Positions 1 through 64,000 are shown, counted from the first letter of the stretch. The stretch: 64,000 nucleotides of DNA from Thermoplasmatales archaeon (GCA_020350825.1 CP070724.1:1185602-1249601); one strand, 5' to 3'. Notes: generated from the letters alone by a model not told the origin. Translations and numbers: made by a program.

Positions 1-1
1 T

Positions 2-262
2 AAAAATATACAAGAAAATCCATCATGGAAAAATATCCCAGTGGTTTTTCTTACATCAAGAACAGATACTATCGCTAAGAAAACTGGAAGTTTTTTAGCA
101 GCAGATTATATTATAAAACCTTTTGATATAGATGATTTAAAGAGAAGAATTGACAAGGTTTTGAAGAATAGTAATCATTTAAAAAAAGAAGATTTAAAGA
201 AAAGAATTGATAAAATTTTGAAGAAGAGTAATCATTCACATAATAGTTCTCTAGAATACTGA
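2..262 (+). CDS. Response regulator receiver-domain protein, 5'-truncated by the window edge
   Basis: Frame is open from position 2: ...WKNIPVVFLTSR...ADYIIKPFDIDDL, the receiver beta4 Thr and KPF motifs. Confidence 0.85.
   Translation, partial: KNIQENPSWKNIPVVFLTSRTDTIAKKTGSFLAADYIIKPFDIDDLKRRIDKVLKNSNHLKKEDLKKRIDKILKKSNHSHNSSLEY
134..236 (+). repeat. Imperfect tandem duplication (46-bp units, 57-bp period) in the response regulator 3' end
   Basis: gatttaaagagaagaattgacaaggttttgaagaatagtaatcatt (134-179) vs gatttaaagaaaagaattgataaaattttgaagaagagtaatcatt (191-236). Confidence 0.85.
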
Positions 263-557
263 TGTAGCATCATTAATACTTAGATAATTGATTAGTTGTC
301 AACCATTTTCCCGATATGTTGGTTAATTTTTCATTTTGATATTTTGTCAAAAAGAGTTTAAATATTAGGAACTACAAAAACTAATTTAGAAGTAGGTGGT
401 GAAATTGAAAGTTAGGAATTTAATGATCCGCTTTCTGTTATCTCTTTGGCTATTCACAATCTTAATAAAAAATTTACAGATTGTAACTTTTTCAACCTGA
501 TTTCAGATTATAATAGATTCTAAGAGTAATCGTTTTTAAGGTATAACAGTTTCAGAA

Positions 558-1922
558 TTATTTGGATGCGTACATTTCTCCTCGAATGTGGAGTAAGGTG
601 AAATTAAACTCCCCAGCTAATGTTACTGCTGCTGCAGCTGCTGCATATTCTTTTGAATTTTCAATACCTATAAACCTAAGAATCTCTCTGGCAGTGGGGC
701 AAATCGGTCCTTCTCTTGATGAAGCCACACCAACCTCTAAATTGAGCAACTCTACCCCAAAAATCACGTCTTCTCCTTTAATTTCAACATACATATTCTC
801 GGTACATGAGACGTTGCATGGTCGAGGATTGACCTTGGTTGCTCGGTAGAGAGCAGGAATTATTTCACCACCCATTCCTGAATAAACGAACGCACCCTGC
901 TCTTGCAGAACACCCAATCGCTCAACCTCTATATAAGAGAAAAGAGAATCTATGCTAGTTTTGCTCATCTCCTCATAAGCAACTACAGGTAGTCTTACTT
1001 GAGCGGAGACATAACGTCCACGTCGATTGCGTGGGGCAGGCTTTAAATCCCCATCAAACCCCATAGCAACGAGGCTTTGGATATAATTTACCTTTCTTTC
1101 ATTTAAGGTTTTATCAATCATACCCCTAGCAAAACCTACAGCCCATGAAGTATCGCCATGCCCACGAACATGTTCAAATCGGGTATAAAAACAAATGTAA
1201 AGGTAAAACTGGCCATGATGTTGTCTTCTGACAAACTCAACTTCATGAATCTCTCCATTGAACTCAGTCAGATACTTTTTCTCCATCTCCTTTCTCAAAG
1301 CAGGCAGGATTTCCTTCACTACTTCAACCGCCTTTTCTCGTTCTTCTTCGCTTTTAAAAACATAACTCAAATTACGAGCAGCTCCAGCCCATTTAGCTAC
1401 TTTTATTTCTGCTCCACCAAATTTATTTATCCTAAAACACCCTGCACTAATTCCAAGAGGACCAACACCAGCACCATATGCTAATAGGTTGGTGAAAGTC
1501 TTATTAACATCTCCAAAGACCTTTATCTGACCAGCATAAGAGTAGTATTCTTCTCTACCACCAACATAATTAACTGCCAAGGGCAGAAATCTCTCTGCAC
1601 CAATCCCATGAGGCTTTAAAACAGATCCGCAGTAGGAGCAGACGGTATTCATATCTCTGGCTTCTAAATGCCATATAGAATCATCCTTTGGGCAACGCCA
1701 TTTCATAAAGTAAGGTTTGTCCGGCATCTCTAGATAATTGAACTGATAACCGGTCAAATTTTCTATAAGTTTCCTTCTGCTTAAAACTGCTAAACGAAAA
1801 TGATCTGGAGAAATAATCCCGTATTCTTTCAATAGAAGTTCTTCGGCTTTCCAAGGTTGAACGTCGCCAGCAGCAATTCTGCTCGCGACCTCATCCACCA
1901 TTATTTCTTTGTTAGGACTCAT
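558..1922 (-). CDS. Divergent class I HMG-CoA reductase-fold protein with zinc-ribbon insertion; catalytic motifs replaced
   Basis: Colinear with archaeal HmgA: RRKLIENLTG, NYVG, AGQIKVFG, AGCFRINKFGG, DLKP...RGRYVSAQV, AAVTLAGEF. Insertion CPKD...CSYC at aa 77-98. Confidence 0.75.
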   Translation of the reverse strand: MSPNKEIMVDEVASRIAAGDVQPWKAEELLLKEYGIISPDHFRLAVLSRRKLIENLTGYQFNYLEMPDKPYFMKWRCPKDDSIWHLEARDMNTVCSYCGSVLKPHGIGAERFLPLAVNYVGGREEYYSYAGQIKVFGDVNKTFTNLLAYGAGVGPLGISAGCFRINKFGGAEIKVAKWAGAARNLSYVFKSEEEREKAVEVVKEILPALRKEMEKKYLTEFNGEIHEVEFVRRQHHGQFYLYICFYTRFEHVRGHGDTSWAVGFARGMIDKTLNERKVNYIQSLVAMGFDGDLKPAPRNRRGRYVSAQVRLPVVAYEEMSKTSIDSLFSYIEVERLGVLQEQGAFVYSGMGGEIIPALYRATKVNPRPCNVSCTENMYVEIKGEDVIFGVELLNLEVGVASSREGPICPTAREILRFIGIENSKEYAAAAAAVTLAGEFNFTLLHIRGEMYASK

Positions 1923-2081
1923 GAGTACACCATTTTTGTAATATATTATCTCCTCTACACATCCAACTCATCAACTACTTGGAGATATCCACCACATCGT
2001 CATTTTTTCATGATTTCTTATCCCCTTATAAACATTCGTGGATTAAGGCCATACTTTAAAAACAATAGTTATTATTAAACG

Positions 2082-2627
2082 GTGAGCAATATGTTTTATT
2101 ATATCCACGGTTACAAATCAAGTCCAGAAAGCAACAAAGGTTTGATTTTTAAGAAGAAGCTTGGTGCTGTTGCCATTAAATATCGTGATTGTGAACCTGA
2201 AAACATTGTTATATCTGATTGTCTGAAACGTATTTCTGATATTATAAAAAATGACAAAAATGTTGTTTTAATTGGATCTTCTCTCGGTGGTTATCTGGCA
2301 GTTGAAACTGCTCTTATTCACCCCAATGTTAAAAAACTCATACTTCTCAATCCAGCCATAGTACCTCCATCTACCAATCTAGATAACCATAAGGACATGC
2401 CAAGAAGGATACTTGAAGAGATTAGAGACAAGAGACTCTTTAAAAATAGAATGAATACTAAAATAATCATATTTAGAGGTACAGAAGACGATCTTATTCC
2501 AGATGATTGGATTACCAAGTTCGCAAAAGTTCATGAAGCAACAGTTATATTTCTACATGACGATCACAGATTTTCTCGTAATCTAACAAAACTTCCAATT
2601 ATTATTTCTAACTTATCGAAAAAATAG
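2082..2627 (+). CDS. YqiA/YcfP-family alpha/beta hydrolase (esterase)
   Basis: IHGYKSS, GSSLGG nucleophile elbow, GTEDD acid, DDH His. Confidence 0.85.
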   Translation: MSNMFYYIHGYKSSPESNKGLIFKKKLGAVAIKYRDCEPENIVISDCLKRISDIIKNDKNVVLIGSSLGGYLAVETALIHPNVKKLILLNPAIVPPSTNLDNHKDMPRRILEEIRDKRLFKNRMNTKIIIFRGTEDDLIPDDWITKFAKVHEATVIFLHDDHRFSRNLTKLPIIISNLSKK

Positions 2628-2637
2628 AGATCAAAAA

Positions 2638-3135
2638 CTACGTGATTTGGCTAGAAAGATTCCAAAGTTTATCACCAACATAGTGAATATTTTTTATAGC
2701 TTTTCCTGTGGATTTACTTTTCATTTCTTCACCAGTTATTAACGCCATTCCAACTGCTAATGGTTTATGATGTTTTTCATCACAAATCCATACATAATCG
2801 CTTTTTTGAATGTTTATATCAGCGTCTATTATACCTGGTACCATTACGTCTGCGCCTTTTGAAACAAAACCCACTGCACCCATATCCACTACTACAAAAT
2901 GCTCTTTTGGATTATACTTGTATAATCCATGTAATGTAAAAACTACTTTATCTTCAATTATCATAAAAACTATTTCTTCATTCACAAGAATTACCTTAAA
3001 CTGATCAAGATTTCCTATTTCAACAGACGAATCAACATCAAAAAAATCTGAATCAAATTTGGTTTTAAGTTCATTCAGGATATTCCTTATTTCTTTATTC
3101 TTAAGTCGATGCCTATTTCTCAGTTTTACAGACAT
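2638..3135 (-). CDS. PUA-domain RNA-binding protein (MCT-1/Tma20-like)
   Basis: VVVDMGAVGFVSKGADVMVPGI...GKAIKNIHYVGDKLW; divergent from Sm-L37e as is usual in archaea. Confidence 0.9.
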   Translation of the reverse strand: MSVKLRNRHRLKNKEIRNILNELKTKFDSDFFDVDSSVEIGNLDQFKVILVNEEIVFMIIEDKVVFTLHGLYKYNPKEHFVVVDMGAVGFVSKGADVMVPGIIDADINIQKSDYVWICDEKHHKPLAVGMALITGEEMKSKSTGKAIKNIHYVGDKLWNLSSQIT

Positions 3136-3238
3136 GGGTTGGTTATTATCTGAGTTATTTTTAATCTTTACCTATCTCGGTTATGAAGCCCAAACTATTA
3201 TAAAGATTATCCCTATTTCGTGTCCCCTAGGTAATACT

Positions 3239-3457
3239 ATGGAAAAACCATTGAAGTTACTACATTCAAGTCTAAACAACCGAGTTATGGTTGAATTAAG
3301 AAACGGAGTAGAATACCATGGTACATTAGACGGTTACGATGTCCCTCATATGAATCTTGTACTTAAAAAAACTGATGAAATAGTGAATACTGAACAAAAG
3401 GCTAAACACGAAACAGTTATTGTAAGGGGAGACAATATAATCTATATATCACCTTAA
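3239..3457 (+). CDS. Sm/Lsm RNA-binding protein (SmAP1)
   Basis: ATG at 3239; Sm1 GTLDGYD.HMNLVL and Sm2 IVRGDNIIYISP. Confidence 0.93.
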   Translation: MEKPLKLLHSSLNNRVMVELRNGVEYHGTLDGYDVPHMNLVLKKTDEIVNTEQKAKHETVIVRGDNIIYISP

Positions 3458-3474
3458 AATAAGAGGCAGTTGGA

Positions 3475-3639
3475 ATGACAAAAGGAACAACATCCCGCTC
3501 TGGGGGTAAAAAAACTCACATCACATGCAGAAGATGTGGAAAACATGCTTTCCACGTACAGAAGAGAAAATGTGCTGCATGTGGATTCGGAGAAACAAGT
3601 AAAATTAGACATTACAACTGGGCTAAAAATAAATCATAA
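3475..3639 (+). CDS. rpl37e: 50S ribosomal protein L37e (not in ORF track)
   Basis: [54 protein letters not shown]; conserved Sm-L37e linkage. Confidence 0.95.
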
Positions 3640-3862
3640 CCTATATTTTTAAATAAGTTAAGACATTAAATAAATAACTTTAGCATGTTGTTTTTTAGTA
3701 TAGCATTAAAAAGAGAAACGATTTTTATTCTATCATACATTCCACACTATTGAACGGTGGTGTATATCTTATAAGCGTTGACTTTGATTAAAAATGTATA
3801 TATTAAAATTTTATGTAGTAAAAGGAAATTCTTAAGAACGAAGTAATCATCTCTTTACACGT

Positions 3863-4774
3863 ATGGATCCTGGAGTTTTAATAACCCAGTGGTTATTAAC
3901 CTCTCTTGTGAGAGGGAGCCTATATGCACTTATTGCTGTTGGTCTCACATTAGTTTTTAGAATACTAAAACTCGCGAATTTTTCCCATGGAGAGCTATTT
4001 GTTTTTGGGGCATATATAGGGATAGTATTTTTCAATTCATTTTGGATAGATAATTTAATTCTTAATGCACTTTTTTCATATATTCTCGCTTTTGTGGCCA
4101 CAGCTGCTTTGGCTGTCTTTTTTGATTTTGCAGCATACAAGCCCTTGCGGAATAGAGGTGCAACTCCTTTAATGTTAATGATTGCATCTCTTGGTATCAG
4201 CATTATCATAAGAGGAGTTGTTCAATTCATCTGGGGTCCAAGAGTACAGAAATACGCAAAACCACCTCAAGATATAGTAGATATAGGTGGGGCATTGATA
4301 TATTCAAGTGAGATTGTAGTAGTTGTTGCAGTTATTGCTATTTTCATTGGTCTTTATTTTTTACTTACAAAAACAAAAATTGGTACTGCTCTTCGAGCAA
4401 TTTCAGATAGCAAGGATCTTGCAGAGATCTCTGGAATAAATACAGAACAATCGATTATTTTTCTATGGATTCTTGCAGGGGGATTTGCCGGTCTAAGCGG
4501 TGCAGTATTTGCAACTATCTCACCCGCCGGAATAATTCCTGAAAGTGGATTTCAGTTATTGCTATTTTTATTCGCTGCGGTAATATTGGGTACTATAGGA
4601 AATATATATGGGGCAATTATCGGAGCCTACATCATTATCCTTGTTGATACGGTAGGTTCTGGGGTTTTTAGTCTGCTAAATATGAGCGCTGAATATAGCA
4701 AAATAATTGTATTTATAGTTCTTATACTGGTCCTATTATTTAAGCCGAAAGGGATTTTTGGAGGTAAGTCGTGA
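3863..4774 (+). CDS. livH: Branched-chain amino acid ABC transporter permease
   Basis: GSLYALIAVGLTLVFRILKLANFSHGE; TKIGTALRA; KPKGIFG. Confidence 0.92.
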   Translation: MDPGVLITQWLLTSLVRGSLYALIAVGLTLVFRILKLANFSHGELFVFGAYIGIVFFNSFWIDNLILNALFSYILAFVATAALAVFFDFAAYKPLRNRGATPLMLMIASLGISIIIRGVVQFIWGPRVQKYAKPPQDIVDIGGALIYSSEIVVVVAVIAIFIGLYFLLTKTKIGTALRAISDSKDLAEISGINTEQSIIFLWILAGGFAGLSGAVFATISPAGIIPESGFQLLLFLFAAVILGTIGNIYGAIIGAYIIILVDTVGSGVFSLLNMSAEYSKIIVFIVLILVLLFKPKGIFGGKS

Positions 4775-4775
4775 T

Positions 4776-5762
4776 ATGGTTCTTCATCCACTAGTATTTT
4801 TGTTGCTCGGAATTGGAACGTTCATCTTGATCTATGCAATTCTGGCACTTAGTCTTAATCTACAGCAGGGTTACACGGGTTTACCGAATTTCGGTCTCAT
4901 AGGTTTTTATGGAATTGGTGCATATGCAACTGCATCAATGATCGTACAAGGTATTAATCCAATAATTGGAATAATACTTGGAATGATTATTGCAACTGTC
5001 TTTGGGATAGCAATTACACTTCCAGCAATTCGAATAAGAGAAATCTATTTTGCAATAATTACTATCGCTGCTGTAGAGATAATAAGAATAATAATTCGTA
5101 ACGAAAAGGCAATAGGAGGTGAATATCCACAATTAGGAATTTTCAATATTCCACTGCTTTTCGGACTCGATTACGAGATGCATAAGATTGTTTCATTTTT
5201 ACTGTTGATGCTGGTTGTTATATGTATTTATTTGATTTTACAGTTCATTATTTATTCCATGCCATTTGGGAGAGTGTTAAAAGCTATTAGAGAGGATGAA
5301 GATGCGGTTAAGGCACTAGGAAAGGATCCTGTTCGATACAAACTTATTGCTTTCTCGATAGGAGCCATAATTGCATCATTTGCAGGTTCGATGTGGATTC
5401 TAACTCAAAGAGCAATTACCCCAGATGGAATTATGCCTTTATGGACTTTTATGATCTGGATTATGGTCTTATTAGGTGGTATGGGGAATAATAAAGGTGT
5501 AATTATGGGAGCTATAGTGATTACCGGTATTCAACAAATTGTACATGAATTGAAGTTTTATATTCCAACAGAGCTGCTTGATAACAATCAGATAATATCC
5601 TTAACTTGGACTAGTATTGGCATTTTAATTGTGGTAGTACTAATCTTTCTACCCCAAGGCGTGATTAAAGAACCGAAAATATGTGGAAATGATGTTGAAA
5701 AAACTATAAAAAATGTAAATAGAGGTATTAAAGGATGGATACGCTTATTACTAAGAGGTTAA
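4776..5762 (+). CDS. livM: Branched-chain amino acid ABC transporter permease
   Basis: LSLNLQQGYTGLPNFG; FGRVLKAIREDE; LLGGMGN. Confidence 0.92.
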   Translation: MVLHPLVFLLLGIGTFILIYAILALSLNLQQGYTGLPNFGLIGFYGIGAYATASMIVQGINPIIGIILGMIIATVFGIAITLPAIRIREIYFAIITIAAVEIIRIIIRNEKAIGGEYPQLGIFNIPLLFGLDYEMHKIVSFLLLMLVVICIYLILQFIIYSMPFGRVLKAIREDEDAVKALGKDPVRYKLIAFSIGAIIASFAGSMWILTQRAITPDGIMPLWTFMIWIMVLLGGMGNNKGVIMGAIVITGIQQIVHELKFYIPTELLDNNQIISLTWTSIGILIVVVLIFLPQGVIKEPKICGNDVEKTIKNVNRGIKGWIRLLLRG

Positions 5763-6496
5763 GTAAAAATTTCGGTGGAATTAAAGCCGTAGATGAAGTA
5801 TCAATCACGGTTAAGAAAAAAACCATAACTGCGCTGATAGGGCCAAATGGCTCAGGGAAAACAACCTTATTCAATCTAATTTCCGGTTTCTATGAACCTG
5901 ATAATGGTAAAGTATTATTTTTAAATAAGGATATTACTAATTTAAATTCCCATCAAATTGCTAATCAGGGTCTTGTTCGTACCTTTCAAATCGTAAAAAT
6001 ATTCAGAAATCTCTCTGTTCTTGAGAATATGCTAGTTGCTCCAAAGAGAGATTATGGAGATTCGTTTATAAAAACTATTACAAATTTTAAAAAAAGCATA
6101 AAGGAGGAAAAAGAGGCATATGACTATACTAATGATCTTCTAAATCTTCTTGAATTATCTCATTTAAAAGATGAATACGCAGGTAATCTATCAGGGGGAC
6201 AGCTAAAATTGCTATCATTAGGCTTGGCACTTATGCGGGATCCAGAAATTCTACTATTGGATGAACCTGTTGCAGGGGTTAATCCAACCTTAGCCAATAA
6301 AATATTTGATATCCTTATTAATTGCCGTGATAATTTCAATAAAACGTTCTTTATTATTGAGCATAACATGGATGTTGTTCTTGATTTTTCAGATTTGATT
6401 TATGTGATGAATAGGGGAAAGATAATAGCAGAAGGACCTCCAAAGGAGATATTTAGTAATCGTGGAGTAATTGACGCGTATCTGGGGGTAGATTAA
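5735..6496 (+). CDS. livG: Branched-chain amino acid ABC transporter ATPase
   Basis: GPNGSGKTT, LSGGQ, LLLDEP, IIEHNM, AYLG. Confidence 0.92.
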   Translation: MDTLITKRLSKNFGGIKAVDEVSITVKKKTITALIGPNGSGKTTLFNLISGFYEPDNGKVLFLNKDITNLNSHQIANQGLVRTFQIVKIFRNLSVLENMLVAPKRDYGDSFIKTITNFKKSIKEEKEAYDYTNDLLNLLELSHLKDEYAGNLSGGQLKLLSLGLALMRDPEILLLDEPVAGVNPTLANKIFDILINCRDNFNKTFFIIEHNMDVVLDFSDLIYVMNRGKIIAEGPPKEIFSNRGVIDAYLGVD

Positions 6497-7314
6497 TGGA
6501 ATATAATCCAGTTGATTTCGGAAAATTATCCAAAAAAAAGAATGGACCTAAAAAAAGTAAACCTATTACCCCATCTACAAAATCGACTAAAAAAAAGATA
6601 AAGAAATCCATTCTCGAGGTCAACGATTTAGTTGCTGGATATGGTAAATCTATTATTTTGCATGGAATACATTTTAATCTTTATAAAAGAGAGCTTGTAG
6701 CGGTAATAGGTCCAAATGGTGCGGGTAAAAGCACTTTGTTAAAATCGATTTTTGGCCTTGCTAGAATATTTGATGGTGAAATCAAATATAATTCAAAGAT
6801 AATTACTGGACAAAGATCTCATAATTTAGTTAAGGCAGGACTTACTTACGTACCCCAGTTAGAAAACATATTTCCTTCACTTACAATAGAAGAAAATTTG
6901 AAAATGGGAGCCTTTATAAGAGACGATGATAAGATAAAAAAAGATATGGATAACGTTTATATGATGTTTCCAGATCTTTTAGAACGAGTAAAAGATAAAG
7001 CAAGGAACTTAAGCGGAGGCCAAAGACAGTTTTTAGCAATTGGAAGAGCACTTATGACAAATCCCACTGTATTACTATTAGATGAACCCTCCGCGGGGTT
7101 GTCACCAAAAGCACGAGATGAAGTTTTAAAAAAGATAAGTTCATTAAAAAATAAAGGATATTCTGTAATTCTAGTTGAGCAAAATGCCAAGAAATCTCTA
7201 GAAATTGCCGATAGGGGTTATATATTAGCAATGGGTAGAAATGTTTTTGAGGGAACTTCTAAAGATATATTAGAAAACGAAGAAATTGGTAGAATGTTTC
7301 TAGGGAGACGATAG
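6496..7314 (+). CDS. livF: Branched-chain amino acid ABC transporter ATPase with Lys-rich N-terminal extension
   Basis: GPNGAGKST, LSGGQRQ, LLLDEPSAGL, LVEQNA. Confidence 0.92.
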   Translation: MEYNPVDFGKLSKKKNGPKKSKPITPSTKSTKKKIKKSILEVNDLVAGYGKSIILHGIHFNLYKRELVAVIGPNGAGKSTLLKSIFGLARIFDGEIKYNSKIITGQRSHNLVKAGLTYVPQLENIFPSLTIEENLKMGAFIRDDDKIKKDMDNVYMMFPDLLERVKDKARNLSGGQRQFLAIGRALMTNPTVLLLDEPSAGLSPKARDEVLKKISSLKNKGYSVILVEQNAKKSLEIADRGYILAMGRNVFEGTSKDILENEEIGRMFLGRR

Positions 7315-7476
7315 ACATTCTATTATAGATGTCATGCAATAATTTTTTAGGTCCAACCTAAGGACAGTTCGGCTATTATCCTCAAAATATAATGTAATTT
7401 CCTGAAAGAGAAAATAAAAAATAAGGGTCTTTAGGTGAACTAACGACCCAAAGAGAGTTGTTACTGAAGTTTTAAA

Positions 7477-8706
7477 TTATGGGATAAAACCTTCTACTCC
7501 GTTTATGGGATTTTGCCAAAAGCCATGTCCTCGGTTAAAGGAGGTTCCATTAAATTTCCAGATATCATAGTATTGTGTTTGAATGTCTCCGTTTGAATCA
7601 AAACTCTTATCTCCAGAAACACCCTTGTAGGGATTATTTGCATCATAGTTAAACAGTGCAGTCCTAATCTTAGCACCATCGTTAGCACCGGCATCCTCGA
7701 TAGCTGCAGCAGCTAAACGAACAGCATCATAAGTGTAATCACCGTAGGATATTGGATCAGAACCGTATTTAGCGTTGTACGCTGCTTTAAATTCTTCTTC
7801 TGCAGGTGAATCTGGAACTGCAGGAGCTGTACCATATGTTCCATTTGCTGCTTCTGCATTAGTTGGGTATCCTTCAGGTAGAAGCTCAGCTGCATCAACT
7901 ATACCCTCATTCCCAATCCACTGGTAACCATTCATAGCAATCATTCCAAGCTTATGTGCACTTGAAAAAATTAAATCTGCTTGTTGTCCATATGCTGTAA
8001 CTAATATTCCAGTGGTATTTTGTCCTGAATCTTCAACTGCTGTTTTAATAGTTGCAAGATTAGATTCATAAGAATCTGCAATTTCAGCATAAAGGCTTTC
8101 ATGAACAACCGTCATTCCTGACGTGTTTGCTTCATCAAGCATTACTGCATGTATTCCTGCTCCATATGCATTGTTTATTGAAAACACCACAATATGTGTT
8201 ATATTTAGTGATTCTGTTAAATCCACTTGTGCTTTGCCTTGAAGGTTATCATCGCCAACAACTCTGAATATCCAGTCATTTTCTGATAGTGCTGGAGATG
8301 TAGAAGCTGGTGATATGAGGGCGACTTCGCTAGGCTCTGTTTCTGTAGCTACAGCAAGTGTGTTGGAACTGCCTGCAGCACCAACAATAACTTGTATTTC
8401 TTTTGCAATCAATCTCTGTGCAGCTAACTTTGCTGGATCTGGAGCAGTTTGAGAATCTTCTATTACTACTTCTACTGTCTTTCCTCCTAAAATCCCACCT
8501 TCCTCGTTTATATGCTCCGCTGCGAGTTGTGCTGCTTTAACCATATCCCCGCCAATTGAGGAAAGTCCACCGGTTTGTGGTAAAATCACTCCTATTAGTA
8601 TCTTTTCTATTTCTTCTTCCTCTACACATCCTGATAATGCAATAGTCGAAATCGGTAAAGCAACTATTACCAAGAGTGAGATTATTTTCATTTTTTCATT
8701 CTTCAT
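7477..8706 (-). CDS. livK: Branched-chain amino acid ABC transporter substrate-binding lipoprotein
   Basis: Lipobox LSGC; IGVILPQTG, INEEGGILG, ISPASTSPALS, YDAV, GVSGDKSFDSNGD. Confidence 0.88.
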   Translation of the reverse strand: MKNEKMKIISLLVIVALPISTIALSGCVEEEEIEKILIGVILPQTGGLSSIGGDMVKAAQLAAEHINEEGGILGGKTVEVVIEDSQTAPDPAKLAAQRLIAKEIQVIVGAAGSSNTLAVATETEPSEVALISPASTSPALSENDWIFRVVGDDNLQGKAQVDLTESLNITHIVVFSINNAYGAGIHAVMLDEANTSGMTVVHESLYAEIADSYESNLATIKTAVEDSGQNTTGILVTAYGQQADLIFSSAHKLGMIAMNGYQWIGNEGIVDAAELLPEGYPTNAEAANGTYGTAPAVPDSPAEEEFKAAYNAKYGSDPISYGDYTYDAVRLAAAAIEDAGANDGAKIRTALFNYDANNPYKGVSGDKSFDSNGDIQTQYYDIWKFNGTSFNRGHGFWQNPINGVEGFIP

Positions 8707-8956
8707 AAAATATCTCTCCTTTTCCAATAAATGAAACTCCCAATAACAAACGTCTATTTAAATGTTAATAAAAAATTAAGAATATTAGAGAAAATCAAAT
8801 ATTATTTTAAAAAGACCAAATCACTATTGAATAATAAGTATATGTTCTCTTGACAATATATGGAATACTTATTTTTTTATAATCTAAAAATCCGAAACTT
8901 ATAAATAGCGTTTTAAATATTAAAACTCTTAAACAATATAAAATAAAAACAGAGAA

Positions 8957-9862
8957 ATGAAGAAGGAGAGAGATAATTTGAAAAGAAAAATAATCGTACC
9001 CATTCTATGTGTAGTCCTGATGATGGGTATGTTAAGCGGATGTGTAGAAGAAGAACCAACTGAAGAACAAAAAGCTACCCTGACATTGGCTATTCTAGGT
9101 CTTATGGATTTAGGACCAGAGGCTCTATATGAGGGATGGATTCTTGTGGATGGAGGAGTAAGCTCAACTGGCACTTTTTCTGTTGATGATAGTGGGATAT
9201 TATCTGATACAACATTTGAAATAAATAAAGGTGATTTAACCAATGCAACTGCATTTATACTCACTATTGAACCAGTCCTAGATCCTAGTGCTGACCCAAG
9301 TGATACACATATACTTGCTGGTGATTTTTCTGATGACATAGCAACATTGAGTATTATGCATACAGCTGCAATAGGTGATGATTTTTCCACATCAACTGGT
9401 GTCTATAAATTAGCAACTCCTACAACAGAAAATACAACAGATGAAAAAAGTGGTATTTGGTACATAAATGAAACTGGCGAAAAGGGACTTGATTTACCTA
9501 CTTTACCAACAGGATGGATTTATGAAGGATGGATAGTAATAGATGGTACAGCCATATCAACCGGTCGGTTTTCTGATTCAAATATGTCTGATGATAGTGA
9601 TATTTATAGTGGAAATTTAACTGGGCCGGAATTTCCAGGTGAAGATCTAATAATCAATGGTACTTTAGAAATTCTATTCCCAACAACTCTGGATGGAAAC
9701 ACCGCTGTTATTTCGGTTGAACCAGATCCTGATAATGATGCCGATCCATTTCTATTAAAACCTTTGATAGCAACTATCCCTGACCCTGCAGTTGAACACA
9801 CAGTTTATAATATGACAAATCAAGCTGCAAGTATTCTTCCAACTGGGACAGCAAGTCGCTGA
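8957..9862 (+). CDS. Acidic lipoprotein with two internal YEGW repeats (RskA-C-terminal-like)
   Basis: Lipobox LSGC; repeats LYEGWILVDG..SSTGTF...LTIEP and IYEGWIVIDG..ISTGRF...ISVEP. Confidence 0.7.
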   Translation: MKKERDNLKRKIIVPILCVVLMMGMLSGCVEEEPTEEQKATLTLAILGLMDLGPEALYEGWILVDGGVSSTGTFSVDDSGILSDTTFEINKGDLTNATAFILTIEPVLDPSADPSDTHILAGDFSDDIATLSIMHTAAIGDDFSTSTGVYKLATPTTENTTDEKSGIWYINETGEKGLDLPTLPTGWIYEGWIVIDGTAISTGRFSDSNMSDDSDIYSGNLTGPEFPGEDLIINGTLEILFPTTLDGNTAVISVEPDPDNDADPFLLKPLIATIPDPAVEHTVYNMTNQAASILPTGTASR

Positions 9863-9902
9863 TTCATTGAAACTGAGACCGACTCGTTAATACCTGCACT
9901 AC

Positions 9903-9918
9903 TTTTTTTTCTTTTTTT
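9903..9918 (+). terminator. Oligo-T archaeal terminator after the lipoprotein gene
   Basis: ttttttttcttttttt about 40 bp after the stop. Confidence 0.5.
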
Positions 9919-10020
9919 AATTCTACGTTGTAATTGGTAATGAAATCAATATAGAATAGAATTAGAAACGATAAAAGGCCTAATTTGTCTGACATTTCTG
10001 GTACTTGTTGCCGCATTTTA

Positions 10021-10103
10021 TTTAAATACTTTACTATGCTGATATTAAGATAACATCTTAGCTAGAACTTTATGTGATATATTTTACCTTTGAATACTTT
10101 CAA
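10021..10103 (+). promoter_or_regulatory. Putative promoter of the PolB2 cassette: TATA box plus two inverted repeats
   Basis: TTTAAATA at 10021; TAAGAT-AAC-ATCTTA 10046-10060; TTGAA-TACT-TTCAA 10090-10103. Confidence 0.4.
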
Positions 10104-10169
10104 TCATCCCTTTATTAGTTTTATTAGAGCAAATATCCTTCTCAATGACCTACATTATTTTATGGGGGA

Positions 10170-10898
10170 ATGATGTTGAAATCTGATGCTATTAAAAGGT
10201 CCTCTCTTGAGCCAAAATCTTTAGCGAAACTTGATATAATTGTTCAATCCGGGATTATCGAATTAGACGCTTTGCTTGGCGGATTCAAAGCAGGCGAGAT
10301 TACATATATCAGTGGTGACAGTAGTCTAATATCTGAGATTCCTAATCAACTTTGTGTCAATACCTATAGAACATTCAACAGTTCAACAATTTATATCGAC
10401 GGCGGGATTTGTGCAGATCCTTACAAAATTGCAAAATATGCCCGCATTATGGAAATCGACCAAGATGATGTACTTAACAATGTTCATATCAGTAGAGCGT
10501 TCACCGTTTATCAACTATCAACATTTATTAATCACTCACTTGAAAAAGAAATCGAAAAGCATGATCCGCGAACTCTTATCATAGGGAAGTTTCCCTCCCT
10601 CTTTCTTGACCGTGATGTTCCTCCCCAGGAATCTCAGATTATTTTAAAGAACATTATCATAAAACTTCATGAGCTCACTACAGAATATAATCTCATCACT
10701 GTTCTCACAAATCTTGATAGTAGACTGTATTCAAATCGAATCAGAAGTATTATTCAATCACATGTTCATGAAACGGTCAAAATGAAATATATTGAACCTT
10801 GCACCTATGTTGACCTCACCAGGAGACAGGAGAGCACTACGATTCTTCACATGGCCGAGGGGCAACTACGATTAGAGCATTTTGGGATGGTGACCTAA
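10170..10898 (+). CDS. Inactive RadA/RecA-fold protein (ImuA-like), PolB2-associated
   Basis: SGIIELDALLGGFKAGEITYISG then degenerate Walker A (GDSSLISE); YIDG, NVHISRAFTVYQL; C-terminal QLRLEHF. Confidence 0.85.
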   Translation: MMLKSDAIKRSSLEPKSLAKLDIIVQSGIIELDALLGGFKAGEITYISGDSSLISEIPNQLCVNTYRTFNSSTIYIDGGICADPYKIAKYARIMEIDQDDVLNNVHISRAFTVYQLSTFINHSLEKEIEKHDPRTLIIGKFPSLFLDRDVPPQESQIILKNIIIKLHELTTEYNLITVLTNLDSRLYSNRIRSIIQSHVHETVKMKYIEPCTYVDLTRRQESTTILHMAEGQLRLEHFGMVT

Positions 10899-11153
10899 AT
10901 GGGTCGTACAGTGCCTTCTTTTAGAATGGTCATCGAGAGTTTCGGTGTTGAATGGAGTGAGTTCAAACGGGCTCTCCGAGACATCGACAAAGAATCCTTT
11001 GAATGTCTTATGAATTACGCTCGCCGTCATGCCGAGGCAGGGACAAACATGCCTAACCCCAATCCGTTTGAACCAATTATTATGTCAATCCTTATTGAAC
11101 ATGAAAAGGAATTAAGGAAGATTCGAGAGAATGCTAAGGGGACACATTCTTGA
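10899..11153 (+). CDS. Small helical PolB2-associated protein (arCOG07300-like)
   Basis: MGRTVPSFR...WSEFKRALR...PFEPIIMSILIE; directly upstream of and overlapping polB2. Confidence 0.85.
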   Translation: MGRTVPSFRMVIESFGVEWSEFKRALRDIDKESFECLMNYARRHAEAGTNMPNPNPFEPIIMSILIEHEKELRKIRENAKGTHS

Positions 11154-13395
11154 CACCTATGTTGACCACAAGAAAAATGTGCTGATAACATGGCTTATTA
11201 ATAACGGAAAGACGAGCAGAATCGAGGACAAGTTTGAACCATCATTTTATGTTTATTCCTCTCAAAACAGTCTCTTCAAACTGGTATCAGATTTACAGGA
11301 TATACCTCAAGTGAAATACCTTAATTTCACTCAGCACAATATCATGTTGGGTTCTGAGAAGAAATATCTTGTTCTTGAAGTCATTCCAAAAACTCTCGCC
11401 TCGTTTAACAGGCTGGCATCAATGATTGATAAATGGGGAAAATATCGAACATATAGATTGTATAATGTAGACATTCGTATTCCAACAAGGTATCTGCAAC
11501 ATAAGAGAGTATTCTGTAATGCTAGAGTAAAATGGGACGGGAAACAGTATATTTTAGAGGATGACCAATGGGCAATAGATTATCTATTTCCTGAGTTCAA
11601 AGAACTTTATTTCAACGTTGAAAAAAAGACAGGATTTCAATCATTAAGTGACCCACTCACAGCAATATATGTTGATGGAAATATTATTGAAGAAGATAAC
11701 GAGACAGATATTTTACTCACTGCGGTAAAACAAATCAGAGAGAAAGACCCAGATATTATCTATACAATTGAGGGAGACAGCTTCTTACTCCCTTACCTGT
11801 ATCACCGAGCTAAAGAATGCAATATCAGTAGAGAGATCAACCTTGGAAGAGATAAAACTCAGAGAAAACGACCTGTAAAACAAGCTAAATCATATTTCAG
11901 TTATGGGCAGATTGTTTATCGACCAGCGTTTTTTACACTCATGGGAAGAGCACATATTGATCGGAATAGTTCGTTTTTATATGGTGAGAGCGGTCTAAGA
12001 GGATTGGTTGATATTTCTAGGTGTGCCAACATCCCATTGCAGCTTCAATCTCGTTTAGGTCCTGGCACTGCTATTAGTCAGATCCAAGTCAATAGAGCAA
12101 TGGATAAAGGGTATCTCATCCCTTGGAAGAAAAACATGCCTGAAAAATGTAAAACAGCTCGGCAGTTGTTAATATCGGATAGAGGCGGTCTTATTCTCAG
12201 TCCTTCTGTGGGACTCCATGACAACGTTGTTGAACTAGATTTTGCATCTCTTTATCCTAATGTTATGTTTCGTTTCAATATCAGCCCTGAGACCATGCTA
12301 TGTAATTGCTGCCTTGATTCACATATTCGTGTTCCTCAACTTGATTATCACATCTGTTATCGTAAAACAGGATTGCTTCCAGAAGTACTTAGACCAATTA
12401 TACACAGAAGATTCTGTTTTAAAGCACGAGCAAAGAACAAGAAATATGATCCTATAATATGTAAGGAAATCCAACAAGCATGGAAATGGATTCTCATTGT
12501 CTGCTTTGGATATACAGGATATAGAAACGCTCGGTTCGGACGTATTGAATGTCATGAGTCAATTACCGCATTTGCGCGTGACATCCTCCTAAAAGCAATT
12601 GAGGTGGCAGAGCAAGCGGGATATCGAGTTCTGCATGGAATCATCGACTCTCTCTGGATAACAACAATTAAGGACGATGTCGATCCCTATAAATTATCGA
12701 GAATGATTAGCAAACGTACTGGGATTCGGATGGATGTTGAAGGACGATATAAGTGGATTGTGTTTCTTCCAAGTAAACAATTTGATGTTGGTGCCTTAAA
12801 CAGATACTATGGATTATTTGACAACGGGGAATTAAAAGTACGAGGTATTGAGCTCCGTCAACGAAATACTCCTGAATTTTTACGGGATGTTCAACAAAAT
12901 ATGTTAAATGTACTGCAAAAAGCAAATAACGCAAAAGAATTTTATGATCTAATTCCTCAAGCTGTTGAGGCGCTACTTGATATTGGAAAACAACTTATTG
13001 ACGGTAAAATAGAATCAAATAAACTTGTTTTTAAAAACCGAATTTCAAGGTATGTTACAGAATACAAAGTGAATAACCTTGTGAAATCAGCATTGCTTCA
13101 ACTACGAGACCTTGATATTCGTGTGGAACCAGGGCAATATGTTCAATATGTTGTTACAGATGAACATTCCAGAAACTATAAGGATCGGGTTTGTGTCATT
13201 GAATCTCTTAATGGAAATGAACAGATTGATATTGATTACTATCTACGACAAATTGCTAAATGTGGGGAGAGCGTCCTTGTCCCTTTTGGTTATACCTTGG
13301 AGAATCTTGAATTTATGCTCCAGCAAAAAAAACGTGGAGAGAATATGTATGGATCCATTTTACAGAGAGTTCGAACTAACCAAACCTGTTTCTAA
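11131..13395 (+). CDS. polB2: Family B DNA polymerase, PolB2 (Dpo2-like, proofreading-deficient)
   Basis: Motif A LDFASLYP, motif B KWILIVCFGYTG, motif C HGIIDS (PolB2-type in place of YGDTDS), KVRGIE; ExoI/II acidic residues lost (YFNVE, GDSFLLPYL). Confidence 0.92.
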   Translation: MLRGHILDTYVDHKKNVLITWLINNGKTSRIEDKFEPSFYVYSSQNSLFKLVSDLQDIPQVKYLNFTQHNIMLGSEKKYLVLEVIPKTLASFNRLASMIDKWGKYRTYRLYNVDIRIPTRYLQHKRVFCNARVKWDGKQYILEDDQWAIDYLFPEFKELYFNVEKKTGFQSLSDPLTAIYVDGNIIEEDNETDILLTAVKQIREKDPDIIYTIEGDSFLLPYLYHRAKECNISREINLGRDKTQRKRPVKQAKSYFSYGQIVYRPAFFTLMGRAHIDRNSSFLYGESGLRGLVDISRCANIPLQLQSRLGPGTAISQIQVNRAMDKGYLIPWKKNMPEKCKTARQLLISDRGGLILSPSVGLHDNVVELDFASLYPNVMFRFNISPETMLCNCCLDSHIRVPQLDYHICYRKTGLLPEVLRPIIHRRFCFKARAKNKKYDPIICKEIQQAWKWILIVCFGYTGYRNARFGRIECHESITAFARDILLKAIEVAEQAGYRVLHGIIDSLWITTIKDDVDPYKLSRMISKRTGIRMDVEGRYKWIVFLPSKQFDVGALNRYYGLFDNGELKVRGIELRQRNTPEFLRDVQQNMLNVLQKANNAKEFYDLIPQAVEALLDIGKQLIDGKIESNKLVFKNRISRYVTEYKVNNLVKSALLQLRDLDIRVEPGQYVQYVVTDEHSRNYKDRVCVIESLNGNEQIDIDYYLRQIAKCGESVLVPFGYTLENLEFMLQQKKRGENMYGSILQRVRTNQTCF

Positions 13396-13786
13396 TTACT
13401 TCATTAATCAAGGCTACAAGGTCATAAAAGAGATAAGAATTGGATATTGCAGAGCAGATCTTGTAGCATTTAATGAGGATAGGGTAATTGCAATTGAAAT
13501 CAAATTGAGCGATAGAAAAAAAGCTATTATCCAAGCTAAAAACTATCAACTTGGTGCTGATTACGTATACCTTGTTTTTCCTCTTATGAAATCCTATTCC
13601 CTTTTAAGAAAATCTGAATATACTCTTCAAAAAGAGGGAATTGGGTTGTTGATTGTTAACGAAATAACCTGTAAAGTAAGTAAGATTATTGATGCAAAAC
13701 CATCTAAAAGAAAATTTGCTTCGATCACTCTAAAGGAAATAAGACGGTCACGAGAAAATATAGCAAATAAGTTCAAGTTTTATTAA
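13349..13786 (+). CDS. PD-(D/E)XK nuclease (MmcB/DUF2161-like)
   Basis: ATG at 13349 overlapping the polB2 end; E...RADLVA...AIEIK...Q...ADYVYLV...GIGLL. Confidence 0.8.
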   Translation: MDPFYREFELTKPVSNYFINQGYKVIKEIRIGYCRADLVAFNEDRVIAIEIKLSDRKKAIIQAKNYQLGADYVYLVFPLMKSYSLLRKSEYTLQKEGIGLLIVNEITCKVSKIIDAKPSKRKFASITLKEIRRSRENIANKFKFY

Positions 13787-13812
13787 GGAGAACATGCTTT
13801 AGGTATTATCAT

Positions 13813-14553
13813 ATGTGTTATAGATATTCGATACATAGCAATGCAATGGTCATCGAATCAAGATTTGATGCTCTATTTCAAAATAATTATGAAAAGAAAT
13901 ATCATGTTGGTGCATTTGATCAAACTCAATTACCTGTTGTTACTAATGAAAATCCAAAACAAATACAATTTTACAAATGGGGGCTTATCCCCTTTTGGGT
14001 AAAAACTTTGAAGCAAGCAGATGAAATAAAAGAGAGAACAGTCAATGCACGGGCAGAAAACATTTATGAAAAACCCGCGTTCCGTCAATCAGCTGAGAAT
14101 AAACACTGTCTTGTAATTGCAGATGGTTTTTTTGAATGGAGATACTTCCAAGGAAGAAACTATCCATACTACATTCGATTAAAATCTCATGAGCCATTTG
14201 CAATAGCAGGACTTTGGGATTGTTGGGTTAATAAAGAAATAGAGAGAAAAATGTATACATATACGATAATTACCTGCCCTGCGAATTCTCTATTGGAAAA
14301 AATCCATAACAAAAAGAAAAGAATGCCAGTAATTCTTCCAAAAGAACTAGAAAAATTCTGGATTGACAATACCTTTACAAAGGAGCAAGCACAAAAAGTT
14401 TTAGTACCATTTGAACAAGATAAAATGGAGGCATATACCATTTCTCGTCTAATTACATCAAAAACTCAAAATCCAAATGTCCCAGAAGTTATGAATCCAT
14501 ATAAATATCCAGAACTAGAAGAATCAAATTTAGCTCAGTCAAGTCTATTCTAA
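13813..14553 (+). CDS. SOS response-associated peptidase (SRAP; YedK/HMCES family), abasic-site protection
   Basis: N-terminal MC, WGLIPFW, NARAE, GFFEW, AGLWD, IH...RMP; Cys/Glu/His intact. Confidence 0.93.
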   Translation: MCYRYSIHSNAMVIESRFDALFQNNYEKKYHVGAFDQTQLPVVTNENPKQIQFYKWGLIPFWVKTLKQADEIKERTVNARAENIYEKPAFRQSAENKHCLVIADGFFEWRYFQGRNYPYYIRLKSHEPFAIAGLWDCWVNKEIERKMYTYTIITCPANSLLEKIHNKKKRMPVILPKELEKFWIDNTFTKEQAQKVLVPFEQDKMEAYTISRLITSKTQNPNVPEVMNPYKYPELEESNLAQSSLF

Positions 14554-15603
14554 TATTTCTACAACTGTTTTTTCCCCTAGATATTCAGAAGCAGTCATTA
14601 CTTTCTTATCCATCTCAACTGCTGTATCCCAGATTTTCTTGGTATGATCCCTGAATTTACTCTCTCTGGTTAGGTGGTGATCATAAATAATAATATCTGC
14701 ATCGATTTCTCTGATTATCCTCGCTGTGTTTTCAATTGTTCTCTCAAGATTAATTCTATTAAGTATGTATCCAAACAAATATGTTGTAGGTCCATCAAGA
14801 AAAAGAATCGAAGGATTTTCCTTGATTATTAAATCAGCATAATCCTCAATCATAGGGCCACTAAGATCTGATGAATGGAATAATTTCTTATTTCCATATT
14901 CAATAATTGTTGCTAAAACCCAACCAACTCCAGCATATTCGATACCATGGAAAAGAGGTTTTGTGAATTTCAATTTGGTATCTCCAAATTTAAAGGTTTT
15001 CCCTTCTGGAAATATGACCTGTATGTTATCAGATTTTATTTCTGGCAATTGTTCATAAGATAGCCATTTCTTAGCGTGTTTCTTAAACCGTTTCCTTCCC
15101 TTACTTAGAACTTCTTTCCTTCTTTCATTATATGATTTAAAATCTTTTGAAGCAGCATGAGGGATGTCATTAAGAGGATCGTGATATTCTGTTTTTTTTT
15201 GTTTTTTCAAAAGTTTCTCTTTTTCATCGATTTCAAATTCCTTGAAAATATCATTTAAAAATTTTTCTCCTCTCTCTCGTTGGTTATTATTAATGTATTC
15301 GTTAGGGTTTTTTGCAAATACAGTTTTCCCCCGATAGACATTGAAATCATCTGGGAAATAATGATCATAATGATAATGAGAGATTGTAATAATGTCTGCT
15401 TTTTGACACGCTTCTTTAATCTTGTTTTCAGCAATTGCAAGCCATTCTGCTTTTTGTTCAGGTAAAGCTGGGAAAGATGGTTGCATTATTGCTACTCCTG
15501 GATCAATAACTATGGTTATATCTGGAGTATTCACAAGAGTAGATGTAGATTTTGCCCCCATTGAATCGAACCAGAGAGGTTGAAATTCAAGATGCTTCTT
15601 CAT
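14545..15603 (-). CDS. Metallo-beta-lactamase-fold hydrolase (UPF0282-like)
   Basis: DSMGAKS, IDPG, SHYHYDH, FHG, HSSD, DHH. Confidence 0.85.
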   Translation of the reverse strand: MKKHLEFQPLWFDSMGAKSTSTLVNTPDITIVIDPGVAIMQPSFPALPEQKAEWLAIAENKIKEACQKADIITISHYHYDHYFPDDFNVYRGKTVFAKNPNEYINNNQRERGEKFLNDIFKEFEIDEKEKLLKKQKKTEYHDPLNDIPHAASKDFKSYNERRKEVLSKGRKRFKKHAKKWLSYEQLPEIKSDNIQVIFPEGKTFKFGDTKLKFTKPLFHGIEYAGVGWVLATIIEYGNKKLFHSSDLSGPMIEDYADLIIKENPSILFLDGPTTYLFGYILNRINLERTIENTARIIREIDADIIIYDHHLTRESKFRDHTKKIWDTAVEMDKKVMTASEYLGEKTVVEILE

Positions 15604-15737
15604 TCCATATTAGCCCCTATTTTTTCCTTATGTATATTATTACACATCTTTTTCTTTTTTTTCTTGCCAAATGCAAATCAAAAAATACCAAAAAAAGATT
15701 AAAATAGAAAATACATTTCATTATACGCCTAAAAGGA

Positions 15738-15908
15738 ATGATAATGCTTGACACAACTCAATGGTTAATTTTAAATTCGAAAATAAAACGTAATACTTTG
15801 TACCATGATTTTGGTGTAAAAATGGAGAAAGATATTGTTCGTTTTCAACATTTAGTTAAAGAGAATAATAACCTTGAGATACAAAGGAAAGAATTTTGGA
15901 GTAAATAA
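15738..15908 (+). CDS. Small hypothetical protein, 56 aa (not in ORF track)
   Basis: MIMLDTTQWLILNSKIKRNTLYHDFGVKMEKDIVRFQHLVKENNNLEIQRKEFWSK; stop ends 2 nt before the next ATG. Confidence 0.5.
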   Translation: MIMLDTTQWLILNSKIKRNTLYHDFGVKMEKDIVRFQHLVKENNNLEIQRKEFWSK

Positions 15909-15909
15909 C

Positions 15910-16191
15910 ATGGGCTTCATTGAAAGATTAGAAAGAAATATTGCAAGGCTGGAGAAAAGAATAGAGAAAGAACAGATAAAAATTGAACATCTACATGAAA
16001 AATGTGAGAGTAAAAAGATTACAAAAGCAGATTTTAATATTAAAAAGAAGCAAATCGAGGCAAAAATACATGCGATGGATTCTAGAATAAGGGTTCTACA
16101 GGGTGGTATGACAAAAGAGAAAAAACATCAGGATGAAAAGGCACAAGAAAAACAAAAGAAAAAGGAAGAAAAAGAGAAAAAGAAGAATTAG
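15910..16191 (+). CDS. Small basic coiled-coil hypothetical protein
   Basis: ATG at 15910; MGFIERLERNIARLEKRIEKE..., Lys/Glu-rich. Confidence 0.7.
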   Translation: MGFIERLERNIARLEKRIEKEQIKIEHLHEKCESKKITKADFNIKKKQIEAKIHAMDSRIRVLQGGMTKEKKHQDEKAQEKQKKKEEKEKKKN

Positions 16192-16235
16192 TTTTTTATG
16201 TCTATTGTTATAAGAGACTGAACTGCATAGGATTT

Positions 16236-16772
16236 TTAGTAAATGTCCCAAGAATCCAAAACTTTTTCATGTATTTTTAGTGATTTTGAATCATAAAGAA
16301 CGAATCGTACCAAATTAATTTCTGGGATTTTCTTCAATTCATTTGCTACAGTCTCTATGGCAATTTTCGCAGCTTCCTCTAATGGATAGCCAAAATATCC
16401 TGTACTCAACGCTGGGAAAGAAATGCTTTTGATCTTGTTTTCTTTGGCAAGTCTCAGGCTTTTAATATAACATGAGGCAAGTTTTTCTGAATCTTTAGGC
16501 GAGTTAGAGTATATTGGACCAACTGTATGTATAATATAAGGGGCAGAAAGATTGTATCCCTTGGTTATCTTTGCTTCCCCTGTTTTACATCCTTTTAGTT
16601 TCTTGCATTCTTCCCATAGCGCTGGTCCTGCAGCTCTGTGTATTGCTCCTGCTACTCCGCCTCCTGGGGCCATTCTCTTGTTTGCCGCATTTACTATGGC
16701 ACCTGTTTTCTGCTTGGTTATATCTCCTATGATTAGTTCTAAAAATGATTCCCCAATTTTTATCTTTTCCAT
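16236..16772 (-). CDS. Macro-domain protein (YmdB-like O-acetyl-ADP-ribose deacetylase)
   Basis: GDIT, AIVNAAN, GGGVAGAIHRAAG, IHTVGP, FPALSTGYFGYP. Confidence 0.92.
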   Translation of the reverse strand: MEKIKIGESFLELIIGDITKQKTGAIVNAANKRMAPGGGVAGAIHRAAGPALWEECKKLKGCKTGEAKITKGYNLSAPYIIHTVGPIYSNSPKDSEKLASCYIKSLRLAKENKIKSISFPALSTGYFGYPLEEAAKIAIETVANELKKIPEINLVRFVLYDSKSLKIHEKVLDSWDIY

Positions 16773-16804
16773 TTTCCCCCCTTTAAATATATAATGTCGT
16801 TTCG

Positions 16805-17329
16805 TTAAAAGAACTCTCGTATTTTCTTAATTTCAGGATTTACTATTCCACCTTCTTTTAATGGAAAAACATATTCCATAATTTCAACTTCACTTATCAT
16901 TTGTGGGTATTCTGCAATTAGTATATCACCTAATCTTTTTGCGTTTTTGATATCTTTTGCCGTGAAAATGACCACCCAATCATATCTACCATGAAGATAA
17001 CTACCAGATATGATATCAACTCCAATTTTTTCACCTCTCTTTTGAACGGTTAGATCAATTATCTTATTGATTGCATCGCCTACTGGTTGAGTAGATTTTT
17101 TAAAAAGCATTATATATCGTTTTACATCAAGTTTTTCATCATCTACTACTGCATGGTATCCCCAGATTGTTTTGTCTTTTTCCAGTCTTTTTTTGATTCT
17201 CGATACTTTCTGTCTAGAAAGACCACATTTTTTTGCGATATTTTTAATGTTATCTCCAGAATTTGTTCGAAGTACTTTTAGGAGCTTCTTATTATCTTCA
17301 TCGATTTGTTCTTTGCTACTTTTAGGCAT
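16805..17329 (-). CDS. Lrp/AsnC family transcriptional regulator
   Basis: HTH IAKKCGLSRQKVSRIKKRLE, IWGYHAVVD, GRYDW. Confidence 0.88.
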   Translation of the reverse strand: MPKSSKEQIDEDNKKLLKVLRTNSGDNIKNIAKKCGLSRQKVSRIKKRLEKDKTIWGYHAVVDDEKLDVKRYIMLFKKSTQPVGDAINKIIDLTVQKRGEKIGVDIISGSYLHGRYDWVVIFTAKDIKNAKRLGDILIAEYPQMISEVEIMEYVFPLKEGGIVNPEIKKIREFF

Positions 17330-17496
17330 AATATGTCTCTCCCAAAATTTCAAATTATGCAACATTTCCTTAGTTAATAATCTTTACTCCTCTGTTTAGT
17401 TTCGTTTCCAAAATATAATGATCAAAAAAATAAAAAAAAATTATTGCAATAATGAATCAAAAACATGATTCCTTTCAATGTTTAACACAAAAAAGG

Positions 17497-17688
17497 TTAT
17501 ATTTTCTTTACCATAATTGCTGCTGGCCCTTTATCAGTTTTTTCGACTTTAAAAGTAACTTTATCTCCTTCATTTATGGTTGTCAAAGGTTCTAAAGCAT
17601 TTTGATGAACGAACACATCTTTACCGTCTTCGCCTTCTATAAAGCCATAGGATTTAAATCCGTTAAACCATTTTACGGTTCCATTCAT
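17497..17688 (-). CDS. Cold-shock domain protein
   Basis: GTVKWFN, YGFI, DVFVH, KGPAA; RBS GGAGGTGA upstream. Confidence 0.93.
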   Translation of the reverse strand: MNGTVKWFNGFKSYGFIEGEDGKDVFVHQNALEPLTTINEGDKVTFKVEKTDKGPAAIMVKKI

Positions 17689-17884
17689 ATATTTTTTCAC
17701 CTCCTTCAGATATTTCTGAATTTGTTTAATAAAGATTCAAAAAATTAGAAAGTTTCAAAAACTTATTTTTGAGTAATCAAAAAGACGTTTAACTTCCAAA
17801 TTCTTATCTCTTTAAGGAAGGGTACCATACGTCCATCCTTTAAATAACTTCCTATTGTAGTGTAGCACATTATCATTATAATAC

Positions 17885-18160
17885 TTAATAAATGATGTTG
17901 AATCCTTCAAAATCTTCAGTAGGTTGTTCATAGTCGACCTTCACACCAGTAACATTCGCTAGTTTTGGTCCATCATGACACCATGCAAGCATTTCTTTCA
18001 CAACGACTTTTTCTCCTTCAAATACTGCTTCTACATTTCCATCATATGTATTTTTTACCCATCCCTTTATACCAAGTTGTTCTGCTTTATCTCTAGTACT
18101 TGCCCTAAACCATACTCCTTGAACAAGGCCAGATATCAATATATGAACTCTTGTTTTCAT
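17885..18160 (-). CDS. acyP: Acylphosphatase
   Basis: GLVQGVWFR, GWVKN, GNVEAVFEG, GP. Confidence 0.93.
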   Translation of the reverse strand: MKTRVHILISGLVQGVWFRASTRDKAEQLGIKGWVKNTYDGNVEAVFEGEKVVVKEMLAWCHDGPKLANVTGVKVDYEQPTEDFEGFNIIY

Positions 18161-18168
18161 AAAAAGCC

Positions 18169-19479
18169 TCACGGTCTGAAACGCAATAACGTTCTTGGAA
18201 ATGGGATTGTATCTTTAATGTTGTCAATGCCACAAATCCATGCTACAGTACGTTCAATACCGAGTCCATAGCCTGCATGTGGAACTGAACCAAATTTTCT
18301 AAGGTCAAAGTACCATTCATAGTTTTCAACTTTTTCTCCAATCGCTTCAAGCCGTTCAGTCATATCCTTTATATCAAGACTTCTTTGAGACCCTCCAATT
18401 ATTTCACCATAGCCCTCAGGTGCAATCATATCAAAACAAAGAGCTGTTTTTGGATCTTTTTTGTCTCTAGGCTTGTAAAATGCCATTATCTCAACTGGAT
18501 AATGGGTTACAACTACAGGAGTTTTAAAATGATCTGCAAGTTTGTTTTCCTCTAATGTTCTCAGGTCTTTGCCCCACTTAATATTCATATTTTCTTTTTC
18601 GTTTAATATTTTAAGAGCTTTTGTATAGGTTATGGTTGGAAACTCTGATTCTGAGATCTGTTTTAATTTTTTGTAATCCTGATTTAAGAGTTCTAATTCA
18701 TCCTTATTATCCTTTAAAACTTGCTTTAAAATAAACCGTATTTCATCTTTACCAATTTCTATGATGTCATAAAGATCCATCCAAGCTGCTTCCATCTCAG
18801 CCATCCAAAATTCAGATAAATGTCTAGAGGTTTTTGATTTTTCAGCGCGAAAGGTTGGCCCCATATTATAGATTTTCTCTAGAGAAAATATACCTGCTTC
18901 AGCATAAAGCTGCCATGATTGTGAAAGGTATGTTTTATCATTATAATACTTAACTTCAAAGAGTGTAGAGCCACCTTCGCATTGACTTGGTTGTAGAATA
19001 GGAGCGTCAAATTCATAAAAACCTTTACCCCTAAAAAATTGATGAATTGCACCTATGACAGTAGATCTGATTTTCAAAATAGACGCAAGTTTTCTTGATC
19101 TTATCCAAAGATGTCTTTGGTCTAATAAAAACTCAGGACTTTGATCTTTTACAATAGGAAAAGGTTCTGCAAAATTGACTACATGTATGTTTATTACTTG
19201 AAGCTCGTATCCGCCAGGTGCACGTTTATCTTCTTTTATAGTGCCTTTTAATTCTATCGATGATTCAATTAATGCTTTTTTTGCATCTTCAAATTGGTTA
19301 TCTGGCAGGTTGCCTTTCTTAACAGTAGCTTGTAACACACCCGTGGTATCCCTGATCGTCATGAATACGATATTTCCACTGCTTCTTGTTCTGTATATCC
19401 ATCCTCGAATGTTAATTGTTTTATCTAATTTTTTTCCAGATAGTGCTTCTATCGTTTTAATCCAAGTAGTCTTTGACAT
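18169..19479 (-). CDS. asnS: Asparagine--tRNA ligase
   Basis: OB-fold RGW, RHLWIRS, YLSQSWQLY, FRAEKS.T.RHL.EFWM.E, GEIIGGSQR, PHAGYGLGIER. Confidence 0.92.
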   Translation of the reverse strand: MSKTTWIKTIEALSGKKLDKTINIRGWIYRTRSSGNIVFMTIRDTTGVLQATVKKGNLPDNQFEDAKKALIESSIELKGTIKEDKRAPGGYELQVINIHVVNFAEPFPIVKDQSPEFLLDQRHLWIRSRKLASILKIRSTVIGAIHQFFRGKGFYEFDAPILQPSQCEGGSTLFEVKYYNDKTYLSQSWQLYAEAGIFSLEKIYNMGPTFRAEKSKTSRHLSEFWMAEMEAAWMDLYDIIEIGKDEIRFILKQVLKDNKDELELLNQDYKKLKQISESEFPTITYTKALKILNEKENMNIKWGKDLRTLEENKLADHFKTPVVVTHYPVEIMAFYKPRDKKDPKTALCFDMIAPEGYGEIIGGSQRSLDIKDMTERLEAIGEKVENYEWYFDLRKFGSVPHAGYGLGIERTVAWICGIDNIKDTIPFPRTLLRFRP

Positions 19480-19699
19480 ATTAAGACCGTTCAATAAGGG
19501 ATATAATTATTGCATATATGAATTACGGTGACATAAATAATGTTTAATTATTTTATGTTAATCCAAAACAAAATGAAATATGTGCTAGTCACATCTCCCT
19601 AAACGCTTAAATATAGCTTCTATTATTATTGGCAGTACCTTCTTATATTATATAGGATAATATGCAGATAAATCTGTACAATTAAATTGAGGTATAAAC

Positions 19700-20329
19700 T
19701 TGGCAGATGAAGATAAACAAACAGAAGAAAAAATTGAAAACACAAAACACGAAGAAACAGTTGAACCTTCGGAAAAAAAAGAGATAGAAACTAAACCTGC
19801 AGAACAAGAACAACCTAAAGAAGAACTGGAAAAAATTGAAACTAAAAAAGAATTGAAAAAACCTCTAAAGAAAAAAGATGATAAAGACACTGATTTTAAT
19901 TATATTGTTCGAATAGCTAATACTGATATAGATGGGGAGAAGAAAGTTACTTTTGGACTTACTCAGATAAAAGGATTAGGGAGACGCATGGCTACTCTTG
20001 TTGCAGATACAGCTAGAATAGACAGAGAGACCAAATGTGGAAATTTAACTGACTCACAGCTAGAAAAAATCAATGAAGTTTTAGGGAATTTAGGCAAAAA
20101 AGCCCCAGCATGGATGCTTAATCATCGTAAGGATTTTGATACTGGAGAAGACATCCATCTGATAAGTACCGAAGTTGAATTGCGATTAAGAGATGAGATT
20201 AATCTATTGAAAATGATAAGATCTTATAGAGGCATTAGACACGAATCAGGCTTGTCTGTAAGAGGACAACGAACTCGGGCTAACAATCGAAAAGGACTTG
20301 CACTTGGTGTATCAAAGAAAAGGCCTTAG
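19700..20329 (+). CDS. rps13: 30S ribosomal protein S13 (uS13) with charged N-terminal extension
   Basis: IVRIANTDIDG, PAWMLN.RKD, SYRGIRH..GL.VRGQRT; TTG start after GAGGT. Confidence 0.95.
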   Translation: MADEDKQTEEKIENTKHEETVEPSEKKEIETKPAEQEQPKEELEKIETKKELKKPLKKKDDKDTDFNYIVRIANTDIDGEKKVTFGLTQIKGLGRRMATLVADTARIDRETKCGNLTDSQLEKINEVLGNLGKKAPAWMLNHRKDFDTGEDIHLISTEVELRLRDEINLLKMIRSYRGIRHESGLSVRGQRTRANNRKGLALGVSKKRP

Positions 20330-20340
20330 GTGTAATAACT

Positions 20341-21162
20341 ATGGGAAGTCCAAAGTTTCCTAAGAAAAAATACAACACTCCTTTACATCCATGGAAGGAA
20401 AATCGTATCGAATCTGAGAGAGAATTAATTAAAAAATATGGACTCAAGAATCACAAAGAAGTATGGAAAGCAAAAACATACCTGGAGAGATATAGACATC
20501 AAGCAAGGGAGTTACTTGCAAAGATAGGAGGAAAAGATCCTCAAGTAAAAAAAGAGAGTGAACAGCTACTTCTCCATCTCACCAGAATGGGTATATTACC
20601 AGCTGGTTCATCGCTCGATGATGTTTTAGCATTAGAAACAGAATCGATACTTTCAAGGAGATTACAAACTCTGGTATTTTTAAAGGGCTTCTCCAGTACT
20701 ACTAATCAGTCTAGACAACTAATCAACCATGGACATATTGCAATTGTGGATAGAAAGATAACTATTCCAAGCTATATTGTCTCGAAAGATGAAGAAAACG
20801 ATATAAATTATACTAATAGATCCCCATTAACTGAATTATCACACCCAGCAAGACCCAAGACAGATGTTACTGGCTATAAAACAGAAGAAATTGTCAAACC
20901 AAAAGAAGGAGAACCTGAACCTGAAGTAAAAAAGGAGAAAACTGAAAAGAAAGAAGATAAGACCACAGAGCCGACAAAAGAGAAAAAAGAAAAAACTGAA
21001 ACTAAAGAAGAGAAACCCAAAGATAACCCAGCGGTTAAAAAAGAAACCATTGAACAAACGAAAAAATCCGAGGACACGGATAAAGAAAAACCTGAAGAAG
21101 AAAAATCTCCTCCAGACAAAAAACAAGCAGAATTAAAAGATGAAAAAAAGGAGGATAAATAG
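20341..21162 (+). CDS. rps4: 30S ribosomal protein S4 (uS4) with charged C-terminal extension
   Basis: [35 protein letters not shown]. Confidence 0.95.
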
Positions 21163-21164
21163 AC

Positions 21165-21548
21165 ATGGGTAGAACAGGCATCGCACATATTTACGCATCT
21201 TTTAATAACATTATAATTACTATAACAGACTTAACAGGTGCCGAAACGATTACAAGGTGTTCCGGTGGAATGGTTACAAAATCAGCAAAAGATGAAGGAT
21301 CGCCATATGTTGCTATGAAAGTTGCACAAACTGCAGCTGAAGCTGCCATGGAGAAAGGATTTGATAGAGTTAACGTAAAAATTAGAGGAAAAGGGGGAAA
21401 GAAAGGTGGTTCTCCTGGCCGGGGTGCTCAGACTGCTATTCGTTCGCTTGTCAGAGCAGGATTAAGGATTGGAAACATTGAAGATGTTACACCACGCCCA
21501 CATGATGGTACCAAAGTAAAAGGTGGCAAGCGAGGTAGGCGTATCTAA
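21165..21548 (+). CDS. rps11: 30S ribosomal protein S11
   Basis: [27 protein letters not shown]. Confidence 0.96.
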
Positions 21549-21557
21549 GGTGAACAG

Positions 21558-22352
21558 ATGAAAGTTAAAAATATAAAACTAAAAGGAAATAAAGGTATTT
21601 TAAAAATTGAAGATACTGATGTCTACTTTGTAAATTCTTTAAGGAGAATAATGCTTTCTGAACTACCTAAATTAGCCATCCACGATGTTATAATATATGA
21701 TAACACTAGCCCTCTATTTGATGAAATAATTGCTCATAGACTTGGTATGATTCCTCTTCCTACTGATTTGCGATTACTAGTGACTAAAGAGGATTGCAAA
21801 TGCAAGGGTAAGGGATGCCCGAGCTGTACAGTTCGATATACTTTGAGTAAAGAAGGAGAAGGAGTTGTATATTCTGGAGATTTGCAACCTGAAAACGAAA
21901 GTTGGGCCATAAAAGAAGACAAAATCCCAATTGTTGAACTTTCAAAAGATCAGCGGATAATACTTGAGGTTGAAGCAAACCTTGGTAAGGGAACAGATCA
22001 CGCAAAATGGCAAACAGTGCAAGCCCCAAGCTATAAATTGGATTATACGATTGAGACCGATAAAAAGAGAATAGACGAGGTAAAAGAGCTCATAAAGCAA
22101 CTTCCGAAAGATCTCGTGGAACTGAAAGGTAACAAACTAGAAATGAAGGATGTCACAAAATTACCTATACTGGAATCATATATCAATAAAGAAAAGGCAG
22201 ATTATATTACAGTTAAAAGGGATCCAAGCAAGATAACATTAATTTTTGAAACAGATGGATCGTTGAATGCAAAAGATGCTCTAAAAGAATCCGTCAATAT
22301 CCTTGTAAAAAAATATGAAGAATTCGGTAAACTCCTTAAAAAATTAAAATAA
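21558..22352 (+). CDS. rpoD: DNA-directed RNA polymerase subunit D (Rpo3)
   Basis: NSLRR, NTSPLFDEIIAHRLGMIPL, CKC...CPSC, GKGTDHAKW, ETDGSL. Confidence 0.95.
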   Translation: MKVKNIKLKGNKGILKIEDTDVYFVNSLRRIMLSELPKLAIHDVIIYDNTSPLFDEIIAHRLGMIPLPTDLRLLVTKEDCKCKGKGCPSCTVRYTLSKEGEGVVYSGDLQPENESWAIKEDKIPIVELSKDQRIILEVEANLGKGTDHAKWQTVQAPSYKLDYTIETDKKRIDEVKELIKQLPKDLVELKGNKLEMKDVTKLPILESYINKEKADYITVKRDPSKITLIFETDGSLNAKDALKESVNILVKKYEEFGKLLKKLK

Positions 22353-22395
22353 ATTTTATTTTTTTACCAAAAATATCTTTTATATACTTTCTATT

Positions 22396-22696
22396 TTAGC
22401 TTTGCAAAAATGGGCCTGTAGGGTAGCTTGGCATCCTTGTGGCTTCGGGAGCCATAGACTTGAGTTCAAATCTCAGCAGGCCCACTGAACTTTCTTGCTG
22501 GGTGTTTCTTCCACTGCTTTGCCTATGAGACTGAGAATTATAATTGCTAGATTGATTAGATTCTCTCCTTAGATTCTCTAATTCCTTAATGTATTCAATA
22601 ATGCCCCTCTCAGCTACTGCACTTATATTAATTCCAAGATCTTTAGCTCTCTTAACAACATCTTCATTTAGATTTATTCTACAGGTGGTATGTCAT
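22396..22696 (-). pseudogene. CcdA-like ribbon-helix-helix / putative integrase N-terminal fragment reading antisense through tRNA-Pro; start ATG is out of frame
   Basis: 98 stop-free codons 22692-22399: HTTCRINLNEDVVKRAKDLGINISAVAERGIIEYIKELEN...SSVGLLRFELKS...; ATG at 22696 is in another frame. Confidence 0.6.
22412..22484 (+). tRNA. tRNA-Pro (anticodon CGG), no intron, CCA not encoded
   Basis: Acceptor GGGCCTG/CAGGCCC-A; anticodon arm GTGGC-TTCGGGA-GCCAT; T-loop GTTCAAATC. Confidence 0.93.
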
Positions 22697-22745
22697 ATGG
22701 TTCTTGTGTTGTAATCTTATCTTATATCAATATAGTATTATTATT

Positions 22746-23345
22746 TCAAGCCATTATTTCAACTGTTAGTGGTATCCTTTTGTTTTCAATTTCAATTTTT
22801 ATTTCTCCAGTTGATGGTGGTGTAAATGCAAATAATGATTTTCCATTGGTATCAGTATATGTGCTCATCTCTTCAGAGATGCCTGGTATTGAAATATTTA
22901 CTAAAACATCACTTACACCTTCATCATTTACAGTAACCAGTATCTCAAGTTCGGCTGGTTGGCCAAATTCCAAAGAACCTGGTGATGCTGTAACTTTAGG
23001 AAATTTAACAATACCACAAATAAAATGTTTTAGAAGGATACCTCTAAACTGATTTAATTTCTTATCAAAAACTGTTTTAGAATTTATAGACATACCAAAT
23101 AAAGGAATTTTTGTCCCATTATAATCATGGATAATAAAATATAACACACGCACTGAAGTATATGATGTTATATTTCCAGATTGCATATCTTTTATAATAC
23201 CTAATATTATAGCTTTTGTAGTATGATACTTTTCATTTTGATTTAAAGCTATATTTAACCTTTTAGAATCATTATTACCTAAAACAGGTAGAACAGTTAT
23301 AATTAGCAACATACAAACAATAATTCCTACTAGTATCTTTTTCAT
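22746..23345 (-). CDS. Secreted hypothetical protein with C-terminal Ig-like segment
   Basis: Signal peptide MKKILVGIIVCMLLIITVLPVLG; beta-rich C-terminus with TDTNG. Confidence 0.7.
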   Translation of the reverse strand: MKKILVGIIVCMLLIITVLPVLGNNDSKRLNIALNQNEKYHTTKAIILGIIKDMQSGNITSYTSVRVLYFIIHDYNGTKIPLFGMSINSKTVFDKKLNQFRGILLKHFICGIVKFPKVTASPGSLEFGQPAELEILVTVNDEGVSDVLVNISIPGISEEMSTYTDTNGKSLFAFTPPSTGEIKIEIENKRIPLTVEIMA

Positions 23346-23361
23346 TATTTTGCCTCCCTTT

Positions 23362-23441
23362 ATATTCTCATAGACGATATATTATATAAATGCTACCTTT
23401 TAGCAGGGGAAAACAAATATATCAGAAGTGCATTATTAATA
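23362..23441. repeat. Divergent promoter block, copy 1
   Basis: atattctcataga (23362-23374) and aaacaaatatatcagaagtgcattattaata (23411-23441) recur exactly at 23981-23993 and 24024-24054. Confidence 0.85.
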
Positions 23442-23507
23442 CATAGAGGGGGAAAGTAATGGAAAGATGGAGATATTGATTGGTAAAATCTTTTCATAAC
23501 TGATTTA

Positions 23508-23960
23508 TTATGGATAATTTACAACAATGAATACGAATGAAGAAGTATCATCATCAGGATTAGCATCATCTACATCAATTGTTGCTTGCGCTTTCCAAAC
23601 CTCAAAGAAACCCCTAGAATTAGTGAAATATTGAATGTATCGTCCCATACCTGTATTGGGTAAATTAGGACCCCATGTCCATTCTTCTCGATAATCCTCT
23701 TTTCCTTTACTCTGACCAAATATTGATGTTATAGTAAATTCAACATTATATGCACTGGATATATTCGGTCCATCGTTAATAACTCCAACATTAAAGAATA
23801 TCCAAATATCTTCTGAATAAATCCGAGGTAAAACTCTTCTACCTGGTTTAACTTTAACCTTGATATTAAAATCCTCTGTCCCAATCGTTGTTGGAATAGA
23901 TACCAGCATCAATAAGCAGATAACACCAACTGCCAATCCTTTCCTTAACTTATGTTTCAT
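23508..23960 (-). CDS. Secreted hypothetical protein (CARDB/Ig-like)
   Basis: Signal peptide RKGLAVGVICLLMLVSIP; VINDGP...DANPDDD. Confidence 0.7.
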   Translation of the reverse strand: MKHKLRKGLAVGVICLLMLVSIPTTIGTEDFNIKVKVKPGRRVLPRIYSEDIWIFFNVGVINDGPNISSAYNVEFTITSIFGQSKGKEDYREEWTWGPNLPNTGMGRYIQYFTNSRGFFEVWKAQATIDVDDANPDDDTSSFVFIVVNYP

Positions 23961-23980
23961 TAATTATACCTCCCTTCTTC

Positions 23981-24054
23981 ATATTCTCATAGATGACATA
24001 GTATAAATAACTTTGTCACAGTTAAACAAATATATCAGAAGTGCATTATTAATA
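23981..24054. repeat. Divergent promoter block, copy 2
   Basis: 13-bp and 31-bp exact matches to 23362-23441 in the same order. Confidence 0.85.
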
Positions 24055-24064
24055 TGGGGAAAGA

Positions 24065-24307
24065 ATGAATAACAAGATACTACTCGGTAGTATTGTATCT
24101 GTGACAATACTTATCCTTGTATCATTCACATCTGTAATTGGATATAGAAGCATAAGTTTTGATGTGAAGGTTTCTCCATTGTTCAACATTAGAAGTAGCA
24201 AAGCAATAGGAAAAGAAAGCAAGGATATTGCATGTGATTATGTTGGGAAAGGAGAAGACATCGATATAAATTTATCTAGTAGAGTAAGGAGAGCAGAAAA
24301 GGATTAA
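24065..24307 (+). CDS. Secreted hypothetical protein, probably truncated
   Basis: Signal peptide NKILLGSIVSVTILILVSFTSVIG resembles the 43578 ORF; only 80 aa. Confidence 0.5.
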   Translation: MNNKILLGSIVSVTILILVSFTSVIGYRSISFDVKVSPLFNIRSSKAIGKESKDIACDYVGKGEDIDINLSSRVRRAEKD

Positions 24308-24447
24308 AAACCTGTCTCTACGACAATTAGCGATGGTTTTACCTATTCATTTTTTATATGCTTTATTTCTTTCCGATTAGGAAATAATAGAAACATTTAT
24401 TTATCGTCTTTATCATCGGAGCCGATGTTCCTATATGGAGACATGAT

Positions 24448-25230
24448 ATGAAATATGATACAATCGAATTATCAAAAGAGAACAGTACAAATACTATTTC
24501 TCTAAACAGACCAGAGGTACATAACGCAATGAATGAACAGTTAATGACAGAGCTAACAAATTGCTTTAAAGAACTATCAAATGATAAAACAGTTAAAACC
24601 ATTGTTCTTACAGGACGAGGTAAATCCTTCTGTGCGGGAGCAGACCTAAATTGGATGAAAAGCATGGTCAGTTACTCTAAAGAGGAAAACATAAAAGACA
24701 GTAGACTACTCTTAAACCTTTATGATACTATTTATTCATGTCCAAAATCAGTAATTGGACGGATAAACGGCCATGCTTTTGGAGGGGGACTGGGACTAAT
24801 TGCAGTATGTGATATCACTATATCAATTCCTGGCTTAAAATTCGCTTTCAGCGAAGCAAATATCGGAATTATACCATCGGTTATCTCAACATATATTGCC
24901 CCAAGAGTAAACTCTGCAGATATGAGACGATTATTTATTACTGCAGAACGATTTGACACAACATTAGCTCATGACATAGGTTTAATTGATTTTGTTGTCA
25001 CACCTGAGGAGTTTGACTCTAAAGTTGAGTACTATATTGAACAATCGAGATCCTCTGGACCCATTGCTATTGCAGAGGTAAAAAACCTAATAAAAAACCT
25101 TCGGGAAATGCATATTGATAAATATAAAGAATTCACTGTGGAAAAAATTTCTGAACTTAGAGTCTCAGAAGAAGGGCAAGAAGGGATAAACGCTTTCCTT
25201 GAGAAAAGAAAACCGAAGTGGAGAGAATAA
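24448..25230 (+). CDS. liuC: Enoyl-CoA hydratase family, probable 3-methylglutaconyl-CoA hydratase
   Basis: LNRPEVHNA, FCAGADLNWM, GGGLGL, FSE, EGQEG..AFLEKRKP; directly upstream of MCC genes. Confidence 0.8.
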   Translation: MKYDTIELSKENSTNTISLNRPEVHNAMNEQLMTELTNCFKELSNDKTVKTIVLTGRGKSFCAGADLNWMKSMVSYSKEENIKDSRLLLNLYDTIYSCPKSVIGRINGHAFGGGLGLIAVCDITISIPGLKFAFSEANIGIIPSVISTYIAPRVNSADMRRLFITAERFDTTLAHDIGLIDFVVTPEEFDSKVEYYIEQSRSSGPIAIAEVKNLIKNLREMHIDKYKEFTVEKISELRVSEEGQEGINAFLEKRKPKWRE

Positions 25231-25231
25231 A

Positions 25232-26728
25232 GTGTTCAAAAAAGTACTTATAGCAAATCGGAGTGAGATAGCCGTTAGGATAATAAAAGCTTGCCAAGAA
25301 ATTGGTATAAAAACAGTGGCTGTGTATTCAGAAGTAGACAGACGGGCACCACATGTTCAACTTGCTGACGAATCAATAAATCTTGGTGAACCAACTCCTT
25401 CAGAAAGTTATCTCAACATCCCTAAAATCATTGAGAATGCACAATCGGTAGGAGCTGAGGCTATTCATCCTGGATATGGTTTTCTTGCAGAGAACCCTGA
25501 TTTTGCTAAAGCCTGTCATGATAAAGGAATAAAATTTATAGGACCAAAACCAGAAATAATTAGATTGATGGGGGACAAAATTGAAGCAAAAAAAACTATG
25601 GAAAATGCAGATGTGCCTGTAATTCCGGGTTATCATGGTGAAAAACAAGATATTGCAACTTTGGTCAAAGAAGGTAAAAAAGTAGGTTTTCCATTGCTTG
25701 TTAAAGCTACCGCTGGCGGCGGTGGTAAAGGAATGAGGATAGTTAATTCCGAAGATGAACTTGAGCAATCTATTGAAAGTGCAAAAAGGGAATCAAAATC
25801 ATCTTTTGGTAATGACTCTGTTTTTCTTGAAAAGTATCTTGATAAACCTAGACATATTGAATTTCAAATTCTTGCCGATGAGCATGAAAATGTTATCCAT
25901 CTTTTTGAAAGAGAATGCTCAATTCAAAGAAGACATCAAAAAATTATTGAAGAAACCCCATCCCCAGTAATGACAAAAAAACTTAGAGAAGAAATGGGTA
26001 AAGCCGCTATTGCAGCAGCAGAAGCTGTTGGTTATACAAATGCCGGAACAATAGAATTTATGGTTGATGGTAATTTAAATTTCTATTTCATGGAGATGAA
26101 CACTCGTCTTCAAGTTGAGCATCCAATTACTGAAGCAACTACTGGTATAGATCTTGCGAAATGGCAATTAAAGATAGCAAATGGTATGGAACTTGCTCTT
26201 AAACAGAAAAATATAACACAGCGTGGGCATGCTGTTGAATGTAGAGTTTATGCAGAGGATCCATCAAATGGTTTTTTACCTAGTATTGGAGTATTAAAAA
26301 AAGTGGAACCTCCTAGGGGTCCGAATATAAGAAATGATATGGGTATTGAAACTAATATAGAGATAACGCCCTATTATGATCCAATGCTCGCTAAACTTGT
26401 GGTAAGCGCTGAAAACAGAGAAGAAAGCATTAATAAGATGATATGGGCACTTTCAAATTACGTAATATTAGGTGTAACTACCAATATTTCTTTTCTCAAA
26501 AAAGTTCTAGAACATGAGGAGTTTAAAAAAGGAAACATTACTACTCACTTTATTGATAATTACTTTGAAGATCGAATTATTATTAACAAAGGATTGCCTT
26601 TAGATGCAATTATCGCCTTGGCAGTCTATGATTCCTTACATACAAGAAGGCAGGAAGTTGTGAGATTTAAAGAAGCAGATCCACATTCCCCATGGAAACG
26701 TGTTGGACGATGGAGGATGGGAGTGTAA
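25232..26728 (+). CDS. Biotin carboxylase subunit (3-methylcrotonyl-CoA carboxylase alpha)
   Basis: KVLIANRSEIA, HPGYGFLAEN, GGGGKGM, ERECSIQRRHQK, EMNTRLQVEH, YDPMLAKL. Confidence 0.92.
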   Translation: MFKKVLIANRSEIAVRIIKACQEIGIKTVAVYSEVDRRAPHVQLADESINLGEPTPSESYLNIPKIIENAQSVGAEAIHPGYGFLAENPDFAKACHDKGIKFIGPKPEIIRLMGDKIEAKKTMENADVPVIPGYHGEKQDIATLVKEGKKVGFPLLVKATAGGGGKGMRIVNSEDELEQSIESAKRESKSSFGNDSVFLEKYLDKPRHIEFQILADEHENVIHLFERECSIQRRHQKIIEETPSPVMTKKLREEMGKAAIAAAEAVGYTNAGTIEFMVDGNLNFYFMEMNTRLQVEHPITEATTGIDLAKWQLKIANGMELALKQKNITQRGHAVECRVYAEDPSNGFLPSIGVLKKVEPPRGPNIRNDMGIETNIEITPYYDPMLAKLVVSAENREESINKMIWALSNYVILGVTTNISFLKKVLEHEEFKKGNITTHFIDNYFEDRIIINKGLPLDAIIALAVYDSLHTRRQEVVRFKEADPHSPWKRVGRWRMGV

Positions 26729-26729
26729 T

Positions 26730-27221
26730 ATGTTTATTAACTATGAACATGAAAACCATGTTTATAATGTGACAGTTGAACATAGGGAAAACCAATTTTT
26801 TGTAACTTATGATAACAATGAATATACTGTACTTGCAACGGAATCAAAACCAGGTCAACTTAAGATAGAATTAGGTGGTAGGGTTATTAAATGTGTAATT
26901 TCTGAGGGTGAAGAAAATAAATTTGTTTTTATTGATGGTAACATTTTCAAAGTAAAACGTATAGAGCTTACTGGGCAAAAAAGAACTGGTATGAAAGAAA
27001 TCGGCCTTAACTCTCCGATATCTGGAACTGTTGTTAGTATAAAAATAGAGGAGGGAGACACAGTTAAGAAAGACGACGTGATAATGGTTATTGAAGCGAT
27101 GAAGATGGAATATATTATAAGAGCTCCATATAACGGTATAATAAAAAAAGTTAATTTTAAGGAAAAAGATCAAATTGAAATTGGTCAAACTACTGCTGAA
27201 CTTGAGGAAAAGGAGGCTTAA
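26730..27221 (+). CDS. Biotin carboxyl carrier protein
   Basis: SPISG...EAMKME biotinylation motif. Confidence 0.92.
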
Positions 27222-27222
27222 T

Positions 27223-28830
27223 ATGGATATTATTGAAAGTGGAATAAATACCTCCAATAAGGAATATAAAGAGAATTTTGCTCATTATGAAAAACTTACT
27301 AAAGATTTAAAAGAACACATTGCTGTTGCTGCAAAAGGAGGTGGTGATGAGAAAATCAAGTTACATAAATCAAGAAATAAGATGCTAGCGAGAGAAAGAA
27401 TTGAGATATTACTTGACCCAGATACCCCATTTATGGAATTTAATCCTCTTGCAGCATATAACATGTTCAATAATAAAGCGCCTGGAGCGGGTATAGTAAC
27501 TGGTATAGGCATTATTCATGGAGGAGAAGTAGTAATTGTTGCAAACGATGCGACTGTCTCCGGTGGTACGTATTATCCAATAACTGTCAAGAAACATTTA
27601 CGCGCTCAAGAAATTGCAAAGGAGAACAATCTTCCCTGTATTTATCTCGTAGATTCAGGAGGGGCTTTCTTACCGATGCAAGATGAGGTATTTCCGGATA
27701 GAGAACATTTTGGACGAATTTTCTATAATCAGGCAAAGATGTCCTCATTAAAGATACCGCAAATCGCAGTTGTCATGGGTTCTTGTACAGCTGGTGGAGC
27801 ATATGTTCCGGCGATGTCTGATGAAACAGTCATTGTTAAGGGAACAGGAACTATATTTTTAGGTGGTCCACCACTTGTCAAAGCAGCAACTGGTGAAGAA
27901 GTAACAACAGAAGAGCTTGGGGGAGCAGATGTCCATTGCAAAGAGAGTGGGGTATCTGATCATTATGTACATGATGATATAGAAGCAATTAGGATTACTC
28001 GAAATATTGTAGAGAATCTGAACAGACCAGAGAAAACCCATCTTGACATCAAAAGACCTGAGGAGCCGGCATATGATATCAAAGAAATATATGGAGTAAT
28101 TCCAAAAGATTCTCGAAAACCATTTGATGTTAGGGAAATAATTGCAAGAACTGTAGATGGATCTCAATTTCATGAATTTAAAACATTGTACGGAACAACA
28201 CTTATCTGCGGTTTTGCAAAAATTATGGGATATCCAGTAGGAATTTTAGCTAATAATGGCGTTCTTTTCTCTGAATCTGCTCTTAAAGGGTCGCATTTCA
28301 TTGAAATTTGTTGTCAGCGTAAGATTCCTATAGTTTTTTTACAGAACATTACAGGGTTTATGGTTGGGAAGAAATATGAAGCAGGTGGTATAGCAAAAGA
28401 TGGGGCAAAAATGGTATCAGCAGTGACATGTGCACAAGTCCCAAAATTCACTGTAATAATAGGTGGATCATTTGGAGCAGGTAACTATGGTATGTGCGGT
28501 AGGGCATATCAACCTAGGCAGCTATGGATGTGGCCAAACGCAAGAATTTCTGTGATGGGAGGGGAGCAGGCAGCCAATGTACTTCTTACAGTTAAACGAG
28601 ATCAGCTCTGGAGAAAAGGCATTGAGATGACCAAAAAGGAAGAAAAAGAGTTAATTGGTCCAATTTTAAAGAAATACGAAACAGAGGGGAGTCCATACTA
28701 TAGTACTGCTCGGATATGGGATGATGGTGTTATCGATCCAGTAGATACAAGAATGGTACTTGGACTTGGTATTTCTGCTTCCCTAAATGCTCCAATTCCA
28801 GATTGGAGACCTGGCGTATTTAGAATGTAA
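27223..28830 (+). CDS. liuB: 3-methylcrotonyl-CoA carboxylase carboxyltransferase (beta) subunit
   Basis: [66 protein letters not shown]. Confidence 0.9.
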
Positions 28831-28843
28831 TAGTGGTTTAACA

Positions 28844-30052
28844 ATGAAATACGATGTTGTTATAGTTGGTGCAGGACCATCTGGTTCAACATCTGCAAAA
28901 TGCCTTGCCGAAAAAGGGGTGAAAGCCCTCCTTATCGATAAGAAAAAATTTCCAAGGGACAAACCATGCGGTGGAGGTCTTCCAACAAAGGTTTTAAACC
29001 GATTTCCCTATGTTTTAGATTTAATTGAATCTATTTCATATAGGAGCATTACCTATTCAGCTTCTTTGAAGTATAGAATGAAGATTCAAAGAGACAAACC
29101 AATTATTGCAACAATTCTTAGAAAGAATTTTGATTATGGTTTGGTAAAAATTGCTGTCGCAAAGGGAGTGGATTTTCTTGATGAAAAAACAGTAACCGAC
29201 ATTAAAATACTAAAAGATAAAGCAATAATAATTTTAGAAGGCGGACAGAAAATTGAATCACAAATAGTAATTGGAGCAGATGGAGTTAGAAGTGTTATTG
29301 TAGAGAAGTCAAACCTAGTTAAAAATTCAGAGGATATTTGCGTATGTTTGGTTAAGGAACAACCAATGACAGAAGAGCAAATTAATAAATACTTCTCTGA
29401 GAAAAGAACGGTACACATATTTATAAAAATACTGGGAATAGCCGGGTATGGATGGATATTTCCAAAGAAAAAACATGTAAATATCGGAATTGGTGAATTC
29501 GAATCAGCGATAGATAAATCAAAACATAAGAAAAATCTTAAGGAGATCTATGAAAAATATATAAAAACTCTTAAAGAGAATAATTTATTGCCCAGAGATT
29601 TAAAAATTAATAATCCAAAGGGCAGTACATTACCGATCTTTCCGATTGATAAAACATTTGCTGATCGGTTACTTATATGTGGGGATGCAGCTGGATTTAT
29701 CAATTCAATTACTGGTGAAGGTATATATTATGCAATGACCTCTGGCGAAATAGCTGCAAATGTAATAAATGAAGCTTTAAAAGTTAATGACACTAGTGAA
29801 GGGTTTTTATCTAAGTACCAGAAACTTTGGGAGGATGAATTTGGTAAAGACCTAAAGCTTTTTGGACGTTTTAACAAACAATGGGGAAAAGTTTCAGAAA
29901 AATTCGTTAGACTTTTAACCAAAGACAAAAAACTTGCTAAACTCACTATGGGAGTCACTGGTGGCCAAATAAGCATTTCCAGATATAGATTAGCAATCAT
30001 ATTTAGATATATCTATGTTTCTTTTAAGGATAGGTTTAATAGAGACAAATAA
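28844..30052 (+). CDS. Geranylgeranyl reductase family flavoprotein
   Basis: GAGPSG, PRDKPCGG, GADG, GYGWIFPK, GDAAG...GEGI. Confidence 0.9.
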   Translation: MKYDVVIVGAGPSGSTSAKCLAEKGVKALLIDKKKFPRDKPCGGGLPTKVLNRFPYVLDLIESISYRSITYSASLKYRMKIQRDKPIIATILRKNFDYGLVKIAVAKGVDFLDEKTVTDIKILKDKAIIILEGGQKIESQIVIGADGVRSVIVEKSNLVKNSEDICVCLVKEQPMTEEQINKYFSEKRTVHIFIKILGIAGYGWIFPKKKHVNIGIGEFESAIDKSKHKKNLKEIYEKYIKTLKENNLLPRDLKINNPKGSTLPIFPIDKTFADRLLICGDAAGFINSITGEGIYYAMTSGEIAANVINEALKVNDTSEGFLSKYQKLWEDEFGKDLKLFGRFNKQWGKVSEKFVRLLTKDKKLAKLTMGVTGGQISISRYRLAIIFRYIYVSFKDRFNRDK

Positions 30053-30074
30053 TTGATTAAAAGGCAGATGGAAA

Positions 30075-30353
30075 ATGAAACTTAAAATAAAACTCCTCAA
30101 ACCATTTTCAGATACTGTTGGTAAAGGTGAGCTAGAATTGGATTTCGATGGCATAACTCTTAAGGATCTACTCAAAGTATTAGTACACAAATACCCCAGA
30201 CTGAAGAAAGAACTTTACACAAAGGCAGGCGAGCTAACAGATTATGTGAGCATGTTCGTGAATGATAAACCAATTTCTGCCTTAAAAGGGATAAACACTG
30301 AACTTGAAAATAATGATGAGCTTTTATTTTTTATCCCTATAAGTGGTGGATGA
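30075..30353 (+). CDS. MoaD/ThiS/SAMP ubiquitin-like sulfur carrier
   Basis: Beta-grasp size, C-terminal PISGG. Confidence 0.9.
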   Translation: MKLKIKLLKPFSDTVGKGELELDFDGITLKDLLKVLVHKYPRLKKELYTKAGELTDYVSMFVNDKPISALKGINTELENNDELLFFIPISGG

Positions 30354-30392
30354 ATATTTTTTGTAGTTGTTCTCATCTTTTTACTCAATACA

Positions 30393-31334
30393 TTAAAGCG
30401 AATTTATAATGCCTCTTTCATATAGGATAGTTGCATCCAATATTTCACCCTCGATAACCGAAAGGAAATCTAAGGTATGATCCAATATTTCCAACATGTC
30501 CTGTTTCTCTTGAGGGAGTATCCCGTAAACTCCTTTATAAACCACCGAATTGTTCACCCAGATATTATTGGTGAAATGATCAGAAGCAAGTTCACAATGA
30601 TTTACTTCAAGATTCTCTATCAATATTTTGACCTCTTTTAACTTTCCAATAGGAGATGTGGGTTTGTACTCACCTGAGTTTTTCTTTTCTTCTAGAAGTG
30701 AACCATGTTGGACCACCAATGTTCTGAGTCTGATAAAATCCGGATTCACTTCATTACATATCCTCGCGGACTCTATTGCATGTTCTTCCAACCTATCCTT
30801 TCCTCCTGCACCTATAAGAATATAGAAAGAAAGTTCCAGACCTGCACTCTTGGCCGCTTTGCCCCCAAATATCATCTCTTCGGGCGTGACGCCCTTCTGC
30901 AAGAATTCCAGAGTCTTTTTATCCCCTGATTCCAAGCCAACATGTACTCTGGTTAGACCTGCTTCTTTTATTTCCTTCAAACGTTCAGAGCCTAATTTCA
31001 TCAATGTCTTGGCCCTAGCATATGAGGTTATCCGATCACTGTCTGGAAAACGCAGTTTTATATGCTTAATTATATCTCCTATATTCTTCATGACTAGGCT
31101 GTCAGAATCAGCTATAAATACCGTCTTTGCCCCCTTGTATATCTCTGCTGCCTTATCTATGTCTCTTTTTATATCTTCTACTGACCGAAGTTTGAACTTA
31201 AGGTTTTTATACATTGTGCAAAACAAGCATTTATTCCATGGACAACCTCTGGAAGCTCGAATAAGAGCAGAACTCGCTTCATTAGGGGGTCTATAGGGTG
31301 GAAAGTCGTAATCAAATGTTCTATTATCAATCAT
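30393..31334 (-). CDS. Radical SAM protein of unknown function
   Basis: RPP.E, CPWNKCLFC (CX3-4CX2C-type), GLESG, SDH. Confidence 0.88.
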   Translation of the reverse strand: MIDNRTFDYDFPPYRPPNEASSALIRASRGCPWNKCLFCTMYKNLKFKLRSVEDIKRDIDKAAEIYKGAKTVFIADSDSLVMKNIGDIIKHIKLRFPDSDRITSYARAKTLMKLGSERLKEIKEAGLTRVHVGLESGDKKTLEFLQKGVTPEEMIFGGKAAKSAGLELSFYILIGAGGKDRLEEHAIESARICNEVNPDFIRLRTLVVQHGSLLEEKKNSGEYKPTSPIGKLKEVKILIENLEVNHCELASDHFTNNIWVNNSVVYKGVYGILPQEKQDMLEILDHTLDFLSVIEGEILDATILYERGIINSL

Positions 31335-31416
31335 AGCAATTATATACAGGGGGAATACAATTTTAATCTTTTGCTAATATTTATACAATTTATCCCAATT
31401 TAGACGGTGTCCACCC

Positions 31417-32199
31417 TTATTTTTCTATTTCTCTTGCAAATAACGCTGCCCCAAAAGCACCACTCAACTGTGGAGCTGGCGGAGTTAAAATTTCTTTTCC
31501 AATGGATTTTGCTAGTATTTTCAATATTGCATTATTATATGCTACTACACCACCAGTCATTACTATTGTACCTCCTAATGTGTCCATCTCGATGACACGC
31601 CTGGCTACAGATTCAAACGCACTTTTAACCATATCTTCTATTTTTTCCCCTTCTTTAATTCGTGTGAGGATTTCAGTGGATGCAAAAACTGTGCAAAAGC
31701 TACTTAGCGCAGCATCTTTGGATGATTTGGCTGCAAGTGCATTCATTTCACTCATTGGGATATTTAGTTTGTATGAAATTTCTTCAAGGAACGCACCAGT
31801 ACCAGCAGCACATTTTCTGTTCATCTTAAAACTCAATATTTTTCCTTGGGAATCAATCTTGATGATTTTTGTATCCTGACCCCCAATATCAATGATGGTA
31901 ATCTTTCTAGGAAAATATTGGTAGACGCCTTTTGCATGGCAACTAATTTCAGTTTTAACACTATCAGCAAAGGATACGTTTCTTCTCCCAAATCCTGTTG
32001 CTGTAATATGTTTTATCGCATGTTGAGACACATCCGCAGCATCAACAGCTCCTTTAAATGCAGTAGTAATCGACTTCTGAAGGTCTGCACCTGATCTATT
32101 AGTAAAAGATCCGGTAATTTTATTTTTCTCATCTATTATTACTGCTTTTATGTATGACGTTCCAACGTCAATACCTGTAAAATATCTATCTTTTACCAT
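31417..32199 (-). CDS. 2-hydroxyacyl-CoA dehydratase activator (HgdC/FldI-like ASKHA ATPase)
   Basis: GIDVGT, TGFGR, IDIGGQD.K, MN.KCAAGTG, CTVFA, GGVVAYN. Confidence 0.92.
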   Translation of the reverse strand: MVKDRYFTGIDVGTSYIKAVIIDEKNKITGSFTNRSGADLQKSITTAFKGAVDAADVSQHAIKHITATGFGRRNVSFADSVKTEISCHAKGVYQYFPRKITIIDIGGQDTKIIKIDSQGKILSFKMNRKCAAGTGAFLEEISYKLNIPMSEMNALAAKSSKDAALSSFCTVFASTEILTRIKEGEKIEDMVKSAFESVARRVIEMDTLGGTIVMTGGVVAYNNAILKILAKSIGKEILTPPAPQLSGAFGAALFAREIEK

Positions 32200-32469
32200 C
32201 TTTTCACCCTAAGTGCTTTAACGCCTTGTAAAGCAGAGAATTTATTAAATCTTTCTTCCGTATGCAAGGTAAAATAAATAGACAAATTTGGTTGTTAGTA
32301 TTGATTTTTATACCAAATATTAAAACAAAAAAAATAATAACTGTTACTTTTATTTCGGTTCGTTATCTATTGTGCTCTGCTACAATGATAAATAGACTAG
32401 ATCATCCTTCACTACTATACAATGGATGAATAAAATAATAGATAACAGAATTACAATACTGGGGGAGAT

Positions 32470-33720
32470 ATGATGGCTGAAGAGAAGAAACCAACTCGAA
32501 AGAAGATCATGGCAACTAAAGAGATGGGAAGGATAATGGCTGATTATTATTATGAATTAGATTCTGCTGTAAAAAACAAAGATAAAAAAGTGGCCTGGTG
32601 CTCTAGTGTAGGCCCAGCTGAGGTTCTACGAAGCATGGGTTTTTACGTTTACTTCCCAGAAAACCATAGTGCTATGTTAGGCTCCAAGAGATTGGCTACA
32701 GATTTGATTCCCTATGCCAATGCAATAGGCTATTCACCTGAAATCTGTTCATATCTAACTGCTGATATCGGTGCGTATTTGAAGAAATTCACACCACTTT
32801 CACAAGCATTTGAAAGGATTGAGAGCGTACCAAAACCTGATGTATTGGTTTTTAACACAAACCAATGTAGAGACGTTCAGGACTGGTTTGGATGGTTTGC
32901 TCATGAGTTTAAAGCTCCACTGATTGGTGTTCATACCCATAGAGGTGTTAAAGACGTTTCAAAGACACATGTAAAATCAATAGCAGCCCAGATGCAAGAG
33001 ATGATTGAGCCTTTAGAAAAGATCTCAGGCAACACATTTGATAAAAATGAGCTTAAAAAAACGTTATCACTCTCACGTGAGTGTTCTGACCTCTGGAAGA
33101 AAGTGCTAGATACAGCGGCTGCCATACCCTCTCCTTTGACATTCTTTGACGGGACCATACAAATGGGACCTGCAGTAGTCCTAAGAGGAACGCAACATGC
33201 GGTTGATTATTATAAGTTATTGCTTACAGAGTTGATAGAACGAGTCAAAAACCATGAAGGCGCAGTAGACGATGAGCGTTTCAGGCTTTATTGGGAGGGT
33301 ATGCCTATTTGGGGTAGATTAAGAGATCATTCTGAGTTATTTGCCGTTCAGAAGACATGCGTTGTTGCATCTACCTACTGCAACAGTTGGATATTCTCAG
33401 CTTTTGATGCTACAGATCCATTTATAAGTATGGCTAGAGCATACACTGAACTATTTATCGTAAGATCAGATGAGGCAAAAGAGAAATACTTGGAGAAGAT
33501 GATTGATTTCTTTAAAATTGACGGGATGATCTACCACGATGCTAAGACCTGCCCTAACAATTCTAATAGTCGTTATGGAATGCCACAACGGCTTGAGGAA
33601 GAAACTGGTGTACCAAGCCTAATTATTAATGGAGATTTGAATGATCTACGATGCCTCTCCGACGAACAGACCAAAACAAATATCGAGGCTTTTATAGAGC
33701 AACTTGAGGAGAAGAAGTGA
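32470..33720 (+). CDS. 2-hydroxyacyl-CoA dehydratase subunit (HgdA/FldB-like)
   Basis: YFPEN, EICSY, NQC, WEGMPIW, KTC, QTKTNIEAFIE. Confidence 0.88.
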   Translation: MMAEEKKPTRKKIMATKEMGRIMADYYYELDSAVKNKDKKVAWCSSVGPAEVLRSMGFYVYFPENHSAMLGSKRLATDLIPYANAIGYSPEICSYLTADIGAYLKKFTPLSQAFERIESVPKPDVLVFNTNQCRDVQDWFGWFAHEFKAPLIGVHTHRGVKDVSKTHVKSIAAQMQEMIEPLEKISGNTFDKNELKKTLSLSRECSDLWKKVLDTAAAIPSPLTFFDGTIQMGPAVVLRGTQHAVDYYKLLLTELIERVKNHEGAVDDERFRLYWEGMPIWGRLRDHSELFAVQKTCVVASTYCNSWIFSAFDATDPFISMARAYTELFIVRSDEAKEKYLEKMIDFFKIDGMIYHDAKTCPNNSNSRYGMPQRLEEETGVPSLIINGDLNDLRCLSDEQTKTNIEAFIEQLEEKK

Positions 33721-33721
33721 T

Positions 33722-35797
33722 ATGTTGGATGCGCTATATAAACCAAAATCAGTGGCAATTATTGGTGCATCTACAAAAGAACTTTCGATAGGTAATAGGA
33801 TAATTAAGAACCTTTTGGATTTTGGATTTAAAGGTTCTGTATATCCAATAAATCCAAAAGCAGATGAGGTTCGTGGTATTAGGGCCTATAATTCGATTCT
33901 GGATGTTTCAAGTGAGATAGATCTTGCTCATGTTATTATTCCAAATAAATTTGTTCCTCAAGCAGTTGAAGATTGTGGGAAAAAAGGAGTAAAGGTAGCC
34001 ATTATAAATTCTGCTGGCTTTAAAGAGATTGGTGGGGAAGGGATACTTCTGGAAGAGCAAGTTGTAAAGAAAGCCAAGGAATATAACGTTCGAGTTTTTG
34101 GACCTAACTGCCAAGGAATCATCAACACCAATCCTAACGTCAGAGCTTATTGCAACTTCACGTTTACAAAACCAGAAACAGGATGTATATCAATTATTGC
34201 TCAAAGTGGTGGTGTGGGGGAAGTTATCAACCAACGTTTCTCTGAACTTGATGTCGGAATACGAATGTATGCTTCTAATGGGAATGCTTGTGATATTTCA
34301 ATTCCAGAGATTATTAGATATTGGAGTGACGACGAACAAACGCGGGTAATTGTAGTTCATGTTGAAAACCTTTCCAATCCAAAAGAGTTTATGGAGGCTG
34401 CAAAGGAGACAGCAGTAAAGAAACCAATTCTTGGCATGAAAACAGGGCGAACGAAAGAAGGTGCAAAAGCCGTGTCTTCACATACCGGTGGCTTAGCTAA
34501 AATAGATATTGCTACAGAACTTATTTTTAAGAAATGTGGAATTGTTACTTTTAGAGACCAGGAGGAGTTATGTCAGGCTGCAGTAGCCTTTGCTAGTCAG
34601 CCCATTCCAAAGGGTAAAAGGGTAGGTATAATAACAAATACAGGTGGTCCCGCAATCATTGCTACAGATGAATTAGTGGAAGCAGGACTGGAGATACCAC
34701 AACTATCTAACAATGCAATAAAAATCCTTAAGGAGAAATTATATTCAGCAGCTTCAGTTAATAACCCTATTGATGTACTTGCAACTGGAGGAGGAGAACA
34801 TTTTAGAGCAGCATTGGATGTGCTCATGAACGAGCCACAGATTGATAGTATATTTATCAACTTTGTAACACCATTCTTTGTGGATACCGACATGATATCA
34901 CAGGAGATTGTCGAAGAAAATAAAGCCCACAAAAAACCGATTATCTGTAATCTTATGACTGATAAAAGACAGTGGACCAAAACTATAAACATATTGAAAA
35001 ATGGTGGTGTACCATGTTATAGTCTACCAGAAACCGCTGCACGTGCGCTTATTGCAATGACGCGCTATAATGATTTAAAAGCGCGTGAAATCGGTGAGGT
35101 TCAAATATTTAATGACGTTGATAGGGAGAAAGCAAGGAGAATAATTAAAGAATCAAAGAAAGAAGGGGGTGAGTTCCTCCCTGCAGAGAAAGTGAATAAC
35201 CTGCTTGCCGCATACAATATACCCATTGCAAAGTGGGGATTAGTAAATAATAGTAAAGAAGTTCTCAAAGAAGCACGTAAGATAGGATTCCCTGTTGTAG
35301 TTAAGGTAGATACCAAGAGTATTGTCCATAAAAGCGATGTTGGTGGTATTGCTCTAAATCTTGAGGAAAAAGAAGTGGAATCAACTGTTAAAGACATGGA
35401 GAGAAAATTCACTGCTGAAAAACCAAGCTTTTTTGTCCAAGAATTTTTATCTGGTGGTAAAGAACTCATTATAGGGGCGAAGGCTGAAAAAGATCTTGGA
35501 CATCTAATATTGTTTGGAATCGGAGGCATCTATGTTGAGATTCTTAAGGATGTAGCATTTGGCATCACACCTATCACAGCATTAGAAGCAAAGGAGATGC
35601 TTTCTTCTATCAAATCCTATTCGCTTCTATCTGGTTTTCGTGGTGAAAAGGGTGTCGATCAAGAAAAGCTTGTAGAGATTCTTCAACGTGTTTCCCAATT
35701 GGTCACTGAGCTACCTATGGTTCAAGAAATAGATCTGAATCCCATTATCGCATATGAGAATCGAGTTGTTGTTGTAGATGCCCGGATTAGAATCTAA
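33722..35797 (+). CDS. ADP-forming acyl-CoA synthetase (ACD), fused alpha/beta
   Basis: PKSVAIIGAS, GPNCQG, QSGG, SHTG phospho-His, NPID, HKSDVGG, DLNP, VDARI. Confidence 0.92.
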   Translation: MLDALYKPKSVAIIGASTKELSIGNRIIKNLLDFGFKGSVYPINPKADEVRGIRAYNSILDVSSEIDLAHVIIPNKFVPQAVEDCGKKGVKVAIINSAGFKEIGGEGILLEEQVVKKAKEYNVRVFGPNCQGIINTNPNVRAYCNFTFTKPETGCISIIAQSGGVGEVINQRFSELDVGIRMYASNGNACDISIPEIIRYWSDDEQTRVIVVHVENLSNPKEFMEAAKETAVKKPILGMKTGRTKEGAKAVSSHTGGLAKIDIATELIFKKCGIVTFRDQEELCQAAVAFASQPIPKGKRVGIITNTGGPAIIATDELVEAGLEIPQLSNNAIKILKEKLYSAASVNNPIDVLATGGGEHFRAALDVLMNEPQIDSIFINFVTPFFVDTDMISQEIVEENKAHKKPIICNLMTDKRQWTKTINILKNGGVPCYSLPETAARALIAMTRYNDLKAREIGEVQIFNDVDREKARRIIKESKKEGGEFLPAEKVNNLLAAYNIPIAKWGLVNNSKEVLKEARKIGFPVVVKVDTKSIVHKSDVGGIALNLEEKEVESTVKDMERKFTAEKPSFFVQEFLSGGKELIIGAKAEKDLGHLILFGIGGIYVEILKDVAFGITPITALEAKEMLSSIKSYSLLSGFRGEKGVDQEKLVEILQRVSQLVTELPMVQEIDLNPIIAYENRVVVVDARIRI

Positions 35798-35808
35798 GGA
35801 GAGTAGAT

Positions 35809-37359
35809 ATGACCTGCTGGTTGAACCTAGGTCAAATACTTAAAGTAAATGCAAAAAAGTTTCCGAACACCAAAGCTATTAAAGATAGAAAGAGAAGCTA
35901 TACTTACCCTGAGTTAAACAGACGAGTTAATAAGCTATCTCACAGCCTTCTTTCTCTTGGACTAAAAAAAGGGGACAAAGTTGCAGTCCTCCTCGAGAAC
36001 AGTATTGAGATTGTAGAGGTCTATCTAGCCACCGCAAAGACTGGACTTGTCGTCGTGCCAATAAATTTTCGTTTCGCAGGCAAGGATATCGAGTATATAA
36101 CAAATAACTCAGACGCTCAAGCATTCATAGTGCATGACGAGTTTACTCCTACAGTAGACTCAATAAAACTGAATCTAAAAAATATAGAGCCTGATAAATA
36201 TATTGTTGTTGGTAAGGAGATAGAAAGATACAAGGAGTATGAGGAATTTATACGAGGGTCTCCAGAGAGTGAGCCAAGGGCAATTGTAGAGCCAAAGGAT
36301 ATATGGATTCTGCTTTATACATCTGGTACTACTGGGAGACCAAAGGGGGTCGTACGTTCCCATGAATCATATATTTCGTTTTATCTTATTAATGCTGTTG
36401 ACTTTGGTTTTAACGAACATGATATATGCCTTAACGTCATGCCGTTATGCCATGTAAACTCCACCTTCTTTACCTTTACCTTTACATATATTGGTGGTTC
36501 TATTTATATTCATCCAGCACGACATTTCAGGGCTGATGAGATACTGGAGATCATAGAGAGAGAAAAGATTACATTTATATCTTTAATTCCAACACATTAC
36601 AATCTTATACTAAATGTACCAGATGAGGCAAAAAAACACGATATAAGCTCCATAAGAAAGCTATTATGTTCCTCGGCTCCGGTGAGGAAGAGTATGAAGA
36701 AGGCGATTATGGATTTTTTTCCTGACGTCGACCTCTATGAAGGATATGGTTCTACCGAGGCAGGTATAGTGACGGTGCTCAAGCCAGAGCATCAGCTTAG
36801 TAAACTTGGCTCTATAGGATTTGAATCTTTAGGTACAGATTTTATAAAGATATTGAATGACGATGGAGAAGAGGTAGGTGTAGGTGAGATTGGTGAACTC
36901 TACTCTCGCGGACCAATGATGTTTGAAAAATACCATAAAATGCCTGAGAAGACTGCTAGCTCGTTTAAGGAGGAATGGTTTAGTGCTGGTGATATGGCAA
37001 AGTATGACGAGGATGGATTTTATTATATAGTAGACAGAAAAGACAATATGATCATTACTGGCGGTGAACATTTATATCCTAGTGAGGCCGAGGAGGTTAT
37101 TGGTAGCCACCCTAGTGTCTTTGATGTTGCTGTTATCGGCTTACCAGATGACATGTGGGGCGAAAGGGTGACTGCTGTAATTGTACCAAAAGATAAGATC
37201 GATGAAAAAACTATCAAAGAGTACTGTACAGACAAGATGGCTAGATTCAAGATCCCAAAACAGGTTATATTTATCAAAGATGAAGAGATGCCTCGAACAA
37301 GTACTGGAAAAATCCTGCATCGTATACTTCGAGAGCGTTTTACTACCAAGGAGGTTTAA
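35809..37359 (+). CDS. AMP-forming acyl/aryl-CoA ligase
   Basis: YTSGTTGRPKG, YGSTE, GD...DR, GK. Confidence 0.92.
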   Translation: MTCWLNLGQILKVNAKKFPNTKAIKDRKRSYTYPELNRRVNKLSHSLLSLGLKKGDKVAVLLENSIEIVEVYLATAKTGLVVVPINFRFAGKDIEYITNNSDAQAFIVHDEFTPTVDSIKLNLKNIEPDKYIVVGKEIERYKEYEEFIRGSPESEPRAIVEPKDIWILLYTSGTTGRPKGVVRSHESYISFYLINAVDFGFNEHDICLNVMPLCHVNSTFFTFTFTYIGGSIYIHPARHFRADEILEIIEREKITFISLIPTHYNLILNVPDEAKKHDISSIRKLLCSSAPVRKSMKKAIMDFFPDVDLYEGYGSTEAGIVTVLKPEHQLSKLGSIGFESLGTDFIKILNDDGEEVGVGEIGELYSRGPMMFEKYHKMPEKTASSFKEEWFSAGDMAKYDEDGFYYIVDRKDNMIITGGEHLYPSEAEEVIGSHPSVFDVAVIGLPDDMWGERVTAVIVPKDKIDEKTIKEYCTDKMARFKIPKQVIFIKDEEMPRTSTGKILHRILRERFTTKEV

Positions 37360-37361
37360 GC

Positions 37362-38306
37362 ATGGATGAATATAATTTTGGAATTGTTGGTATAGGACCT
37401 ATTGGAAGTATCATGGCAACACACCTTGTAAAGGCGGGACATAATGTCACGTTGGTAGATATCCTCAAAGACCATCTGGATGAAATAAAGAAGAATGGGC
37501 TCATCCTTATTGGTTTCAAGGAGATGAAAGTTTCTTTTCCTGGTGAGAGCATCTGCTACTCCATAGATGAAATGCGTGGGAGAAATATAGATGTTGTCTT
37601 TATCTCTGTAAAAGCGTCTATTCTTCCTAAGGTTTTACCCATGTTGAAAAAAGTTACAATGCCAGGTACTACCTTTGTTAGCTTACAAAATGGATTAGAT
37701 GCAGAGGATTTTATTGCAGATTTCTTTGGAAAGGAGAATACCCTGAGGATTGTGGTAAACTATGCTGGAAGCATAATCGACAATGGAAAGGTGAAAATGT
37801 CGTTTTTTAATGCTCCGAACTATATTGGCATGATAGATCCTTCAGCTGAAGAAAAGGCTAAAAAACTGGCAGAGATCATCACATCAGCAGATCTGGAGAC
37901 TGCTTTCACTACGGAGATTAAGAAATATGAATGGGAGAAGACTATACTTAACACAGCCCTAAGCCCTGTCTGTGCTTTGACACGAAGGACAATGAAACAA
38001 ATGATGGAATTTGAGGAAACCAGAGATCTTGTAGAGGCAATATTGCGCGAGGGAATAGAAGTCGCTGAGGCAAACGATATCTACTTTGATTCAGGATTCT
38101 TGGAACACTGCATAGGTTATTTAAATAAGGCAGGTCATCATAAGACTTCGATGCATGTGGATATAGAAAGAGGGAGTCCAACAGAGATAGGTTTCATCAA
38201 TGGTAAGATTGTAAAGTATGGAAAGCTCAAGGGGATTCCAACACCTTATAATTCCACGATTGTCTCTCTTATCAGGGGATCTGAGCTTCCTGAATACAAG
38301 GCATGA
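37362..38306 (+). CDS. panE: Ketopantoate reductase (PanE/ApbA) family 2-oxoacid reductase
   Basis: GIGPIG, VK, LQNGL, WEK..LN, SM..D, TEI..ING. Confidence 0.8.
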   Translation: MDEYNFGIVGIGPIGSIMATHLVKAGHNVTLVDILKDHLDEIKKNGLILIGFKEMKVSFPGESICYSIDEMRGRNIDVVFISVKASILPKVLPMLKKVTMPGTTFVSLQNGLDAEDFIADFFGKENTLRIVVNYAGSIIDNGKVKMSFFNAPNYIGMIDPSAEEKAKKLAEIITSADLETAFTTEIKKYEWEKTILNTALSPVCALTRRTMKQMMEFEETRDLVEAILREGIEVAEANDIYFDSGFLEHCIGYLNKAGHHKTSMHVDIERGSPTEIGFINGKIVKYGKLKGIPTPYNSTIVSLIRGSELPEYKA

Positions 38307-38333
38307 AATGAATAGGTTAGGATAGGGATTTTA

Positions 38334-39569
38334 TTGCATTATGTAATAATTGGGAATGGCGGCGCGGGAATAAGTGCACTTCAAGCTATTCGTGAGGTTG
38401 ACAAAACATCTGATGTTACTATTATTTCACGTGAGCAGTATCCTGCTTACTCGCCATGTTCGCTTCCTAATTTAATTGCAGAGGAGGTGGACAAGCCTAC
38501 TATTTTTCGGTTTGATAAACAGTTTTATCATCGTCTTAATGCAAGATTTATGAAGAATACTGAGGCACTTGAAATAGATCCTAAAAATAAAGAAGTAATA
38601 TTTGCTAATGGAGATTGTGTCAAGTTTGACAAGTTGCTTGTTGCTGCAGGTGCAAAACCTATCACCCCAAGGGGAATCAAAGGATTAGAGCTTGATGGTG
38701 TACATGTTATGGGTACGCTGGATTCTGCTCTTGGGATTTTAGATCATATAAACCAAGGTACCAGTCGTGTAGTGGTAGTAGGTGGTGGTTTTATGGGTAT
38801 TGAAACTGCTACCATGTTGAAGAAGAGGGAGATAGAAGTCAGTATTGTTGAGATGCTTCCCAGGATTTTATCTAGGATGCTAGATCCTGACATTTCTGAT
38901 AAGGTTACAGAGATTCTAAAATACCATGATATTAAGCTTGTGTTGAATGATACTGTGGAGAGTATAAATGGTAAGAAAACGGTTACAGGTGTTTCTCTAG
39001 GTAAAAATAAGTTACGTTGTGATATGGTGGTATTGGCGATAGGTGTAACAGCAAATGTTGATATTGTAAAGGGTTCTGGTATAGAAGTTAATAAGGGAGT
39101 TATTGTTGATCCAAAGATGCAGACAAACAAAAAGAATATTTATGCCGCTGGTGACATTGTAGAGGTGCGAGAGCAGATTGAAGGTAAACGAGGATCATTT
39201 GCTATTTGGCCAAATGCAATAGAACAGGGACGGATCGCTGGTTTAAACATGACTGGCAGGCCTATTAAGTATGAAGGTGCAGAGGTTGTGAACGTTCTTG
39301 ATGTGTTTGATATACCAGTTGTAGCTATGGGTCGTACATCTCTGGAAATTGGCAAGTGTAAGATGATAACACGTTTTACTCCTCATGCTTCTAAGAAGAT
39401 TCTTTTGAAGAATAACAGGATTTTAGGACTTCAGTTTGTAGGTACTATACGGAATGCTGGTACTTTTTACAGTCTAATGAAAAAGGGATTAGATATCAGT
39501 AGTGTTGAGGAGAGGCTATTGGATGATAATCTTGTTATTACCCCCGATGTTATTCCCCCCCAAATATAA
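38334..39569 (+). CDS. FAD-dependent pyridine-nucleotide oxidoreductase (NirB/AorC-like)
   Basis: IIGNGGAG, YSPC, VVGGGFMG.E, YAAGD, QGRIAG.NM. Confidence 0.88.
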   Translation: MHYVIIGNGGAGISALQAIREVDKTSDVTIISREQYPAYSPCSLPNLIAEEVDKPTIFRFDKQFYHRLNARFMKNTEALEIDPKNKEVIFANGDCVKFDKLLVAAGAKPITPRGIKGLELDGVHVMGTLDSALGILDHINQGTSRVVVVGGGFMGIETATMLKKREIEVSIVEMLPRILSRMLDPDISDKVTEILKYHDIKLVLNDTVESINGKKTVTGVSLGKNKLRCDMVVLAIGVTANVDIVKGSGIEVNKGVIVDPKMQTNKKNIYAAGDIVEVREQIEGKRGSFAIWPNAIEQGRIAGLNMTGRPIKYEGAEVVNVLDVFDIPVVAMGRTSLEIGKCKMITRFTPHASKKILLKNNRILGLQFVGTIRNAGTFYSLMKKGLDISSVEERLLDDNLVITPDVIPPQI

Positions 39570-39578
39570 CTAATTGTT

Positions 39579-40037
39579 TTATTTCTTATTAATCTCTAAA
39601 AACTTTTCAGCCATTTTCTTACGTCGTTTTTCTAATTCCAATGTCTCCTCAAGGTATTGTATAGCTTCTGTAGAGCAGTATTTTACACACTTTGGGTCAC
39701 CATCGCACAGATCGCATTTGATGATCTCGTTATCTATGGTTGTTACGGCGTTGTACGGACAGAGAACTGCACAGAGTCTACAACCTACGCATCTATCTTC
39801 ATCTCTAATAACAATTCCATCTTTGATCTGGTATGCGTTTTGGTGACAGAACTTTAAACATACTGGATCTTCGCATTGAAAACAAACTATTGGAAACTCG
39901 TATCTGTTGAATTCATCCCTAACTATAGTGACGGCTCCTTTCTTTGGATTGCATTCTCCAAATTTGCTGAGTGAACAAGCAATGGAGCATTCCCTACATC
40001 CTGTACACTTCTCTGGGTAGACATAAAGATATTTCAT
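39579..40037 (-). CDS. 4Fe-4S dicluster protein (AOR electron-transfer subunit)
   Basis: CTGCRECSIAC, CFQC...C...C, CVGCRLCAVLCP, KCDLC...CVKYC. Confidence 0.92.
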   Translation of the reverse strand: MKYLYVYPEKCTGCRECSIACSLSKFGECNPKKGAVTIVRDEFNRYEFPIVCFQCEDPVCLKFCHQNAYQIKDGIVIRDEDRCVGCRLCAVLCPYNAVTTIDNEIIKCDLCDGDPKCVKYCSTEAIQYLEETLELEKRRKKMAEKFLEINKK

Positions 40038-41863
40038 TTCAATGCCTCCAGTTCTTTGACACGCTCCTTTCTAACCTGTCCATCCTCATCCCATCCACGA
40101 AGTTTGTAATATCTAGAAAGAAGATTGTTGAATTCTTTTCTGTCGATGTGATGTCCTTTTGCTACTTTTAGAGGCATTGGTCGGTCAAAATATCGTTTTG
40201 GTAGGGTATCATCTTTCCTTGATATTCCCTCACGATTGTTGAACATTCTCTCGATATCTATGACTCTTTTTCCAATTTCTTGTATATCTTTTTCTTTAAA
40301 ATGCCAGTCTGAAGCGCAGTAAATGAGTTTCTTCATCCATGTATAATCTACGAAATGAGGGCTGTTGAAGCCATGACATATGAACTTACAAATGCCGAGA
40401 CAATCTATTGTAGCGAAGATGTTGTCTGAGAAGTAAACAGTTTTCTCCTTTGTCTCATAGGATGTTGGGTCGTTAGGTACACCTTTACCATATATCCGCT
40501 CTCTGACTTCTTGTGGTAGGCGGAGAAATATCTCAAGAGTTGGTCTACTTCTAAGGTGATCTGCACCCCGTGAAGAGGTAGCTATACCAAGTGCGAACGC
40601 TTTTATGTATCTACAATCGTGTGGGTCGCTTTGTGGCAGTCCTTTAATAGCGATGAGGTAATCTTCTGATTTTTTGCTAAATCGTTCGACATTTTTTGTG
40701 CTTTCTGCTAAAATATTTCCGAAATCTTCTCTTCGTGATATTTTATAGAGTAATCTTTTTACTAGCTCGAAATCTCCAAAACGAAGCTCTTCTCCTACCA
40801 TCTTTTTATTAATAATGCCCTTCTCATACAATTCAAATGCCCAACCAAGGATAGTTCCGGATGAGGATATATCTAGCCCAAGCTCGTTGCATATATTATT
40901 AAGTTCGATGACATGAGCTGGATCTATTATACCAAGGTTTGCACCTAGGAGACCAACAGCTGTATACTCAGGGCCTTCTCCACCAAGTTTGTTTCTATGG
41001 CGACAGTGAATAATACACGATGAGCAACCAATCATTTTATCTACAAAGGTTTCCACAACATCAGCATTTAAAGATTCTGACCATGCGTTAAGCTGGCTAT
41101 TCTTTGTTCTAATAGCGCCGAGTGTATTGCTGACCTCATAAAGAAATGGAGTGCCTACCGAACCTAGGATGGAAGAAACCTTTGAATTCATAATATATTC
41201 TTTAAGCTCCTCAACGATTTCGAGCATTTTCTCAGGATGGGCTATATTGATACCTTGTGTACCTCTTGCAACAACTGCCTTTAAATGCTTTGAACCCATA
41301 ACTGCGCCTAGACCGCATCGTCCAGCAGCATTCTTCACCCCGGTTCTGACACATGCGAATCTGACAAGGTTCTCACCAGCAACACCACATACCGCAGCCT
41401 CTACCTGTCCTAGATCTTTTTTAAGGGTTTGTTGCACCTCTGTTGTATCCATTCCCCAATAGTCTTTCGCGTCTTTAATCTCGATTATGCCATCTGTTAT
41501 ATATAGGTAGGTTGGCTTCTTTGCTTTACCTAGGATAATAACCCTGTCAAAACCTGCATACCTTAATTCAGCTGCAAAGTAACCACCACAGTTAGCATCT
41601 CCTAGAATACCTGTTTCAGGTGATTTTGCTGAAACATTAAAGCGACTAGAGTTTGGGACAAGAGTGCCAGTTAGGAATCCGGTTCCAAAGATGAGAACGT
41701 TATCTGGTGAAAATGGATCTATGCCTGTTTTTATCATCTTATAGAGGTAATAACTGTTAAGTCCCCTACCTCCGAGAAACAGTTTCTTTAAAGAATCAGG
41801 AGTTTTTTTAATAATAACTTTTTTTTTGGATAAATTGATGATACCAAGTTTTCTATTTAACAT
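40034..41863 (-). CDS. aor: Tungsten-containing aldehyde:ferredoxin oxidoreductase family protein
   Basis: LGGRG, KSPETG, GRCGLGAVMGSK.LKA, CSSCIIHC, PEY, RGADH, DDTLP.R, YY.LRGWD. Confidence 0.92.
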   Translation of the reverse strand: MLNRKLGIINLSKKKVIIKKTPDSLKKLFLGGRGLNSYYLYKMIKTGIDPFSPDNVLIFGTGFLTGTLVPNSSRFNVSAKSPETGILGDANCGGYFAAELRYAGFDRVIILGKAKKPTYLYITDGIIEIKDAKDYWGMDTTEVQQTLKKDLGQVEAAVCGVAGENLVRFACVRTGVKNAAGRCGLGAVMGSKHLKAVVARGTQGINIAHPEKMLEIVEELKEYIMNSKVSSILGSVGTPFLYEVSNTLGAIRTKNSQLNAWSESLNADVVETFVDKMIGCSSCIIHCRHRNKLGGEGPEYTAVGLLGANLGIIDPAHVIELNNICNELGLDISSSGTILGWAFELYEKGIINKKMVGEELRFGDFELVKRLLYKISRREDFGNILAESTKNVERFSKKSEDYLIAIKGLPQSDPHDCRYIKAFALGIATSSRGADHLRSRPTLEIFLRLPQEVRERIYGKGVPNDPTSYETKEKTVYFSDNIFATIDCLGICKFICHGFNSPHFVDYTWMKKLIYCASDWHFKEKDIQEIGKRVIDIERMFNNREGISRKDDTLPKRYFDRPMPLKVAKGHHIDRKEFNNLLSRYYKLRGWDEDGQVRKERVKELEALK

Positions 41864-41926
41864 CAAATCGCCAGATATAAATTAACTCAGAATATCTTCC
41901 CAGTATTATAAGTTTCTAGTGGATTT

Positions 41927-43213
41927 TTATTTTAATCCCTGTACTTCTTTATAACCGTGGATATCTAGAAAACCATGTCCGCTGACATTAAATGCAATTA
42001 CCTTTTTTTCACCTGTTCTCTTACATTTCATAGCCTCATCCATTGCACAGGCTACGCTATATGCTGACTCTGGGGCAGGAATCCACCCCTCAGTTTGCAT
42101 GAATGTCATTGCTCTTTCAAAAACGTATTTTTCATCAATAGGGTATGCTATTGTGTCAATGTATCCGTGCTTTCGGAGAAGGCTGAGTATAGGGGAGCAT
42201 CCATGGTATCGAAGTCCATCTCCTATTATTGGTTTAAAATCTGTTTGGTGTCCAAGTGTATACATCTTAAGCTGAGGAGTTATTTCTGCGTGATCAGCAT
42301 AATCATATTTGTATTTTCCTTGTAAGTTGGGTGCTGATTGAGATTGAGCTGCGATAAAACGTATTTGTTTATCTTTGGTTAAAATATCTCCAACAAAGGG
42401 AAGAACAAAACCACCGAAATTACTTCCACCACCCAAACAAGAGATCATAATATCTGGATACATGTCTATTTTCTCAAATTGTTTTTGTGTTTCTAATCCA
42501 ATGATTGTTTGATGCATAAGCACATGATTAAGTACAGAACCAAGGGTATATGCAGCATCGGAGTGATTCTGAGAATCTTCCAGGCCTTCTGATATGGCGA
42601 TGGAGAGAGAACCAGGATGCTTATTGTTTTTATTGTACAATTTTTTTCCTGCCTCAGTTTTATTACTAGGTGAGGCATAAACCTCTGCTCCTAACATTTG
42701 CATGAAAGCTCTTCTATCATGTTTCCAGTCATGTACCGCTCTTACCCAATAAACAGTACATTCTAACTCTGTTAAAGCACAAGCATATGCGAGAGCAGTA
42801 CCCCATTGACCTGCCCCTGTTTCAGTTGTAAGCCGTTTGATACCTTGTTTTTTTGCATAATAGGCTTGAGCTAGTGCTGTGTTTACTTTATGACTCCCAG
42901 TGGGACTAAAAAATTCACTTTTATAGAAGAGTTTCGCAGGTGTATTAAGTTTTTTTTCTAGATTAGATGCTCGAAATAAAGGCCTAGGTCTTCCTGCTTT
43001 CATATATATTTCTAAAAGCTCCTTGGGAATATCTATCCAGTTTTGATCTGAGAATTCTTGTTCTAAACAAGTCCCGATCATTAAATTTGGTAAGTTTTTA
43101 GCCTGTTCTCCTTTTGGTGGAGGTAAGGGCTCAAGATTATTTGCAAGATCAGGTTGTATATTATACCACTTTGTTGGAATTTCATTAGGTAAAAGATTTA
43201 CTTGTTTTTGCAT
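41927..43213 (-). CDS. trpB2: Tryptophan synthase beta chain 2 (TrpB2)
   Basis: IPTKWYNI, SPTGSHK.N, TTETGAGQWG, GSVLNHV..HQT, GGGSN, LRYHG, SGHG. Confidence 0.92.
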   Translation of the reverse strand: MQKQVNLLPNEIPTKWYNIQPDLANNLEPLPPPKGEQAKNLPNLMIGTCLEQEFSDQNWIDIPKELLEIYMKAGRPRPLFRASNLEKKLNTPAKLFYKSEFFSPTGSHKVNTALAQAYYAKKQGIKRLTTETGAGQWGTALAYACALTELECTVYWVRAVHDWKHDRRAFMQMLGAEVYASPSNKTEAGKKLYNKNNKHPGSLSIAISEGLEDSQNHSDAAYTLGSVLNHVLMHQTIIGLETQKQFEKIDMYPDIMISCLGGGSNFGGFVLPFVGDILTKDKQIRFIAAQSQSAPNLQGKYKYDYADHAEITPQLKMYTLGHQTDFKPIIGDGLRYHGCSPILSLLRKHGYIDTIAYPIDEKYVFERAMTFMQTEGWIPAPESAYSVACAMDEAMKCKRTGEKKVIAFNVSGHGFLDIHGYKEVQGLK

Positions 43214-43577
43214 ATTTTGTCCTCCCAAAAATGAGGGTTTTTCACATTCTACTCTCATTTCAAATCCCCCATAACATAAACTCTAATTTAAATATTCTGG
43301 AATTGTTAGCGAGAGGTTATAAAAGTATGGTATTAAAATGTTAACTATCATAAGAAATAAAATAGAAATACAAAGGAATCTATCAGACTGTATGATTTTA
43401 TCATCCAGATTTTGAACAAAGATAGTATGTATTTTGAATCTCTGTCTAAGTATTATAGATATATGGAAATGAATTCAGTACAATAAAATATTGTTACAAA
43501 TGTTGCAATAAATATATTTATAGGAAAAAATTTTAATATATCAAAAATATATTATTTATATCAAAGGGAGGTAAAAT

Positions 43578-44369
43578 ATGAAAAAAAAGATATTTATCGG
43601 AAGTGTTTTAATTACCGTATTAATTGTTTTAGCATCTTTTACTTCTGCGGTTAGTGCCGTGGACTTAAGTGATCAAAACAAGGTTACCATAACAACCACT
43701 CTATATCAATTCATTGACAAAAAGGAAATTTTAACTGAGGTAACTGAAGAAGAAGCATCAGATATTATGATTTATCTTGAAAAATTGCATGTTGCATTAG
43801 TTGAAGAAGATGAAAATTCGATTGTAAAATATGAAAACATACTCAGTGAAAAAGGGATATTTGGCGAAAATCACGAGATTTTCAGTAAAAAAAGCATTTT
43901 TGGTCTCCTTCCTGAGAGGTTTAGATCAATAATACCTAATACTTATATTTCTATTAGTAAAAACTTTGAGAAACCTTTTAGCACTTTGCATGCGGAAGGA
44001 CAAGGTAGATTAATGTTTCTCACTGAGGGTATAGGTCAATATTTTATGTTTGCTGGAGCGATAATGCTTCTTGTTAGTTTAATACTAGTCCCTTTGATAC
44101 CAATCGCTCTACTTCTTTTGTTCGGAGGTTTATTTATCCATGCCATTGGCTATCTTCTTGGTCATCTTATACCTGTTAGGATTCGTCATCCATGGCTTCA
44201 CATGGATCTTGTTGATGGAAACCTTACCGTTAATGCTACCGAGTATTCAGTTCCGCTCAACGCCACATTTACTCCTTTTGGCGGCATCGCAATTAATTTT
44301 CCAACCCTAGGAGGAGGAGACTCCTATTTATTTGTATCAGGTTATACAAATGAAATAAAATTTGAATGA
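43578..44369 (+). CDS. Secreted/membrane hypothetical protein
   Basis: Signal peptide KKIFIGSVLITVLIVLASFTSAVSA plus an internal hydrophobic hairpin; RBS GGGAGG. Confidence 0.75.
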   Translation: MKKKIFIGSVLITVLIVLASFTSAVSAVDLSDQNKVTITTTLYQFIDKKEILTEVTEEEASDIMIYLEKLHVALVEEDENSIVKYENILSEKGIFGENHEIFSKKSIFGLLPERFRSIIPNTYISISKNFEKPFSTLHAEGQGRLMFLTEGIGQYFMFAGAIMLLVSLILVPLIPIALLLLFGGLFIHAIGYLLGHLIPVRIRHPWLHMDLVDGNLTVNATEYSVPLNATFTPFGGIAINFPTLGGGDSYLFVSGYTNEIKFE

Positions 44370-44766
44370 AGATTTTACTATTCTCACCAACTTACCGTAT
44401 TTCTTTAACAACCATTTTTAAATATTATTCATTTGTTTAAGATGGATTATAGATTTTAAAATAGCAAAGTTTTTATAACCATGACAAAGAAATCCCTTTA
44501 GAATTTACATTTCATAAGATAAAAGGCTTTTACTAACCTTACAAAAAAAGAGACAAAATCAAGATAGATAGCCCTGAGATTATTTAAAGAAGATAAATGT
44601 ATAAATGAAAAACATGATAAATTAGTTAAAAAAGCAACTCAAAATAATAATATCTAAAACTGTGTTTTCGCTTGTCATAAATTTTCTGATAGAAAATAGG
44701 TGGTTTCTATGATAACACGACTATTTAAAGCATTAAAAAAGAAAGGATTAGGAGATAGAAAAATAA

Positions 44767-45015
44767 CTATTTTTTCTCTACTCCACCCCACTTGGTTATA
44801 TACAGAATACCGAGCACTGCAACTAGTGTTATAATAATTGCAACGAAGATACCTATACCCAAAGCGTTATAATCTGGGAAACCACCCTCTTGCCAGAATC
44901 CTGCCAATTTCATTGCACCTATTATTATGTCCTTCCAAATGAGAGCGATAATGAATCCGAAGGCACCTGCAATTGCTACGGCTATTGTGCTTTTTACCTC
45001 TTTTATAGTCACCAA
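44767..45015 (-). CDS. Small two-TM membrane protein (DUF5654-like)
   Basis: AFGFIIALIWKD motif and two hydrophobic helices. Confidence 0.75.
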   Translation of the reverse strand: MVTIKEVKSTIAVAIAGAFGFIIALIWKDIIIGAMKLAGFWQEGGFPDYNALGIGIFVAIIITLVAVLGILYITKWGGVEKK

Positions 45016-45298
45016 TTTTTTTTCACCTCCACCACATTTAAACTAGGATATTATAGTTTATTATTCTTATAACAATTTCGAAAAATATCAAATTCATAAT
45101 ATTTGCAAAAACTGTAGATAAGCTTTACTTCAAAACAAAAAACCGTGCTAATGATTATCCAAAAAATGGTCTTATAATATTATAAAATTAGATTTATGAA
45201 TATTAGATTCCTCTTATAGCACAAAATAACACATGTTAATGAAATATTTAAATATGAGTTACATTGATAGGGATATAGTCGATAGGGGATATAAAAAT

Positions 45299-46756
45299 AT
45301 GAAGATATATACCTATATAAAAAAACTAACATGTATATTTCTAATGACTATTTTGTTTGTTTCTATGGTTTCTGCTGTTCCATTAGATATTGATGGGGAT
45401 GATCTGGATCCTTTAGTTGATATTGAAGTTACAGTAGAAATCCAACAGATACGAGCGTTTGATAAGGATGATAAACAATTCGGTTTACTCCCTTGTTATC
45501 CAATATTTTTTAAAAGAGAGTATATAGATAAAAAAAGTGACCCGGATTTTTATGTAAAAGTTCTAATCAACAACGAAGAATCCACCAGTGATACTTGGCA
45601 TGATACAAAGTATATCTATGACCCGCAATTTTCAGCAACCGTGGATGTTCCTGATGATGAAGAATTTGTAACTGTAAAAATACAGTTATGGGACTGGAAC
45701 AATAATGTAGATGTCCTCTGTGATATTGGAGATGAAAATGATGATGTAGAAATAACTTACAGTATCAAAACTGGACACTGGACAGGAGATGATCAGCTTG
45801 ATGATCCAAGCGGTTATGGTCGGTTAAATGGTTGCGATGACAGAAGTATCTATAGAAGGGATCGGGATTGTGAACTTTGGTTTAACATTTATCAAAATGA
45901 TTACGATGGTGATGGAATTCCGTACTGGACAGAAGTTAACGATTATGGAACTGATCCTGAAGTAAATAACCTTGGTGATGATTCAGATAACGATGATATT
46001 CCAATTGAATGGGAATGGAAATGGGGATATGATCCTTTTGTATGGGACGATCATGCAGAACTTGATCCCGAAGGAGATAGTATCGATAACTTTGAAGAAT
46101 ATCTAACTTCAGAGTGGTTTTCTGATCCGTTTAGGAAGGATGTTTTTGTTGAATTAGATATTATGGATGAAGGTCCTAATGGTGAGAAAAGCTATTTCCC
46201 GGAGAATTCAGGAGAAATCATTCAGACTGCTTTTGATAGGCAAAACATCGTATTTCATCTAGATTATGGTAGTATGGGAGGTCATGATATTATCCCATTT
46301 GATGAGATGGTTAGACGTGGAGAGTTACATGAAATTTATTATGATTTTTTCCTGCATGGAGATGAGAATAATTGGCGTAGGGGTGTTTTTCATTATGGTG
46401 TGGTTGTTTACAGGTCGACAAGCGCAGCGGGTTATATATTTCGTGCTAATGCTTTTCAGATATCAAGTTTCGGTCATGAAAACATAGCATCAGAAAAATT
46501 CTGGGCAGATAAAGATACTGTATTTGGTAGTGCTTATATGCATGAGCTAGGTCATACCTTTGATTTTGATCCAATACCTGGACATAATCCAAGTCTTGGC
46601 TTATTTGAACACTTGATGAACAGACCATATAAAAGTTGTATGAACTACGGATACACGTATTATACAGTAGATTATTCTGATGGCACACGTATGTCACCAG
46701 ATTTAGATGATTGGAGCAGAATGGATCTTACATATTTTGAAAGAGAGTGGGGTTAG
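45299..46756 (+). CDS. Secreted acidic protein with Ca-binding-type repeats and C-terminal HEXXH zinc-metallopeptidase domain
   Basis: Signal peptide; C2-like PDFYV...IQLWD; DYDGDGIP, DSDNDDIP, DPEGDSIDN; MHELGH...SCMNY. Confidence 0.8.
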   Translation: MKIYTYIKKLTCIFLMTILFVSMVSAVPLDIDGDDLDPLVDIEVTVEIQQIRAFDKDDKQFGLLPCYPIFFKREYIDKKSDPDFYVKVLINNEESTSDTWHDTKYIYDPQFSATVDVPDDEEFVTVKIQLWDWNNNVDVLCDIGDENDDVEITYSIKTGHWTGDDQLDDPSGYGRLNGCDDRSIYRRDRDCELWFNIYQNDYDGDGIPYWTEVNDYGTDPEVNNLGDDSDNDDIPIEWEWKWGYDPFVWDDHAELDPEGDSIDNFEEYLTSEWFSDPFRKDVFVELDIMDEGPNGEKSYFPENSGEIIQTAFDRQNIVFHLDYGSMGGHDIIPFDEMVRRGELHEIYYDFFLHGDENNWRRGVFHYGVVVYRSTSAAGYIFRANAFQISSFGHENIASEKFWADKDTVFGSAYMHELGHTFDFDPIPGHNPSLGLFEHLMNRPYKSCMNYGYTYYTVDYSDGTRMSPDLDDWSRMDLTYFEREWG

Positions 46757-46800
46757 AGTTAAAATAAATTTCATCCTTTCTCTCTTGTTTTTTAACTACA

Positions 46801-47034
46801 TTATTTTTCAGTTCCAAAAGGAATAATAAAAATAGTAATTCCCCAGACAATTATAAATAATCCAATTGCACCTAAAACCGATGGCTTAGTTACGATAAAA
46901 TAACGTAATCCAAATATCATTACAATCAATCCAATTAAATGTACAGAAACTCGAACATAGACATTTTCACATGCGTTCAGTATTTTTTGATAAACAAACG
47001 TATAAAATAACGCTATAGCACCGCTTGTGACCAT
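46801..47034 (-). CDS. Small membrane protein
   Basis: 77-aa ORF with two to three hydrophobic segments. Confidence 0.5.
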   Translation of the reverse strand: MVTSGAIALFYTFVYQKILNACENVYVRVSVHLIGLIVMIFGLRYFIVTKPSVLGAIGLFIIVWGITIFIIPFGTEK

Positions 47035-47093
47035 CTATGAAAATTATTATTTGTGGCTATATAATTTTTTTCGTTCAAAATCCATTAGAGGGG

Positions 47094-47126
47094 AGCATTT
47101 GTATATTATATCTTCTATAAGAATAT
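47094..47126 (+). promoter_or_regulatory. Third copy of the secreted-protein promoter element
   Basis: agcatttgtatattatatcttctataagaatat matches the reverse complement of 23362-23394 at 29/33 positions and lies just before the RBS/ATG. Confidence 0.7.
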
Positions 47127-47141
47127 ATATAGGGGGAAATC

Positions 47142-47906
47142 ATGGAATGTAACCTCATTAAGAAGGGATTAGCAGTTGTTGTAATCCTCTTATTCATAGT
47201 GGTAGCTTTTGTTCCAAGTATCAATGCTAATAATGGCAGGTCATTAATAGATCGAGGAGAAGCTGAGGTTACAGTTTCTCATTATAACGAAGATGGCACA
47301 GTGGATAAAACCATTGTTAAACTTTCTAAAAAGAAAGCGTTGAAGCTCGCGAAACAACCCGAGTACATCAATGACCCTGAAAAGCGATTTTTGTTGTATA
47401 AAGAATACGGACTTATTCCAAAAAATGTCACCAGGGGACAACTGAGACAAAAGATGCTTAGTGTTGCAGAACAATTAGGTATAACAGGGGAAAAAATAGG
47501 TCCTATCTGTAACAAACCCAAAAATGAAAGAAATGGACCAGATAGATGGTTTGCAGTAAACTTTTTAAATGCGATCGATGGTGAATTTATTGCTAACTAT
47601 AATCTTCCTATGGGTTTATCCATGTTTACTGGCACATCAAACTATGGATTCAATGCTCTAGGTAGAGATTTGCTACCCTCTGTTGACCTCTTTTACGCCG
47701 CTTTTACCCCAATAGGATTCTACGAGTTTTGGGATGGCGAATTACCTGATTTTCATTTTCTTAGTTTGGGCGCTTTTCTCTTGGTGGGATTTGTAGGATA
47801 CGTTGTTTCTTCTCCATTATTTGGTCTATTTGGTTATATGGTTGGATATGCAGTCGCTAGTTTTGCATTCGGTCTTATATTTATGGGCCTTCCGTCTAGG
47901 AGATGA
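47142..47906 (+). CDS. Secreted/membrane hypothetical protein
   Basis: Signal peptide KKGLAVVVILLFIVVAFVPSINA; hydrophobic Gly/Phe-rich C-terminus. Confidence 0.75.
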   Translation: MECNLIKKGLAVVVILLFIVVAFVPSINANNGRSLIDRGEAEVTVSHYNEDGTVDKTIVKLSKKKALKLAKQPEYINDPEKRFLLYKEYGLIPKNVTRGQLRQKMLSVAEQLGITGEKIGPICNKPKNERNGPDRWFAVNFLNAIDGEFIANYNLPMGLSMFTGTSNYGFNALGRDLLPSVDLFYAAFTPIGFYEFWDGELPDFHFLSLGAFLLVGFVGYVVSSPLFGLFGYMVGYAVASFAFGLIFMGLPSRR

Positions 47907-48009
47907 TTCTAAAATCTCATTAATAAAGTAGATCAACATTTATGAAAGCTACAAGTTTTTTTCAGGTTTTTACAATGACCTTTAGTTTAGAAGTTATCTC
48001 ATCTATTCA

Positions 48010-48657
48010 TTAAGCCCTAACAAATGGATTGTGTCTCTTCTCTTCTCCTATAGTTGTTATAGGTCCATGGCCTGTATAGACTATGGTATCTTCTGGTAAG
48101 CTGTAGAGACGTGTTTTAATAGATTTTACCAAATCTTCAAATGAACCTTTTCGAAAATCCGACCTTCCAATATTGCCTTGGAAAAGCGTATCACCACCAA
48201 ATACCATATTGTTGTGTAGAAAGCTCACACCTCCAGGTGAATGACCCGGTGTTTGTATTACTTCTAATTTGTATTCTCCCACTTCTATTTTATCACCATC
48301 TTCAATAAATCGATCCGGTCTCGGTGGTTGCTCTATATTTATACCCCATCTCTGGGCAGTATCTTCTCCTTCTTCTATGAAAAAGAAATCGCCTTTATGA
48401 GCGAGGAATTCTGCATTAAGCTCTCTTTTAAGTGGTGTCACAGCTCCAACATGGTCAAAATGACCATGGGTCGCAAGAATGTAGTTTACCGTAATATCAA
48501 GTTCCTTAACTTTTTTCAATATAACGTCCGCATCATCACCAGGATCAATAATGACACCTTGCTTTACTCCTTCATCCCATACAATATAGCAGTTTGAAAA
48601 TAAGGGTCCAACAATTAACGGTTCTACTTGGAGCTTAGAAAAGGTCACCGAGATCAT
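48010..48657 (-). CDS. MBL-fold metallohydrolase (glyoxalase II/YcbL-like; BzdU-like position); start uncertain
   Basis: NCY, IDPG, THGHFDHVG, TPGHSPG, GDTLF, GHG. Confidence 0.88.
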   Translation of the reverse strand: MISVTFSKLQVEPLIVGPLFSNCYIVWDEGVKQGVIIDPGDDADVILKKVKELDITVNYILATHGHFDHVGAVTPLKRELNAEFLAHKGDFFFIEEGEDTAQRWGINIEQPPRPDRFIEDGDKIEVGEYKLEVIQTPGHSPGGVSFLHNNMVFGGDTLFQGNIGRSDFRKGSFEDLVKSIKTRLYSLPEDTIVYTGHGPITTIGEEKRHNPFVRA

Positions 48658-51148
48658 CACCTCCCCCATCACCTTCAGGCATCTTACCAAATTGCTGGAG
48701 GAATTGCTGAATAAGTTCACTTTCTCGCTTTGTGTACATTGGGTCAGGCTCAAACCAGAAATATTTTGCTTTAGTTTCTGAGTTCAGCTTCTCCTGCAAG
48801 TCGTTCTGTAAGTTTTGGGAACCTTTTATTACAATAATCACCTTATTTTCATCACGTAGTTGATAGACTCCCTCCACTGCTGGAACCTCAGCAATGTTAT
48901 CGGAATTTAGTTCCATCCACTTGTCAGGTGGAAATGTAACAGGCAATATATGCAAGCGCAAGTCACACCTTAAACATCGCAAAGCTTCCTGTTTAGCCTG
49001 GTTTTCATTATAACAATTTTCTACCATTTCAAAATTTTCAATTCTAACTTTAGGATTAATTTTTGGAGTATCGACACGATCCAAAGCTGCAAAACCCTCT
49101 ACCTTACCAATATTATTTTCTAGTTCTAAGGGCACTATAAGCGTTGGATAGATATCTCCATTGCCACCAAGGTATTTATCAATAGCAGCGGCAGCAGATG
49201 CCCCGTCAGCTACAGCTTCAACCACAGAAGCAGGACCTCTAGCAACCTCACCACCAGCAAAAACTCCTTTTAAATTAGTTTGTAGATCTTTATTAACTGA
49301 AATTGTCTCATTTTTTACATCTATATTCTTAATCCAAGAAAGATCTGAGCTTTGACCAATAGCTAGTATCACCTTATCTGTATCAATTTTTTTTGTTTCA
49401 CAAGTATCAAACTTAGGAGCAAACTTACCACTTTTATCAAAAACAGAAGTGCATTTGATTAGTTCAATTCCTGTAACTTTCCCATCTTTACCTAAAATCT
49501 TATTAGGACCCCAAGATGGATGCATTATTACTCCTTCATCCTGTGCATCTTTTATTTCCCAATCATGAGCAGGCATCTCTTCATCACATTCAAGACAAGC
49601 AAGCTGAACTTCATCAGCACCCAATCGGATAGCGGATCTTGCAACATCCATTGCTACATTTCCACCTCCAATAACTACAAGCCGACCATCCATTGTTGTC
49701 ACTTTCTTCTTTTTTACATCCCTCAAAAAATCAAGGCCCCATTCTACACCTTTCAGTTCAGAGCCTTCTACAGTTATTTTCTTGCTAAGTCTTGCACCAG
49801 TTGCTATGAAGATAGCCTGGAAATCTTTTTGAAGATCAGAAATAGTTATTTCTTTTCCAATAGGAGTATTTGTTTTGAATTCTACCTTCAATTTATCAAA
49901 AATCTCTAAATCACTATCGATAATTTCAGGACTCAGACGATAACCGGGTAACGCGTATCTCAGCATACCGCCAATTTTATCTTCAGCCTCAAAGACAGTT
50001 ACACTATGACTAGACAAAGCAAGGTAATAAGCTGCCGAGAGACCTGATGGTCCACTTCCTAGTATTGCAACCTTTTTTCCAGTTGATTTTTTAGCTTCCA
50101 ACTTAATAGAACTATCGCTATTATCAGATGCAAACCATTTCAATGCACATATGGCCATTGGCTGATTTAGTTCACCTCTACGACATTCATCCTCACAGGG
50201 ATGAAAACATACTCGTCCAAGTATTCCCGGAAACGGTATTTTTTCTTTTATGACGGCTAATGCTTCGCTATACTTTCCCTCATTTATGAGATTAATATAT
50301 CTTGGTATATCTGCACCTGCCGGACAATTTGAGATACATGGAACTAAAACCTCTTCTTTATCACCACTTGGTAGGTCCTTGTCTGTAAGAGTGCCAGTAG
50401 GGCAGACTTCAACACATGCACCACAGAATCTGCAGTCAGATTCGTTATATTTAGCACCCTCAGTAAGTCCCACAATAATTTTATCTTTGTTAAAAACAAA
50501 ACCTAAAGCTTCAACACCTCTTAATTCACAGCAAGCTCTTACACATCTTAAACATGATACACAAAAGTTATAATCGCTTTCGAAAAGCGGTTCGCCTTTA
50601 TGCTTTGGAAGATCCTTAAATATGTATTTGGTTAGATCCTGTCTTATGCCAATATATTGCACAATTTTCTGCAATTCGCAAAAACCCAGCAAAGGACAGC
50701 ATCGCTCATCTTCAGGAACATTGGTTGAGCATTGCGTTCTTGAACATCCATCCTGTTGAGCACATTGAAGACAGGCATGAGGATGATCTCTAAGATGTTC
50801 TGCGAGGTTATCCCTCCGTGCCTCCTTTACTGCATCAGTTTCAGAATCAACTTCCATTCCTTCTTTTATAACAGTATCACAGGAGGTTATCAAATCCTTT
50901 TGACCTTTTATTTCAACAAGACAAAGTCGGCAACCTGGAAATCCATCTTCAGGTCCAGAGCCATCGTTCTTATACTCACCGTCTTCCCGATATATTGTAT
51001 CAACTGGCTTTTGACTATGTGAGCTACCTAAACTGGGATGATAACAGAGTCTGGGAATATAGATATCATTGAGTTGAGCTGCTTCTAAAATTGTCATCCC
51101 TTCTTCAGCCTTAACCTGGTTATCGTTGATCTTTATAGTAACACTCAT
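48635..51148 (-). CDS. bzdV: NAD(P)H:ferredoxin oxidoreductase, BzdV-like (2Fe-2S, 4Fe-4S and GltD-like FAD domains)
   Basis: IPRLC..CRLC, CVSCLRCVRAC, CRFCGACVEVCP, GRVCFHPCE..C, GSGPSG, GGGNVAMD, RCLRC; downstream of bzdM. Confidence 0.8.
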   Translation of the reverse strand: MSVTIKINDNQVKAEEGMTILEAAQLNDIYIPRLCYHPSLGSSHSQKPVDTIYREDGEYKNDGSGPEDGFPGCRLCLVEIKGQKDLITSCDTVIKEGMEVDSETDAVKEARRDNLAEHLRDHPHACLQCAQQDGCSRTQCSTNVPEDERCCPLLGFCELQKIVQYIGIRQDLTKYIFKDLPKHKGEPLFESDYNFCVSCLRCVRACCELRGVEALGFVFNKDKIIVGLTEGAKYNESDCRFCGACVEVCPTGTLTDKDLPSGDKEEVLVPCISNCPAGADIPRYINLINEGKYSEALAVIKEKIPFPGILGRVCFHPCEDECRRGELNQPMAICALKWFASDNSDSSIKLEAKKSTGKKVAILGSGPSGLSAAYYLALSSHSVTVFEAEDKIGGMLRYALPGYRLSPEIIDSDLEIFDKLKVEFKTNTPIGKEITISDLQKDFQAIFIATGARLSKKITVEGSELKGVEWGLDFLRDVKKKKVTTMDGRLVVIGGGNVAMDVARSAIRLGADEVQLACLECDEEMPAHDWEIKDAQDEGVIMHPSWGPNKILGKDGKVTGIELIKCTSVFDKSGKFAPKFDTCETKKIDTDKVILAIGQSSDLSWIKNIDVKNETISVNKDLQTNLKGVFAGGEVARGPASVVEAVADGASAAAAIDKYLGGNGDIYPTLIVPLELENNIGKVEGFAALDRVDTPKINPKVRIENFEMVENCYNENQAKQEALRCLRCDLRLHILPVTFPPDKWMELNSDNIAEVPAVEGVYQLRDENKVIIVIKGSQNLQNDLQEKLNSETKAKYFWFEPDPMYTKRESELIQQFLQQFGKMPEGDGGGDDLGDLF

Positions 51149-51192
51149 ACTATCCCTTTTTCAATTAAAATTGGAGAAATGTCTCAGCAATC

Positions 51193-51480
51193 TCACCAAG
51201 AATGGGAGATTGCATCTTGTTTACATGCTGCCATACATGGTAAAGATGGCCTGTTAGTCATTGGTTTACAGGGAGCACATGTATATTTTATCTTTTTTCG
51301 TTCTGCTTCTGTTACAAATGCAACTTCTTCATCAGATAAAGGATCGTTTTCATCAGGTCCTACATCTAATACTCTATAAGGGCAAGCACTTATACAATCC
51401 TTACATCCATTGCATTTTTCTGTATCAATTGCAATAAAGTAGTCTCCAGAGCCGTCCTTATATCCGTAATTTGCTATCAT
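51193..51480 (-). CDS. bzdM: Benzoyl-CoA reductase-associated ferredoxin
   Basis: MIANYGYKDGSGDYFIAIDTEKCNGCKDCISACP...CAPC...PCMAAC...HSW. Confidence 0.82.
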   Translation of the reverse strand: MIANYGYKDGSGDYFIAIDTEKCNGCKDCISACPYRVLDVGPDENDPLSDEEVAFVTEAERKKIKYTCAPCKPMTNRPSLPCMAACKQDAISHSW

Positions 51481-51495
51481 ATAAATAACTCCAAT

Positions 51496-52365
51496 CTATT
51501 TTTTACCCTTCTCAAGGAGTGCTTTTGCAAAGAGAGCTGCACCAATGGCACCTGCAAGCTGTGTATCGTAATCGGTCTTCATTATTGGTATTCCAACTTC
51601 TTTTTCAAGTCGTGTAACAACACCCCTATTCTTTGCAATTCCTCCAGTTATTGCAAAGTCTTCTTCGACTCCAATTCGCTCGAGAAGCGTCATTATTCTA
51701 TGTGCCATAGCAGAACAGTAGGCTGCTAATACCTTATTTTTCGGCCAGCCTTCTCTAAGCAGACCAGTTGCCTCAGTCTTTGCATATACAACACAGGTAC
51801 TACTAACAGGTTGAGGTTCCTTTTCTACCTTAAGTGAAAGATCTCCAACATCATTAATAGATACGCCCAAAAGATCAGCAAATACTTCCATACCCCGACC
51901 AGTTCCTGCTGCACATTTATCATTCATTAGAAAATTTGTAACTTTTCCACGTTCATCACAGTGAATTGCCTTACAATCCTGACCACCCATATCTAAAATT
52001 GTTCTAACAGACGATCCATACATGAAATTACCACCACGGGCATGACATGCAATTTCAGTAATTGCACGTTGACTGAAAGGAACATTTACTCTCCCATATC
52101 CAGTACCAACAGTATATTTAATGTCCTCAAGTTTGAGACCTGTATCTTCCATTGCCCAGTTTACAGCTTTCATAGCAGAGTCTGGACTATCTGAACCAGT
52201 TCTCATATTTGAGTAAGTATATAGCTCACCATCAGCAAGAATAACTGCCTGCGAACTAACAGAACCTACATCTATTCCAGAAGTAATTACCTTACCCTTC
52301 CAATCTAATTTAGGATTAGTCCAACGCGATTCAGTCCATCTCCAAAGCTCTTTTTTTTCTGCCAT
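51496..52365 (-). CDS. bzdQ: Benzoyl-CoA reductase (Bzd-type) subunit Q, ATPase
   Basis: WRW.E..W, GIDVGSVSSQAV, MRTGSDSPDSA, DMGGQDCK, MNDKCAAGTGRG, STCVV. Confidence 0.9.
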   Translation of the reverse strand: MAEKKELWRWTESRWTNPKLDWKGKVITSGIDVGSVSSQAVILADGELYTYSNMRTGSDSPDSAMKAVNWAMEDTGLKLEDIKYTVGTGYGRVNVPFSQRAITEIACHARGGNFMYGSSVRTILDMGGQDCKAIHCDERGKVTNFLMNDKCAAGTGRGMEVFADLLGVSINDVGDLSLKVEKEPQPVSSTCVVYAKTEATGLLREGWPKNKVLAAYCSAMAHRIMTLLERIGVEEDFAITGGIAKNRGVVTRLEKEVGIPIMKTDYDTQLAGAIGAALFAKALLEKGKK

Positions 52366-52366
52366 A

Positions 52367-53146
52367 TTATTTACCTCCTATCCAGCCAGCTGCTGCAAGA
52401 GCTGCACCCAAAGCTCCTACGAACTCAGGTTCCTTTGGTACAACGACTTTTAATCCTAGATCTTTATTAAGAGAACCAACAAAACCAATGTTATTTGCAA
52501 CACCGCCCACTAGCACCACATCTTTATTGAATCCAATTTTTCTAACCATTGATGTGATTCTACTGGCCATCGCATCGTGAACTGCTTTTGCCATATTTGC
52601 CTTTGACACATTGTTATGAACCATTGTTACAACCTCTGATTCTGCAAAAACAGTACACTGTGCATTCATTGGAATATCCTCAGTTGCTTTCAAAGATAGA
52701 TCGCCTAAATCTTCAAGTTTTACTTCAAGTGCTCGAGACATCGCTTCAGTGAACGCACCAGCTCCTGCTGCACATTTTTCATTGACTTCAAAATCAAGAA
52801 TTTTTCCAGTCTCGTCACATCTCATTCCCCGTCCTTCTTCAGCACCTACATCTATCACACTTCTGGCTGCAGGGTGAAGATATACAGCCCCAAGTGAGTC
52901 ACAACCTACAACAGATTTGGTTTCATCATAAAAGGGAGCAAGTTTCTCACCCGCCCCAGTAGATATCACTTTATCAAGATTATCTTTTGTAATGCCTGCA
53001 TCTTTAAGAGCATTATCAACAGCTTTTTGAGCGCTTTTATCTACTTCAAATCCAGCAAGAACATTTGATTTTGCAATGATTTTATTATCTTTCAAAATTA
53101 CAACTTTAATGAATTTTGCTCCTAAATCAATACCCATAGTTATCAT
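52367..53146 (-). CDS. bzdP: Benzoyl-CoA reductase (Bzd-type) subunit P, ATPase
   Basis: GIDLG, IDVGAEEGR, NEKCAAGAGAFTE, MNAQCTVFAESE. Confidence 0.9.
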   Translation of the reverse strand: MITMGIDLGAKFIKVVILKDNKIIAKSNVLAGFEVDKSAQKAVDNALKDAGITKDNLDKVISTGAGEKLAPFYDETKSVVGCDSLGAVYLHPAARSVIDVGAEEGRGMRCDETGKILDFEVNEKCAAGAGAFTEAMSRALEVKLEDLGDLSLKATEDIPMNAQCTVFAESEVVTMVHNNVSKANMAKAVHDAMASRITSMVRKIGFNKDVVLVGGVANNIGFVGSLNKDLGLKVVVPKEPEFVGALGAALAAAGWIGGK

Positions 53147-53160
53147 ATTTTTACTCTCCT

Positions 53161-54501
53161 TCATTTCGCTCCAAGAGTCTCCATAAAAGCATTAATTTTT
53201 GCCTTAGTTCTAGCTTCATCAAACTCTCTTTCATCAGCATTATTTCCTTCAAAAGCCATAACCGGAAAACCAGCATCAAGAAGAGCAAGTCTATTCTCAG
53301 CAATCCCAACAGTCAATCCTTCACAACCTCTGTTGTAATGAAGCATCACACCGCTCAATTTCCACTCTTTAGCAATTCTTATCATCAAGTCGCTTTTGAA
53401 GTGGCATGAGTAGAAATGTTGCCATTCAGGTTTATGTAATTCATATTTTACATACTCGTAGAGCGCCTGATCCCTACTTGAAAATTCCATGTTAGGGATA
53501 GTCTTTGCACCCCAAGTGCCATCCTTTTTTACCTCCCATTGACCGATAAGACCGAATGTGTATAAGGAACCAATGCTTACACATCCAAATTTTTCAAGAT
53601 AACGGAAGATACTAAGAAAACTCCATGGCGGTTGTGTATCTGACATTACTCTAAAACTTTCATTTGGAACTGCTGCAATACCTCGTTTAACTCTATCTTG
53701 TACCTCTGGGAGAAGATCTTTTTCATAAAAATCTGCTACTTGTTTTCCAGCTTTTTGAAGTGTTCCAAGTACATACAATGAATAAATAGATTTTTCATCT
53801 AGTGGTGCAGGTATTGCTTTATTCAATGCACAAGCCTCCGCCCATTTCGATGTTGAAACAAAATGGTTACGAATTGCTTTATATAAAAGCTCATCATCGT
53901 AATCTCTTTTAGTTGTCTTTTCTAAGAATTTTATACCGTCCTTTAACTGTTCAACGACATACTTGATTTTGCTGTCGGTAAGCTCATGAGACGGCCCAAC
54001 AGCATTATCAACTGTATACATTGGAATTCCACCTTCAAGATCTGATACTACCTGGTACCATTTAGCATGTGAACAGCAGATATGATCCTGCCAGATAAAA
54101 TCAGGTTTCGGAAATCCTATAGGTTTTGCACCCTGGAATCTTGGGACAAACTCTCCATCCTTATATCCAAATGCAAACTTATCAGTAATAATGGAGCCCC
54201 AGTAATTTCGCATATAAGAGCAAAGATCCCGTGGATAACCTTTTACCTCTGTTGCTTCCATACATTCTAACGAGAGTTTCTTATCAAATGCAATTGTCGC
54301 GCTATAAGGTTCACTTGTAATTGGATAAACATCATCACCAAGACCAGCAGGAATCGCATCAAACGTCCATGCACCACCAGCCCATCGAAGTCCACCTTTA
54401 TCATGGGCTTCTACATAGTCCTGATAAAATTTCATTCGGATATCTTTTGCTTTTTGCCAGCATTTCAATTTCTCTGTTGGATATTTTGCCTCTTGTTCCA
54501 T
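53161..54501 (-). CDS. bzdO: Benzoyl-CoA reductase (Bzd-type) subunit O
   Basis: [54 protein letters not shown]. Confidence 0.9.
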
Positions 54502-54512
54502 TTTTTTACCTC

Positions 54513-55643
54513 CTAGAATAAATCCTCCTCACCAATCATTTCAAGAAATGCTTCAACACGAATTTTAAACTGACCAATCGGAACTGTCACATCAAACTCT
54601 AAAAACAGAGTAGGTACTCCAGCATCTTCCAGTGCTTTCTTTATTGATACAAACTCAAGTTCATGTGGATCACAGAACTTTTGTTGCATTATGATAGCAC
54701 CATCTACATTCCAATCTTTACATAGTTTCAAAATATGTGGGATTCTTTTTCTCTCTTCCCAGTCCTTCGTAGGACAAGGGATTCTATCAATATACCTTGA
54801 TGCAATAGAAGAAAGCAGATCTTTCCCGTTTTCAACTTCATTCCAGAAGTATCTAGAACCTGTACAATGATCATCAATTACAAAAGTTGCTCCACAACTC
54901 TCAACCATGTTCATAAAAACAGTATCATCATCCTCAGATCCAAGAATCATCAATCGGCTACCAGTCTCCCTATCAGGCGTATGATTTTCTAGTTTTTTCA
55001 GAAGATCCTTCAACATCTTATTATGTTCAGCTTTATCCGTCATCTGCATAGCCATTACAACTTCCATGACCTGCTCACCGGTAATTGGTGGTATATCGCG
55101 TTTCCTTAATTCATAGAGCTTTCTCATTAAACGACGGTTCTCATTGTAGACCTCAATAGCGTTTTTTAAATCTTTATCAGTGATTTTCTTACCCATCCAA
55201 TCTTCAACTTCATTTTTGAAAGTCTTGTATTCCTCAGTCAGGAACTCATATGCATGCGGACTCTGAACCTTATGAGGCATACATAGGAATTTACTAAACT
55301 CTACAGGTCTGTGTTTAATCCAACTAGTATAAGCCTGTCTAATATGAAGACAGGACTGGGCTATCATTAGACCATCAAGATATTTATATCTGTTTTTTAG
55401 TCCCTGGGCAAGACAGTCTCTACAAAATGGACAGAACATAGCAAAAATATGAGGTTCAGTCAAATCCTGTGGCTCATGACTACCTAAAATACGCACAGGC
55501 AGAACGCCAGCAGCGTATAATATTTCTTCAGGTACATAGGTACAAAAATAACCCATTACTTTGCCATTATTCTTTTCTTTCCATTCTTTTGCATAATCAT
55601 GTCTATTTTTTTCCCAATCTTTGAATTGTTCAATTAGTTCTAT
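54513..55643 (-). CDS. bzdN: Benzoyl-CoA reductase (Bzd-type) subunit N; inferred ATA start at 55643 (track ATG at 55556)
   Basis: [37 protein letters not shown]; frame extends upstream as [22 protein letters not shown]. Confidence 0.88.
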
Positions 55644-55658
55644 ATTACAACCCCCTTT

Positions 55659-56108
55659 TCATTTTGATTTATATACTAGATTTATGAAACTACTTTTATC
55701 AAATCCTACGGACTTGAAAAAAGCTATTAAATCTCCACTATCCCATTCTACAGTTGTATGCACTTCTTTTATTCCTTCATCTTTGAAATAGCAAATCAAA
55801 GCTTCCCCAAGAGTCTTACCTATTCCTTTCCCCATGAGTTTAGGATCAACCTCTATCATCTCGATCCAACCTGACCGTTCTACACCGAATCCCCATTCTT
55901 TTATACAACCAACTATAAAACCTGCAACCTTGTTATCCTTTTCCGCTACAATACACGTTTTAGGACTCTTTTTGATGAAGGACATAAATAGGTCCTCAAT
56001 TTCATAATCCATACCTTGACCCAGTCCTTCTCTAATAACTTTTCGATGAATGTTGGCTGCCTGACTAATATCCTTCTCCTTCATTGGTCTTATGGTGATA
56101 TCTTTCAT
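55659..56108 (-). CDS. GNAT family N-acetyltransferase
   Basis: IRPM, VAGF, VDPKLMGKGIG, FFKSVGF. Confidence 0.88.
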   Translation of the reverse strand: MKDITIRPMKEKDISQAANIHRKVIREGLGQGMDYEIEDLFMSFIKKSPKTCIVAEKDNKVAGFIVGCIKEWGFGVERSGWIEMIEVDPKLMGKGIGKTLGEALICYFKDEGIKEVHTTVEWDSGDLIAFFKSVGFDKSSFINLVYKSK

Positions 56109-56123
56109 ATTAACACCTAAACC

Positions 56124-56261
56124 TTAATCAACCCTGATGATTTTGACCTTTTTTTCAATCCAATCTGGAGGAAGATAAATGCGACCGCTATTGCCGCACT
56201 TCTTTACAATCTTCTCGATCATCTCTTGACCATAGACTTCAAACTTTGTTGGATTGTCCAT
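56124..56261 (-). CDS. DUF2080-family small AbrB-like protein (not in ORF track)
   Basis: MDNPTKFEVYGQEMIEKIVKKCGNSGRIYLPPDWIEKKVKIIRVD; RBS GAGGT. Confidence 0.85.
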   Translation of the reverse strand: MDNPTKFEVYGQEMIEKIVKKCGNSGRIYLPPDWIEKKVKIIRVD

Positions 56262-56270
56262 AATAACCTC

Positions 56271-56287
56271 TAGCTACATTGTAGCTA
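56271..56287. promoter_or_regulatory. Perfect palindrome, putative operator of the DUF2080-GNAT-bzd operon
   Basis: TAGCTACA-T-TGTAGCTA between the minus-strand TATA (TTATAAAT near 56309-56316) and the RBS. Confidence 0.6.
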
Positions 56288-56439
56288 TATTATAGTTATA
56301 ATATTTTAATTTATAAGGTTTTTGCCACAATATGTTGTTACCATGCTGCTTTTTACATTTATACATCATCCTTCGAAAAACATTTATGCCACCTTATTAT
56401 ACCTCCCTTCAACCCTGTTATATTAATGGAGATATCGGC

Positions 56440-58230
56440 ATGTTAACACTTGGTGAAACTTTAGACAGATCTGCGATAGCATTTCCAGATAAAGAAGTAA
56501 TTTGTTTCCTAAGCAAAGACGATAAGAGGATTACATATGCAGAGCTAAATGAGAGAGTAAACCGTCTAGCTGGTGGCCTGGTAAAGTTAGGAATTAAAGC
56601 AGGTGATAAAGTTGCCCTGTGGATGCCAAATCGTCCAGAATGGATAGTAACATTTTTTGCTGTTGCAAGAATAGGCGCTGTACTAGTTCCTATGGATACA
56701 TGGTATAAATCCTCAGAGGCAGAATACATACTAAACCATTCAGATTCTGTTGCAGTAATCACCCTTAAGAAGTTTGGCAAGAGTGAGTTTATTAATATGC
56801 TAAGCGAGGTAAGACCAAGACTCCCAAAGCTCAAGCATATTATCGTTGTCGATGAAGTTGTTGAAAACACTGTTTTATATCAATCAGTAATAGGGATGGG
56901 TAACGACTGGAGAGAGAATCAAGAGTATACAGATCGACGTTTTCAGAACGATCTCGATAATGTAGTATTCATCGTCTATACCAGTGGTACTACTGGGAAA
57001 CCAAAAGGAGCCATGCTCAGTCACATGAATATCGTCGCAAATGCAAAGGATGCGGCATCTATTATGCAGGTAAACCATAAGGACCGATTTCTTGTTCCAG
57101 TTCCTTTCTCACACCTTTTTGGTTGCGTTTTAGGCATAGCTTTTACTATTGTTCATGGAGCAAGTATTGTTGTCATGGAGACCTTTGGACCTGAGGATGT
57201 ACTGAAAGCAATCGAGAAAGAAAAGTGTACTGTATGTCATGGGGTCCCAACGATGTTTATCCGTGAATTAGAGGTACTGAGTGTAAGAAAATATGACGTG
57301 AGTTCTCTTCGCACAGGGATTATAGCTGGTGCTCCTTGTCCAGTAGATACAATGCATGGAATCATGAATGTTATGAAATGTAATATCTGCATTGGTTACG
57401 GATTAACAGAATGCAGCTTGGTCACATTAACCAGATTTGATGATATTCTTCAGCAGAGAGTAGAGACCGTGGGACGTGCATTACCAAATGTAGAGGTTAA
57501 AATCGTTGATGATGATCATAAACCAGTCCCCAAGGGAGAAACAGGTGAACTAGCATGTAAAGGCTACAACGTTATGAAAGGTTATTACAAAATGCCAGAA
57601 CAAACAGCGGAAGCAATAGATAAGAAAGGATGGCTTTACACAGGAGATTTAGCCACAGTTGATGAAAATAAATACTATAAGATTGTAGGACGAAAGAAGG
57701 ATATGGTTATTGTAGGAGGATTTAATGTCTATCCAAGGGAGATAGAAGAGTACTTGATATCTGATCCAAAGATTCAACAGGTCGCTGTATTAGGCGTTCC
57801 AGATCATGACATGGGCGAACTAATCGCTGTTGTTATTGTTCCTGAACTACGTGTCAAAATCACAGGACAAGAAATTGTTGACCTCTGCTATGGTAAAATG
57901 GCTAGTGCCAAAGTACCTAGATATGTATTCCTAGAAAAGGAGCTACCGATCAGCAGTAGAGGTAAAGTACAAAAATACAAACTTAGAAAAAAACTAGCTG
58001 AAAGGATCGAGAAAGAAAGAATAAAGAAGATTGTTCCTAGCGAAGTGAAGATGAAAAGGAAGAAGGATACATTGGAGACGGTGATAGATAAACTTATGGC
58101 AACTGGTAAATTCAATATAGAGCAAAAAGGTGAGATGGAAAAGTTTCTGTTATCACTTAACGAGGAGCAAGATAAGCTTTTTCAGAAGCTAGTTTTAGAT
58201 AAAAACAAGGTGTTGAAAATAAAAAAGTGA
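56440..58230 (+). CDS. AMP-forming acyl-CoA synthetase (ACSF2-like) with C-terminal extension
   Basis: YTSGTTGKPKG, GVPTMF, YGLTE, TGD, GRKKD, GKVQK. Confidence 0.92.
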   Translation: MLTLGETLDRSAIAFPDKEVICFLSKDDKRITYAELNERVNRLAGGLVKLGIKAGDKVALWMPNRPEWIVTFFAVARIGAVLVPMDTWYKSSEAEYILNHSDSVAVITLKKFGKSEFINMLSEVRPRLPKLKHIIVVDEVVENTVLYQSVIGMGNDWRENQEYTDRRFQNDLDNVVFIVYTSGTTGKPKGAMLSHMNIVANAKDAASIMQVNHKDRFLVPVPFSHLFGCVLGIAFTIVHGASIVVMETFGPEDVLKAIEKEKCTVCHGVPTMFIRELEVLSVRKYDVSSLRTGIIAGAPCPVDTMHGIMNVMKCNICIGYGLTECSLVTLTRFDDILQQRVETVGRALPNVEVKIVDDDHKPVPKGETGELACKGYNVMKGYYKMPEQTAEAIDKKGWLYTGDLATVDENKYYKIVGRKKDMVIVGGFNVYPREIEEYLISDPKIQQVAVLGVPDHDMGELIAVVIVPELRVKITGQEIVDLCYGKMASAKVPRYVFLEKELPISSRGKVQKYKLRKKLAERIEKERIKKIVPSEVKMKRKKDTLETVIDKLMATGKFNIEQKGEMEKFLLSLNEEQDKLFQKLVLDKNKVLKIKK

Positions 58231-58452
58231 GAGTTATTATAGGTTGTTGAGGACTACTGTTTTTTTCTCTTTAGTCATCCAATTATACATTAAATTACTA
58301 TCCACCACTGATTCACATACCTTCCTAACTTATTTTTATAAAGAAAGTACTTCTTTTTTCACCAAAAAGTAAAATAATAGTAGAATTACTATCGGTGCTC
58401 CATCAATTGTAAATAATTAAATATTCGGCCGACTACAAATGGAGGCTTTAAA

Positions 58453-59196
58453 ATGGAATTAAAAGGAAAATCTGCTATAGTAACAGGGGGAAGTATGGGA
58501 ATTGGCACAGCCATCGCAATTGCACTTGCTAGTGAAGGGTGCAATGTCGCAATCAATTACCGCAAACATGATACTGAGGCTAAAGAAGTAGCAAAAAAAA
58601 TTGAACAATTAGGTAAAAAATCTCTCGTTATAAAAGCCGATGTTGCGAGCCCTAACGATGCTGAGTTAATGTTCAAAAAAGTCATAAATGAATTTGGGGG
58701 ATTAGACATCCTAGTATGCAATGCTGGGATAAATAGAGATCGTGTTATTTGGAAGATGAGTGAAAAAGATTGGGACGATGTAATAAATATCAATCTTAAA
58801 GGATATTTCATCTATAATAAACTTGCGGCAGCACAGTTTAAAGGACAACTCTCAGGAAAAATTGTAAATATCACATCTATTAACGGTCTAAGAGGAAAAT
58901 TCGGGCAATGTAATTATTCAGCTTCAAAGGGTGGCATAATCGCTCTCACCAAAGCATTAGCTAGAGAGGTCGGTAAATTTAATGTCAATGTTAATGCCGT
59001 TGCACCTGGTATGGTTATGACTGAGATGGCTAAGAACATACCACCTGAATTCCTTCAAAAAGCAGTAGATGAAACTGTACTTGGCCGAATTGCAACAATA
59101 GAAGATATTGCAAATGTAGTTGTTTTTTTATGCAGTGAAAAGGCTAGGCACATCACTGGAGAAGTAATCAAAGTAGATGGTGGTCAATATATTTAG
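58453..59196 (+). CDS. Short-chain dehydrogenase/reductase (FabG/BzdZ-like)
   Basis: TGGSMGIG, NAG, YSASK, NAVAPG, DGG. Confidence 0.92.
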   Translation: MELKGKSAIVTGGSMGIGTAIAIALASEGCNVAINYRKHDTEAKEVAKKIEQLGKKSLVIKADVASPNDAELMFKKVINEFGGLDILVCNAGINRDRVIWKMSEKDWDDVININLKGYFIYNKLAAAQFKGQLSGKIVNITSINGLRGKFGQCNYSASKGGIIALTKALAREVGKFNVNVNAVAPGMVMTEMAKNIPPEFLQKAVDETVLGRIATIEDIANVVVFLCSEKARHITGEVIKVDGGQYI

Positions 59197-59211
59197 ATAG
59201 TTGGTGAAAAA

Positions 59212-60363
59212 GTGAAGATAGGTATTGTAGGAATAGGTCATGGTAAATTTGGAAACCGCAGCGATGCCACTGTACAAGAACTAGCTTTCGAACCATTCAA
59301 ACAAGCAATCGAAGATACTGAAAACCTTAGAAGAAAAGATATCAATGCGTTGATTGTCGGCTCAGTACCAGAATACCACATGCAACGATCACTCCCCGGT
59401 GTTGTAGCAGAGTATGTAGGTATGAACCCTAAATCCACATGGCTCACCGAAGCAGCTTGTGCCTCTGGTAGCGCAGCTATCAGAACAGCATACATGGCTA
59501 TAAAATCAGGGATGCATGATATTGTAGCAGTTATTGGAGTTCAAAAGATGAGAGAGCTTTCCACTCAGGAAATTTTAGCTCTAATGGGAAGAGTTGGAGA
59601 TGTACAATGGGAATCAATATTCGGTACTACATTCCCTGGTTACTATGCGCTCTATGCTAATAGGCATATGTACCAATTCGGTACGACAAAAGAGCAGATA
59701 GCGCAAGTTGCAGTTAAGAACCACTATTATGGTTCATTGAATCCAAATGCATATTTCCAAAAAGAAGTTACAATGGAAAAAATACTGGGCTCTGACGATG
59801 TAGCATATCCACTTAAAGTCTTCGACTGCTGTGCCAATGCAGATGGTGCTGCATGTATCCTTATGACTAATGAAAAGTTAGCTAAAAAATTCACTGACAC
59901 ACCTATATGGTTTGAAGGTCTTGGCTCAGCATCTGCACAGATGTCTGTTCTCCGCAGACCAAATCTTGTTGAGATACCTAGTGCAGTAGAAGCTGCAAAA
60001 CAAGCATATGCACAGGTAGGTGTCAAGCCATCTGATATTCAGGTTGCAGAGGTACATGACTGCTTTACTATCGCAGAGATTATGGCATATGAAGATCTTG
60101 GTTTTTGTTCCAAAGGCAAAGGTGGAAAGTTTATAGAAGAGAAGCAATCTTACATCGGTGGTAAATCACCAGTCAATGTAGATGGAGGACTAAAAGCAAA
60201 GGGTCATCCTGTTGGTGCCACTGGTGTTTCAATGACTATAGAAATCGTGAAACAACTTCGAGGAGATGCAGGAAAAAGACAAGTCACTGGTGCTGAAATT
60301 GGACTAACCCATAACGTTGGGGGGATAGGGCAATACACCTTTGTACATATACTTAGGAGGTAA
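59212..60363 (+). CDS. Archaeal-type thiolase
   Basis: EAACASG, VKNH, DGAA, EVHDCF, KGHPVGATG, HNVGG. Confidence 0.92.
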   Translation: MKIGIVGIGHGKFGNRSDATVQELAFEPFKQAIEDTENLRRKDINALIVGSVPEYHMQRSLPGVVAEYVGMNPKSTWLTEAACASGSAAIRTAYMAIKSGMHDIVAVIGVQKMRELSTQEILALMGRVGDVQWESIFGTTFPGYYALYANRHMYQFGTTKEQIAQVAVKNHYYGSLNPNAYFQKEVTMEKILGSDDVAYPLKVFDCCANADGAACILMTNEKLAKKFTDTPIWFEGLGSASAQMSVLRRPNLVEIPSAVEAAKQAYAQVGVKPSDIQVAEVHDCFTIAEIMAYEDLGFCSKGKGGKFIEEKQSYIGGKSPVNVDGGLKAKGHPVGATGVSMTIEIVKQLRGDAGKRQVTGAEIGLTHNVGGIGQYTFVHILRR

Positions 60364-60368
60364 AAATA

Positions 60369-60788
60369 ATGCCATTCAAATATTTTGGAAAAATTAATTT
60401 TACACCCTATACTAAGGTAGATAAATTTGCTGACTATCTTCAAAAAGGAAAACTTATGGGCACACATTGTAAAAAATGTGGAGAGAAGTATTTTCCTCCA
60501 AGAGCCGATTGTATTAAATGTTTGAGTGATGATGTAAAATGGATAGAATATTCAGGGCGGGGCACACTTCATAGTTATACAAAAATAAATGCTGCCCCAA
60601 AAGGATTCGATGATATAGCTCCATACATATTGGGTGTTGTTGACCTTGAAGAAGGTGGACGACTGATATCATGGATAGGGGACATCCCAGATGACGATAT
60701 TAAAATTGGTATGGAGATCAAGGTTGTACCACGTATCTTTGAGGAAATCGAGGAAATTAAACTCTATTACACAATTGAAAAACCGTGA
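60369..60788 (+). CDS. DUF35 Zn-ribbon/OB-fold thiolase partner
   Basis: CKKCG...PPRADC..C, GRGTLHSYT, PY..GVVDL. Confidence 0.92.
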   Translation: MPFKYFGKINFTPYTKVDKFADYLQKGKLMGTHCKKCGEKYFPPRADCIKCLSDDVKWIEYSGRGTLHSYTKINAAPKGFDDIAPYILGVVDLEEGGRLISWIGDIPDDDIKIGMEIKVVPRIFEEIEEIKLYYTIEKP

Positions 60789-60851
60789 AGTAAACATATA
60801 CTATGGTAAATAGAAAACTGCTAGTTTCAAATAACATCTTATTCTTTTTCA

Positions 60852-61685
60852 TCAAGTCTGTATCCTTAGGACCTTCTCTGCATTTCTATAAAGTATTTTT
60901 TCAATTGTTGTCTTTGTAATAGTTAAAGAGCACAACGCATCGATATTCTCTTTAATACTTTTTACTCCAGGCCAGTCTGAACCAAAAATAATCTTATCTG
61001 CATTCTTCTCCAATTCTGGAAAATATTGCAATAATTTTTGAGGAGGCAGTCCAGAAATCTCCATATATAGGTTCTTGTGGAGTCTTGAAAGAAAAAACGC
61101 TCTATCATACCAGAAGCCACGCCCACTATGAGCCATTACAATCTTAAGCTCTGGAAAATCTGTTGACACCTCATCAAGATGCAGGGGATCTCCATACTTT
61201 AGTTTTGAATTCCTATATATCGATGAACCTGTATGGAACATTATTGGCACATCGAGCTCTACAGCTTTTTCATATAAGGGATAAATTTCTCTCTGATTCG
61301 GAAAAAAGTGTTGATAGGTTGGATAAAGCTTCAATCCTCGAAATCCCATTTTCCTTACACACTTCTCTAGTGATTCCTCAGGATTTGGTATTGTTCCAGG
61401 ATTAATAGATGCAAAAGGGATAAATCTTTTCCGACCTTTACAAAAACTATGTACATAACTGTTTGCCACCACACCAGTAGTAAGCGGAGAATCTTCCGCT
61501 AGAATAACAGCATAATCAATACCCTCCTTAACTAGATATTCTTCTAGTCCATCAGGGCTCATGAGCTTGTCGAAGGCCTTGGATAGGTAGGGATTAATCT
61601 CGCTAAGATACTCTATCACCCATGGATGCCAATCTTCTTTTCTCCCAATATGAACATGAAAATCAATAACCATTCCTGCATACAC
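60852..61685 (-). CDS. Amidohydrolase family 2 protein
   Basis: IDFHVH, GLKLYP, FHTG, AHSG, FGSDWP. Confidence 0.9.
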   Translation of the reverse strand: MYAGMVIDFHVHIGRKEDWHPWVIEYLSEINPYLSKAFDKLMSPDGLEEYLVKEGIDYAVILAEDSPLTTGVVANSYVHSFCKGRKRFIPFASINPGTIPNPEESLEKCVRKMGFRGLKLYPTYQHFFPNQREIYPLYEKAVELDVPIMFHTGSSIYRNSKLKYGDPLHLDEVSTDFPELKIVMAHSGRGFWYDRAFFLSRLHKNLYMEISGLPPQKLLQYFPELEKNADKIIFGSDWPGVKSIKENIDALCSLTITKTTIEKILYRNAEKVLRIQT

Positions 61686-61699
61686 AGACGCAGCTCCTT

Positions 61700-62836
61700 T
61701 TACTCAGTCTTCTTTGGTTTTGGAAGAACTGCTTCTTTCAGCTCATCATCAAACGAATGTCCCTCTGCCAGCAATCTTCGATATTTCACAAAATCTATGA
61801 CATCTTCACCGGTTACTTTTCTACTATTAAAAGCATGAAATCCAAGAAATGCCTCAGTTGACATGTTAGCAGCGAGCCAATGGCGGTTCGCGAGCTTTGT
61901 TTGATCCCAAAAGAACTTCTTTTTCATCCTTATGCCATCAATGGATTTAATAAGGCAGCCGGGCATGAGATTAGTATAAGTCCAAACCATATCATCTACT
62001 GCTTTATCTAATAGTTCAAAGTCTACAGGATTAGATTTAACAAATTCTCTTGCTTTTTTGAACTCTTCTCCCTTGAGGAACTCACCGTATACAATTTCAC
62101 CATTATCTAAATATTTATCAGTAATAATAATTGGATTTCTCACGAATTTCTTACCTTGCTTCAGTACTGGCACTACCCTACTGATGAGACCAACTCGTTT
62201 CATTTTATAGGCCGACCACAACTCACAAGAAATACAGTTCCACATTGCATCTTCAATTCCAAGATACCAAGGAAGAAAGTCTGTAGAACCACCATCAGGT
62301 GCAGAACCATGTCGAGGGCCAGCCTGACCAAATACAGCTAAATCTGATGAGGCTGCAAGATCGCAAGCCATACCAATCTCCTGCCCACCAGCAACTCGCA
62401 TACCATTCACACGGCATATAGTCGGTTTTTTACAATTCAGAATTGAATCAACCATACCATTGAAAAGATCCATGTATTTGCCATATTCATCTGGCCTTCC
62501 ACTGTAGTATTCAGCATATTCCTTGGTGTTTCCTCCAGTACAGAAAGCCTTATCTCCTACGGCAGTAAATATAGCTGCTACCACGCTACGATCCATTGAC
62601 GCCTTATGAAACCCTGCAGTAACACCCTTCACCATATCGGTGGTGTATGAGTTATATTGTTTTGGATTATTTAATATAATCCAGGCAGAATTCAGCCCCT
62701 TTATAATGTTTCCTTCAGGGTCGACTACGGGTTTCAATTCGTAAATTATGCTGGGGGGTTCACGGCTGAAATATTCGTCGCCCCATAAATCATGATTTTT
62801 CAATTCATTATCTCTCGGTAACCATTCTAAGGTCAT
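61700..62836 (-). CDS. oah: 6-oxocyclohex-1-ene-1-carbonyl-CoA hydrolase (ring-opening; Oah/BzdY/BamA)
   Basis: LNNPKQYNSYTT, FCTGGNTKEYAEYY, RVNGMR..GGQE, GQAGPRHGSAPDGG, WLAANM.TEA. Confidence 0.92.
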   Translation of the reverse strand: MTLEWLPRDNELKNHDLWGDEYFSREPPSIIYELKPVVDPEGNIIKGLNSAWIILNNPKQYNSYTTDMVKGVTAGFHKASMDRSVVAAIFTAVGDKAFCTGGNTKEYAEYYSGRPDEYGKYMDLFNGMVDSILNCKKPTICRVNGMRVAGGQEIGMACDLAASSDLAVFGQAGPRHGSAPDGGSTDFLPWYLGIEDAMWNCISCELWSAYKMKRVGLISRVVPVLKQGKKFVRNPIIITDKYLDNGEIVYGEFLKGEEFKKAREFVKSNPVDFELLDKAVDDMVWTYTNLMPGCLIKSIDGIRMKKKFFWDQTKLANRHWLAANMSTEAFLGFHAFNSRKVTGEDVIDFVKYRRLLAEGHSFDDELKEAVLPKPKKTE

Positions 62837-62954
62837 TTTAATCCTCCCGTTATACTAACAGTTTTATCTCAGAGCAGAATGACATAACAATATTTAGCCT
62901 TTACTAAAACATGAGAATATTACAATTTTCGAAAAGATATTGAGTAAGTTCTTA

Positions 62955-63998
62955 TTAAACAACAAGCATCCAGAGTTCACATCCCTCTTGTGGTATAAGG
63001 AGTCTTGTACTTACTATTTTAAATGTTCCAACAACAATATTCCCACTCTCACGTGGGTATTCTATCATCGACCGTGCACCTTCATTTTTTATATTACCAA
63101 AACCGTTAGGGGGTATTCCATCATTACCATCCTTTACAACAGGTGTCCAATTTGTTCCATTATAACACCAGATTTCACATCCTTCAGTTTTGGGTTCAAT
63201 AAAATTAATAAACTTACCATTTGCAGTGCCAACCCATAGCTTGTTATCTGACGATACAATCATAGACCAAACGTACTTATTCATAGGATTTCCGAATCCG
63301 CTATATTCAATATCGTTCTTTTTTATCCCCGGAACATTAGCGCTGATAATAGGAGTCCAATGAGTACCATCGTATTTCCAGATTTCACATCCTTTATTGC
63401 GGATAATATTTGCGGCTGTACCAACATATAACTCATTGTTATATACTACCATTTTTCGGATACCGTAATTCTCACGTTCACCAAAGCCATCCTTAAAAAC
63501 CCCAGTAACTCCTGTTGAAAGATTTACTTTATTCCAATGTATTCCCTCGCTAGTCCGCCATAGTTGACAACCCATTCCAGCTTGAGCAAATAATCTGTAT
63601 CGGGCGTTAAATGTTCCTACATATAATTGATTTTGGAATACATCCATATCCCATGCATATGTATTTGTTACTCCCACCAAACGGTCTAGTGTTGACATAT
63701 TAGATTTGAATCCCTTTGTAACTAAGTTTTCCCAATGTACGCCATCCTGTGTTCGCCAGATTTCACAGCCACCATTTTGGGAAAAATCCCAATTCATTGT
63801 ACCCGCGTAGAGGTAATCGTTAAATTCTTCCATACTCCAGATAGCAACATTATTGAAGTTACCAAATCCACCTTTCATTATAGGAGCATTATTTCCAACT
63901 ACTTGTTCCCATAACGTGCCATCATAACGCCAGATTTCACCTCCTTTTCGATGAGGATCCCTCAAGCTTCCAATAGAAGTGCTCCATGTTCCCACATA
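62955..63998 (-). CDS. Repeat (beta-propeller-like) protein, 5' part beyond the window
   Basis: Recurring LYVGT...G(C/G)EIW(R/K)..DG..W and GFG(N/E)..N units; frame open to the window end. Confidence 0.75.
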   Translation of the reverse strand, partial: YVGTWSTSIGSLRDPHRKGGEIWRYDGTLWEQVVGNNAPIMKGGFGNFNNVAIWSMEEFNDYLYAGTMNWDFSQNGGCEIWRTQDGVHWENLVTKGFKSNMSTLDRLVGVTNTYAWDMDVFQNQLYVGTFNARYRLFAQAGMGCQLWRTSEGIHWNKVNLSTGVTGVFKDGFGERENYGIRKMVVYNNELYVGTAANIIRNKGCEIWKYDGTHWTPIISANVPGIKKNDIEYSGFGNPMNKYVWSMIVSSDNKLWVGTANGKFINFIEPKTEGCEIWCYNGTNWTPVVKDGNDGIPPNGFGNIKNEGARSMIEYPRESGNIVVGTFKIVSTRLLIPQEGCELWMLVV

Positions 63999-64000
63999 CA

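Follow-up and report, generated by a model that had tools for sequence, protein, structure and literature searches.

The 64,000-nt stretch of DNA analyzed here, from a Thermoplasmatales archaeon (GCA_020350825.1, CP070724.1:1185602-1249601; hereafter the window), carries five co-directional genes on the plus strand, encoding in this order an inactive RadA homologue (iRadA), the small protein PPB2, the polymerase PolB2, a PD-(D/E)XK nuclease and an SRAP protein. Based on the ORF coordinates, from which the four junction lengths were derived, iRadA and PPB2 abut with a 0-nt gap, PPB2 and PolB2 overlap by 23 nt, PolB2 and the nuclease gene overlap by 47 nt, and a 26-nt gap separates the nuclease gene from SRAP. 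The ORF listing and the start sites of orthologues thereby confirmed the five genes, coordinates and junctions proposed in a first-pass annotation of this DNA. The same five-gene order recurs in other genera at 55-80% protein identity, which argues against a chance arrangement. Shine-Dalgarno-like sequences (GGAG/GGGGG) precede gene starts in the block, and only two runs of six or more T residues occur inside it. Another T6 run, 15 nt past the SRAP stop (14568..14573, plus strand), is a possible transcript end with a putative terminator role, and the next gene in the ORF listing (14545-15603, minus strand) is convergent. In this locus, two further DNA-damage genes share direction and block with an iRadA-PPB2-PolB2 core, which has itself been published (PMC11791011), in agreement with the first-pass annotation.

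The first gene, iRadA (10170..10898, plus strand), encodes a 242-aa protein of the RecA/Rad51 fold (Pfam Rad51, 38.6 bits). In the alignment the Walker A lysine is replaced by isoleucine, with GKT of Rad51 opposite I-S. Together with the Rad51 match, this supports the earlier description of an inactive RadA without the Walker A lysine, and the sequence accordingly reads as the RadA homologue with a predicted inactivated ATPase site that characterizes the mutasome. The C-terminal GQLRLEHFGMVT has the form QxxLxxF, resembles a PCNA motif and is kept in the iRadA sequences of the close clade defined below; PCNA motifs in iRadA have been described (PMC11791011, section 3.3.3). The adjacent 84-aa protein (10899..11153, plus strand) matched no family in the Pfam or NCBIfam search. 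It was assigned to PPB2 (arCOG07300) based on its N-terminal MGRT arm (MGRTVPS), MGRT being the named motif of PPB2 (PMC11791011), and on its position beside the core genes; its homologues sit between iRadA and PolB2 in related loci.

PolB2 (11131..13395, plus strand) is a family-B polymerase of 754 aa (DNA_pol_B, 118 bits; PRK05761.1-2, 463 bits). PolB2 proteins are defined by replacement of the first aspartate of the motif C DxD and by loss of the exonuclease active site (PMC11791011), and the window's sequence combines both features: motif A (DFASLYPN) is kept, motif C reads HGIIDS, the DxE of ExoI is not preserved, and leucine stands in place of the ExoII aspartate. The exonuclease-dead PolB2 with HGIIDS had thus been recognized correctly. 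By contrast, the metal-binding insertion claimed for its CNCC...HIC segment had to be rejected, since the segment is collinear with Pyrococcus abyssi PolB save for a single 1-residue gap. C394 and C409 coincide with cysteines of the Pyrococcus protein, and C391, C393, C394 and C409 (CxCC...C) are invariant in 9/9 aligned PolB2 sequences.

At the distal end of the block, the SRAP gene (13813..14553, plus strand, 246 aa) is the only copy in the genome. Its product scored 192.9 bits with Pfam SRAP (PF02586; cut-off 27.1), and Cys2, the glutamate of DGFFEW and the histidine of IHN..RMP line up with HMCES (alignment to HMCES, 2f20), so the domain is intact, as initially proposed. While the catalytic domain is ordinary, sharing the Cys2, Glu and His residues with HMCES and E. 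coli YedK, the window's SRAP is distinguished by a conserved QxxLF at its extreme C-terminus (...AQSSLF), an ending shared with 12 SRAPs that are linked to PolB2 in related loci. [quoted passage not shown] The SRAP neighbour is therefore not new, and the suggestion that both additions to the core were uncharacterized fails for SRAP. The main texts searched on the PolB2 mutasome, including PMC11791011, contain no mention of this nuclease.

The nuclease gene (13349..13786, plus strand, 145 aa) lies in a frame that opens at TTG 13112 in the ORF listing; its start was set to ATG 13349 because all six aligned orthologues open at the corresponding methionine. The protein carries E28, D37, E50-x-K52 and Q62-xxx-Y66, and D37, E50, K52 and Q62 are invariant in an alignment of 84 family members, as expected for a small, active-looking PD-(D/E)XK endonuclease, which is how we predict this fifth gene of the locus. 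In profile searches no PD-(D/E)XK match reached its threshold; the weak matches were to sce7726_fam, MTES_1575 and Hjc. The best match, sce7726_fam (NF033832), reached 39.5 bits against a curated cut-off of 70, and membership was rejected on this basis; 23 of the 84 relatives match this family at E up to 0.01.

The predicted structure (pLDDT 83.5) found its best solved match in 3dnx (Foldseek rank 1, E 1.8e-5, TM 0.66/0.65 over 146 columns), with other PD-(D/E)XK folds close behind at TM 0.53-0.57. The 3dnx entry is a DUF1052/PF06319 structure, and PF06319 is now named MmcB-like in Pfam. This lends some support to the comparison with MmcB drawn earlier: with its 3dnx-like model and PD-(D/E)XK residues, the protein is predicted to have an MmcB-like fold. 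Membership in the MmcB-like family was rejected at the sequence level, as the window's nuclease gave no match to PF06319 at E up to 0.1. This model was matched by one of six close relatives (E 0.024) and by 4/84 wider relatives (best E 3.1e-5). The likeness to MmcB, as modelled, is one of fold only.

The similarity to Hjc raises the question of whether the protein is the lineage's Hjc-like Holliday-junction or fork resolvase, cleaving stalled or reversed forks instead of preparing substrates for PolB2. It is the only match to the Hjc model in its own genome (PF01870, 15.9-16.2 bits versus a cut-off of 21.1, E 0.02), the fold matches of its model include Hjc structures, and the divergent Hjc-like gene carried by 47/60 other family genomes has no detectable homologue there. 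These fold matches are weak (TM 0.30-0.38), and the nuclease and a separate Hjc-like gene co-occur across the family (e.g. G007, G128, G143, G172, G225, G334, G396, G405, G420 and G016), so that no complementary pattern emerges. Assignment to the Hjc family (PF01870/NF040854) was rejected given the sub-threshold score and this co-occurrence, and we consider the resolvase role improbable.

We surveyed 80 PolB2 loci from GTDB species genomes, comprising 39 loci of a close clade (L044-L081 plus L106; PolB2 identity of 51% or higher) and 41 loci of other lineages. Within the close clade the nuclease gene adjoins PolB2 in 21/39 loci. Of the 34 assessable loci, 13 lack it although their contigs continue for 1.9 kb or more downstream; the remaining five contigs are too short to judge. 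None of the 41 loci from Methanomassiliicoccales, Methanosarcinales, ANME-1, Halobacteriota and Hydrothermarchaeota showed the nuclease, alone or together with SRAP, beside PolB2. Linkage of the two genes to polB2 in other genomes thus holds for the close Thermoplasmatota clade, whereas a general archaeal cassette, as first envisaged, is contradicted. The nuclease is dispensable and lineage-restricted. Overall, the locus is a known PolB2 operon with a known SRAP neighbour, to which the nuclease gene is an added feature in a sediment Thermoplasmatota family. As a separate observation, a different, VRR-NUC-like small gene abuts polB2 in two Hydrothermarchaeota MAGs.

A gene that can be missing might be a passenger, i.e. 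an unrelated housekeeping, restriction-like or defence nuclease, or a selfish gene, acquired behind polB2 by an ancestor of the family and kept by inherited order with no role in lesion bypass. The 13 close-clade operons that lack it fit this reading, as does its weak similarity to restriction-like or resolvase-like proteins. Relatives of the nuclease in other families of the phylum occupy varied contexts, and none of 18 such loci has PolB2 beside it (one has a PPB2-like ORF 3.8 kb off), indicating that the wider nuclease family is not dedicated to PolB2. Within the clade, however, adjacency to PolB2 survives rearrangement: L056 has the nuclease gene inverted, L074 has it on the other side of PolB2, after PPB2, and L067, L069, L072, L073 and L078, where PPB2 and PolB2 are 0.8-5.8 kb apart, still have it paired with PolB2. 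An overlap of about 40 nt with the PolB2 stop is also kept across genera. Moreover, among 53 genomes of the same family (33 with PolB2, 20 without), the nuclease occurs in 19/33 PolB2-bearing versus 1/20 PolB2-less genomes, and SRAP in 23/33 versus 1/20; the lone PolB2-less exception, G346, is covered only in part. Based on this, we regard a mere passenger as unlikely.

The nuclease could alternatively partner SRAP rather than PolB2, processing the SRAP-DNA crosslink or shielded abasic site, for example by incision beside the DNA-protein crosslink. SRAP was found in 18/39 close-clade loci at five different positions, and it directly follows the nuclease gene in the window and seven related loci. 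Nevertheless, 13/21 loci with the nuclease lack SRAP, and 10/18 loci with SRAP lack the nuclease. One genome (G396) has a nuclease-SRAP pair on one contig and PolB2 on another, but the split coincides with contig ends and probably reflects the assembly. A dedicated partnership with SRAP therefore appears to have little going for it.

Upstream of iRadA lies a conserved DDRE-like box, AATACTTTCA (10093..10102, plus strand), whose form A[AT]TA[CG]TTTC was found upstream of iRadA in 24/29 regions examined. A TATA-like box, TTTTATTAG (10119..10127, plus strand), is predicted 17 nt after it and about 45 nt before the ATG, and the distance from the box to the T/A-rich element does not vary among 23 aligned sites; the two would act as a promoter. 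Using a composite matrix trained on related loci and built without the window's own site, the window's site scored 32.7 bits, the best in its own 2.32-Mb genome, which holds only four composite sites; the best score in the shuffled genome was 8.9. Taken by itself, the 9-mer AATACTTTC shows no enrichment in this genome (60 seen versus ~55 expected). In L067 and L072, where PolB2 and the nuclease form a separate unit, a further box precedes this unit and scores 31.4 and 17.2 bits, respectively; matrix scores of related loci are circular because the matrix was trained on these loci. In L045 the SRAP gene precedes the box and is not part of the putative transcript. A profile search detected two Cdc6_C genes in the genome; within the window, no orc1/cdc6 gene is adjacent to the operon.

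Taken together, we consider it reasonably probable that the five genes make up one DNA-damage-tolerance operon, in which a PolB2 mutasome of this Thermoplasmatota archaeon is joined by SRAP and a recruited nuclease under a DDRE-like promoter. What was observed directly is which genes are present, their catalytic residues, their conserved linkage and the conservation of the promoter box, while co-transcription and damage induction are what we infer from such an arrangement. The promoter with the AATACTTTCA box would probably drive five translationally coupled genes. iRadA, PPB2 and PolB2 correspond to the published PolB2 translesion "mutasome", with PolB2 presumably, by analogy with Sulfolobus Dpo2, acting as an extender polymerase without proofreading, probably tethered to PCNA via the C-terminal QxxLxxF of iRadA; this and any other physical contact is presumed. 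SRAP would crosslink to and shield abasic sites in single-stranded DNA. The nuclease, apparently added to the operon by this family, most likely incises or trims damaged or stalled DNA, presumably at sites such as adducts, crosslinks or blocked 3' ends. This processing may leave a usable substrate for PolB2, a role like that proposed for MmcB with ImuC in Caulobacter. The succession of steps suggested in the first-pass annotation, with SRAP as the shield, the nuclease as the maker of a gap and PolB2 as the extender, would be a conjecture. More tentatively, PolB2 mutasomes might repeatedly recruit a PD-(D/E)XK endonuclease, MmcB-like in this Thermoplasmatota family and VRR-NUC-like in the two Hydrothermarchaeota MAGs, although we hold this broader idea to be rather doubtful. 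If it holds, archaea would link incision to error-prone extension within a single machine that damage switches on, providing NER-independent unhooking plus bypass analogous to bacterial MmcB/ImuC and eukaryotic FAN1/Pol zeta, under the control of a DDRE/Orc1-type element conserved well beyond Sulfolobales.

Comparing the locus to known systems, the closest is the PolB2 mutasome (Makarova et al. 2014, PMC4104785; Timinskas et al. 2025, PMC11791011; Sulfolobus Dpo2). Both have the core order iRadA-PPB2-PolB2 with abutting or overlapping genes, an iRadA lacking the Walker A lysine and bearing QxxLxxF, an MGRT PPB2, a PolB2 with a dead exonuclease and without the first DxD aspartate, and an SRAP neighbour. 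The window differs by its fifth gene, the nuclease over the PolB2 stop, and by the AATACTTTCA promoter box.

This box resembles the Sulfolobus Orc1-2 element, a DNA-damage switch. According to Sun et al. 2018 (PMC6061795), the DDRE (ANTTTC) of the Sulfolobus DNA-damage regulon is bound by Orc1-2, and its consensus is given as AATAGTTTCRGW... and also as AATAGTTTCRGWDTACTCWS, the first nine positions of which equal the window's core, AATA[C/G]TTTC. The window's core stands in front of a PolB2 operon, and Sulfolobales induce theirs in the DNA-damage response. Positions -23 to -55 are given for the Sulfolobus motif, whereas the window's box is about 77 nt before the ATG and 17 nt upstream of the TATA-like element; the two also belong to different phyla.

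Finally, the Caulobacter crescentus system of MmcB with ImuA-ImuB-ImuC/DnaE2 offers a parallel. In review passages, the MmcB family is described as almost exclusively alphaproteobacterial, and MmcB is tied to translesion synthesis with a proposed role alongside ImuC, its own activity not having been demonstrated. The polymerase there belongs to family C, while that of the window belongs to family B. Both systems associate a translesion polymerase with a small, free-standing nuclease of the PD-(D/E)XK type, and the Caulobacter polymerase, which is damage-inducible and multi-subunit, includes an inactive RecA-like subunit, as the window's block includes iRadA.

The ORF listing of the window contains the five co-directional genes that the first-pass annotation had described, namely the RecA-like iRadA (10170-10898, +), PPB2 (arCOG07300; 10899-11153, +), PolB2 (11131-13395, +), a PD-(D/E)XK nuclease (13349-13786, +) and SRAP (13813-14553, +), and the coordinates return the same junctions of 0, -23, -47 and +26 nt between successive genes. 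The nuclease start was placed at the ATG at 13349 because 6/6 aligned orthologues begin at that Met. Upstream of iRadA lie 307 nt of non-coding DNA, and the gene following SRAP (14545-15603), which encodes a metallo-beta-lactamase-fold protein, is convergent to the block. The region is uniform in G+C content, and the 2.32-Mb genome has a single copy of the operon, of the nuclease and of SRAP. Overall, the locus is a lineage-specific variant of a known system, the PolB2 mutasome with SRAP, distinguished by a conserved nuclease with an MmcB-like fold and by a conserved promoter box resembling the Sulfolobus DNA-damage promoter element (DDRE). The initial interpretation as a damage-tolerance module is thus borne out in part.

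iRadA matches the Rad51/RadA family and has I-S in place of GKT, in agreement with its description as a RecA-fold protein without the Walker A Lys; its C-terminal end, GQLRLEHFGMVT, is a motif kept across the clade. PPB2 showed no family in the searched domain libraries; it has the MGRT N-terminus named for PPB2 by Timinskas et al. 2025 (PMC11791011), and its homologues are located between iRadA and PolB2 in related loci. PolB2 retains motif A (DFASLYPN) and carries HGIIDS as motif C, and the loss of the ExoI and ExoII carboxylates bears out the claim of a dead exonuclease; both changes are the usual PolB2 state (PMC11791011, section 3.1). The CNCC...HIC segment, previously taken for a metal-binding insertion, can be aligned to Pyrococcus abyssi PolB with just a 1-residue gap and is therefore no insertion. 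Its four Cys are invariant in 9/9 PolB2 sequences, one of them only 32% identical, and may form a metal site. SRAP (192.9 bits) is indeed intact, with Cys2, Glu and His all present. It ends in QSSLF (14536-14553), and the QxxLF ending is conserved among the PolB2-linked SRAPs from related loci, 12 in number. Where polB2 overlaps the nuclease gene, PolB2 ends in a tail of ~20 aa terminating in RT(N/H)QT(C/S)(F/I/L) (13375-13395 in the window), which nuclease-less relatives do not have. Both ends may be docking peptides.

The three-gene PolB2 operon has been described by Makarova et al. 2014 and Timinskas et al. 2025 (PMC11791011), along with its pentameric model and PCNA motifs in iRadA. Since SRAP and DUF72 are stated there to be enriched near polB2, the SRAP addition, which the first-pass annotation had believed to be uncharacterised, is one more example of a published association. 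In the main texts of both papers, "nuclease" occurs only within "exonuclease" and "endonuclease" (UVDE), and a literature search on PolB2/arCOG07300, iRadA, SRAP and MmcB, the supplements of PMC11791011 aside, found no paper tying a PD-(D/E)XK nuclease to PolB2. As the neighbour screen is described in PMC11791011 as relying on Pfam and the nuclease has no Pfam family, the gene may have been missed there.

The nuclease carries the PD-(D/E)XK set E28, D37, E50-x-K52 and Q62-xxx-Y66, with D37, E50, K52 and Q62 invariant among 84 diverse relatives. None of the curated family models matched it at its cut-off, and the 120 close homologues listed are all "hypothetical protein" or nameless, without a Pfam domain. 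The nuclease profile matched 1919 cluster representatives (E up to 0.001), which points to a sizeable uncurated family. The literature listed for sce7726/sce7725 comprises seven papers that mention it in passing as an annotation. The AlphaFold model (pLDDT 83.5) had as its top structural match 3dnx (TM 0.66/0.65, E 1.8e-5), a DUF1052/PF06319 structure (PMC3424549) whose family is now named "MmcB-like" in Pfam; against PDB sequences, the profile retrieved just 3fov (E 0.46). A search for longer, fused forms, weak as evidence, found none, and the PolB2 of one genome (G008), considered as a nuclease fusion from its open frame of 898 aa, was rejected as the protein has 755 aa from its start.

In order to evaluate the linkage, we screened 401 genomes of the phylum for the nuclease by its profile, for PolB2, and for SRAP by its model. 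In the family to which the window belongs (53 genomes, not counting its own), the nuclease was found in 20, PolB2 in 33 and SRAP in 24 genomes. The nuclease occurred in 19/33 PolB2-bearing versus 1/20 PolB2-less genomes and SRAP in 23/33 versus 1/20, figures that are counts and not a test, because related genomes are not independent; the one PolB2-less exception (G346) has 1874 of its bases missing from the data. Of the 19 genomes with both genes, 18 have the nuclease <=120 nt from PolB2 by coordinates, and the remaining one (G396) has them at contig ends. Other families of the phylum gave 27 nuclease-family matches; PolB2, iRadA and SRAP stood beside none of the 18 loci examined, one of which has a PPB2-like ORF 3.8 kb from the nuclease relative.

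A scan of genome contigs with one PolB2 alignment, followed by profile scanning, provided 80 PolB2 loci. Of these, 39 form a close clade (PolB2 >=51% identical; Thermoplasmatales or Thermoplasmatota MAGs such as SG8-52-3), in which the nuclease adjoins PolB2 in 21 loci, is missing in 13 that offer 1.9 kb or more of space for it and is not judgeable in five, and in which 18 loci contain SRAP. In the other 41 loci (PolB2 39-47% identity; Methanomassiliicoccales, Methanosarcinales, ANME-1, Halobacteriota and Hydrothermarchaeota), neither nuclease nor SRAP was found within 8 kb; among these 80 loci, both stood beside PolB2 in the close clade only. The exact five-gene order is present in six complete loci and one cut by a scaffold gap, some of them identical with loci retrieved separately; the reading of L080 as a decayed operon was discarded, its PolB2 being cut by a 100-N scaffold gap. 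The nuclease is located between PPB2 and PolB2 in L074, inverted in L056 and upstream in G405, and its pairing with PolB2 is kept in five loci where other genes split PPB2 from PolB2. Because this adjacency survives rearrangements and the presence of the nuclease depends phyletically on PolB2, it is unlikely that the nuclease is a passenger gene. SRAP follows the nuclease in seven loci, lies 1.5 kb downstream in one, directly after PolB2 in two, upstream on the same strand in one and divergently upstream in seven. A nuclease acting only together with SRAP does not fit, since 13/21 nuclease-bearing loci are without SRAP.

A role as Hjc-type resolvase deserves a note: the window's own genome has no other Hjc, the nuclease being the sole, sub-threshold match, and no homologue of the divergent Hjc-like gene known from the family could be detected in this genome or in two other sampled genomes of its genus. 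However, this separate Hjc-like gene, present in 47/60 family genomes, co-occurs with the nuclease across the family. In Sulfolobus, damage-induced mutagenesis depends on the polymerase PolB2 (Dpo2). A nuclease tied to polB2, with its catalytic residues intact, is a concrete candidate for the upstream step generating the PolB2 substrate. No RNA sequencing run was listed for window positions 9900-14700; the nuclease mechanism, like co-transcription of the block and induction by damage, is what we infer.

The surveyed loci further revealed several variations. Two close-clade loci (L059, L070) have iRadA, PolB2 and SRAP with ~115 nt from iRadA to PolB2 and no detectable PPB2. Three split operons share a conserved ORF rich in Cys (65-71 aa; L067:2139-2345, L073:3126-3338, L078:3805-3999, +), with a C-x2-C ... 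C-x-x-C pattern and a weak Zn-ribbon match. It directly follows PPB2, and unrelated genes intervene before PolB2 and the nuclease. In L067, a convergent 400-aa PDDEXK_1/Cas4-like nuclease (10669-11868, -; 125.5 bits) directly follows the PolB2-nuclease pair. Another small protein, different from the nuclease, adjoins or overlaps the end of PolB2 in two Hydrothermarchaeota MAGs (L115:10220-10681, L093:3527-4042, both +); its two versions are 40% identical and share E17, D63, E104-x-K106 and Q116 in PD-(D/E)XK order, with a weak match of one of them to VRR_NUC (E 0.006). Their two-sequence model (pLDDT 46.6) was too poor for fold comparison, their profile had no match in the PDB, and hhalign against the broad nuclease alignment gave a probability of 1.8%. 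A Methanosarcinales MAG encodes, 292 nt 3' of PolB2 and on its strand, a JAB protein that resembles RadC and contains HhH motifs (L086:7992-8606, +; RadC 95.5 bits). A distant PolB2-like polymerase (~33% identical), found in other families of the phylum, stands beside one to three SRAP-like genes (G114:C23:36537-41197, G109:C19, G065:C142, G098:C46, G040:C33, G188:C10, G352:C3); several of these SRAP-like genes match SRAP model positions 73-213 only.

Upstream of iRadA, we identified a conserved promoter box, AATACTTTCA, which occurs as A[AT]TA[CG]TTTC in 24/29 regions, always 17 nt before a T/A-rich TATA-like box; no such box precedes iRadA in the 41 distant loci. When scored with a 48-position matrix from which it had been left out (scores of training loci are circular), the window site (10089-10136) reached 32.7 bits, the top score of its whole genome, where three other composite sites exceeded 14 bits and the shuffled-genome best was 8.9; the 9-mer alone showed no enrichment. 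Split PolB2-nuclease units have their own box (L067 31.4 bits, L072 17.2 bits), and a weaker one lies ~180 nt upstream of three divergent SRAP genes. The three other sites, with the same spacing, are located outside the window at 1032742 (+), 1572536 (-) and 746595 (+) of its own genome (G000:C1; 29.4, 20.1 and 14.3 bits) and are followed by small ORFs only, of 51, 79 and 59 aa, respectively, the second encoding a Cys-rich CxxC protein; they may constitute a small damage regulon.

The core of the box matches the start of the DDRE consensus, AATAGTTTCRGW..., which in Sulfolobus is reported to be bound by Orc1-2 and needed for NQO induction (Sun et al. 2018, PMC6061795). The window's genome has two Orc1/Cdc6 genes, and the box offers a short element to probe Orc1/Cdc6-type damage regulation in Thermoplasmatota. 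As summarized in reviews, MmcB of Caulobacter is an SOS-induced PD-(D/E)XK nuclease of an almost exclusively alphaproteobacterial family; it is presumed to act for the TLS polymerase ImuC by unhooking mitomycin crosslinks, an activity that has not been demonstrated. The resemblance of our nuclease to MmcB is therefore one of fold and context, and by sequence it falls outside the MmcB-like family. The solved fold closest to it belongs to the only bacterial nuclease suggested to supply a mutasome.
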